A stretch of DNA of 64,000 nucleotides, from the NCBI GenBank assembly GCA_964016885.1, contig OZ024752.1:48608001-48672000 (forward strand), given 5' to 3'. The position numbers and the translations under genes are program-made. A model generated the notes under the pieces. That model searched no databases. It was not told the DNA's origin and was given only the letters and a program-made list of their open reading frames with translations. Shown here piece after piece: positions 1 to 64,000 of the stretch. The stretch comes from Eledone cirrhosa (taxonomy: Eukaryota). The stretch's first letter is position 1, and every line of letters begins with the position of its first letter.

Positions 1-130
1 GAGGAAACTTGAGCAATGTGAAATAAAGTGTCTTGCTCAAGGAAACAACACATTCACCCGGTCTGAGAATTGAACTCACAACCTTTCGATTGCAAGCCCA
101 ATGCTCTAACCACTAAGCCATGTGCCTCCA
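1..130 (-). mobile_element. SINE family A, 5' part (tRNA head + start of CORE-like domain)
   Basis: Reverse complement reads GGAGGCACATGGCTTAGTGGTTAGAGC...GAGTTCAATTCTCAGACCGGG...CCTTGAGCAAGACACTT, matching full copies at 42514, 50312 and 61499. Confidence 0.85.
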
Positions 131-132
131 TG

Positions 133-690
133 TGCACAAGTCTAACAAATTTAGGGGGAGGAGAAAGTAGATTAAATCGACCCCAGTACATTACTGGTAC
201 TTTATATTACCAACCCTGTAAGGATGAGAGGCAAAGTTAAATTCGGTGGGAATTGAACTCAGAACGTAAAGGGCCATAGCACTATGCTGCAAAGCATGGT
301 GTCTGCTGCTCTACTGATACTGCTAATCCAATACCTTTATTGGCTTATAATAATTGTTTCTACTTTTGGCACAAGGCCAGTAATTACCCCAGTGCATTAC
401 TGGTACTTTATTTTATCGACTCCCGTAATGATGAAAGGCAAAGTGAACCCCAGCGCAATTTGAACTCAGAACGTAAAGGGCCATAACTCTATGCCACTAG
501 AGTTATGCAGATATTATATAATAGTTTCAACTTTAGGCACAAGGCCAGCAATTACCCCAGTGCATTACTGGTACTTTATTCTATCGACCCCGTAAGGATG
601 AAATGCAAAATGAACCCCAGCGCGATTTGAACTCAGAACGTAAAGGGCCACAACTCTATGCCACTAGAATTATGCAGATATTATATAATG
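133..690 (-). mobile_element. Cluster of three SINE family B copies (one long variant, then a ~170-bp tandem duplication of a 5'-truncated copy)
   Basis: GAGTTCAAAT B box, CTTTCATCCTTACGGGGTCGATA..AGTACCAGTAATGCACTGGG core and GGCCTTGTGCC-AAAGTAGAAACAATT tail on the minus strand; ~350-520 is repeated at ~521-690. Confidence 0.85.
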
Positions 691-699
691 TATATAGAT

Positions 700-880
700 C
701 ATTGTCAGATGATGTTTGGTTGGTGAAGAAGTGGCAGGAATTGGCAGTGGAAGGAAGCGACAGTAGAGGATGACCAGGATAGACCTGGTCAGAGCTGACC
801 TCAAATCACAGAGATTCACAGAGGAGATGACAAAGGACTGTGGCAAGTGGAGAGATGCTCTGCTGAGATGGACCCAGCAA
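700..880 (+). mobile_element. Degraded RTE-clade LINE 3' ORF fragment
   Basis: Aligns by eye to better copies at 34885 and 51829 (W-V-K-K...DL...EMTKD..W-R-D-A). Confidence 0.65.
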
Positions 881-911
881 ATCATGTGAGGATAGAGAAA
901 CAGAGAGTGGT

Positions 912-1473
912 TGGTGTTGAGTGAGAGTGGCGGTGTTGAGTGTGAGAGGCGGTGTTGAGTGACAGTGGTGGTGTTGAGTGAGAGTGGCGGTGTTGAGTGT
1001 GAGAGGCGGTGTTGAGTGAGAGTGGTGGTGTTGAGTGAGAGTGGCAGTGTTGAGTGTGAGTGGTGGTGTTGAGTGCGTGAGGCAGTGTTGAGTGAGAGTG
1101 GTGGTGTTGAGTGAGAGTGGCAGTGTTGAGTGAGAGTGGTGGTGTTGAGTGAGTGAGGCGGTGTTGAGTGTGAGTGGTGGTGTTGAGTGAGGCGGTGTTG
1201 AGTGTGAGTGGTGGTGTTGAGTGAGTGAGGCGGTGTTGAGTGAGAGTGGTGGTGTTGAGTGAGAGTGGCGGTGTTGAGTGAGAGTGGTGGTGTTGAGTGA
1301 GTGAGGCGGTGGTGAGTGAGAGTGGCAGTGTAGAGGGAGAGTGGTGGTCTTGAGTGAGAGTGGCAGTGTAGAGGGAGAGTGGTGGTGTTGAGTGAGAGTG
1401 GCGGTGTTGAGTGAGAGTGGCAGTGTAGAGGGAGAGTGGTGGTGTTGAGTGAGAGTGGCGGTGTTGAGTGAGA
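912..1473 (+). repeat. 19-bp minisatellite (GGTGTTGAGTGAGAGTGGY), ~29 units
   Basis: Directly visible tandem units with recurring variants; source of ORFs 806-1477 and 882-1535. Confidence 0.9.
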
Positions 1474-1759
1474 GCAAGGGTTAAAAAGACAGCAACTCTC
1501 AACAGAATAAAAGATGTGGCGAAACTAGATGACATTGCAGCTGCTGCTAGTTACTCTTAGTGATGATGGTGATGGTGGTGGTGATGTTGATGATGGTGGT
1601 GGAGATGGTGGTGTGGTGGTGGTGATGATGGTGATGAAGATGGTAATGATGGTGATGATGGTGATGATGGTAATTGGTTATGAGATACCATATGAAACTC
1701 ACTGTGAAGTAAGACAAAAATGTTCTATATTTCTGTATCCATAGTTATCAAAGTCACAC

Positions 1760-3786
<2,027 letters not shown>

Positions 3787-3877
3787 CATAATATTATGTC
3801 TCATATATCTAAATAGTCAGAGACATGAGAGTAAATTCCTATTTACTCGATACAGCTATTGATAGTGAAGGTCATAC

Positions 3878-4645
3878 TGGTGATGATGGTGGTGATGATG
3901 GTGATGGTGGTGGTGGTGGTGGTGGTGGTGGTGGTGGTGATGGTGGTGGTGATGGTGATGGTGGTGGTGATGGTGGTGGTGGTGGTGGTGGTGGTGATGG
4001 TGGTGGTGGTGGTGGTGGTGGTGGTGGTGGTGGTGGTGATGGTGGTGATTGTGGTGATGGTGGTGGTGGTGGTGGTGGTGGTGGTGGTGGTGGTGGTGGT
4101 GATGGTGGTGATTGTGGTGATGGTGGTGGTGATGGTGGTGGTGGTGGTGATGGTGGTGGTGGTGGTGGTGGTGGTGATGGTGGTGGTGGTGATGGTGGTG
4201 GTGATGGTGGTGGTGATAGTAGTGGTGATGGTGGTGGTGGTGGTGGTGGTGGTGGTGGTGGTGGTGATGGTGGTGGTGATGGTGGTGGTGGTGGTGGTGA
4301 TAGTAGCGGTGATGGTGGTGGTGGTGGTGGTGGTGGTGGTGGTGGTGGTGATGGTGGTGGTGGTGGTGGTGATAGTAGTGGTGATGTTGGTGGTGGTGGT
4401 GGTGGTGGTGGTGATAGTAGTGGTGATGGTGGTGGTGGTGATGTTGGCAGTGGTGGTGGTGGTGATAGTAGTGGTGATGGTGGTGGTGGTGGTGGTGATA
4501 GTAGTGGTGGTGGTGGTGGTGGTGATGGCAGTGGTGGTGATGGTGATGTTGGCAGTGATGGTGGTGGTGATGGCAGTGGTGATGGTGGTGATGGTGGTGA
4601 TGGTGATGTTGGCAGTGGTGGTGGTGGTGGTGGTGGTGGTGGTGT
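3878..4645 (+). repeat. (GGT/GAT)n trinucleotide tract
   Basis: Directly visible; gives poly-G/T/V pseudo-ORFs. Related tracts at 1561-1672, 11701-12520, 30115-30825, 55970-56720 and 62610-63010. Confidence 0.95.
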
Positions 4646-4769
4646 ATGTTATGTTATGAGGTTGGGTAAAGATGAAAATGGAAATGAAACTGCTAACCAC
4701 TGCTAGTTGCTATGTAATTTGTAGATCAAAGCAACAATCTTCACTGATTGCTTTACATACACACAGACA

Positions 4770-4819
<50 letters not shown>

Positions 4820-4870
4820 CATGCATACATACACGCACATATATCTATCTATCTATATATATATAAAGAA

Positions 4871-4913
<43 letters not shown>

Positions 4914-5152
4914 TACAAATACATGTATATACATATATACAAATACATGTATATACACATACATATATACAAATAGATGTATATGCATATACATATATAC
5001 AGATACATGTACACACATATACATATATACAAACACACGTATATAGATATACATACACACACATATATACATATTTGTATATGTGTGAATGTATATGATG
5101 TTGATATATATATATATATACAAACATATATATATATATAAATATATATACA

Positions 5153-5184
<32 letters not shown>

Positions 5185-5380
5185 ACTATATATACATATA
5201 TACACACATATATATATATAGGTATGTATATGATAAACACTTACTTCATAGAAATTGTCGATAATCTATTGTGATTTCTATAATTATCTAAAAAAAGTTT
5301 ATATATAATATAAACTATTCCCAAAAGTCCCCCTGTAGTGAAACTGTCTGGGTGTTGATATTGGGCTGAATTGTAAACAC

Positions 5381-6021
5381 AAGGCACATGGCTTAGTGGT
5401 TAGAGCATCGGGCTTGCAATCAAAAGGTTGTGAGTTCAATTCCCAGACCGGGTGATGTGTTGTTTCCTTGAGCAAAACACTTCATTTCACATTGCTCCAG
5501 TTTACTCAGCTGTAGTAATGAGATGATAGGGACTGGGGTCCCTATCATTCCACTGCAAAGTGGTCGTGGAGGTGCCACAGCAAAAAAGCACCCAGCCCAC
5601 ACTGTAAAGTGGACATGTAGGCGCCATGGCAATAAAGCACCCAGCCCACACTGTAAAGTGGACGTGGAGGCGCCACGGCAAAAAAGCACCCAGCCCACAC
5701 TGTAAAGTGGACGTGTAGGCGCCATGGCATTAAAGCACCCAGCCCACACTGTAAAGTGGACGTGTAGGCGCCATGGCAATAAAGCACCCAGCCCACACTG
5801 TAAAGTGGACGTGGAGGCGCCACGGCAAAAAAAGCACCCAGCACTCACTGTAAATGAGGTTGGTGTTAGGAAGGGCATCCAGCTGTAGAAATCAAGCCAG
5901 AATCAGTTCCCGTACGAGCAAGACAAGGTCAGCCGACCGGACACTGCCACAACAGGACAACCCGTCTAACCCATGCTAGCGTGGAAGAACGGACGTAAAC
6001 CGGTGATGATGATGATGATGA
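5381..6021 (+). mobile_element. Full SINE family A copy with long (A2) tail and five extra internal 49-bp units
   Basis: A box TGGCTTAGTGG, B box GAGTTCAATTC, CORE-like CCTTGAGCAAAACACTT...CAGTTTACTCAGCTGTA, 49-bp units starting ~5580, 5629, 5678, 5727, 5776, (GAT)n tail. Confidence 0.9.
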
Positions 6022-6059
6022 ATACTGGAGCATCGTCCTTAAGGGATTTAGACACAGAC

Positions 6060-6571
6060 ACATCATCATCATCATCATCACCGTTTTACGTCCATTCTTC
6101 CAAGCTAGCTTGGGTTAAACGGGTTGTCCTGTTGTGGCAGTGTCCGGTCGGCTGACCTTGTCTTGCTCGTACGGGAACTGATTCTGGCTTGATTTCTACA
6201 GCTGGATGCCCTTCCTAACACCAACCTCATTTACAGTGAGTGCTGGGTGCTTTTTTTGCCGTGGCGCCTCCACGTCCACTTTACAGTGTGGGCTGGGTGC
6301 TTTTTTTGCCGTGGCGCCTCCACGTCCACTTTACAGTGTGGGCTGGGTGCTTTTTTGCCGTGGTGCCTACACGTCCACTTTACAGTGTGGGCTGGGGGCT
6401 TTTTTGCCGTGGAACCTACACGTCCACTTTACAGTGTGGGCTGGGTGCTTTTTTGCCGTGGAACCTACACGTCCACTTTACAGTGTGGGCTGGGGGCTTT
6501 TTTGCCGTGGCGCCTACACGTCCACTTTACAGTGTGGGCTGGGTGCTTTAATGCCATGGCGCCTACACGTC
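6060..6571 (-). mobile_element. 3' half of SINE A / RTE 3'UTR with ~6 x 49-bp units, inverted relative to 5381-6021
   Basis: Near-identical reverse complement of 5571-6020. Confidence 0.9.
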
Positions 6572-6835
6572 ATCAGTTGAACAAAAAAAAGAGTCTAACT
6601 CTTATGAAAGAAGAAGACTTTCCTGGCCATATTTCTAATAGGGACAGGAAATAGATAAAGGATATAAAGGGCCCTGGAGATGGAGTGAATGGTGGAGTGG
6701 GAGTGGGAGAGAAATAGACTCTATTGACAGTCGATCAACAAGATCCCAGACCTCGTCAAATCGGACCGAGGAAACAATGTTTCCATTGGTCTTTCCAATT
6801 GCTAATACTATCTACCGGTCGCAAATCCAGGCAGA

Positions 6836-6956
6836 AGGAGCAAGGTGAAATAAAGTATCTTGCTGAAGTACATAACGAATCACCCGGTCTGGGGATTGAA
6901 CTCACAACCTTACAATTGTGAATTCAATTGTCTCACCACTCAGACATGTGTCTTCA
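6836..6956 (-). mobile_element. Old degenerate SINE A head
   Basis: GTGAAATAAAGTATCTTGCT...CACCCGGTCTGGGGATTGAACTCACAACC resembles 14-130. Confidence 0.65.
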
Positions 6957-7242
6957 CTAATATACTTTATCTTCATTAATAAATGAAGAATTTCGAAGGA
7001 TTTATTGATATTATTAATTATTCCATTATTAAGATAATAACTTAATGTATGTGTTCGTATATAAAATCATGTTGGAAGATTTTAATTTAAATAGGAATCC
7101 TTTAAAATGGGGGGCTTTTGTTTCCTAGATCCAGTGCCAGTTCTGGGTGATTTGGTATCAAAAGGGTTAAAGAGGGCATTAAGGTTAGGTGGTAATTGTG
7201 TGGAGGATGTGCTGTGGGTGTTTCATAATATATATTATAATT

Positions 7243-7250
7243 CAGAGAGA

Positions 7251-7293
<43 letters not shown>

Positions 7294-7467
7294 GGAGAGA
7301 GAGGGAGAGAGAGAGAGAGAGAGACATAGAGAGAGGGAGAAAGATAATAGATATCTTTCTAGAGAGAGAGAGAGAGGGGAAGAAAGAGAGAAAGAGGAAG
7401 TGACAGAGAGAGAGACATGGATAGGTGGAGAGAGAGAGAGAGAGAGAGAGAGTAGAGAGACATGGAT

Positions 7468-7504
<37 letters not shown>

Positions 7505-7700
7505 GATAGAGAGGGAGAGAAACAGAGAGAGAGTGTGAGGAAGACAGATAGATATCTTTCTCGATACAGAGAGAGAGAGAGAGAGAGGGAGGGAGGGAGA
7601 GAGAGAAATATAAAGAGGGAGAGAGACAGAGAGAGAGGGAGAGAGTGTGAGGAAGATAGATAGATATCTTTCTCGATAGAGAGAGAGAGAGAGGGAGAGA
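7243..7700 (+). repeat. (GA)n-rich compound microsatellite
   Basis: Directly visible; similar at 10868-11352 and 43175-43483. Confidence 0.9.
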
Positions 7701-7956
7701 GGGGGCTGTGGCCAAAAGTTATGGCAGCCCCTCCCATATTGGTGTAGTTTAATATGATTGAAGGTTTGCTTGCAAGTTAGGTTGGTATCTTTAAAGGAGA
7801 TTTTCTTTTGATATAAGAAGAGAGAGGAGGGGGGAGGGGGAGCACGGCAGGGGAGAGGGGGGGAGGAGGGGGGGGGGGAGTGATTCTGGTAGGTTGCATC
7901 AGATCTTTCTGGAAGGTTGAATTTAGGATTGGCTACAGTGTCTTGTAGATGGTTCG

Positions 7957-8038
7957 GGTGAGGTGAGGTGAGGTGAGGTGAGGTGAGGTGAGGTGAGGTG
8001 AGGTGAGGTGAGGTGAGGTGAGGTGAGGTGAGGTGAGG
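7957..8038 (+). repeat. (GAGGT)n pentanucleotide repeat, ~16 units
   Basis: Directly visible. Confidence 0.95.
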
Positions 8039-8092
8039 CAAAGTAAAAGTAATGGGAAGAGATGATATATATATATCACTGTACATATACTG

Positions 8093-8126
<34 letters not shown>

Positions 8127-8167
8127 CTGTACATATACTGTATATATATATATACACTGTACATATA

Positions 8168-8203
<36 letters not shown>

Positions 8204-8249
8204 TGTACATATACTGTATATATATATATATATATACACTGCACATATA

Positions 8250-8291
<42 letters not shown>

Positions 8292-8301
8292 TGTACATAT
8301 A

Positions 8302-8343
<42 letters not shown>

Positions 8344-8651
8344 TGTACATATACTGTATATATATATATATATACACTGTACATATACTGTATATATATA
8401 TATATATATATAAATGAGAGGTATAGAGATTGTTTTAGCAAGAAGCTAACGGCATTCTATAACATATATGCGACTATAACGTCAAGATGGGAAAAGTAGT
8501 TAACGAAAGATTTAGGAAAAATAACTCAAACTCATCTCAAAAGAGAATCAGGATACAAATTCATCCACAGAATTTAGTGAAATCCAGGGAAAAATCTATA
8601 GACCTTTAACTCATGATAAAATAAAGTTTGAAACACTTATCCTTCAATATA

Positions 8652-8990
8652 TCATCATCATCATCATCATCACCGTTTTACGTCCGTTCTTCCACGCTAG
8701 CATGGGTTAGACGGGTTGTCCTGTTGTAGGCAGTGTCTGGTCGGCTGACCATGCCTTGCTCATACAGGAACTGATCTGGCTTGATTTCTACAGCTGGATG
8801 CCCTTCCTAACACCAACCTCATTTACAGTGAGTGCTGGGTGCTTTTTCGTGGCGCCTACACGTCCACTTTACAGTGTGGGCTGGGTGCTTTTTTGCCGTG
8901 GCACCTCCACGACCACCTTGCGGTGGGGGGGCATATTGTTTATATGCTTCAGCATGTACCCATGGGAGGTCGGGTACCCTGTATTACCCT
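8652..8990 (-). mobile_element. RTE-type LINE 3' end (family D: ORF end + 3'UTR shared with SINE A body and A2 tail)
   Basis: Minus strand [11 protein letters not shown] followed by GTGGTCGTGGAGGTGCCACGG...AGGAAGGGCATCCAGCTGTAG...CCGTCTAACCCATGCTAGCGTGG (GAT)n. Confidence 0.75.
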
Positions 8991-9032
8991 GTATATATAT
9001 ATATATATATATATACACTGTACATATACTGT

Positions 9033-9065
<33 letters not shown>

Positions 9066-9068
9066 CAT

Positions 9069-9132
<64 letters not shown>

Positions 9133-9146
9133 GCATACATATATAC

Positions 9147-9216
<70 letters not shown>

Positions 9217-9471
9217 GTTTCTACTTTTGGCACAAGGCCAGCAATTACCCAGTGCATTAACCCATGCTAGCGTGGAAGATGGACGTTAAACGATGATGAT
9301 GATGATGATGATGATAATAATTACTGGTACTTTATTCTATCGACCCCCGTAAGGATGAAAGGCTAAGTTAACCTCGGCGCATGATAATGATAATAGTAGT
9401 GTTGTTGGTGACAATGAAAATGATGATGATGATGATGATGATGGCAATGGTGATTGTAGTGATAGTGATGC

Positions 9472-9517
<46 letters not shown>

Positions 9518-9979
9518 CCAGAAGGATCCAATCTATTTTATCGTTTACCAATTACTGTGATACATTCTCCCAAAGAAAACCCCATAAAAAAACAAAAACC
9601 CTACTCCCCTAAAAAAAAAAACAACAAAAAGAAAGAACCCCCCCCCCCCCCCCCCAAAATTAACCCTTTAACTCTCCAGCCCCCTTTACCCATCACACCT
9701 CAATGAACAGAAGCTTAATGAACATTCCACCAACTCATCCATGCCAACCCAACACCTCACCACACACTCCATTTACTGCAAAGAAGAATTCCTGGATTTT
9801 TCTACTTTTCTTTCTTTCAATCCACCACAAAACCCCACCCACCCAGCCCCACCACCCCAAATGTTTCTTTTCTAAATTTTAGTTTATTTTTATTTAAGTC
9901 TCCGCCCCTCCCCCATCCGCCCCACCACTCCCTCTATTTAGTTCATCATTCAAAAGTGATATTTTCTTTCAACATAAAC

Positions 9980-10563
9980 TTAACTCTTTAGTATTTACAT
10001 TACTCTAAAAACACTTTTGTATTTTCATGGTAAAGGCTTTATCTCACATAATATCTCAAATAACATTCACATTACTCTATATATACTTTTGTATTTTCAT
10101 GGTAAAGGCTTTATCTCACATAATATCTCAAATAACATTCACATTACTCTATATATACTTTTGTATTTTCATGGTAAAGGCTTTATCTCACATAATATCT
10201 CAAATAACATTCACATTACTCTATATATACTTTTGTATTTTCATGGTAAAGGCTTTATCTCACATAATATCTCAAATAACATTCACATTACTCTATATAT
10301 ACTTTTGTATTTTCATGGTAAAGGCTTTATCTCACATAATATCTCAAATAACATTCACATTACTCTATATATACTTTTGTATTTTCATGGTAAAGGCTTT
10401 ATCTCACATAATTATCTCACATAACATCGAATCTATGAGATTTTGAAAGTATTTATTTTGAGAACAATGCCTTAACATCAGTTTGAGTGACCAGTTACAG
10501 CCAGTTTCAACGGAAAAAGGTAGAGAAATCTGACCGGTTTTGGCTGGTTTGAACATTAAAGGG
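9980..10563. mobile_element. TTAA MITE (family C) with ~6 x 72-bp internal tandem array
   Basis: TTAA-CTCTTTAGTATTTAC left end, ACATTAAAGGG right end (right TTAA lost); 72-bp period (10017 to 10089). Confidence 0.8.
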
Positions 10564-12616
10564 TGGGTGAGGGTTGTGGGATGGTGAGGGCGGTGGGATG
10601 GGGTGGGTGAGGCTGGTGGGACAGGGTGGGTGAGGATGGTGAGGCTGGGGTGAGGGTGAGGGTGGTGGGTGTTAATGATGGAAAAAAGATTGAATTTGAG
10701 GGTCAAATTATTTTTCTTCGTTCTGATACCATCTATAAATGGATTCTAGTCGGGGGGGGGGGGGGCACGGAGAAAGGTGTGTATGTGGGGGGGGGGTTAA
10801 AGAAAACTTTGGAAAAAAATACTACAAGTTATAAATAAAATATAATAAAATAAGATAGCTTGCTAGCTAGAGAGAGAGAGGGGGAGGGAGAGAGTGGGAG
10901 TGAGTGAATGAGAGAGAGAGAGAGAGAGAGGGAAAGAGAGATAGAAAGAGAGAGTCAGAGACAGCGAGAAGGAGAGTGTGAGAGAGATAGAGAGATTGAA
11001 AGAGAGTGAGAGAGAGAGAATGAGAGAAAGAATGAGAGATTGAAAGAGAGTGAGAGATTGAAAGAGAGTGAGAGAGAGAGATTGAGAGAGAGTGAGAGAG
11101 AGATTGAAAGAGAGTGAGAGAGAGAGATTGAGAGAGAGTGAGAGAGAGTGAGAGAGAGAGATTGTGAGAGAGGGAGAGAGAGAGATTGTGAGAGAGTGAG
11201 AGAGAGGGAAAGAGAGATAGAAAGAGAGAGTCAGAGACAGAAAGAAGGAGAGTGTGAGAGAGAGAGATTGAAAGAGAGTGAGAGAGAGAGAGTGAGAGAG
11301 AGATTGAAAGAGAAAGAGTTAGAGTTAGAGAGAGATTAAAGAAAGAGAGAGACAAATGCTAAAAAAAAAAAAAATGTTTTTTTGAAGGAAAGCTAGAAAA
11401 AAATAAAGAGATTATTTCCTTAAATTCCCAATTCAAATAAATGCTATATGGTTCTGTGTTGAACATGTTGTGACTAGAATTAGCTTCGACTGTCTAATGA
11501 AAGAAGAAGAGACCCTTTATTGGGGAACATAATTATCATTAACCTAAGTGCTTCTCAACCCCCTCTTCCTTAATTTCTTTCTTTTTGCTGCCATGAAGCA
11601 GCAAGCAGGCCCATTGCATTAACTAATTACTTGATCAATCAACACAGGTCCTTTACTAATTTATTCTGGACTGTTACTACAGCTGTTTTTCTTCTTCTTC
11701 TTGTTGATATTGTTGTTGTTGGTGGTGGTGGTTGTGGTGTTGGTGTTGGTGGTGTTGTTGGTGTTGGTGGTGGTGGTTGTGGTGTTGGTGATGGTATTGT
11801 TGGTGGTGTTGTTGATGGTGGTGGTGGTTGTGGTGTTGGTGTTGGTGGTGTTGTTGGTGTTGGTGGTGGTGGTTGTGGTGTTGGTGATGGTATTGTTGGT
11901 GGTGTTGTTGATGGTGGTGGTGATGTTGGTGATGGTATTGTTGATGGTGTTGTTGATGGTGGTGGTGATGTTGGTGATGGTATTGTTGGTGGTGTTGTTG
12001 GTGTTGGTGGTGGTGGTGGTGGTGGTTGTGGTGGTGGTGGTGGTGTTGCTGGTGTTGGTGGTGATGTTGGTGGTGGTGTTGGTGATGGTATTGTTGGTGG
12101 TGTTGTTGGTGTTGGTGGTGGTGGTGGTGGTGGTGGTTGTGGTAGTTGTGGTGTTGGTGGTGGTGTTGGTGGTGTTGGTGGTGGTGGTGTTGGTGTTGGT
12201 GTTGGTGGTGTTGTTGCTGGTGTTGGAGGTGATGTTGTTGATGGTGTTGGTGGTGGTGTTGGTGGTGTTATTGTTGGTGGTGTTGTTGATGGTGTTGGTA
12301 TTGGTGTTGGTGGTGTTGGTGTTGATGGTGTTGGTGTTATTGTTGGTGGTGGTGTTGATGGTGGTGTTGATAGTGGTGTTGGTGGTGTTGATGGTGTTGG
12401 TGTTGGTGGTGGTGTTGATGTTGGTGTTGATGTTGGTGGTAATGTTGTTACTGATGTTGTTGGTCTTGTTGATGTTGTTGTTGTTGTTGATATTGTTGTT
12501 GGTGGTGTTGGTGGTGCTGGTATTTACTGCCTTTTTTTATCTTTTGTTTTGTTTTATTATTTTCTTGCTACTGCTACTACAACTACCAATACTGTTATGG
12601 TTTGTTTGTATGTATG

Positions 12617-12665
<49 letters not shown>

Positions 12666-12861
12666 ATATGTGTGTATGTATTTGCATGTGCGTATATGTA
12701 TATGTGTGTATGTATATATTTATGTACGTGTGTGTGTACGTATGTGTGTATGTATATGTGTATATGTGTATGTGTGTGTATGTGCTTATGTATATGCATG
12801 TGTATGTATATATATATATATGTTTGTGTGTATATGTAGATGTGTGTATGGTGTAGATGTA

Positions 12862-13145
12862 TAATGGTTGAATGGTAACTTAGTTTGCTTTGCAACCAAT
12901 AGGTTCAGGGTTCAATCCCTTTTGACCAAGTATTATCTACCATAGCCTTACGTCCCTTTACGATCTGAGTTCAAATCCCGCCGAGGTTGACTTTGCCTTT
13001 CATCCTTACGGGGTCGATAAAATAAAGTACCAGTAATGCACTGGGTAATTGCTGGCCTTGTGCCTAAAGTAGAAACAGTTATCTACCATAACCTTGTATC
13101 GTCCCAACCCTTGTGAGTGAAAATCGGGTAGACAGAAACTATTTA
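12862..13145 (+). mobile_element. Degenerate third SINE family interrupted by a 5'-truncated SINE B (12948-13078)
   Basis: tRNA-like head with GGTTCAATCCC; SINE B flanked by 17-bp TSD TTATCTACCATA(G/A)CCTT at 12933-12949 and 13079-13095. Confidence 0.7.
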
Positions 13146-13638
13146 AAAGCCTGTCAAATGGACTGCACCCAGGGCCAGATTTAGGCCTCTCAAACAAACC
13201 TGGTTCTTGTATCTCACACACTGGCTCCATTTTTATCCAGGGAGAATATCTGGCTGTAAAATACTGCTTCAAAAAGAACCTCAAGATGAATATAAAATAC
13301 GCCAGGGGCCTGAACAGTTAACATCTGTTTAGGAGCAGAAATAGCTTTAAAATACTTGTCATATATGCTGTGATTAATGTAAATAATTTATGTAAAATGG
13401 AGATGTTACTTTTATACTAGCATGTACAGTATATGTAATTAAAAAATGTCTCTTCAAACTTCTTGAAATGTCATCTTTATTTCAGAAATAAATTTGATTT
13501 ACATTAATATATAAATATGATGCATAATAGATGTTCATTAAGTATTCTTGTTAATGTGTAGTTTTGAGGAGGAATTCTATCATTCTAATAAACATTTTAG
13601 ATAACTATGTATGGATTATTCTCAGAATGGTTAATGAT

Positions 13639-13877
13639 TTAACCCTTTAGTATTTAAACTGGCCATATCTGGCCAGAATTCTCTCACTTCTTCTGTTCAA
13701 ACTGGCCATCACTAGCTGTTCATTCTTATGTTAAGGTATTGTTCTCAACATAAATAATTGTTTCTACTTTTGGCACATCACATAGATTCAATATTATGTG
13801 AATAATTATGTAAAATAAAGCTTTTACTGTGAAAATATAATAGTAGGTATAGAGTGATGTAAATACTAAAGGGTTAA
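13639..13877. mobile_element. TTAA MITE (family C) carrying a short SINE B tail insertion
   Basis: TTAA-CCCTTTAGTATTTA ... TAAATACTAAAGGG-TTAA; SINE B tail at ~13755-13777. Confidence 0.9.
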
Positions 13878-14176
13878 TTCTTTTGATATGAAACAAGCCA
13901 AAACCGGCTCTGGTTCTATGAAATAACATTTTTACAGAGTCTCTTTGAATTAAAAATATCCCAACACAATTATACAGGGTGTCCCTAGAGTCTGGACACA
14001 TACTCTTGGGTTTTGAATACTCTGGGGTAGACCACAGTCCATCTAACTAACAATAGTTACTTCAGGGCAGTCCACAGTCCATCTAACTAAAATGTACTTC
14101 AGCATTGTTAACAGTCTTCAGTTCACCTAACTGAAAAGGGATAATGTTGATTGATTCAGAAATGTTTCATTTAGAG

Positions 14177-14951
14177 CAGGGGTTTCAAATACAAGGACTC
14201 AGAAGTGCCATTACATCCTGGGAAAGAAGCACAGTTAGCTACAAACAGGTAAGATGAAGGAGTGCTTGATTCCACCAGTTATAATACTAATCTCCAGTAC
14301 AGCAGGATGGGCTGTTATTAATTTTCTTTTTCTTTAACCCTTTAACATTTACATTACTCTATATATACTATTATATACTATTCATTGTAAAGGCTTTACC
14401 TCACGTAATTATCGCACATAATATTGAATCTATGAGATTTTGATATTATTATTTTTCTTTTTAAGGGCGGTGGATTGGCAGTATCGGTAGAGGGTCGGAC
14501 GCCATGCTTTGACTCATAGAGTTGTGGCCCTTGCCATTCTCAGTGCAAATCCCGCCGAGGTTAACTTTGCCTTCCATCCTTACGGGGTCGATAAAATAAA
14601 GTACCAGTAATACACTTGGATAATTGCTGGCCTTGTGCCAAAAGTAGAAACAATTATTATTTTTTCTTTAGAACAATACCTTAACATCAGTATGAGTGGC
14701 CTGTTACAGCTGGTTTGCACAGAAAGAGGCGAGAGAATTCTGGCCGGTTATGGTCGGTTTAAATGCTAAAGGGTTAAAATGAAATACACACATGATAGTA
14801 AGTTGGATATGCGGATTAGTACAAAATGTATTGGGACAAATTTTCCATTTCAAATCTTTCTTAATTAGGCATGAAAATTGTTCTGTCGTGGGCCATAGCA
14901 AAATGAATTACAGGCTGCATGTGGCCTGTGTGTCAAGTGTTTGAGATCCTG
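14177..14951. mobile_element. hAT (Charlie-like) MITE containing nested elements
   Basis: CAGGGGTTTCAAA ... TTTGAGATCCTG ends; 8-bp flanks ATTTAGAG / ATCTAGAA fit the NTCTAGAN target; GGCTGCATGTGGCC subterminal motif. Confidence 0.6.
14334..14777. mobile_element. TTAA MITE (family C) with a full SINE B inserted at 14464-14660
   Basis: TTAA-CCCTTTAACATTTAC ... AAATGCTAAAGGG-TTAA; SINE B A box TGGCAGTATCGG and ATT tail. Confidence 0.9.
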
Positions 14952-15270
14952 ATCTAGAAGATAGTTCAAATTGATCTCCATAAAAATATGCAAAGAAAAT
15001 AACTGAGAAATATAGAAATTAAAATTTCTAACAATTTTAGTCTTACAGATGTTTTGTTTTCTTGAAAAACAAGCCTAATTTCAAAATACTGTATTAATTT
15101 TCATAATTATTGTATGTTAATTATTTTTCTAATCAACAAATTATTCAACGACTATTTCATTGCTTGGGGGTATAAAATATTCTAAGGTTTTCTTTGTGAA
15201 GTTTTAAAGAATAAAGTTCAGGAAAAAAAAAGCATATATTGCATATGACCTAGTTGAAAATTTGTGTCCA

Positions 15271-15295
15271 AACCCTAACCCTAACCCTAACCCTA
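15271..15295 (-). repeat. Four interstitial TTAGGG (telomere-type) units
   Basis: (AACCCT)x4 on the plus strand. Confidence 0.8.
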
Positions 15296-15399
15296 TGCAA
15301 AATTCCAGCTATGTAAGTAAAAAAACTGCAGCCTAAAACTTTGAACATCTGTACATTCATTTTTATTTTTGACTGTTTTGATAAACTTTCTGAAAAGTT

Positions 15400-16240
15400 T
15401 CGAAAAAATGTGGAACCCTCATCTCCAGGAGTACGAAGAGTGAGTACCCCTTTCCTCTCTTCCTCTTTTTCCTCAACCTACAGACTGATATAGAGAGAAG
15501 GCCCATTCACTCAGGCCATTCTCGCCACTTTCACCCACCTTTCATAAAACTTGCTGGGGTACAGCACCTCTCTCTCCATCCTGATTCTTCTTCCAAATAG
15601 ATAGATAGATAGATAGAGGAAGAGAGAAAGAGAGGGAGAGAGAAAGAGTGAGAGAGGTATAGATAGAGAGAGTGAGAGAGATATAGATAGAGAGAGAGAA
15701 TGAGGGAAAGAGATAGACAGATAGGTAGATAGATAGAGAGATAGATAAATTTCTTTATTAGCCACAGGGGCACAAAAGAAGGGGACAAATACAAAGGGGG
15801 AGTTTACATACAGGTATATGAAAATAAAGATATGTTTCTTTATTAGCCACAGTGGCACAAAAGAAGGGGACAAATACAAAGGGGGAGTTTACATACAGGT
15901 ATATGAAAATAAAGATATGTTTCTTTATTAGCCACAGGGGCACAAAAGAAGGGGACAAATACAAAGGGGGAGTTTACATACAGGTATATGAAAATAAAGA
16001 TATGTTTCTTTATTAGCCACAGGGGCACAAAAGAAGGGGACGAATACAAAAGGGGGAAGTTTACATACAATAAAAACGTGTAAAATATTATCACAAATGC
16101 AATTTAAAAATTAGTCTATTTTCCCCAATAGGGGGAGACAGTTCATATGGGTAACACATACCCCCGAAAAAATGTGCAACCCTCATCTCCAGGAGTACGA
16201 AGAGTTTGTACCCCTTTCCTCTCCTCCTCCTTTTCCTCAA
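15400..16240 (-). mobile_element. Two fragments of a LINE 3' end (probably Tx1/L1-like), terminal 85 bp reiterated
   Basis: ORF end FGRRIRMEREVLYPSKFYERWVKVARMA* (15597-15511); shared 3'UTR segment at ~15410-15475 and ~16170-16240; end with AATAAAGAAA; 85-bp units at 15750, 15835, 15920, 16005. Confidence 0.55.
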
Positions 16241-16860
16241 AATAAAGATAGATAGATAGATAGACAGATATATATATAGATAGATAGTAAGATAGAGAGA
16301 TATATAGATAGATAGAGAGAGAGAGACATATGAACAGATAGAGAGAGATATATATAGATAGAAAGTAAGATAGAGAGATAGAGAGATAGATAGATAGTAA
16401 GATAGAGAGATAGATATATAGATAGTAAGATAGAGAGATATATAGATATGTAGAGAGAGAGAGAGACATGGACAGATAGACAGATGACAAATAGAAGAAA
16501 CTAAAGAAGAAGAAACAAAAAGATGGGTGGTGTAGGGTTGTGAACGCTGGTGTTATCAGGTTTTAGTTTGAGATTTCTTCACAGTTTAACATAAAACCTT
16601 CGCGTATGTATAGTTTTGCTTGAAATGACGCGAAGCATCGGAGCTAAACATGAAATATCAATCAACATTATAGTGTCCTTTGATGTCAGCATCTTAATTA
16701 AGATGTTAATACCAGAGTATCTAATTGGCAACACATAAATCAGTTGAAATGCAAAATGTAAGCCAATGTAATACATACAATATACCTTCACGCCAAAAGA
16801 AACTCTGGCAAGTAGATGGTAAAGTTCTTGGATAGATAGATAGATATGTATATATGAATG

Positions 16861-16891
<31 letters not shown>

Positions 16892-17047
16892 GTATATATA
16901 TATGTATATATATATGTATATATATACACACACAGATATATATATATACATATATTTATATATATATACATATATATATATATATACATATATATGTACA
17001 TATGTATAAACATATATATGTATATATATGTATATATATATATACAT

Positions 17048-17135
<88 letters not shown>

Positions 17136-17604
17136 GTATATATATATACATATATATATGTATATATATATATACATATATATGTATATATATATACATA
17201 TATATGTATATATATATACATATATATGTATATATATATACATATATATGTATATATATACATATATATGTATATATATATACATATATATGTATATATA
17301 TATACATATATATGTATATATATATACATATATATATGTATATATATGTATATATATATATATACATATATATGTATATACATATATATGTATATATATA
17401 TTTATACATATATATGTATATATATATATATACATATATGTATATATATATATACATATATATGTATATATATGTATATATATATACATATACATATACA
17501 TATATAGATATATATATACATATATATATATACATATATGTGCATATAAGCATAAATAAATACATATATATATATATACATATATATACATATATATACA
17601 TATG

Positions 17605-17646
<42 letters not shown>

Positions 17647-18454
17647 CACACACTCATATATACATTACACATACAAATATATATATACATATACACACAC
17701 ACATATATATACATATACATACAAATATAACAAATATATATACAGACATACATATAAAAAGAGAGATAGATATGAGAGAGAGAGAGATAAGAGATTTAGA
17801 GAGCAAGAGAAAAAGCAGAGATTTAACCCAAAGCTGATCAAATGTGTGAGAGATCAAACACAAAAGAGAGAAACAGAACGGATCCCCTCAGTTACCATTT
17901 CAAAAGACAAGGTGCTGGCAAGCGATGTTGGATATCTTTTGAAGTAGGAATTTAGCATCAACTGATTAGAGATAGATATCAAGTTCTTTGTATAGAAACT
18001 ATGTTTTCACTATGTTTTCCCTTCATCATCACCCCCACACATATATATTTAGATATGACATGTTCTTTGTATAGAAAGTATGTTTTCAGTATGTTTTCCC
18101 CTCATCATCACCGCACACATATATATCTAGATATGAGATGTTCTTCAATATTCTCTTGTGTTATGTTAATGTGTTGGCTTATTTGTTGTTTGTGGTCTTC
18201 CGGTACAAATATGCTGTTTTTTCTTTTAGTATATTCTATTTGTTTGTTTGTTTGTGTATGTGTGTGTAAGTGTAAGTGTGTGTGTGTGTGTGTGTGCTTG
18301 TAGAACTAGATATCTCTTTTGTGTTTAGGAGTATGTGTGTTGTGTGTGTATATGTATATATAAATATACATATATGAATATATATATAAATATACATACA
18401 CATATTTATGTTTATAAATATATATGTTTATAAATATATATATTTGTATGTATG

Positions 18455-18510
<56 letters not shown>

Positions 18511-18616
18511 TATTAAAAATATATATATGAAAGAAAGAGACAGAGAGCAACATGCACACACACACACACACACATATATATATACCCATATGCATATCTA
18601 TATATACACGCACATG

Positions 18617-18682
<66 letters not shown>

Positions 18683-18953
18683 TTCACATACACCTATATT
18701 CTTGACAGTTTCATACTACTAAATTAATGATATGCACATATGTAATTACATATGCATGCATGCCAGTGCATATATGTGTGGGTTTTATATACATATACAC
18801 TCATAAAGTTTGCGTGTGACTGGATGTTACACAACGTTTTATGTAGCAAGATTTTTCTTACTGATAAGGAACCAAGATTCCAAACTTTGAATATATTTAA
18901 ATGAAACAAATCAAATGTCATGGCTACATACACACACACACAGATATATATAT

Positions 18954-19009
<56 letters not shown>

Positions 19010-19434
19010 TAATAAAAATAATGAATAAAAACAAAGAAACAGTTCCTTATATTAAAAAATTCATCATTTTACGATCGTTTCTAGGATATATATATGTGCG
19101 TGTGTTGGTATGTATATTATATAGATCTATGTAAAATTTTTACAAACTATCAGAGGGAATATACATACCTACACATATATATGCTGTCTTCAGAAATAAT
19201 CTCCTTCTTTCTCTTTTATCTAGTGTATAAAATATTTTCATATCATTCCAATACAAAGGTCTGACGACATGGTGTGTTTGCTTACAGTGTACCTTTGGTT
19301 TATGATAATATTTTTATATTATTCAAATAGCGAGGTATAGGTAACCCATACACTATAGAAACAATTGTTACCTAATAAATTCTGTATACCCGCATTTCCA
19401 TTTCATAAACTTCTTCTCCATATATATATATATA

Positions 19435-19722
19435 TCATCATCATCATCACCGTTTTACGTTAATTCTTCCGCGCTAGCATGGGTTAGACGGGTTGTCCTG
19501 TTGTGGTCGGTTGACCTTGGCTTGCTCATACAGGAACTGATTCTGGCTTGATTTCTACAGCTGGATGCCCTTCCTAACACCAACCTCATTTACAGTGAGT
19601 GCTGGGTGCTTTTTTTCCTGTGGCACCTCCACGACCACTTTGCAGTGGAAGTGGGTGGGGGCATATTGTCTATATGCTTCAGCTTCGGCTTGTACCCCTG
19701 GGAAGTTGGGTCTTCTGTATTA
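19435..19722 (-). mobile_element. RTE-type LINE 3' end (family D)
   Basis: Same organisation as 8652-8990. Confidence 0.75.
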
Positions 19723-20153
19723 CATATGTTGACATATATATACATATAAATGAATATATATATATAAAGAAAATCGATTCCGTGAAATATTATATTGGCA
19801 ATAAACGTCATTCTTGTGAAAAGCGAAATAACCATGAAAAAAACAACAAAAAAACGCTTGAAAACGACTTAGGAAAAAAATTTAACTCAAAATCAAAATT
19901 TAATCCCAAAGAGAGGAAATTGGAAAGTTCCTTAAACCCTGTTTGAAGGGATTTTTAGGTCCCAAAATATTGGACAGAAGACAACAACAACAACAACAAA
20001 AAACAAGACTAAGTTTACCAGGTACCTTTTACTTTTCATTACCTCAACTTACAGTCCATTTTGCATTGTTTAGTCTTCTATCTCTTTCAACAATATATAT
20101 TATATAAACATTTTATATATATATATATAGCCTGTGAATGTATGTATATATAA

Positions 20154-20346
20154 TAATAATTGTTTCTACTTTAGGCACAAGGCCAGCAATTACCCAGTAC
20201 ATTACTGGTACTTTATTTTATCGACCCCCGTAAGGATGAAGGACAAAGTCAACCTCAGCGGGATTTGAACTCAGACCGTAAAGGGACATAACTGTGCTGG
20301 AAAGCATGGCGTCCGACCCTCTACCGATACTGCCAATCCACCGCCC
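20154..20346 (-). mobile_element. Full SINE B, followed by a CR1 tail remnant (20355-20410, minus)
   Basis: GGGCGGTGGATTGGCAGTATCGG...GAGTTCAAATCCCG...AAAGTAGAAACAATTATT. Confidence 0.9.
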
Positions 20347-20454
20347 ATGTATATATAATAATAATAATAATGAAATTATTGTGTACAGTGCTCAGGTGCA
20401 CTACAACTTGTAAGGACATATTACTGAGACTGCCCACGTTTGTCTTTAGGGGTA

Positions 20455-20624
20455 TGTGTATATATGTACCTGTAGGTGAATCTGTGTGTGTGTGTATGTG
20501 TGTATATATGTACCTGTAGGTGAATCTGTGTGTGTGTGTATGTGTGTATATATGTACCTGCAAGTGAATCTGTGTGTTTGTGTATATATATGCGTGTGTG
20601 TGTGTATGTTCCTGTAAGTGAATC

Positions 20625-20675
<51 letters not shown>

Positions 20676-20780
20676 ATATGGGTGTATATATCTACCTGCA
20701 GGTGAATCTGTGTGTGTATATGTGCGTGTGTGTGTGTATGGCTGTATATATATATATACACCTGCAGGTGAATCTGTATA
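20455..20780 (+). repeat. Minisatellite: TACCTGYAGGTGAATCTG anchor + (TG)n spacer, ~6 units
   Basis: Directly visible. Confidence 0.85.
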
Positions 20781-21699
20781 TATGTGTGTTTGTGTGTGTG
20801 TATGTGTGTATATATGAGTGTATGTGTGCATATGTGTGTGTATGTGTGTATATATGTGTGTATGTGTGCATATGTGTGTGTATGTGTGTATATATATATG
20901 TGTGTATGTGTGTATATGTGTGTATATGTGTGTGTATGTGTGCATATGTGTGTGTATGTGTGTGTATGTGTGTATATCTGTGACTATGTGAGTGTGTTTG
21001 TGTGTGTGTATATGTTTATACATTTATTCTTTATCAATTTCAATTTAGACTATTTTCTGATTACCAACTTAAACCGCCAACCCATTCCTAGCCCTAACTC
21101 CCCCAACTCCATCCATACAAACACACAATAATACAGTATAATGCACTCTAACATAATGTAATATAAAAAATAACATTCATTTAAAGAATTATTAATTACT
21201 CTACATATGTTTTTTTGGTGTTTTTTTTTGTTTTGTTTTTTTGGTCATTTTTTTTTTTTGTGATTGTTTAAAATGTTTCTATGCATTAAAAAAAAACAAA
21301 AACATTTTTGTATATTTTGTGAATGTATTTGTTTGCCGAAAGAAACATAATTATTGATGTCTCACATGGTACATGGAAATTAAATAATGATTTCCTATAT
21401 TACAGTAACACTACAAACTTGGAGTTATAAAACTAATTCTCGAGCCTAGAGACTAAATTGACTAAAGTTTCTTCTAGTTCTAGATTCAATGCCGATAAAG
21501 GCAGAGAGTGAAAGGTTCCATCAAACCAATATGAAGAGGAATGGAGTAGATCCAAAGTACTGATTCTGCAGTGATGAGATTGAAACAGTGGACCGTTTAA
21601 TCTTTTGATGTAAAGTTTTAGCACCAGTAGAATATAAATCAAGAGATGACAGAGTTGGCCAATATCTACATTGGTTAATATGTCAGTATTATATAACCA

Positions 21700-21820
21700 A
21701 ATCTGAGTTCAAATCCCGCCGAGGTTAACTTTGCCTTTCATCCTTACGGGGTCGATAAAATAAAGTACCAGTAATACACTGGGATAATTGCTGGCCTTGT
21801 GCAAAAAGTAGAAACAATTA
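21700..21820 (+). mobile_element. 5'-truncated SINE B with 14-bp TSD
   Basis: ATTATATAACCAAA at 21688-21701 and 21817-21830. Confidence 0.9.
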
Positions 21821-21859
21821 TATAACCAAAACTTATGCCAAGCATCACCTTCAGGCTGT

Positions 21860-22436
21860 AACTGAGGAAGAAATTCTAACGATTCTTTGAGACTTTCCTC
21901 TAAATACAGACAGAACCATCAAAGCTTCAGGCTGTAACTAATGGAGAAAACGATTCTTTCGAACTTTCCTCAACATACAGACAGAACCATCAAAGCTAAT
22001 AAACCACATTATTGTAAAGTACCAAAATAACAATGTCTGTTTGTTTAGCATCCCATGTGATCACAATATTGTAGTAAAAGAATTTGACAAGCTCAGAATA
22101 TATAAAGATTTGCTCATTGAAATTTTAAAAAATGTAGCAACTCAACGTGGTTACAAAACCCCCGATGTGATTCTAGGAGAATTTAGAATGATCAAAGAGG
22201 AAACAGAAAATTATTCTAGAATGATCTCTGGCTTCCCGAAATACGCCAAAACTACACCTGATGTACCCCTTCCATACACATGCACACATGTGTGTATCAT
22301 GACTCGTGCACTGTTCATTTTCCTGACATTTGTACATTGTTCTGTGTACTATACATGCACCTTTGATACATTGTTCTGTGTACTATACATGCACCTTTGA
22401 TGAGTTGTAGTGCACCTGAGCACTGTCCACAATATT

Positions 22437-22467
<31 letters not shown>

Positions 22468-22575
22468 TATATGACTCATACACTGTTCATTTTCCTGACA
22501 TTTGTACATTATTCTGTGTACTATACATGCACCTTTGATGAGTTGTAGTGCACCTGAGCACTGTACACAAATATT

Positions 22576-22623
<48 letters not shown>

Positions 22624-22830
22624 CATGACTCATACACTGTTCATTTTCCTAACATTTGTACATCATTCTGTGTACTATACATGCACCTTTGATGAGTTGT
22701 AGTGCATCTGAGCACTGTACACAATAATTTCATTATTATTATTATTATTACCAACAGTGTAAATATTGTTTTAACTAGGATGACATTGGTATTGAGAAGA
22801 ACACCATCACTGAGAATAATAATAATAATA
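21860..22830 (+). mobile_element. Degenerate R4/Dong-like non-LTR element, restriction-like endonuclease C-terminus, split by a CR1 insertion
   Basis: TDRTIKANKP..IIVK...SIPCDHNIVVKEFDKLRIYKDLLIEI...MIKEETE..MISG; resumes at ~22751 as IVLTRMTLVLRRTPSL then (AAT)n. Confidence 0.75.
22231..22750 (+). mobile_element. CR1-type LINE 3' end with triplicated 3'UTR
   Basis: LPEIRQNYT* matches 39762-39792; three copies of GATGAGTTGTAGTGCAYCTGAGCACTGT..(ATT)n. Confidence 0.8.
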
Positions 22831-22855
22831 ATCCATGACATTCTTTTACATAACT

Positions 22856-23083
22856 TTAACCCTTTAGCATTCAAACCGGCTGTATCCGGCCAGAATTCTC
22901 TCACCTCTTTCTGTTCAAACTGGCTGTAAAAGGCTACTCATACTTATGTTAAGGTATTCTTCTCAAAATAAATATCATCAAAATCTCATAGATTGATAGT
23001 ATGTGAGATAATTATGTGAAATAAAGTATTTACCATGAAAATACAAAAGTATATATAGAGTAATCGAAATGGTAAAGGGTTAA
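22856..23083. mobile_element. TTAA MITE (family C), unexpanded ~220 bp
   Basis: TTAA-CCCTTTAGCATT ... AATGGTAAAGGG-TTAA. Confidence 0.9.
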
Positions 23084-23199
23084 ATTATATTCCATAATTT
23101 TATAAGTTGTGAATAATTAAGCGGCTTTATATGATTGATTATCATTCTGGCGTAAATATGATTTTAAACAGATAATATGCACATGATATTGATGATAAT

Positions 23200-23606
23200 A
23201 ATAATAATAATTGTTTCTACTTTTGGCACAAGGCCAGCAATTACCCCAGTGCATTACTGGTACTTTATTTTATCTTTATCGATCCCGTAAGGATGAAAGG
23301 CAAAGTTAACCCTGGAGGGAGATTTGAACTCAGTCCGCAAGGGGACGTAACTCTATGCTGGAAAGCATGGCGTCCGACCCTCTACTCATACTGCCAGATA
23401 ATGATAATAATAGTAATAATTGTTTCTACGTTTGGCACAAGGCCAGCAATTACCCAGTGCATTACTGGTACTTTATTTTATCGACCCCCGTAAGGATGAA
23501 AGGCAAAGTCAACCTCGGCGGGATTTGAACTCAGATCGTAAAGGGACGTAACTATGCTGGAAAGCATGGCGTCCGACCCTCTACCGATACTGCCAATCCA
23601 CCGCCC

Positions 23607-23610
<4 letters not shown>
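23200..23610 (-). mobile_element. Two tandem SINE B copies within (TAA)n
   Basis: ~23203-23400 and ~23413-23608, both with A/B boxes and ATT tails. Confidence 0.9.
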
Positions 23611-23645
<35 letters not shown>

Positions 23646-23750
23646 TTATATATAGTAATCGTAATGATAATTAAACTCAGAATTATTATTTTGGGTAGAT
23701 TTCCATTAATTAATCCCCAAAACAAATAACGTACACCCAAAAAGGTATAT

Positions 23751-23785
<35 letters not shown>

Positions 23786-24560
23786 TAATAATTTTATTAT
23801 TATTATTATTATTATTATAAATAAATGAGTAAATAAAATATATAACAAATAAGCATATCAACTTTCCTCTCCTACACATACATACACGTACATGCAAAAA
23901 CACACAAGCACATGCACATACGCCTCCCGCCCACCCAGTCACTCCTGAACCAAACCATCCACAGAACAGAAACCATGTTGAAAAGAAAACCAATAGAATT
24001 GACTGAAAGAGAGAGAGGGAGAGCAACATGTTTATCTCTGTTAGACATTTATTCCTATATATGTTATGTATTTTAGGAATTCCATACGAAAAAAGCACAT
24101 TTTTATTTCATAAAGTAACAATAAATACTTTTCTGTTTTTATGCTGTGTTTTTGTTAAATATCATAGCATACCATGTTCCAGCATGTAAAACAGTTAAAG
24201 AAAATGAATGCTAATTAACTATTATCGTTACATTTCAAATCTTTTTTCCTACCAAATTTCTTTCTTTTGTGTTTTTTTTATTTTTTTTTTGTAGACGGAG
24301 AAAATTTTTCTAAAACAAAAGAAAAAAAAAAGAAAAGAGAAAAGAAAATGAAGTTGTTTTATTGATGACTTATCTATTTTATAAAATTTTTTTTTTTTAG
24401 ATATGTTGAATTTTTTTTTTTTTTTTTTCGGTATAAACTAACGAATGGAATAAATTAATTAGAAGCTTTTAGGAATGGAATATATGTTTGTATATATAAA
24501 TGTGTGCATGTATGTACTTACTAGTATATGCTTCTAATGTTATGTATGTGTATGTGTGTA

Positions 24561-24608
<48 letters not shown>

Positions 24609-24641
24609 GCTACACATGAATATATATTTATTAGTATAGTA

Positions 24642-24688
<47 letters not shown>

Positions 24689-25113
24689 CTACACATGAAT
24701 ATATATTTATTAGTATATATGTATATATATATATACATATATATACATATATATATATGTATGTATAGGTACATGTATACACACACACATACATATATAC
24801 ACACACATGTATATATTCATCTACGATTGAGTATGAATATTTCTACATGTATGTGTTACTGTTTGTATATGTATGTATGTGGTAGTAATTTTGTCTATTA
24901 TCTAGTACTAAATTATTTCCATTGTAAATACTAAAAACAAATTAGCTGCAACTTCGTACTACACATTCTATTAATGAATGTCTTATTAGCAAAAGCACTC
25001 AAATCTCATTAAAAACAATACTTAACCCCACCCTCACCTACCCACCAATATTTCTTAAAAAAACTTTCTATCTCAAGTAAATAAATAAAGAGATAAATCA
25101 TATATATTATATA

Positions 25114-25293
25114 CCATATATGCCAGCATACAAGTCGATCCGACGCATAGGTTGACCCCTAAAATTCTGAGGTTTAGTTCAAGTGAAGCAGTATGCATGC
25201 TTCCATATGTTATATTCGGTGGACAAGTTGACCCTTGTTTTTGGAGAGATATTTTTAGGCTCCAAATGTCAACTCATACACCGGCATATACGG
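25114..25293. mobile_element. Tc1/mariner (pogo/Tc2-like) MITE
   Basis: TA-CCATATATGCCAGCATACAAGTCGA ... TCAACTCATACACCGGCATATACGG-TA imperfect TIRs with TA flanks; related right-end relic at ~42170-42322. Confidence 0.7.
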
Positions 25294-25638
25294 TATATTT
25301 TTTAATAAATACTAATTATTGATAGGTTTGAGAGGACCCTTTAGTTGTACCATGTACGTGACAGCCTCCTTATTGCTGGTTGCATGATACAATGGAATGT
25401 TTGGAAGGTCAATCAACCATAGAAACCTTGACAAACAGAATGTTGCAAGGACTCTTAACTTGTTTTAACCCTTTAACATTTAAAATAAAGAAATCATTAT
25501 TAAATTCAAAGTTAGAAATTTTACAAAATCACTCATAATTCTTGTTTACTTTGATAATTAAAACAAAGGGAAAATATAATCTTCTTTGAAATATTATCCG
25601 AAAAGGCTAACTCCATATTTAGAATTTCAGATTTTAAT

Positions 25639-25853
25639 TTAACCCTGTAGCATTTAAACCAGCCATATCTGGCCAGAATTCTCTCATTTCTTTCTGTTCA
25701 AACTGGTTGTAACCAGCCGTTCATACTGATGTTAAGGTACTGTTCTCAAAATAAATAATATCAAAATCTCATAGATTCGATAATATGAGAGATAATTATG
25801 AGAGATAAAGCCTTAATAGTATATATAGAGTAATGTGAATGCTAAAGGATTAA
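25639..25853. mobile_element. TTAA MITE (family C)
   Basis: TTAA-CCCTGTAGCATTTA ... AATGCTAAAGGA-TTAA. Confidence 0.85.
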
Positions 25854-26309
25854 GGATAAAACAACCAACCTTGTGTCAGCACCTAGGAAAAATATACTAA
25901 GTACATTTTGAAAATTGTTAATAGTTAGGAAAGGTTTCTAAGCTTATACACCATGCCAAACAATGGGTTAGAAGACACCTTTACTTGTGTCAAACACATG
26001 ACAACCTTTTTGGTGCCAGTACCACAATAATATGCACCCAGTACACTCTGTAAATTATTTGTGTGTTTGTGATTAGAAGAACCCGTGCCAAAACTTGAAC
26101 ATATGTAAATGAGCAATTGAGAAAATATCTAAATACATAAACTTTGAAATAAAAATAAATTAAATGTGGGCAATAAAAACAATCCCTATAAAAATAAATA
26201 CCTTGGAATTGTTAGTAATGGAAACCTTATAGTTTATTAAATCAACCCCTAGTGCATGTCTGGTATTTATTTTATCGATCCTGGAAAAATGAAAAACTAA
26301 AGACATAAT

Positions 26310-26750
26310 AGCACTGGACCGAGATCTTTGGCGCTACGCAGTAATACAGAAGACCTGCCTTGCCTATGTACAAAGCGAAACCTACAGTCAGTAGGCACTT
26401 CTTAACCACCCACATCCCACTACTCCTACTCCCACCCCCATCAACAACACCCCTTTCTCTGCAAAGTTATGTTGGTACCACAACATCCAGTCCTAAATAA
26501 ATGAGGTTGTGTAGGTGTCACGGCAAAAAAACACACAGTCCACGCTGTAATGTGGCCGTGTAGGTAACACGGTAAAAACCTCCCAGTCCACACTGTAACG
26601 TGGTTGGTGTTAGGAAGGGCATCCAGCCGTAGAAAACTCGCCAGACAGTCATATATTGGCGAGAAAACCAATCTTGCCTCAAGTGAGACAACTCCCGTCT
26701 AAACCCATGTTAGCGTGGAAGATAGATGTTAAACAATGGTGATGATGATG
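26310..26750 (+). mobile_element. Older RTE family D 3' end
   Basis: ALDRDLWRYAVIQKT ORF end, AGGAAGGGCATCCAGCCGTAG, CCGTCTAAACCCATGTTAGCGTGG (GAT)n. Confidence 0.7.
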
Positions 26751-27810
26751 ATTTTGAGTTGGATTTGAACTCGAAACATACAGGAAGAACTGCTGCTAAA
26801 TATCTCATGTAATTCTTCCCAACCCTCAACCAATTTTGTTACTTCAGTGTCCTAAAATACATTAAAATAAAATACAACATATAAATTTTTTTTTTTTTTA
26901 TTTTATTTTATCTCTCTTACTTTCCATAATAATTTTACAACCCTGTTTTAAAAAAATCTTTATTCATTTAAACAAAAAATTAATTTTTTTTTAAGATAAA
27001 AAAAAAATTCAACTTTTAGAATATGATGGAGAAAAATATTTTAAAAATTCTCTCTCACTAAATGGACAGTCCACATGATTGGTGCCAGTTTCAATAAAAA
27101 CCACAAGGTCTACTATCAGTCCCCTTTAATTACTTAAGAAGGTATTTCTAAGGCTAGTCTATAATAGTGGTCATTTCTTATAATGTCTTTCCTGTACAAA
27201 CCATATTCTTTGTTTTCTTTTCATATTATTAATTTTTATTTTGTCATTCTTTATTACAACTGAAATACAGCTATTCAAATTTGATAACAATCACCAAGCA
27301 AGCTCTTGAAAATGCATATTTTTCTTGCTAATGGTATAAAATACTAGTTCAAAGGATACTGTCAAAAATGTCAAATATATTTTTATATAATTAATTTGAA
27401 TGTGGGCATTGGATAAATAAATCCTTAATGTAGCAAAAACTGCATCATAATGACTGGCTTTTCTTTTGGGGATTAGTAGATATTTCAACTCCTAACAACT
27501 ACTAACCTGTCACAATGTTCAAATGAGACCCACAATAGGGTACTACTTACATATCTGGGATGGTGATTTTTAAAGGACTTTGTACAGAATGTATAGAGAA
27601 TGTATAGAAATTGAACATAGAATAACCACAATAGATTCCTAGGGAACATTCTTTTACTTAGACTGTCAGAAGTTTCTTCTATATCTGGCTATAAATGTGG
27701 TTCAATGGTTCAACCGTGAAAGTGTAAGCTAAGTCCAGACAGTCAGGGCCATATTTAGACTTTGGGGAGCCTGGGGCAGTTCATATAACAACACACGCAC
27801 ACACACATAT

Positions 27811-27948
27811 ATATTTAATATAGAAATGGCTTATACAGGACTAGAACTGTTTCATTCGGGAGAAATCATGAGGAAAGCTGGCTCTCCTGATGATTTCTCC
27901 CAAATGAAACAGTTTTAGTCTTGTAGAAGCCACTTCTATATTAAATAT
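27811..27948. repeat. ~138-bp imperfect palindrome (probable Penelope-like inverted remnant)
   Basis: ~59-bp arms with about 5 differences; CTGATGA (27887) ... GAAAC (27906) in the right arm. Confidence 0.75.
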
Positions 27949-28983
27949 TTATACCCTGGTATGTATTAAGTACCTTACTTACTGTGGTTACCCCCGATTG
28001 AACCTGGGATAAACATATATATATATATATATATATTAAAATAACAGATTAAAGTTTAAGCAAAGAATCACTGCTTTCACCCTTAACGAGATCTTCTGCT
28101 CTAGGGTTCTTATATATTTGATATATATTTATCCTTATCGAGCTCTCTTTGGATTTTAGTCTTCAAATATATTATTATTACTATATATATATATAAATGT
28201 TTGCACATATATATATACACATATAAGGAGCGAGAGGGGGGGGGGGGCGAGACTGAGAGAGGGGGGGGCGAGACTGAGAGAGAAGGGACCCTGTTCAGAG
28301 CTGAAATGAGAGGAGGGCTCTGTCTGATGATGGGGGCCCTGAGCATTTGCCCCTACTGCTCTCCAATAAGACTAGCTGTGCAGACAGTTTTGTTTTCAAA
28401 CAGTCATTGACACATTTCACATTAAACTACTTTTACAATCATTCCTATTTGTAAAAGCTGAAATCTAAAATACAACAGAAGCTAATGGAAAAATAAAATA
28501 TTTCCTTTGTCTCAATTAACTTTATCTTGAGAAGTAATAGGCTTTTTCTGTATGTTAAGTATATAACAGAAAATTGATGTATTTCATGATTCCAACCAGC
28601 AATACCATCTATCTTTGTTTGGACTCTTCAGGTGAATAATTCTTCTACAAAGGTAAAGTTTATTGTACATATGTTCTTCCATATACCAGCACTCAAAATG
28701 GTTGGAAATTTCAAATATATATATGCCAATGCTAGCATGGAAATATATATATATTAAATGGTTAGTTTCAGAAGATCCCGTTAAGGGTGAAAGCACCGAT
28801 TCTTTGCTTAAACTTTAATCTGTTATTTTAATAAATATTTGCTCTACGGTTCTTATATATTTGATATATATTTATCCTTATCGAGCCCTCTTTGGATTTT
28901 AGTCTTCACATTTATTATTATTACTATATATATATATATATATATAATATATAAGATCAAAAGATGGTTAAATGAGTTCCATG

Positions 28984-29054
28984 TATTTTATTATGCGCAT
29001 TTCAAAAACAAATATCATCATGCAATAACATTTGTGTTTTCATCAGATAAAATA
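28984..29054 (-). ncRNA. Type-I hammerhead ribozyme (left arm)
   Basis: Stem I TATTTTAT/ATAAAATA, core CTGATGA, 16-bp stem II, GAAA, palindromic stem III ATGCGCAT, AUA triplet. Confidence 0.8.
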
Positions 29055-29171
29055 GGAGGACATGATATGAAGGTTAAAAACACTTGTGGATAGTGCAGTT
29101 TTAAATCAACATATGTTGATTTAAAACTGCACTATCCACAAGTGTTTTTTAACCTTCATATCATGTCTCCC

Positions 29172-29242
29172 TATTTTATCTGACGAAAACGCAAATGTCA
29201 TCTCATGATGATATTTGTTTTTGAAATGCGCATAATAAAATA
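29172..29242 (+). ncRNA. Type-I hammerhead ribozyme (right arm)
   Basis: Stem I 29172-79/29235-42, CTGACGA 29180-86, stem II 29187-202/29207-222, GAAA 29223-26, ATGCGCAT 29226-33, predicted cleavage after A29234. Confidence 0.8.
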
Positions 29243-29365
29243 CATGGAACTCATTTAACCATCTTTTGATCTTATATATTATGTATACACCAGTTCTACA
29301 AACTGTAGAGTGTTTCTTATCCGATATCTGCATTGCTTTATTGTACTACAATAAAACTCACCTCC

Positions 29366-29404
<39 letters not shown>

Positions 29405-29409
<5 letters not shown>

Positions 29410-29760
29410 GAACTGAAAGAAGAAATTGGGTTTAAGAGGAATCCAGAGTGGTGTGGAAGAGAGAAGACTGCATTGGTAAGGATATGTGATGTGCATGGAT
29501 AATGATTGGTGGGTGAAGAAATGCCAAGTAGTCCCGATGTGAGAAAGCCACAATAGAGTTTGACCAAGTAAGACCTGGGCAGAGGTGGTGAGAGCAGATC
29601 TCAAATTAATGAGACTCACGGAAGAGATGACAAAGGAATACGACAAACTCGAGAGATGCTGTGCTGAAAATGAAAAGGACACATCCAACGTATGCAAGCA
29701 TAGAGAAAAGGACACAAAAATGATGATGACGATGATGATGATGATGATGATGATAATGAT
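29405..29760 (+). mobile_element. RTE LINE 3' fragment
   Basis: LDELKE...RERRLHW...KTWAEVVRADLKLMRLTEEMTKE, (GAT)n tail. Confidence 0.75.
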
Positions 29761-30911
29761 ATATATCTATATTGTTGGCCTTCTGTCATTTTCTATATGC
29801 CTGGAGTCGACGAAGGGGGTATGTGGGGAGTCAATGTTTGAAAGGTACCTGGTCTACTCCCTTAACTTTCAACTCATTGTGTTTCAGATCTATTTAATAT
29901 TGTAGCGTTAAAAATTTGAAATTATTTGTGACAGAGAAAGGAAAGGATAAGAAAGAAGAGGACATGGAATCAAAGAGACAGGAGAGTAAGGGGAAGTTCT
30001 TGCAGTTAAAATCTCTGTTAGTTCCATCTCTGTAAAGTAGGTTGGGTGACAGTTGTAGTAGATAGATCTGTCTCAGTCATGCTAGTTTATATCAAGACTA
30101 ACATTTAATGAAATATGATGATGATGATGATGATGATGGTGATGATGGTGGTGATGATGATGGTGGTGGTGGTGATGATAATGATGATGATGGTGATGGT
30201 GATGATGATGATCGTGGTGGTGATGGGGGTGATGATGATGGTGATGTGATGATGATGATGATGGTGATGATGGTGATGATGATGATGATGATGGTGGTGG
30301 TGATGATTATGATGATGGTGGTGATGATGATGGTGATAATGATGATGATGGTGATGATAATGATGATGATGATGATGGTGATGGTGATGGTGATGATGAT
30401 GATGATGATGGTGATGATGGTGGTGGTGATGGTGGTTATGATGATGGTGGTGATGATGATGGTGATAATGATGATGATGGTGATGATAATGATGATGATG
30501 ATGGTGATGGTGATGATGATGATGATGGTGATGATGGTGGTGATGATGGTGGTGATGATGGTGGTGATGGTGGTGGTGGTGATTATGATGATGGTGGTGA
30601 TGATGATGGTGATAATGATGATGATGATGATGATAATGATGATGATGATGATGATGGTGATGGTGATGATGATGATGGTGGTGATGGTGGTGATGATGGT
30701 GATGATGGTGGTGGTGGTGGTGGTGGTGATTATGATGATGGTGGTGATGATGATGGTGATAATGATGATGATGGTGATGATAATGATGATGATGATGATG
30801 ATGATGATGATGGTGGTGGTGATGGCATGATGTATTAAATGTTACATTTTGAAGTTTGCATATATATAAATGTATATGTGTATATGTGAGTGTGTGTGTG
30901 TGTGTGTATAC

Positions 30912-30968
<57 letters not shown>

Positions 30969-31007
30969 CAGCCACACATGCATATATATATATATACACA
31001 CGCACAC

Positions 31008-31042
<35 letters not shown>

Positions 31043-31177
31043 TATATTTCATATACAAACATATACATACAAACACATATATATATAGATAAACACTTAT
31101 ATTTAGTTTATATACACACATATGTACCTGTATATAAATGAATTTGTGCAGGTGTGTAATTACACACACAAACACAC

Positions 31178-31255
31178 ACATATCAATACACTCACATATC
31201 AATATATACACACACTCACATATCAATACATACACATACACACACACACATCAAT

Positions 31256-31292
<37 letters not shown>

Positions 31293-31752
31293 TATCAATA
31301 CACACACACACACACACACACTCACATATCAATACACACACACACACACACACACTCACATATCAATACACACACACACACACACTCACATATCAATACA
31401 TACACACACACACACACACACACTCACATATCAATACATACACATACACACACACACACACACTCTCTCTCGCATATCAATACATACACACACACACACA
31501 CACACACTCTCACATATCAATACGAACACACACACACACACACATATCAATACACACACACACTCACATATCAATACACACACACACACACTCACATATC
31601 AATACATACACACACACACACACACATATCAATACACTCACATATCAATACATACACACACTCACTCACACACACACACATCAATACACACACACACACA
31701 CACACTCTCACATATCAATACAAACGCGCACACACACACACACATATCAATA

Positions 31753-31784
<32 letters not shown>

Positions 31785-32127
31785 TATCAATACATACACA
31801 CACACACACACACACATATCAATACACTCACATATCAATACATACACACACTCACTCACACACACTCACATATCAATACACACACACACACACACTCACA
31901 TATCAATACACACAAACACACACACACACATATCAATACACACACACACACACTCACATATCAATACATACACACACACACACACACACACATATCAATA
32001 CACTCACATATCAATACATACACACACACACTCACATATCAATACACACACACACACACACTCACATATCAATACACACACACACACTCACATATCAATA
32101 CACACACACACACACTCACATATCAAT

Positions 32128-32160
<33 letters not shown>

Positions 32161-32192
32161 CACACACTCACATATCAATACATACACACACA
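31178..32192 (+). repeat. Minisatellite CACATATCAATA + variable (CA)n
   Basis: Directly visible, >30 units; source of His/Thr-rich pseudo-ORFs. Confidence 0.9.
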
Positions 32193-32391
32193 ATTATGTA
32201 TACTTTCAACTTTACTGACAAGCACATCAGTGTACAGTGAAATGTAAAACATCCTTCACATCAAATTTTAATCACTGCACTCCCTCCTCTCTCTTTGGCA
32301 GCCATCATAACACTACAAACATCTCTTCACCGATCCATCAAACACAATATCGAGACAAATCTGTTAAGGGTTAATGCAAAAAGCCTGTGCA

Positions 32392-33930
32392 ATCTCCCTG
32401 CCTGCATCACCGTCGATCAACCTACATATATATATTAGTGTGTATATATATATAGAGACATGTACATCTATATATATATATATCTGTGTGTATATATAGA
32501 GAGAGGCATGCATATCTCTATATATATATATATATATGTGTGTGTATATATATAGAGAGAGAGAGACATGCATATCTCTCTATATATATATATGTGTGTA
32601 TATATATATATGTGTGTATATATATATAGAGAGAGACTCTCCCTGCCTGCATCACCGTCGATCAACATACCTATATATATTAGTGTGTATATATATATAG
32701 AGAGACATGTACATCTATATATATATATATCTGTGTGTATATATAGAGAGAGGCATGCATATCTCTATATATATATATATATATGTGTGTGTATATATAT
32801 ATATAGAGAGAGACATGCATATCTCTCTCTATATATATATATATGTGTGTGTATATATATAGAGAGAGAGAGACATGCATATCTATATATATATATATAT
32901 ATATGTGTGTATATATATATAGAGAGAGACTCTCCCTGCCTGCATCACCGTCGATCAACCTACATATATATATTAGTGTGTATATATATATAGAGACATG
33001 TATCATCATCATCATCATCAGGTTTAGCGTCCGTGTTCCACGCTTGCATGGGTTTGGACGGGGGTTTTCCCACTTGAGGCAAGAGTGGTTGTCTTGCTCG
33101 CGTAGTATATCTATATATATATATATGTGTGTGTGTGTATATATATAGAGAGAGAGAGACATGCATATCTATATATATATATATGTGTGTATATATCTAT
33201 AGAGACATGCATATCTAGATATATATATGTGTGTATATATATAGAGAGAGACATGCATATATATATATATATATATGTGTGTATATATATATAGAGAGAG
33301 ACATGCGTATCTATATATATATATGTGTGTATATATATATATAGAGAGAGACATGCGTATCTATATATATATATATGTGTATATATATATAGAGAGAGAC
33401 ATGCATATCTATATATATATATGTGTGTGTATATATATAGAGAGAGACATGCGTATCTCTGTTACCTACATAGAGCACTCTTTTTTCCTGGACTTTTCCG
33501 ACGGAATTACTTCATTTATGTGTGTATATATATATATAGAGACATGCATATCTATATATATATATATATATGTGTGTATGTATATAGAGAGACATGCATA
33601 TCATCATCATCATCATCATTTTGCGTCCGCTTTTCCCTGCTTGCAAGGGTGGGACGGGTCTTATTCAGCACAGCATCTCTCCACTCATCACGGTCCTTCG
33701 TCATCTCCACCGTGAGCTTCAATGATCTGAGGTCTGTTCTCACCACCTCCGCCCATGTTTTTCGTGGTCTACCTCTACCACGTCTTCCTTCATATCTATA
33801 TATATATATATGTGTGTATATATATAGAGAGACATGCATATGTCTCTCTATATATATGTGTGTGTGTATATATATATAGAGAGAGACATGCATATCTATA
33901 TATATATATGTGTGTATATATATATATATA
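32392..33930 (+). repeat. Higher-order satellite: (GA)nCATGCATATC(TA)n(TG)n monomers, with a 250-290-bp block repeated three times
   Basis: Anchor TCTCCCTGCCTGCATCACCGTCGATCAAC at 32392, 32638 and 32931. Confidence 0.85.
33601..33792 (-). mobile_element. RTE LINE 3' end (donor of the SINE A1 tail)
   Basis: [56 protein letters not shown] then (GAT)n. Confidence 0.85.
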
Positions 33931-34330
33931 TATAATATTCTTTGATGTATTCATAGAACCTTGTTTAACTCTTAAATATATAATATATATATATATATAT
34001 ATATACATGTGCATATATATGTGTGTATATGTATATATTTATATATGTATACATATATATATATATATATATATATATGTGTATATGTCAAAGAAAGAAG
34101 AAGAAGAGTATCATGGTTTGCTGTACAATAGGGGCTTCATTTAAAGTACTGACAATTGTTTCGTTGATCGGGTGTGTCTAGAGTTTGCTAAGTGTATATG
34201 TATATATCTATATATATATATATGTATACATATATATATAAGTGTATATGTAAGTGTATATATAAGTGTATATGTATATATTTATAAGTATATACATACA
34301 CATATATATATATATATATATATATATGTT

Positions 34331-34382
<52 letters not shown>

Positions 34383-34407
34383 TATATATACACACATATA
34401 TATACAT

Positions 34408-34442
<35 letters not shown>

Positions 34443-34452
34443 TATGTTTCTT

Positions 34453-34483
<31 letters not shown>

Positions 34484-34884
34484 CCTACATCACACCAAAG
34501 CAGAGCAGAGAACTATCTTACTATGTCTAATGGCAGTTTCATTACTTACACCATATTGTAATATAAGATGGCAGCTTTAATGACAAGCTAGTTTCCAAGT
34601 TGAATAACTTACTATCTATCTATCTAGCTGGATGGTTTGCTGGCCTTCTATCAGTTTCTCAGTGAGGTTTACATTATATTTGAATCAATAAAGAGCACCA
34701 GCTGGACTCGGGGTCCAAAGGAAAATATATTGAATGTGAAGTCAAATGTTTAAAATATTTAAATCACCAATCCATCTTAGTGGATTGGTAGACCTGTTGT
34801 AGCACTGAATGAGATGACTTATTTATGACAGTATTTCTCTATTTCTGGTCTACTTGGTTTAACACTGGACATTAAATAACAAAG

Positions 34885-35322
34885 ATGTGCAATGTCTATG
34901 TGCGTAAACAACCAAGCATAGACGAGTTGAGAGAGAAGCTGTGTATAAGAGGGATAAGCTGTAGTGTGTGGGAGAGAAGGCTGCGACGGTATGGACATGT
35001 GATGAGCATGGAGGATGACAGCTGGGTAAAGAAGTGCCAAAAAAAAAGCCCGGTGGAAGACCACGAAAAACATGGTAGAGGAAGACCACGAAAAACATGG
35101 GCGGAGGTGGTGAGAACATATATACACCTTTGACGAGTTGTAGTGCACCTGAGCACTTTACACAATAATTTCATTATTATTTTATAACACACCTCAGATC
35201 GCTGAAGCTCACGGAGGAGATGACGAAGGACCGTGACGAATGGGGAGATGCTGTGCTGAATAGGACCCGTCCCACCCTTCCAAGCAGGGAAAAGCGGACG
35301 TAAAATGATGATGATGATGATG
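34885..35322 (+). mobile_element. RTE LINE 3' fragment interrupted by a CR1 tail (~35122-35185)
   Basis: ELREKL.IRGI...ERRLR.YGHVM.MEDDSWVKKC...GRGRPRKTWAEVVRT, resumes at 35191. Confidence 0.85.
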
Positions 35323-37066
35323 TTTGGTCCATAACATAAGAAAGGTTTACCTCGACGGGATTTGAACTCAGATCATAAAGGGCCGTAACTCTATGCTGCA
35401 GAGCATGGCATCAAACCCTCTACCAATAGTGCCAATCCACCAAATGGAAGACATATAGATGAATGTAAATACTTTAAAATAAGCAGATTGGTACCTTAGA
35501 ACCAGAGGCAGTTTCTTGACCAGCAAACTTTATGCCCTAAGGCCATTTTGTCCTCTAGAAATTTTGTTCAATAAACAATCTCCCCTGTAATATAAATTAA
35601 TCCTTCTGTGACAACCCCCCCCCCCCCCCAACAAAAACAACAACAACAACAACAACAAAAACACATCTATATGATGACCACCTCCTCTAATTACTGTATG
35701 GCAATTAAAAAGCTTTTAATTATAAGATAAAATTAATCTATATCCCAACCCCTTCATCTTGTTGTTGATGTTATATATTCAATAAATAAATATATGAATA
35801 TATAAATAAATATATAAATATATAAATATATAAATATATATACAAATACATAAATATATAAATACATAAATATATAAATACATAAATATATAAATACATA
35901 AATACATAAATATATAAATATATAAATATATATATATACAAATACATAAATATATATACAAATACATAAATATATAAATACATAAATACATAAATATATA
36001 AATATATAAATATATTTAATACATAAATATATAAATACATAAATATATATATATATACATAAATATATAAATATAAAATATATAAATACATAAATATATA
36101 AATACATAAATATATATACATAAATACATAAATATATAAATATATATATATCTATATATATATACAAATACATAAATATATATACAAATACATAAATATG
36201 TAAATACATAAATACATAAATATATAAATATATAAATATATTTAATACATAAATATATGAATACATAAATATATATATATATACATAAATATATAAATAT
36301 AAAATATATAAATACATAAATACATAAATACATAAATATATAAATATATATATATCTATATATATATACAAATACATATATATATATATATATATAAATA
36401 TATAAATATACATATATATAAATATATAAATACATAAATATATATATAAATACATAAATATATATATATATATATATATTATCAGTACCATATTTGTTTT
36501 CGATCATTTAATTAAACAGACTGCAAAGGATCATCATTTGACCTTTCTACAACAACTGAAGAAAAAATGAAGTATGTGTGTGTGTGTGGGGTGGGGGGTA
36601 GCATGATTAAACAGGGGTGGAGTGGGTGGTGGTGGGGTATAGCAAAGTAAACTAAAGTAAATTGGAAAGAAATTAATTTTAGTTTTTCTCTAAATATACT
36701 CTAATCTGGACATCAGATATGACACCACAGTTGTGTTGTTTTGTTTTCATTTTTTGACAATCTACAATATAAATGTTTTCCTTTGCACTTTGCTATGTTT
36801 CAACATAGGTGGCAGCACGTGTATTCTGTGATGTTTGTCAAAAAGACGACCCAAACAATGACAGTTGACAACAACATCAACAACAACAACACAAACAAGA
36901 GATAAATTATTAGTTTTGAAAAAAAAAAAAAACCAAAATAATTATTATCAAAAAGTTTAAAATTACAAAATCAAGCCATTTAAACATTTTTGCTACAACT
37001 ACTACTACCATATCTACTAGTAGTAGTAATAGTAGTAGTACTACTACTAACACCACCACCACCACC

Positions 37067-37097
<31 letters not shown>

Positions 37098-37282
37098 TGT
37101 AGTAGTAGTAGACAAGAAAAATTCACAAAACTAGCTTTGAATCACTGGACCTGAAGTCAAGACTGGAAGATTTCTGGCTTGGTTTCTACAGCTGGATGCC
37201 CTTCCTAATGTCAACTACATTTACTAAAAAGATTTGGTCATTAAAATGTTTTTTAAATGTGGCATCTCAATGGCTTTAGTAG

Positions 37283-37675
37283 CCCTCTAGCATTTAAACC
37301 AGCCATATCTGGCCAGAATTCTCTCACCTCTTTCTGTTCAAACTGACAGTACCTGGCCACTCACACTTATGTTAAGGTATTGTTCTCAAAATAAATAATA
37401 TCAAACTTTCATAAATTCAATATAATGTGATATAATTATGTGAGATAATACTTCTACCATGAAAATGCAATAGTAAATATAGAATAATTGTTTCTACTTT
37501 TGGCACAAGGCCAGCAATTACCCAGTACATTACTGGTACTTTATTTATTTTATGAAAGGCAAAAATTAACCTCGGCGGGATTTGAACTCAGAATGGCAAG
37601 GGCCGTAACTCTATGCATCAAAGCATGGTGTCCGAAACTCTACCGATACTGCCAATGTAAATGCTAAAGAGTTAA
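37283..37675. mobile_element. TTAA MITE (family C) with SINE B inserted (~37485-37655, minus)
   Basis: CCCTCTAGCATTTA ... AAATGCTAAAGAG-TTAA. Confidence 0.8.
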
Positions 37676-38022
37676 CCATAAATTGCTATATAAATTCTAA
37701 AACAAATATCATACATCATTGTAAAATTTCCGAAGCAATATATTTAAAGAGTTGTGTCTTGTCAGAAAATAGTAAGTTAGATTCACATATGACTCTAGAG
37801 TGTTTATATCATAGTAGAAGGTGTGAGATACATGCCCTGCATTGTTTTATCACACGTATCTTCCAACTTCCTTGAGATTGATGAGAGATAGAGGTGTGTG
37901 TATGTGTGTGTATGTGTATGTATGTGTGTGTATGTGTGTGTATGTGTGAAATATTGAAATAGAAATATTTTAGAGTATTTTATTTTCTGGTTGGTTTGGT
38001 TCTGAACTTCATTTTAGTAAAG

Positions 38023-38062
<40 letters not shown>

Positions 38063-38307
38063 TGCCCCCTCGTTATCGAGTATGGCCATTGCACGAGGAG
38101 AAAGAAAAAAAATAAAAAATAATAATAATAATAATAATAAATAAATAAAAATAAAATTAAAATTAAAAAAAAAAAAATAATATATATATATATACAAACA
38201 TACATACACACATAAATATACATATATACATACATATATGACAATCCACAACTAAACAACCATTCAGTTATATATATATATATATGCATGTATATATATT
38301 TATATGT

Positions 38308-38376
<69 letters not shown>

Positions 38377-38415
38377 TATGTGCGTATATATGCATGTATA
38401 TATATTTATATGTGG

Positions 38416-38448
<33 letters not shown>

Positions 38449-38497
38449 TATGTGCGTATATATGCATGTATATATATTTATATGTGGATATACACAC

Positions 38498-38528
<31 letters not shown>

Positions 38529-38724
38529 TATATATACATGATGATCTATGATATAAAGTTTTAAATTATAATTTATTATGTTGTTCAGGTTATCAGTTAC
38601 AATATAACAATGACTGCGATCTGCTCAACTATAGTCTTCTAATCTCCTAAAGATCAAAGTTAATGTTTTAGGTTATATAATTTCTACATTTAGATGGTGC
38701 TATAAAGATTATATGATATGGTAC

Positions 38725-39970
38725 AGTCATATGTCTAACACACGTAGGCATGCCATCAAAGTCAGAAAACAGCACAGCTCCCATGACTTTCGGAAACATT
38801 TTTTCAAGCTCAGAGTTGCTGAAGCATGGCACAAACTACCTGCATCAGTTGTTGGCTGCCAAGACACTGCATCCTTTAACCCTTTAGCATTTACATTACT
38901 CTATATATACTATTGTATTTTCATAGTAAAGGCTTTACCTCACATAATTATGTCACATAACATTTACATTACTCTATATATACTATTGTATTTTCATAGT
39001 AAAGGCTTTACCTCACATAATATCTCACATAACATTTACATTACTCTATATATACTATTGTATTGTCACAGAAAAGGCTTTACCTCACATAATTATCTCA
39101 CATAACATTTACATTACTCTATATATACTATAGTATTTTCATAGTAAAGGCTTTACCTCACATAATATCTCACATAACATTTACATTACTCTATATATAC
39201 TATAGTATTTTCACAGTAAAGGCTTTACCTCACATAATTATCTCACATAACATTTACATTACTCTATATATACTATTGTTTTTTCACAGTAAAGGCTTTA
39301 TCTCACATAATATCTCACATAACATTTACATTACTCTATATATACTATAGTATTTTCACAGTAAAGGCTTTACCTCACATAATTATCTCACATAACATTT
39401 ACATTACTCTATATATACTATTGTATTTTCACAGTAAAGGCTTTATCTCACATAATATCTCATAACATTTACATTACTCTATATATACTATTGTATTTTC
39501 ACAGTAAAGGCTTTACCTCACATAATATCTCATAACATTTACATTACTCTATATATACTATTGTATTGTCACAGAAAAGGCTTTACCTCACATAATTATC
39601 TCACATAATATCAAATCTATGAGATTTTGATATTATTTATTTTGAGAACAATACTTTAAAGTCAGTTTGAGGGGGCAGTTATGGCTGGTTTGAACAGAAA
39701 GGGGTGATGGAATGTTGGCTGGATATGGCCGGTTTAAATGCTAAAGCGTTAAAACCTCCATGCTTCCCCAAATTTGCCAACACTATACCTGATATTACCC
39801 CTCCATACACACACACACACACGTGTGTATGTATTTGTGTGTATATCATGACTCATACACTGTTCACTTTCCTGACATTTGTACATTATTCTATGTACTA
39901 TACATGTACCTTTGATGAGTTGTAGTGCACCTGAGCACTGTACACAATAAATTCATTATTATTATTATTA
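38725..39970 (+). mobile_element. CR1-type LINE ORF2 C-terminus and 3'UTR, split by a TTAA MITE
   Basis: NTRRHAIKVRKQHSSHDFRKHFFKLRVAEAWHKLPASVVGCQDTASF|KTSMLPQICQHYT* (TRGH...FF..RV...WN.LP motif family). Confidence 0.85.
38876..39752. mobile_element. TTAA MITE (family C) with ~10 x 70-73-bp array
   Basis: TTAA at 38876-79 and 39749-52; removing the element restores the CR1 reading frame. Confidence 0.95.
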
Positions 39971-40558
39971 TAGTATATATAGCAGATTTCTTTCAGAGAA
40001 GGATAGAAAGTGAGAAAGAAGAAGTGAGAACGAGATATAGAGGAATGAAGAAGCGGGAGCAAGGAAAGAAAGAAAGAAGAGGGAGTAAAGGAAGAAAGAA
40101 AGAAGAGAGGGTAAGACAGAAAGAAAAAAGAAAAGAGAAAGAAAGAAAGAAGAGAGAGTAAGGGAGAGATAGTAAGAAAGAAAGAGAGAAAGAAAGAAAA
40201 GAAAGTAAAGAAGGAAAGAAACTAAAAAAAAAACCCTGAAAACCCAAACAAATAAAATAAATGTAAAATTGTAGTTACCATGGCAATTAATCTGTAGTTA
40301 GTTACCATGGCAACTAATCTAAGAATGTTTACCTTAGGATTAAAAAATAATTGATGAATTGTGAAGATTATTATGATAGAAATCTACTTTGTAATCTTTT
40401 AATTACAACAGAACTGTATCTGGGGGGACAGGTGTGGGGTGTGTGGGGTGTGTGGGGTGGGGGTGGGGTGGGGGTACGTGGTGATGGGAAGTATGTGTGG
40501 GATGGGGTGGGGAGGATATGGGTGTGGGGTTTTGATGTGGGTGTGTGCGTGTGTGTGG

Positions 40559-40602
<44 letters not shown>

Positions 40603-40644
40603 GTGTGCACGTGTATGTGCGCGTGTGCCCATGTGCACATGTCG

Positions 40645-41680
40645 ATGCAGCCTGGATATCATTAAACATGCTGGGATCATTAGCATGGAAGTAATTCTTG
40701 CCATATTACAATTGAGTTTGGTAGAACATGGCAGAATGGATAAGAACTGCTCCAAGACATCCTCTAAATTGAGTTTAACCCTTTAACATTTACATTACTC
40801 TATATATACTATTGTATTTTCACAGCAAAGGCTTTACCTCACATAATATCTTACATAACATTTACATTACTCTATATATACTATTGTATTTTCATGGTAA
40901 AGGCTTTACCTCACATAATATCTCACATAACATTTACATTACTCTATATATACTATTGTATTTTCATGGTAAAGGCTTTACCTCCCATAATATCTCACAT
41001 AACATTTACATTACTCTATATATACTATTGTATTTTCATGGTAAAGGCTTTACCTCACATAATATCTTACATAACATTTACATTACTCTATATATACTAT
41101 TGTATTTTCATGGTAAAGGCTTTACCTCACATAATATCTTACATAACATTTACATTACTCTATATATACTATTGTATTTTCATGGTAAAGGCTTTACCTC
41201 ACATAATATCTCACATAACATTTACATTACTCTATATACACTATTATATTTTCACAGTAAAGGCTTTACCTCACATAATATCTCACATAACATTTACATT
41301 ACTCTATATACACTATTGTATTTTCATGGTAAAGGCTTTACCTCACACAATTATCTCACATAATATTGAATCTTTGAGATTTTAATATTATTTATTTTGA
41401 GAACAATACCTTAACATCAGTATGAGTGGCCGGTTACTGTTGGTTTGAACAGAAAGAGGTGAGAGAATTCTAGCCGGATATGGCCAGTTTAAATGCTAAA
41501 GGGTTAAATATGATGAAGAGTGCAAGGATTTAAATGTAAGTGATTCGGGATATCCCAGAATGGATGAAAACAGACTGCTCAAAGACATCCTCAATGTTGA
41601 ACTTAAATATGAAACATGAGCCCCCACAGATGTAAAAAAATTAATTGATTCTAGAAGGATCTTCAAGAGACCCTGAAAAA
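40645..41680 (+). mobile_element. Degenerate RTE (BovB-like) fragments flanking a TTAA MITE
   Basis: KHAGIISMEVIL..LQL..V.H.RMD at 40665-40745; RMDENRLLKDILNVELK at ~41557-41607. Confidence 0.55.
40775..41507. mobile_element. TTAA MITE (family C) with ~8 x 72-bp array
   Basis: TTAA-CCCTTTAACATTTAC ... AAATGCTAAAGGG-TTAA. Confidence 0.95.
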
Positions 41681-41811
41681 CTGTAAAATTTTATTATTAT
41701 CTAGTTAGGAAGATGCTACAAAAGATGAACAAAGCTAGTTCTGTCTTACAACTTAGCATCTCACTGAATTCTTCAAGCTTTCATCTGACTACTGTATATA
41801 CACAAATATAA

Positions 41812-42109
41812 TATATAGACAATATGCCCCCACACCCTCCCACTGCAAGGTGGTCGTGGAGGTGCCACGGCAAAAAAGCACCCAGCCCACACTGTAAAGT
41901 GGACGTGTAGGCGCCACGGAAAAAAAGCACCCAGCACTCACCATAAATGAGGTTGGTGTTAGGAAGGGCATCCAGCTGTAGAAATCAAGCCAGATCAGTT
42001 CCTGTATGAGCAAGGCATGGTCAGCCGACCAGACACTGCCCACAACAAAACAACCCGTCTAACCCATGCTAGCGTGGAAGAACGAACGTAAAACGGTGAT
42101 GATGATGAT
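41812..42109 (+). mobile_element. RTE family D 3'UTR
   Basis: Same as 8652-8990 in plus orientation. Confidence 0.8.
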
Positions 42110-42513
42110 AAGCTGAGGAATATCTGACCAAAAAAATCAATGATAGACGGGAGAGGGGCGGGTTGTGTTTGAGGTCAGCTTATATTTTGGGGATCAATAT
42201 TTTGACAATTTTCTCCAACTTGAAATTCTATGTAAATTAGGTTTGGATTTTTGCTCATTTCTCAGAAATAAAAATTAGTGGGGTCGGTTTATATTTTGTA
42301 TCGGCTTACATTCGAGTATGGTGGCAGATTGGTGGGGTTATTAGAACATTAGATAGAATGCTTTGTACTATCTGGTCAAGGTCTTTGGATCTAAGTGTGT
42401 GTCTGTGTGTGTGTGTGTCTGTGTCTGTGTATGTGAAAGTGTCTACATGTATATATATATATATGTGTATGTGCATGTGTGTACGTGAAAGTGTCTACAT
42501 GTATATATATATA

Positions 42514-42862
42514 TGGAGGCACATGGCTTAGTGGTTAGAGCATTGGCCTTGCAATCGAAAGGTTGTGAGTTCAATTCTCAGACCGGGTGATGTGTTGTTT
42601 CCTTGAGCAAGACACTTTATTTCACATTGCTCCAGTTTACTCAGCTGTAGAAATGAGATGATAGGGACTGGGGGTCCATATCATTCCACTGCAAAGTGGT
42701 CGTGGAGGTGCCATGGCAAAAAAGCACCCAGCACTCACTGTAAATGAGGTTGGTGTTAGGAAGGGCATCCAGCTGTAGAAATCAAGCCAGAATCAGTTCC
42801 CGTCCCACCCTTGCAAGCAGGGAAAAGGGGACGTAAAATGAAATGATGATGATGATGATGAT
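42514..42862 (+). mobile_element. Full SINE A (A1 tail)
   Basis: tRNA head, CORE-like domain, CCCACCCTTGCAAGCAGGGAAAAG tail, (GAT)n. Confidence 0.95.
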
Positions 42863-42972
42863 GTATATGTGTGTATGTGCGTGTGTGTGTCTGTGTACAT
42901 GAAAGTGTCTAATGTATATATAAGTATGTATATGTGTGTATGTGCGTGTGTGTGTGTGTACGTGAAAGTGCC

Positions 42973-43012
<40 letters not shown>

Positions 43013-43445
43013 TATGTATATGCGTATATATAAGTATGTATATGCGTGTGTCTGTGTGTGTGTATGTCTGTGTATGTGAAAGTGTCTACATGTATATATA
43101 TATATGTATATGTGTGTATGTGTATATCTGTGTGTGTGGATGAGTTAGGAAGCTGCAGCTGCCAAGACATCTAAGGGAGAGAGGTAGAGAGAGGGAAAGA
43201 CAGAGATACAAAGGGAGAGATCAAGAGAGAGGGAGAGAGAGGGAAAGACAGAGATACAAAGGGAGAGATCAAGAGAGAGGGAGGTAGTCAGAGGGAGAGA
43301 GACTGAGAGAAAACAAGAAAGAGAGTCAGAGAGAGAATCAGGGAGAGAGAGAAAGAGAGAGAGAGAGAGAGGTAGAGTGTGTGTGAGAGAAATCAAGAGA
43401 GAGAGTGTGTGTGTGAGAGAGAGAAAGAGAAAGAAAGAGACAGAG

Positions 43446-43485
<40 letters not shown>

Positions 43486-43692
43486 TGTGTGTGATACAAA
43501 CAGAGAGAACCATAGGAAGAAGAAAAAGAGGAAGAAGAGGAGGAGAAAGTGGAAGATATATGATATGAAGGTGTAGAAAGCTCGTTACAATGATGTCAGG
43601 TATTTATATCAAGGTGTTTCTTTGTTGTTATTAAGTCATGCTCTAACTTGAACAGACCTGGACACCTACAACACTAAAAATTAATTAATTAG

Positions 43693-44347
43693 TCAAGGTA
43701 TATAATTGTTTCTAGTTTTGGCACAAGGCCAGCAATTACCCCAGTGTATTACTGGTATTTTATTTTTATGATGATGACAATATTTGTTTCTACTTTAGGC
43801 ACAAGGTCAGCAATTATCCCAGTGTATTACTGGTACTTTATTTTTATGATGATGACAATAATTGTTTCTACTTTTGGCACAAGGCCAGCAATTACTCCAG
43901 TGTATTACTGGTACTTTATTTTTATGATGATGACAATAATTGTTTCTACTTTTGGCACAAGGCCAGCAATTACTCCAGTGTATTACTGGTACTTTGTTTT
44001 ATCATCTACTCCGTAAGGATGAGAAGGCGGGATTTGAACTCAGAATGGCAAGGGCCGTAACTCTATGTATCAAAGCATGTCATCTGACCCTCTACCGATA
44101 CTGTCAATCCACCACCTTAATAATAATAATAATAATAACAATAATTGTTTCTACTTTTGGCACAAGGCCAGCAATTACCCAGTACATTACTGGTACTTTA
44201 TTTTATCAACCCCGTAAGGATGAAAGGCAAAGTCAACCTCGGCGGGATTTGAACTCAGATCATAAAGGGACGTAACTATGCTGGAAAGCATGGCGTCCGA
44301 CCCTCTACCGATACTGCCAATCCACCACCGAAATCAAGGTATATAAT
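43693..44347 (-). mobile_element. SINE B dimer plus three extra 78-bp tail units inside one 14-bp TSD
   Basis: TCAAGGTATATAAT at 43693-43706 and 44334-44347; tail units at 43706, 43784, 43862, 43940. Confidence 0.85.
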
Positions 44348-44757
44348 GCCACAATTTAGCAGTACCAATATTACTGGAAAATACACCGAAACAGAAGTTT
44401 AGAGTTCAAACCATAGAAGAAGTTCAGAGTTTTACATGTAGCTTAGTGTTTAGTGAGCTGGATTCATGATTACAAGGTAATAGGTTTGGGTTTGATTCCA
44501 GGATCAGGTGACACATTGTGTTCTTGAGCAAAATACTTTATTTTTTTCCCCTCTGCTCCATCCAACCATCCACCCATTTCCAGCTTCCCTGCCAAACAAA
44601 CAAGTGTCTCACACATCCTTCACATTCAGTTGAAATATCGCCATGGAAAGTATAACTGACAACTTCCTTCTACAGTTTAAGAAACATGATACCTCTTAGA
44701 AATTAATTTGCAAAACCTTTCAGTTAAAATGACAGTTCCTCCTTCTCCTCACCTCAC

Positions 44758-44812
<55 letters not shown>

Positions 44813-44813
44813 A

Positions 44814-44847
<34 letters not shown>

Positions 44848-44900
44848 ATATATATATATATATATACATATATAAAGGAATAAAGAATATTTGTATATAT

Positions 44901-44935
<35 letters not shown>

Positions 44936-44938
<3 letters not shown>

Positions 44939-45009
44939 GTTGTTCCCAAAACTGTATACATACTTTGATTACAATGCTGTTGAAGTGTGTATACATTTTT
45001 GGGGACAGA

Positions 45010-45012
<3 letters not shown>
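44936..45012. mobile_element. 77-bp hairpin Tc1/mariner-type MITE in (TA)n
   Basis: CAGGTTGTTCCCAAAACTGTATACATACTT / AAGTGTGTATACATTTTTGGGGACAGACTG; similar single end CAGGGTGTCCC at ~13975. Confidence 0.65.
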
Positions 45013-45053
<41 letters not shown>

Positions 45054-45056
45054 TGC

Positions 45057-45274
<218 letters not shown>

Positions 45275-45292
45275 CATATATATATATACACA

Positions 45293-45330
<38 letters not shown>

Positions 45331-45732
45331 CATACATATATATATATATGTCAATCTCTGTCTCCCCTCTGCTCCTCCCTCCCTCTATCGTCTTAGTCTC
45401 TTCTGATGGAGTTTCTACAGAAATCTGGATACAAATTAATTTAGAAATGTGGTGAAATACAAACGAGGTGACGGAGAGAATAAGCAAATTAAATCATCAC
45501 AAAAGACAACAAATTGTTTGTTGTTTTTGTTTTTCTGGGCTTGTTTTGATTTTGTGTTTTCATTTTATTTTATTTTATTTATCTTTCTTTTTAAGGATTA
45601 TTTTTTCTTTATGTGACTAACCATTTTAACCTGCATTATAAGATGTGTGTGTGTGTAGGAGGGGGGGGGGGGGCTAATGCCTAGCCTATATATATATGTA
45701 TGTATATATATATATGTATGTATATATATATG

Positions 45733-45767
<35 letters not shown>

Positions 45768-45790
45768 GTATATATATGTATGTATGTATG

Positions 45791-45847
<57 letters not shown>

Positions 45848-45903
45848 TTGTATATTTATATATATACATACATATACATACATATATATATATATACAAA
45901 CAC

Positions 45904-45936
<33 letters not shown>

Positions 45937-46178
45937 CACACAAATATACGTATATATATATATATATGTATATATATACATACGTATATATATGTATGTA
46001 TATATATATACATATATATATATATATACATACTTACATCTATATATATATATACAGACACATATATATATATGTATGCATGTATATATTTCATTATGTG
46101 TATGTATATATAAGTATACATTATATATAAATATGTATATGGAGGTGCATTTGTATGTATATCTATACATGCTTACAC

Positions 46179-46223
<45 letters not shown>

Positions 46224-46427
46224 ACATTATAGTATGTATAGCAGTGTTTGATATACAGAGGCACTTTAACAATCAATATTTCATGATCGTTTCTATTCAT
46301 TTAGTTTGTTTATTTGTCAGTCTACAGTTTTTTATTCTTTCAAATTTTGTCTTGATTTCCATTTTGGTCAAAGAAAATTGTATTTATATATTTTTTGTCT
46401 TTGGGTTCATTTATTTTTTTATTTCGA

Positions 46428-46467
<40 letters not shown>

Positions 46468-46759
46468 GTATGTGTTTTAAGTCTTATTTTCTTTTATCAT
46501 TTAACAAGCTAACATCTGCTAGACAATTTTCTGAAAGCACTTATCATAATCATAACAAATGGGTTGACAATGTACATAAAGATTTGACTTTATCCAGTTA
46601 ATTATAAACATACCAGCATCTGCAGATAATAGTTTATATATTACAGTCTATGGTTATGTCACATAATCTTTTCATGAACCTCAATGTGTTATAAAGCAAA
46701 TACTTAGGTCTGGCTTCTAGCAATTTACTGAGATCAGAGATAAATGTTAATCTGGATAT

Positions 46760-47098
46760 TCTGGAAGCAATTTAATCTATAATCTGGAAGCAATTTAAAT
46801 TATATTCTGGGAGCAATTTAAACTATGATCTGGAAGCAATTTAAACTATATTCTAGAAACAATTTAAACTATATTCTGGAAGCAATTTAAACTATGATCT
46901 GGAAGCAATTTAAACTATATTCTAGAAGCAATTTAAACTATGTTCTGGAAGCAATTTAAACTATGATCTGGAAGTAATTTGAAGTATAATCTGGAAGCAA
47001 TTTAAACTATATGCTGAAAGCAATTTGAAGTATATTCTGGGAACAATTTTAACTATATGCTTGAAGCAATTTGAAACTATATTCTGGAAGCAATTTCA
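46760..47098 (+). repeat. 23-bp minisatellite TCTGGAAGCAATTTAAACTATAT, ~14 units
   Basis: Directly visible. Confidence 0.9.
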
Positions 47099-47709
47099 AT
47101 CACTGGACAGATCTTTAGGACAAAATCAAATGGCAGAAAACCCAGGGGCTGACTTCGAGCAAGTTAGTTGGATAACATATCTGAGTCTGGCTTGGGGATC
47201 TAGCAGAATAAATTGGAGACAGTTGCTTCTGACAGGACGTGCTAGAAGGAACCTATATGTGTATGAATTCTTTTCTCACGAGTCAGTTCTTTCGTAGCTA
47301 TGGACTCCGGCCAAATTACCTGTCGCTGTCTTCATTTTGCAAAGCCCTTCAAACTGTATGTTATTACTCTGAGGTCCTATACCTTGTCGAGTGCTTGGCT
47401 GCACTGCTGAACGCATTCGTCGGCTTGGATGAGGCTATGGCTTCGAATATGCTGTACTTCCATTTGTATATAACTATATATATATATATATAGTAGAATA
47501 ATCGAGTATCGAAAAATCAGCGCACGAGTTCACGATAAACAAAATTCGACATGAGTGGCAGAGGGCTCAATAATTCAGATAAATCAGAGCTATAACTATC
47601 GTTAAAATACCAACACACATAGATTATGTCTAAAATCAACCATACGACCGAAAAATTACGATCAGGAAGATTCGGGTCACTCAGATAAAAGTGTGTCATC
47701 ATCAGCGAC

Positions 47710-48037
47710 ATCATTTTACGTCCGCTTTTCCCTGCTTGCAAGGGTGGGACGGGAACTGATTCTGGCTTGATTTCTACAGCTGGATGCCCTTCCTAACACC
47801 AACCTCATTTTACAGTGAGTGCTGGGTGCTTTTTTGCCGTGGCACCTCCACGACCACTTTGCAGTGGAATGATAGGGACCCCAGTCCCTATCATCTCATT
47901 TCTACAGCTGAGTAAACTGGAGTAATGTGAAATAAAGTGTCTTGCTCAAGGAAACAACACATCACCCGGTCTGAGAATTGAACTCACAACCTTTCGATTG
48001 CAAGGCCAATGCTCTAACCACTAAACCATGTGCCTCA
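47710..48037 (-). mobile_element. Full SINE A (A1 tail)
   Basis: Reverse complement of the 42514 copy. Confidence 0.95.
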
Positions 48038-48239
48038 TGTGTGTATATATCTATTATTCAATAGATGTAAGCCTGATGATGAAGCTTAAACTGTTGTGAC
48101 AGCTGTCGAAATAGTTTCAGCTTGACCGCCAGGCTTATATGTAATGAATAATATCTCCGCTGCGCATCTTTGAAATATCCAGTACTCAGCTGAATAATGG
48201 TCTTACTAGTCTCTTGACGAGTAATATCCAACCCATATA

Positions 48240-48242
48240 TAA

Positions 48243-48284
<42 letters not shown>

Positions 48285-48310
48285 GTGTATATATGTGTGA
48301 GTCTACATGC

Positions 48311-48341
<31 letters not shown>

Positions 48342-48697
48342 CATATATATATTTATTATACATAGAATAAGAAAATGCGATGTAGTTTATTATAAATGTA
48401 TGTATATATTTATATGTGTATATGTATATATATATATATATACATATGTGTATATATGTGTGAGTCTACATGCATATATATATATATATATAAATACATA
48501 TATATATTTATTATACATAGAATAAGAAAATGCGATGTAGTTTATTATAAATGTATGTATATATTTATATGTGTATATGTATATATATATATATATACAT
48601 ATGTGTATATATGTGTGAGTCTACATGCATATATATATATATATATAAATACATATATATATTTATTATACATAGAATAAGAAAATGCGATGTAGTT

Positions 48698-48705
<8 letters not shown>
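48240..48705 (+). repeat. ~155-bp tandem triplication of (TA)-rich sequence
   Basis: CATAGAATAAGAAAATGCGATGTAG at 48361, 48516 and 48671. Confidence 0.85.
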
Positions 48706-48738
<33 letters not shown>

Positions 48739-48742
48739 TATG

Positions 48743-48794
<52 letters not shown>

Positions 48795-49289
48795 CAAACA
48801 TCTGGCCTACACACATTCAGATCAGAGAATGTATGGGTGAGAGGGACAATACAAACGTGGAGATCATTAATATTTATTGGTGTTTTACTTATTCACCAAT
48901 AATGCAATCATGTATGTATATATATATATACATATACATACATATACATACACACACACATACATATATATATATGTATATATATATGTATAAAGATCGA
49001 TGGATAGATAGATATGTGTGTATGTATGGACAATAATGCAATCATATATATATATATATATATTTAATGTGTCTTTGTACTTATGTATCTATATGTGTAT
49101 GTATATATATATGTATGTGTATGTATGTGTATGTATATATGTGTGTATGTGTATGTGTATGTGTGTATACATGATAAGGCAGAGCTGATTGCCAGTGAAC
49201 ATGAACAATTGATGTTGTTCTCACTGATGTGAGCTGGCAGTACTGTAATAACTTTATTTCGACATGTATATATGATGTATATATGTGTG

Positions 49290-49351
<62 letters not shown>

Positions 49352-49455
49352 TATGTATGTATGTATGTGTCTGTATATATATATATATCTATATCGATAG
49401 ATAGATAGATAAAGAGATTTATAAATGTATAGACACACACGTATATATATATATA

Positions 49456-49527
<72 letters not shown>

Positions 49528-49593
49528 TGCATGTATATATATAGATAGATAGATAGATAGAGAAAGAGATTTGTATGTGTATAGACACACATG

Positions 49594-49628
<35 letters not shown>

Positions 49629-49832
49629 ATATATGTCATCATCATTGTTCAACGTCAATCTTCCACGCTAGCATGGGTTAGACATATAAATTTATATATA
49701 TATATATATATATATCTTATATATCCATATTTATATATTTGTGTCTTTAAATATACACATATATATATATACATATGTGTATACATATATATATATACAT
49801 TATATATATATATATAATATATACATTATATA

Positions 49833-49882
<50 letters not shown>

Positions 49883-49925
49883 TATTTATATTTTTGTGTC
49901 TTTATATACACACACACATATATAT

Positions 49926-49962
<37 letters not shown>

Positions 49963-50311
49963 CACATATTTATGTATACTTAGATGAGAGACATATAAAC
50001 GAAATAGATAGTGAAGTCGAGAAAGGTCTTTTCCTATATATATTCCATTGTCTCCATCCTCCTCCTCATCATCATCATCATCATCATCATATAGAAAGTA
50101 TAATGACTATTGTATGTTTATATCTTAATCAAGATAACAAACTTCTATGTAAACATTCGGCTGAGACAACTTTGGCTGCACAATGATGCTTACCACGTGA
50201 ACTAATAGTATTGCTTACTACATACATATATCCGTATGAGTGTATATATGTTGCACATCTATACACATATATATTACATACAGATATATATACATATAAA
50301 TATATATACAT

Positions 50312-50662
50312 GAAGGCACATGGCTTAGTGGTTAGAGCATTGGCCTTGCAATCAAAAGGTTGTGAGTTCAATTCTCAGACCGGGTGATGTGTTGCTTCCT
50401 TGAGCAAGACACTTTATTTCACATTGCTCCAGTTTACTCAGCTGTAGAAATGAGATGATTAGGGACTGGGGTCCCTGTCATTCCACTGCAAAGTGGTCGT
50501 GGAGGTGCCACGGCAAAAAAGCACCCAGCACTCACTGTAAATGAGGTTGGTGTTAGGAAGGGCATCCAGCTGTAGAAATCGAGCCAGAATCAGTTCCCGT
50601 CCCACCCTTGCAAGCAGGGAAAAGTGGACGTAAAAATGAAATGATGATGATGATGATGATGA
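50312..50662 (+). mobile_element. Full SINE A (A1 tail)
   Basis: As 42514. Confidence 0.95.
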
Positions 50663-50675
50663 CACATACACATAA

Positions 50676-50708
<33 letters not shown>

Positions 50709-50771
50709 TATATATATATAGATATATATAGAGAATTCACAAGAATCAAAGCTATGTTCAAAGCATTTATT

Positions 50772-50818
50772 CACTTACAATTGTTTCATCCAAACCTAGG
50801 CTTGGAGTCTTCGGAGCA
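50772..50818 (-). ncRNA. Hammerhead-like motif (U4>C variant) in an 18-bp inverted-repeat remnant
   Basis: TGCT CCGAAGA C-TCCAAGCC TA GGTTTGGA-T GAAA CAATTG TA AGTG AATAAA. Confidence 0.6.
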
Positions 50819-50904
50819 TTTTCCAATGTTTGTACACATAACTGACCTCCTTTCCAATGCAAGAGACATACAGATACATATATATATTGAACATAGCTTT
50901 GATT

Positions 50905-51122
50905 TACAGTGAGAGCTGGGGGCTTTTTCGTGGCGCCTACACGTCCACTTTACAGTGTGGGCTGGGTGCTTTTTTGCTGCCGTGGCACCTCTACGACCAC
51001 CTTGCAGTGGGGGGTGTGGGGGCATATTGTCTATATGCTTCAGCTTGTACCCATGGGAGGTCGGGTACTCTGTATTACTGCGTGACGCCAGAGGTCACGG
51101 TCGTGTGTCATCGCCTTTGAGA
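50905..51122 (-). mobile_element. RTE family D ORF end + start of 3'UTR
   Basis: LSKAMTHDRDLWRHAVIQSTRPPMGTS* followed by sequence shared with the SINE A body. Confidence 0.8.
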
Positions 51123-51328
51123 GGTTATTATATATATATATGTAATATATATGTTTGTGTATATATATATATATATATATATTGTTATACTTTGGGAGGG
51201 TCATGTTGCCAATAAGAAACACACGCACCAGTTGCTTTCACTTCAATTTATTATAATAAATTTATAAATTTAGGAATTTATAAATTTCCGGTTGGTTGGT
51301 TCCACAACCAGATGGTTGTTTATATATT

Positions 51329-51371
51329 GTCAAAGTTCTTTCGTCACACATTCTATGACCTCTTCAGCGAC
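51329..51371 (-). ncRNA. Hammerhead-like motif inside a 45-bp inverted-repeat element (51179-51483)
   Basis: GTCG CTGAAGA G GTCATA GAATG TGTGAC GAAA GAAC TT TGAC. Confidence 0.55.
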
Positions 51372-51539
51372 TGGGGATTTTTTTCTTTGTTTTTGTGCCT
51401 CTCCTTTGTTCTGTCCTACGCCATCTTGTTTCTGTGTATGTGTTTCTTATTGGCAACATGGCCCTCCCAAAGTATAACAATATCGGTTTCAACACACGTT
51501 TTCAGATAAAGAATCTTGCTAAACAAATTCAGAAACGAA

Positions 51540-51572
<33 letters not shown>

Positions 51573-51828
51573 AATGCATATGAGCATACAATACACACAA
51601 CAACCAGCACTCAGATACACACTTGTGAACACACAGAATCCATACATTGTACAGTGAGGGTATTGTCCCTACATTGTAGAGTTGGTAGAATCCCTGTAAT
51701 TGACAGGAGGTAGACTTCCTGTATTGAAAGTCGACGTACTCCAATTATCCAATGCCTCTCCCCCAATCACTAAACAACAACAGCAACAGCAATAAAAACA
51801 ACAACAAGCATTTTAGTATATACATAAT

Positions 51829-52192
51829 TGCAATGTCAATGTACGTGAACGGCCGAGCATGGATGAGTGGAGAGAGAAACTGTGTTGAAGGGGGATAAGT
51901 TGTGGTGTGCAGGAGAGAAGACTGCGATGGTATGGACATGTGATGTGCATGGAGGATGACCGCTGGGTAAAGAAGTGCCAAGAAATCCAGTAGAAGGAAG
52001 ACACAGTAGAGAGGAAGACCACGAAAAACATGAGCAGAGGTAGTGAGGGCTGACCTCAGATTGCAGAAGGTCAAGAAGGAGATGACGAAGGACTGTGACA
52101 AGTGGAGAGATGCTGTGCTGATTAGGACCCATCCCACCCTTGCAAGCAGGGAAAAGCGAACGTAATAAGATGATGACAATGATGATGATGAT
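51829..52192 (+). mobile_element. RTE LINE 3' fragment
   Basis: ERRLRWYGHVMCMEDDRWVKKCQE...RGRPRKT.AEVVRADL...EMTKDCDKWRDAV, (GAT)n. Confidence 0.85.
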
Positions 52193-52752
52193 AATTGCAT
52201 TAACTTATGTCAGATCAGACAATTTAGACATTTAAACATATATCTACACAGTTGGACACTGAATTATAGATTGGAAGCGAGGATTTGATGGTGTGTATGC
52301 TCAACAGACAGATGGGTGGTAGATATTTCTAATATATACATATGTTTGCATGAATAAATAAATAAATAACTATGTATATCTGTCTTCCAATATGTCTAGA
52401 TATCCCATATCTAGACATGAAATATCTTTACACATTATCTATCTACATACTGCTTATTTGGTAAACATTTGCCACTATTGACAGAGTTTGTATTTGTCTA
52501 TGAATATATGTATATGTGTGAGTATCGAAGTGTGTGTGTGTGTGTGTGTGTGTGTATATTTATATATATCTTGCAAGCAGGGAAAAGCGGACGTAAAATG
52601 ATGATGATGATGATGATATATATATATATATATATACATCTATATATATATTGTAGAAGAATGGCGCTGAAAATGACATCGTGAGAGGCCTCCTAAGTCA
52701 TTAATGATGAGGACAAATAAAAACAATATATATATAATATATGTTGTATGTA

Positions 52753-52804
<52 letters not shown>

Positions 52805-52848
52805 TGAAAAAGAACAAAGGAACTATTATGACATTATAACAAGTTTAT

Positions 52849-52895
52849 TGCCGACAGCCGTTTCATCCGACCCCATGGTGGGACTTATCAAGGCA
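52849..52895 (-). ncRNA. Minimal type-I hammerhead ribozyme, U3-A8 core variant
   Basis: TGCC TTGATAA GTCC-C-ACC ATGG GGT-C-GGAT GAAA CGGCTG TC GGCA ATAAA. Confidence 0.7.
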
Positions 52896-53202
52896 TATAA
52901 CATGTGATTGCAAGATCATTGTTTACATCAACGTATATTTCTGCTCTGCGTATACGCATAGAGCTTAACTAGCTACCGTCACATATTTGGTAAGTCAGAC
53001 GTGATCATCGCGATTCACATACGACCTACCATACATCTTACTTATATATATATTTATATATATATATATGTTTGAGCTGTTTTGAACTCAATGGACTTAT
53101 CACCCAGCATTTCAAATACAAGTCCTTGACACATTTACAGAGCATTTCACATTCTTGTATATAAATATATATCTTGAATAAAATTAATAAATTTTATCTC
53201 AC

Positions 53203-53500
53203 TTCATCATCGTCATTTAACGTCTATCTTCCACGCTTGCATGGGTTTAGATGGGAGTTGTCCCACGTGAGGCAAGATTGGTTGTCTTGCTCGTATAGGA
53301 CTGTGTGGCGGGTTTTCTACGGCTGGATGCCCTTCCTAACACCAACCACGTTTACAGTGTGGGGCTGGGAGGTTTTTACCGTGTTGCCTACACGGCCACA
53401 TTACAGCGTGGACTGTCTGGCGGGTTTTCTACAGCTAGATGCTCTTCCTAACACCAACCACGTTTACAGTGTGGACTGGGAGGTTTTTACCATGTTACCT
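53203..53500 (-). mobile_element. Older family D/SINE A 3' part with internal duplication
   Basis: GGATGCCCTTCCTAACACCAACC-like motif twice; related copies at 33001-33105, 63430-63640 and 63900-64000. Confidence 0.7.
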
Positions 53501-53837
53501 ACATATAGGGATGTCTTTCAGACCAGTACATCACATTATATTCACTTAGAAGACACTCTCACACACACACATGCATGCATGCAGACACATACATGCATAT
53601 ACATACATAGACACATGCACATTCAGACACATGCACACAACACACATGCACACACAGACTCATACGTGTACACAAACAACTGCTGTCACACTCTCACACA
53701 CACATCTGGTTAAAGTTGACTACTTTTTTAATGACTGAATGGACATATGATAGTAAATGTTCTGGGTTGACATTCACACCGTCCAGTCTGTCATTCTGTT
53801 TGTTCTGGACACAATATATCTTGGACTATATAATATA

Positions 53838-54271
53838 TTGATTCCTCGTATAGGCACAAAGCCAGTAATTTGTTGGGGAGGAGAAAGTCGATTAAATTGA
53901 CCCCAGTGCATTACTGGTACTTTATTTTATCGACACCGTAAGGATGAAAAGCAAAGTTAAACTCAGCGGGATTTGAACTCAGATCATAAAGGGCCGTAAC
54001 ACTGTGCTGCAAAGCATGGTCTCTGACACGCTACGGATACTGCCAATCCACCGCCCTGTCCATATAATATAGGACCTCAGATCATAAAAGGCCGTAACAC
54101 TGTGCTGCAAAGCATGGTGTCTGACACGCTACGGACACTGCCAATCCACCGCCCTGTCCATATAATATAGGACCTCAGATCATAAAGGGCCGTAACACTG
54201 TGCTGCAAAGCTTGGTGTCTGACACGCTACGGATACTGCCAATCCACCGCCCTGTCCATATAATATAGGAC
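53838..54271 (-). mobile_element. Long-variant SINE B with its head triplicated (98-bp units)
   Basis: Units at 53978, 54076 and 54174. Confidence 0.85.
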
Positions 54272-54619
54272 CATATAACATATTACCCCAAAAAACAGTT
54301 TTCCTTTTTCTAAGGCCCGTAGTGTTTTAGGTATTATTTTCTCACCATTTTTCTGCTTACAACAGAATACAAAATGTCACGAACATATTTCAATTGACAT
54401 TTGGAATGTTCATGATCCCTTTTTTTTAGACCAATTACTTCCCTTGGGAGGCCAGCTTCCTGAGGGTGGTGGTGGTGGGGTATAGTATCTGGCAGTTGTA
54501 GCTCTTGGTAGAAGCATCATCACTTTTTCTGGGGACAGGAGAAGAACAGGGATCTGAACTCATAACATACAGAGTTAGGACAAACAGATACTACAAGGTT
54601 TCTCAACTGATTCTACTCC

Positions 54620-55262
54620 CAATCCACACCACCTTCCTCACATTGGTACACACGACACTAAGGCCTCCAATGTAACTCTTCAACCAGTCTACACCACCTT
54701 CCTTACATTGGTACACACAACACTAAGGCCTCCAATGTAACTCTTCAACCAGTCCACACCACCTTCCTTACATTGGTACACACGGTACTAAGGCCTCCAA
54801 TGTAACTCTTCAACCAAGCTACACCACCAGCCCCACATTGGTACACACCACACCACACCTCACCTCCAATCTGACTCTTCAACCAGTCTACACCACCAGC
54901 CCTACATTAGTACACACCACACCACCACACCTCCAATGTAACTCTTCATCCAGTCCACACCACCACACGTCCAATCTTACTCTTCAACCAAGCTACACCA
55001 CCAGCCCCACATTGGTACACACCACACCACACCTCCAATCTGACTCTTCAACCAAGCTACACCACCAGCCCCACATTGCTACACACCACACCACACCTCA
55101 CCCCCAATCTTACTCTTCAACCAGTCTACACCACCAGCCCCACATTGGTATACACACCACACCACACCACACCACACCACACCTCACCTTCAATCTGACT
55201 CTTCAACCAGTCTACACCACCAGCCTCACATTGGTATACACACCACACATCACACACCGCAC
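54620..55262 (+). repeat. C/A-rich ~60-70-bp minisatellite (ACTCTTCAACCAGTCTACACCACC...CATTGGTACAC)
   Basis: Directly visible, ~10 units with gradual drift. Confidence 0.85.
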
Positions 55263-55651
55263 CAGTAAGTAGGGTGTGTTAATGAGTGAGATTTAACAGT
55301 CTTATTGGCTCACACACTATGTAAAGTGTTCTATGTAGAACATACAGTATCAAAGGAAAGAATGGCTTTACAATTTTTCTGCTGCACTTAATACTACACC
55401 ATTCCATTCCAGTTATGTCATTTGCATGATTTAAAAAAAGTTATAATACATGAAGGAAAACAAACAAACAAACAAACAGACAAATAAAGAGACAAATAAA
55501 GAGACAAATAAAGAGACAAACAAAGAGACAAATGACTGACTGTGGACTTATACTTTCCAATCTTCCAGTAATATATTTAAATATAGAAATATAATATGGG
55601 GACAAGTATCCATAAATCCACCCCGAAAGAAAACAACAACAACAACAACAA

Positions 55652-55683
<32 letters not shown>

Positions 55684-57892
55684 GCAGCAGCAATGGGAAA
55701 AACAAAAACATCATCATCATTATCATCATTGCAAAAAGAGCAACAATAACAACAGCAGCAACAATGGCAACTGCAACAACAACAACAACAACAGCAAGAA
55801 CAGCAACATGATAATTTTAGTTTATATATTTCTTTCCTTTTTTTTTTTCGCTTTTTGCTTCCTTCTTTTTTCGTTTTTTTTTTTTTTTATAAATGTGTTA
55901 AATGTTTTATTTTTTCCCTTTCTTTAAAAAAAAAAAGATGTTTTTTTTTTTTCATTTCCATCATTCTTGTCAGTGGTGTTGTTGTTGGTATTGGTGTTGT
56001 TGTTGTTGGTATTGGTGGTGGTGATGAAGCTGGTGTTGTTGCTGTTGGTGGTGTTGGTAATGTTGTTGTTGTTGTTGGTGGTGTTGGTGTTGCTGTTGGT
56101 GGTGTTGGTAATGTTGTTGTTGTTGTTGGTAATGTTGTTGGTGGTGGTGGTGTTGGTGTTGGCGGAGGTGATGTTGTGGTTGGTATCGGTGGTAGTGATG
56201 GAGGTGGTCTTGTTGTTCCTGTTGTTGATGTTAGTGTTGGTGATGTTGGTGATGTTGTTGTTGGTGGTGTTGGTGACGATACTGTTGTTGTTGTTGTTGT
56301 TGGTGGTCGTGGTGCTGGTGATGTTGTTGGTGGTGGTGATGTTGTTGTTGGTGGTGATGGTGGTGGCATTGGTGACAATATTGTTGTTGTTGTTGGTGGT
56401 GATGGTGATGTTGTTGTTGGTGGTGATGTTGGTGGTGATGGTGATGTTGTTGTCGGTGGTGATGGTGGTGGCATTGGTGACGATATTGTTGTTGTTGGTG
56501 GTGATGGTGATGGTGATGATGATGTTGTAGGTGATGCTGGTGATGTTGTTGATGTTGTTGGTGGTGATGTTGTTGATGATGTTGTTGGTGGTGACGGTGA
56601 TGTTGTTGATGGTTGTGTTGCTGGTGATATCGTGTTTGTTGGTGATGATGGTGCTAGTTATATTGTTGTTGGAGGTGATATACTTATTTCTGTTGTTGCT
56701 GTTGTTGCTGTTGTTGCTGTTGTTGCTAGTATTGTTGATATATTCATCACTATTACCATTGTTATCATTATTGCTGTTGCTACTTATCTTGTTGATATTT
56801 TTATTCTTCTTATTGTTGTCAGTTCATATTGTTCTCTTCAGAAGCAATATGTTTCTAGAAGGGATAATTATAAGTATTGTATTCTAGTACTTTCCTCTAC
56901 ATTTTTGCTAAACATTAGTCGCAACAATGATAATTGCTTGTCCAACAAATAGTAGATAAAGCAAAAGAGTATTCGCGAGATGAGACCTATCAATATCAGA
57001 AAATATATGCATTTATTTATGCATGCATAAGTATTTATATATGGGAATTGCTTTATACAATTGATTCCCATGATAACCCAAGAAACATAGAATCTATGTA
57101 GATATGGATATATGTATGTATGGATATATGTATGTTTGGATATACATATATGTATGGATGTATGGATGTGTATGTATGTATATATGGATGTATGTATGTA
57201 TGGGTATATGTATGTTTGGATATACATATATGTATGGATTTATGTATGTTTGGATATACATATATGTATGGATGTATGGATGTGTATGTACGTATATATG
57301 GATATATGTATGTATGGATGTATGTATGTGTATGTATATATGTTTGTATGGATATATGTATGTGTATGTATATATGTTTGTATGGATATATGTATGTTTG
57401 GATGTATGTATGTTTATGTATATATGTTTGTATGGATATATGTATGTTTGGATATATATATATATGTATGGATATATGTATGTTTGGATATATGTATGTA
57501 TGGATGTATGTACATTTATGTATATATATGTTTGTATGGATATATGTATGTTTGGATGTATGTATGTTTATGTATATATGTTTGTATGGATATATGTATG
57601 TTTGGATATATGTATGTAGGGATGTATGTATATGTATATATGTTTGTATGGATATATGTATGTTTGGATATATATATGTATGGATATATGTATGTTTGGA
57701 TATATATATGTATGGATGTATGTATGTTTGTATGGATATATGTATGTGTGGATATATGTATGTGTGTATGTATGCATGTATGTTTGTATGCATGTATGTT
57801 TCTGTTTCATTGTATACATGTAAATATATTTATGTATATATGCATGCTTATGTGTGTGTGTGTGTATGGGGAGGGAATGTGTGTATGTATAT

Positions 57893-57967
<75 letters not shown>

Positions 57968-58069
57968 TATGTATATATATATATATATGTGTGTGTGTAT
58001 AGATATAGGTATATGTGTGTATGGATATATATATATATATATATATATCGATATATATGTATAAATGTT

Positions 58070-58108
<39 letters not shown>

Positions 58109-58192
58109 TTTTGTATGTATGCATGTATATTTTTATGTATGTTTGTATCTATGTATTTATGAATATATGTATATATGTATATATGTATGAGA

Positions 58193-58253
<61 letters not shown>

Positions 58254-58340
58254 CTTGTGTGTTTAAGCATATATAGATGAACCTATGTATCTATGCATAT
58301 ATATGTGTGTATATAAACATACATATACATATATACATAT

Positions 58341-58377
<37 letters not shown>

Positions 58378-59197
58378 TACATATATAAATACATACATTG
58401 ATGACGATGTCGATTTGTAGATGTGGAAGTGAAAAGCTTGTGTATTTTTACATTCCTATCTAACCCTGAATACACCATCAAAAATATTTCTGGTTCATGT
58501 TGAGTTCATATTACCTGATTCGTTCATCTATATACATGCATTTCATAGATTTCAATCTATAATGATATTGGTTGAGAATCGGTAAATATCCCCTATCCAT
58601 ATATAATAACGATGTGAATTCTGACCGTGAAGATATATATATATATAAGTGTACATGTGCATTCACACATAAATACATTTATGCTAATATGAATAGATAG
58701 AGACATATTAATACGCCTTATCATGGGCCAGATCAACATTTATAGAGAGCAACTATAAAGGGAAGTAATTGCAATAGTAATACACAAGTGTATATCTAAA
58801 TATGTGTGAGAGTTTGTATGTGGATGTTTGACTCAGTGTATCTGTTTCTGTCTGTTTTGTATATGTGTGGTGTTGTGTGGTGTGTGATGTGTGTGTGAGT
58901 GAGTGTGTGTGTGTGTGAGTTTGAGTGTATATGCACCAATATTCATGCGAGAGTGAGTGTGTATGTTTTAAGCTTATTACATCAACGGGAGAGAACGAGA
59001 GAGAGAGAGAGAGAGAGACACACATATATATATATACATATATATATATACATATCTATATATATATATATAAACATATAAATATATATATATATATAAA
59101 TATATATATATACATATACATATAAATATAAATATATATATACACATATATAAATATATAAATATACATATATATATAAATATACATACATATAAAT

Positions 59198-59255
<58 letters not shown>

Positions 59256-59712
59256 GGGGGGAGAGTGTGTGTGTGTGTTTTTCAGACGCAAACGAGTAAA
59301 TAAGTTTTGTATATATGGGAATAAATATTTATAGGTAGTTAGAATTGTAGGCAACGGGATATCACATCTGAAACATCATACATACTGTATCAACAAAACT
59401 AGACTCAATTCATGGATGATATATTAAGCAGAAAGGGACATTAATCCATTCAGATTATACTCATGATAACCAATGCCTTTGCCGCCATCCTCACCACAGC
59501 ACACCATCACCACAATTACATACACATATATGTACACATATATGTACACAAACGTAGACACATATATAGAAAGAGGCCTACAAGCGTACACATGTACATG
59601 CTATTCTATTCCAACGTCCTCATCACCACCAGCTCAAATATTCATCGAATTGCTATAAAATATATACATAATGATCAATATACATGACATTTTATAAACA
59701 TATATGTGTATA

Positions 59713-59762
<50 letters not shown>

Positions 59763-59906
59763 TTATATATATATATTTATATATGTTATATAACATACAT
59801 ATGTGTATATATGTATATATATATAAATATGTATGTATGTATGTATGTATGTATATATATATATATATATATACATATATATAAATATATACATATAAAT
59901 ATAGAC

Positions 59907-59968
<62 letters not shown>

Positions 59969-60027
59969 ATATAAATACATTTGCACATAAGTAAAAAAAT
60001 ATAATTGCAATTATATAGACATGTGTT

Positions 60028-60087
<60 letters not shown>

Positions 60088-60459
60088 GAAAACAACACAA
60101 CATATCTGCATATATATATATATATACACACATATATATATATATTTCTGTGCATTTAACTATGTAACCATATATAAGTATGATGTAGATACGAAGAAGA
60201 TAAAGCTACATAATCTTTCATACACTATCACCCCTAACAGCAGCAACAACAACACCACCACCACCAGCCTCCCCATCACCCCTGCCCCTATATCTCTCTG
60301 AATCAGTGGCAGAAGGGGGAGAAGGGGGAAGAGGATTGAGTAGAGGGATAAGATTTTTCTTTTTTTTACCTAAGTAACGATGGTTATCAAACTTATCAAA
60401 TATATATTTTTTTCTAGAATCTGAAAGTGAAAGTCCTACTGTGCACTGATAACATTGTA

Positions 60460-60525
<66 letters not shown>

Positions 60526-60535
60526 GATGATAACA

Positions 60536-60576
<41 letters not shown>

Positions 60577-60613
60577 GTTATATATATATATATTATACAC
60601 ATACATATATTAG

Positions 60614-60648
<35 letters not shown>

Positions 60649-60700
60649 TATATATATAAATATAATAGTTATATATATACACACACATACATCTAATAGT

Positions 60701-60732
<32 letters not shown>

Positions 60733-60980
60733 CACATCTAATAGTTATATATATATATATATACACATACATATAATACATATAACATATTTATATATAT
60801 ATATATATAATAATTATATAGATATATATACACATACATATAATACATATAACATATTTATATATATATATATATATATATAATAATTTTATATATATAT
60901 ACTCATACATATAATACATATAACATATATATATATATATAATAATTTTATATATATATACACATACATATAATACATGT

Positions 60981-61028
<48 letters not shown>

Positions 61029-61079
61029 TATACACACACATACATATAATACATATAACATATATATATATATATAATA

Positions 61080-61154
<75 letters not shown>

Positions 61155-61441
61155 CACGCACATACATATGATAGCATAACGAGGCAATGTTTGACTAAAG
61201 GGTGTGGGGTAGAACAGAATAAAAAGGGAGGGGTGCTGGTTGGAAGAATTACATGAAAGGCCAAAACCTTTTTGGAAGTGTCTGTTTTAAGTGCCAGTAA
61301 ATAGACCGATTATATCCAGATTGAATTGTATTTCATGCTGTGTAAGCAGCAGCAGCCGAGTGAGAGGGGGGGGGGTATATCATATTTACCAATATGTTGT
61401 TGTATTTAACCATATTTCATATTTATGACTATTATTATTAC

Positions 61442-61490
<49 letters not shown>

Positions 61491-61498
61491 ATATAGGG

Positions 61499-62103
61499 TG
61501 GAGGCACATGGCTTAGTGGTTAGAGCATTGGCCTTGCAATCGAAAGGTTGTGAGTTCAATTCTCAGACCGGGTGAATGTGTTGTTTCCTTGAGCAAGACA
61601 CTTTATTTCACATTGCTCCAGTTTACTCAGCTGTAGAAATGAGATGATAGGGACTGGGGTCCCTATCATTCCACTGCAAAGTGGTCGTGGAGGTGCCACG
61701 GCAAAAAAAAGCACCCAGCACTCACTGTAAATGAGGTTGGTGTTAGGAAGGGCATCCAGCTGTAGAAATGAGATGATAGGGGCTGGGGTCCCTATCATTC
61801 CACTGCAAAGTGGTCGTGGAGTTGCCACGGCAAAAAAGCAGCCAGCACTCACTGTAAATGAGGTTGGTGTTAGGAAGGGCATCCAGCTGTAGAAATGAGA
61901 TGATAGGGGCTGGGGTCCCTATCATTCCACTGCAAAAGTGGCCGTGGAGGTGCCACGGCAAAAAAGCACCCAGCACTCACTGTAAATGAGGTTGGTGTTA
62001 GGAAGGGCATCCAGCTGTAGAAATCAAGCCAGAATCAGTTCCCGTCCCACCCTTGCAAGCAGGGAAAAGCAGACGTAAAATGAAATAATGATGAAATGAT
62101 GAT
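61499..62103 (+). mobile_element. SINE A with triplicated ~128-bp internal module
   Basis: CAGCTGTAGAAAT at 61628, 61757, 61884 and 62012. Confidence 0.9.
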
Positions 62104-62540
62104 AGGGTGGTGGATTGGCAGTATCGGTAGAGGGTCGGACGCCATGCTTTGACGCATGGAGTTACGGCCCTTGCCATTTTGAGTTCAAATCCCGCCGAGG
62201 TTAACTTTAACTTTCATCCTTACGGGGGTCGATAAAATAAAGTACCAGTAATACACTGGGATAATTGCTGGCCTTGTGCCAAAAGTAGAAACAATTATTA
62301 TTATTATTATTACTAAGGTCAGTGGATTGGCAGAATCGGTACAGTGTCGGACAACATGCTTTCCAGCATACAGTTATGGCCCTTTACATTCTGAGTTCAA
62401 ATCCCACTGAAGTTAGCTTTGCCTTTCATCCTTATTGGATTGTTAAAATAAATAAAATACCAGTAATGCACTCGGGTCAATTTAATTGACTTTCCCCTTC
62501 CCCCAAAATTGTTGGCCTTGTGCCTGAAGCAGAAACCATT
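62104..62540 (+). mobile_element. Two SINE B copies (young 62104-62310; older long variant ~62315-62540)
   Basis: A/B boxes, core and tail as in the other copies. Confidence 0.85.
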
Positions 62541-62931
62541 CTTCTTACTGGCACCAGTCTGTGGAGAAGACAACTGTTAAAGTGGTTCAATCCCAAGATG
62601 CATAGCTAACAGTGATGATGGTGATGGTGATGATGGCGATGATGATGATGATGGTGATGATGATGATGGTGATGATGGTGATAATGGTGATGATGATGAT
62701 GATGATGATGATGATGGTGGTGATGGTGATGATGATGATGGTGATGATGATGATGGTGATGATGATGGTGATGATGATGATGGTGATGGTGATGATGGTG
62801 ATGGTGATGATGAAGGAAGAGAAGTGATACACTCCCAAGATACAGAGCTAACAGTGATGATGCTTATGATGATGATGAAGATGACGATGATGATGATGAT
62901 GATGGTGATGATGGTGATGACGATGATGATG

Positions 62932-62963
<32 letters not shown>

Positions 62964-63216
62964 GATCATGAAGGAAGAGATACTCTCCCAAGATACAGAG
63001 CTAACAGTGATGATTGAACCAATTAAGTTTGGATTAGAAACTTAATCCCCCACAATTCATCATTAACAACAAAAAAAGAGAGAAACTACCAATAAAGACA
63101 TAAAACAGTTATCTAAAAGATTGGAAGAAGTTATGAGAAATAGTAGCAATATCTGTTGGTCACATTGGTTGGTTGTTTATAAAAGGGTAGGTGAAGTCCT
63201 GGATGGTTAGATTGCT

Positions 63217-63360
63217 AAAGATGGCTAAAGATGGTTAAATGAATAAGGGTAGCTAAAGATAGTTAAATGAATAAGGATGGCTAAAGATGGTGAAATTTAT
63301 AAGAATGACTAAGATGGTTAAATTTATAAGTATGGTGAAAGATGGTTAAATTCATAAGAA
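63217..63360 (+). repeat. ~27-bp minisatellite AAGATGGTTAAAT..ATAAG, ~5 units
   Basis: Directly visible. Confidence 0.75.
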
Positions 63361-63640
63361 GTCATAGGGGTGCCACTGTGGCATACATCTTTTCTTGGGT
63401 ATTTCAAACCTGGCATATATATATATGATGATCATCATCATCATCGTTTAACGTCTATCTTCCAAGCTAGCATGGGTTAGACGGGGTTTGTCCCACTTGA
63501 GGTAAGATTGGTCGGGTGACCGTGTCTCGCTCGTATAGGATTACCTTGCAGGTTTTCTACGGCTGGATGCCCTTCCTAACACCAACCACATTTACAGTTA
63601 CAGTGTGGACTGGGTTTTTTTTTACTCTGTTACCTCACGG

Positions 63641-63677
<37 letters not shown>

Positions 63678-63897
63678 AAATTTAGTACAGTATAATCGAA
63701 GCTGTGGCTGCAGCTAAGCTAACGAATGCAATCAGGGTGTGCAGCTAAGCACTCAATAAGGTATATTGCCTTAGAGTAATAACATTACGTTTAGACAGCT
63801 TTGCAAATTGAAGACTGCGACAGATAGGCGAACTGCAGTGACAAAAGCGACGAAAAAAACTGAACTCAGGAAAATATGACAAACCAATTCCTTCTAT

Positions 63898-63934
<37 letters not shown>

Positions 63935-64000
63935 CCGTTTTACGTCTGTTCTTCCACGCTAGCATGGGTTAGACGGGTTGTCCTGTTGTGAGCAGTGTCT

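Follow-up and report, generated by a model that had tools for sequence, protein, structure and literature searches.

The 339-bp palindrome at 28944-29282, carrying a hammerhead motif on each strand, raises the question of what it is and how it was formed. Sequence comparison identifies the locus as a non-coding head-to-head stub of a Hydra-clade Penelope-like retrotransposon (Penelope-like element, PLE). The reading favoured here, at a probability of roughly 0.7, is that a single insertion event produced the stub: reverse transcription was primed from each strand of a cut (TA)n repeat, and the resulting pair of cDNAs became linked through their ends. The window denotes the whole 64-kb stretch of DNA that was analysed.

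Structure of the palindrome

The segment aligns to its own reverse complement around a centre at 29112/29113, bearing out the sequence-only reading, which had described a spacer-less 339-bp palindrome. The arms differ by seven substitutions and one indel, standing in the arm alignment where that reading had placed them; its view of these differences as tolerated mutations particular to the locus does not hold, each being a common allele in the element family. Overlooked at that stage were a further 87 nt of element sequence (29283-29369), present on the right arm only and followed by a (TA)n run, which make the insertion about 425 bp long and asymmetric. The short-arm haplotype at this locus lies 1-2 changes from other copies. 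The parts of the locus, with strand and basis, are the following.

28925-28943, unstranded: (TA)n target run, left end (sequence)
28944-29114, minus strand: short arm, from element +1 as far as the proximal 3′ terminus at about +170 (arm comparison)
28984-29054, minus strand: short-arm type-I hammerhead motif, predicted cut after 28992 (motif scan)
29111-29114, unstranded: 4-nt overlap ATAT in which the two arms coincide, the family's fixed end at +1 (junction counts)
29111-29282, plus strand: long arm, pLTR part, +1 to about +172 (arm comparison; rare haplotype)
29172-29242, plus strand: long-arm type-I hammerhead motif, predicted cut after A29234 (motif scan, folding, alignment)
29172-29179/29235-29242, plus strand: stem I of the long-arm motif (motif scan)
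29180-29186, plus strand: core of the long-arm motif (motif scan)
29187-29222, plus strand: stem II of the long-arm motif (motif scan)
29223-29226, plus strand: GAAA of the long-arm motif (motif scan)
29226-29233, plus strand: palindromic stem III of the long-arm motif (motif scan)
29283-29369, plus strand: 87-nt tail, part of the element 5′ UTR between the proximal and distal 3′ termini (at locus L065 it continues into an 821-aa frame)
29370-29404, unstranded: (TA)n target run, right end (sequence)

Identity of the element

Candidate matches to the right arm number in the hundreds in the 3.0-Gb genome, and upstream of arm copies lie about 1.1 kb of 3′ UTR and then GIY-YIG and RT frames, in agreement with the earlier proposal of a young head-to-head Penelope-like remnant. 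When the genome was searched with part of the RT, many long open frames came up among the 150 candidates scored out of 36,240. All 12 loci chosen for long frames hold an RT and GIY-YIG frame of 818-908 aa, the adjoining frame that the sequence-only reading had proposed to look for beside genomic copies. At these loci arm and tail are contiguous with the frame (12/12), the arm lying downstream of it at 11 of 12 and arm plus 87-nt extension directly upstream at several. Positions 29283-29369 of the window correspond to this extension and belong to the element 5′ UTR, that is, the PLE tail.

The full-length relatives possess the single ORF with RT and GIY-YIG that characterises an endonuclease-positive PLE; the window does not, and tblastn of its 64 kb found no piece of the element ORF. 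The architecture is that of PLEs, with partial tandems of the pLTR, inverted 5′-truncated copies and an optional tail, and a preference for (TA)n insertion is evident, nearly all outer ends examined adjoining such a run. The Hydra clade is defined by an RWK-type motif, DKT, CxCx5C, CxxC/CxH, a C-terminal endonuclease and no CCHH (PMC8557442). The element protein carries RW at 58-59 (the third residue being T, not K), DKT at 144-146, the CxCx5C linker as CNCRIKNKC at 680-688, CxxC and CxH as CNLC at 780-783 and CLH at 808-810, and a C-terminal endonuclease, with no CCHH; the 821-aa frame at L065 carries YRDD. Among 15 aligned of 25 homologues, RW, DKT, YRDD, CxCx5C, CxxC and CxH are conserved and CCHH is absent.

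In Pfam, GIY-YIG was matched on a protein fragment at 18 bits, below cut-off, and among 16 aligned homologues RVT_1 was matched on one and GIY-YIG on one; Pfam and PDB searches, the former with the whole element protein, gave no match. Given this weak profile support for the RT, the clade assignment rests on the motifs and on a by-eye likeness to Hydra-1_Obim. Domain order and motifs ruled out assignment to Naiad, Neptune or Poseidon. The element is a new family within a known clade, and the single locus is an ordinary one. Separately, other Penelope-like RT or GIY-YIG frames were seen beside family copies, at L033:817-1905 (minus strand), L032:3-461 (plus strand), L030:2111-2860 and L011:1-633.

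Arm haplotypes

Within pairs, arms differ at a median of 1 site per 162 nt, as against 11 between loci (20 pairs), and paired arms have private variants in common. The window arms are two different haplotypes, with seven differing sites that are all common family alleles, and the right-arm haplotype is rare, having 4 exact matches at 3 loci. The same two haplotypes occur together at locus L002, with the tail on the other one. Discordance at no fewer than 6 sites was found in 4 of 39 palindromes, two of them retrieved through the window's rare haplotype.

On balance, the use of two RNA templates in one insertion event at the window locus is somewhat favoured. The arms may instead differ through later gene conversion from another copy, a possibility that bears on the two-RNA step only and deserves serious weight without being preferred. 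It would account for the clustering of the seven differences within 36 nt of the hammerhead and for two flanking diagnostic sites common to both arms, but three loci, each on its own contig, carry the rare haplotype, and at two of them it is paired with the same partner haplotype, the tail having changed arms, a pattern that, in this small sample, suits a replicating source. The arm-to-arm divergence of 0.9% is not twice the tail's private divergence of 1.1%, leaving room for some later arm-to-arm conversion.

Fixed arm ends at +1

Arm ends were counted in an unbiased sample, the first 101 arms on contig C1, with +1 set at window position 29111. At +1 itself 16 arms end, and 8 more end at -1 via the palindromic overlap (24/101); another 24 ends fall at various points between +2 and +103 and 5 between -2 and -37, while the remaining arms run further or can no longer be aligned to the references. 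Across the whole genome, the palindrome centre has 563 exact copies; 3,824 arms start at +1 lacking the genomic C, 2,143 have a G just before +1 in place of the genomic C, and 4,278 read through +1, the ratios among these counts being rough because the search patterns differ in length. Junctions between two +1 ends contain one base in 277 cases genome-wide (G/C in 48 of the first 50) and two bases in 72. Arms ended at +1 also join partners in the tail, hammerhead or ORF, i.e. at many positions, showing that the fixed end belongs to the arm.

A G before +1 is what would be expected if reverse transcriptase adds a C opposite a cap. Several junction inserts are copyable from nearby element sequence, and in the rest, a set partly picked by hand, G is the final base in 10 of 15; as evidence for a cap, this G is no more than suggestive. 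From the fixed arm ends, +1 is likely the 5′ end, or start, of the transcript. Transcription of Drosophila Penelope starts inside the pLTR from an internal promoter (PMC2377424).

Two-primer insertion could also be kept with +1 as a joining hot spot or RNA processing site rather than a transcription start. ATAT, lying inside CATATG, matches the partner or the TA target, exact palindromes and (TA)n joins use this microhomology, and many junction inserts are locally templated. This alternative is nevertheless unlikely, as ATAT at -41, -29 and +48 shows nothing comparable (3/101 arms at +47), the 2,143 arms bear G instead of the genomic C, and among 50 two-base junctions tallied by eye one continues the genomic sequence and none is GC.

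About half of the arms, some of them tailed, do not stop at +1 but extend into the 3′ UTR. These read-through arms need a second kind of template, whether tandem, circular or arising by strand transfer, for which hammerhead cleavage and ligation, as proposed in PMC4209133, could be the source.

Long and short arms and the insertion model

Two 3′ termini lie in the 5′ UTR, a proximal one at about +170 and a distal one at +256 to +259, and the arm 3′ ends on C1 are bimodal, with 50 short, 45 long, 4 running into the ORF and 2 broken (n = 101). The 39 short palindromes were collected by centre or similarity searches, none chosen on 3′ ends, and all 36 that could be scored combine one tailed with one untailed arm; two are a duplicated pair. 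Head-to-head pairs within 7 kb on C1 (n = 30) comprise 25 long/short and 2 long/long, the rest being 1 mis-scored through a tail deletion and 2 unscorable. The simplest reading is that each insertion uses both start sites, one per target strand.

Poseidon of Anolis (PAc) resembles the window family in several respects: in vitro, its protein, predicted to form a dimer, cuts and extends both strands at an AT-rich target and uses uncleaved RNA, with reverse transcription starting at two internal sites bounding the tail (PMC11167929). PAc belongs to a clade other than Hydra and has a tail of 30-40 nt; its start sites did not differ between strands, which counts against the model set out below, and the sections of that report drawn on here describe no long/short rule and no fixed 5′ end.

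The observations are the element identity, the pair of 3′ termini, the constant arm end at +1, the combination of a long with a short arm and the two haplotypes; from these we infer the following steps. The element RT-endonuclease would cut both strands of (TA)n, with one primer taking the distal start (+256 to +259) and its counterpart the proximal start (~+170), both in the 5′ UTR of uncleaved RNA. Both cDNAs would run off the capped 5′ end at +1, and their ATAT ends would anneal or be end-joined, producing a spacer-less palindrome. At the window locus, the two cDNAs would have been copied from two different RNA molecules. The hammerheads would ride along because they are located between +1 and the start sites.

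It is highly improbable that the palindrome itself moves as a non-autonomous unit resembling a retrozyme or MITE, each copy deriving in full from a master that was already palindromic. The 563 exact centres and the same pair of arm haplotypes in the window and L002 are what such copying could leave, but palindromes occur in many haplotypes with matching arms, these haplotypes are common to ORF-bearing copies, junction inserts vary, the tail at L002 sits on the other haplotype, and each outer end coincides exactly with an element terminus in (TA)n.

The single-insertion reading may be extended, tentatively and with some doubt, to a PLE that integrates as a two-RNA, two-polymerase particle, in which a dimeric RT-endonuclease holding two transcripts would use the proximal and distal starts on opposite strands and two strong-stop-like cDNAs would be joined, the transcripts possibly being paired via the palindromic stem III.

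Hammerhead motifs and the predicted read-through duplex

A strict scan of both strands of the window gave two matches, one per arm, with cores at 29180 (plus) and 29046 (minus), each comprising an 8-bp stem I, a 16-bp stem II with one C-U mismatch, AUGCGCAU and AUA. The type-I motif that the sequence-only reading had described in each arm is thereby confirmed, its cleavage as a prediction; a bulged hammerhead from a different family, at about 27880-27932, escaped the scan. Of 200 shuffles of the right-arm motif, 199 fold less well than the motif itself (z -3.06). The covariance-model check proposed earlier did not recover it: among 37 Rfam matches at E<=1 there was no hammerhead model, only miRNA-like hairpin matches below gathering scores, attributable to the hairpin. 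Co-folding of two copies predicts a dimeric hammerhead with intermolecular stems I and III, lying 13.3 (right) or 11.7 (left) kcal/mol below two monomers, in keeping with the idea of a motif built to pair as a dimer.

The 29-mer spanning the 3′ half of the hammerhead core has 21,234 exact copies genome-wide. In an alignment of 20 hand-chosen distinct but related rows (8 of sister families, 12 of the window family), N7 is the only core position that varies, pairing in stems I and III is 100%, 8 pairs show two-sided change and stem III is self-complementary throughout; the shuffle test on this alignment is inflated by the related rows, and for the sister families the register of stem II is not certain. 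Intact cores are the norm in the family. As a further observation, sister families with long-stem-II hammerheads and an AU-only palindromic stem III were found at L085:1072-1152, L066:8513-8592, L128:1171-1250 and five more (among 70 of 106 distinct matches).

The window motif has A-U in place of the G10.1-C11.1 pair of the type-I hammerhead. The table published for the Hydra clade often shows U at 11.1 and triplets with a final A or U, and gives stem II as 3-7 bp (PMC8557442 supplement), so that, of the two traits first regarded as atypical, only the 16-bp stem II is unusual.

The ribozyme and the duplex had been expected to compete in read-through RNA. The read-through hairpin is predicted at -255 to -266 kcal/mol versus -18 for the ribozyme, and the antisense arm is transcribed first in any read-through RNA, from either strand; with the duplex favoured by > 200 kcal/mol, the ribozyme would be masked rather than competing. 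A free hammerhead could come only from transcription starting at the palindrome centre. A selected RNA switch between ribozyme and dsRNA, for which the two intact cores speak, is scarcely tenable, given this duplex preference and order of transcription, a locus that is one of hundreds of young copies with intact cores as the family norm, and no clear host gene identified around the palindrome in the 64-kb window.

Reads from other samples

Reduced-representation DNA reads and contigs contain the element family in other samples, with depth at the centre following restriction sites. An assembly fold-back artefact can practically be dismissed: those runs listed no read-level joint across the exact centre, but the arms differ at seven segregating alleles, the tail is on one arm only, both arms end in separate (TA)n runs, and 98 raw reads of another sample, sharing one start, connect a +1-terminated arm with position 29339 on the opposite strand. 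As an observation in its own right, the tail bears three changes (29289, 29295, 29313) missing from nearly all reads of other samples, in contrast to the window arms, which lie 0-1 base from their nearest relatives.

Neighbouring repeats

At 27807-28015, the window holds a second head-to-head palindrome, of another family, with 72-nt arms, a 2-nt spacer and a tail on one side only. Its short-stem hammerhead motif is intact on the plus arm and core-mutated on the minus arm, and its family has 14 distinct matches among the retrieved loci. Two pieces of a third (TA)n-bounded repeat family, short-inverted and long, occupy 28029-28198 and 28769-28925; this family, with 42 distinct matches among the retrieved loci, has a hammerhead-like fold with core CAGAAGA rather than CUGANGA. 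By eye, a short stretch at 28600-28651, lying about 290 bp before the palindrome, has one open frame and is flanked by a pyrimidine-rich CAG and AAG/GTAAAG; it may represent a small exon of the host.

Comparison with known systems

Hydra-1_Obim and Penelope-13_HM, Hydra-clade PLEs described in PMC8557442, share with the window family the C-terminal GIY-YIG, RW, DKT and CxCx5C, as well as CxxC and CxH with no CCHH, the (TA)n target and a hammerhead near the 3′ end. The window family differs in a unit of about 3.9 kb against mostly < 3 kb, a stem II of 16 bp against 3-7 bp, the 87-nt tail and > 20,000 hammerhead copies; compared by eye and unaligned, its N-terminus and hammerhead are clearly different from those of Hydra-1_Obim. 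The minimal and dimeric PLE hammerheads of metazoans (PMC4209133) are likewise type I, with a palindromic stem III and pLTR position, whereas the window motif has A-U not G-C at 10.1-11.1, U-A at 15.2-16.2, a much longer stem II and a stem I of 8 bp.

Non-LTR retrozymes (PMC7229834) are also small, non-coding, equipped with a type-I hammerhead and probably PLE-mobilised, but they are head-to-tail tandem repeats giving circular RNAs, whereas the window holds a head-to-head piece of an autonomous element. In place of head-to-tail monomers independent of an ORF element, its parts are the pLTR and 5′ UTR of that element.

Opposite-strand hammerhead pairs in such elements are already published: PLE pairs 100-700 bp apart were reported in PMC4209133, and Penelope-13_HM is listed with an inverted 5′-truncated copy and a hammerhead on each strand (PMC8557442). 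The literature covered, with subscription papers and Repbase outside its scope, yielded no fixed 5′ end, twin-priming account or two-haplotype arms of PLE inversions.

Significance

The origin of the inverted and tandem structures of PLEs is named as an open question in PMC8557442. The fixed midpoint and the one-long-one-short ends likely record simultaneous copying into the two strands of a TA repeat. With its thousands of copies, this young family provides three testable rules, namely a fixed +1 end, a long and a short arm, and occasional two-haplotype arms, along with intact open frames suited to in vitro tests. The genome is implied to hold many hundreds of near-perfect 170-bp hairpins, each a potential dsRNA if read through. 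Should the two-RNA particle prove true, the hammerhead would be an RNA-pairing signal as much as a nuclease, and two-haplotype copies like that of the window would be heterozygous products.
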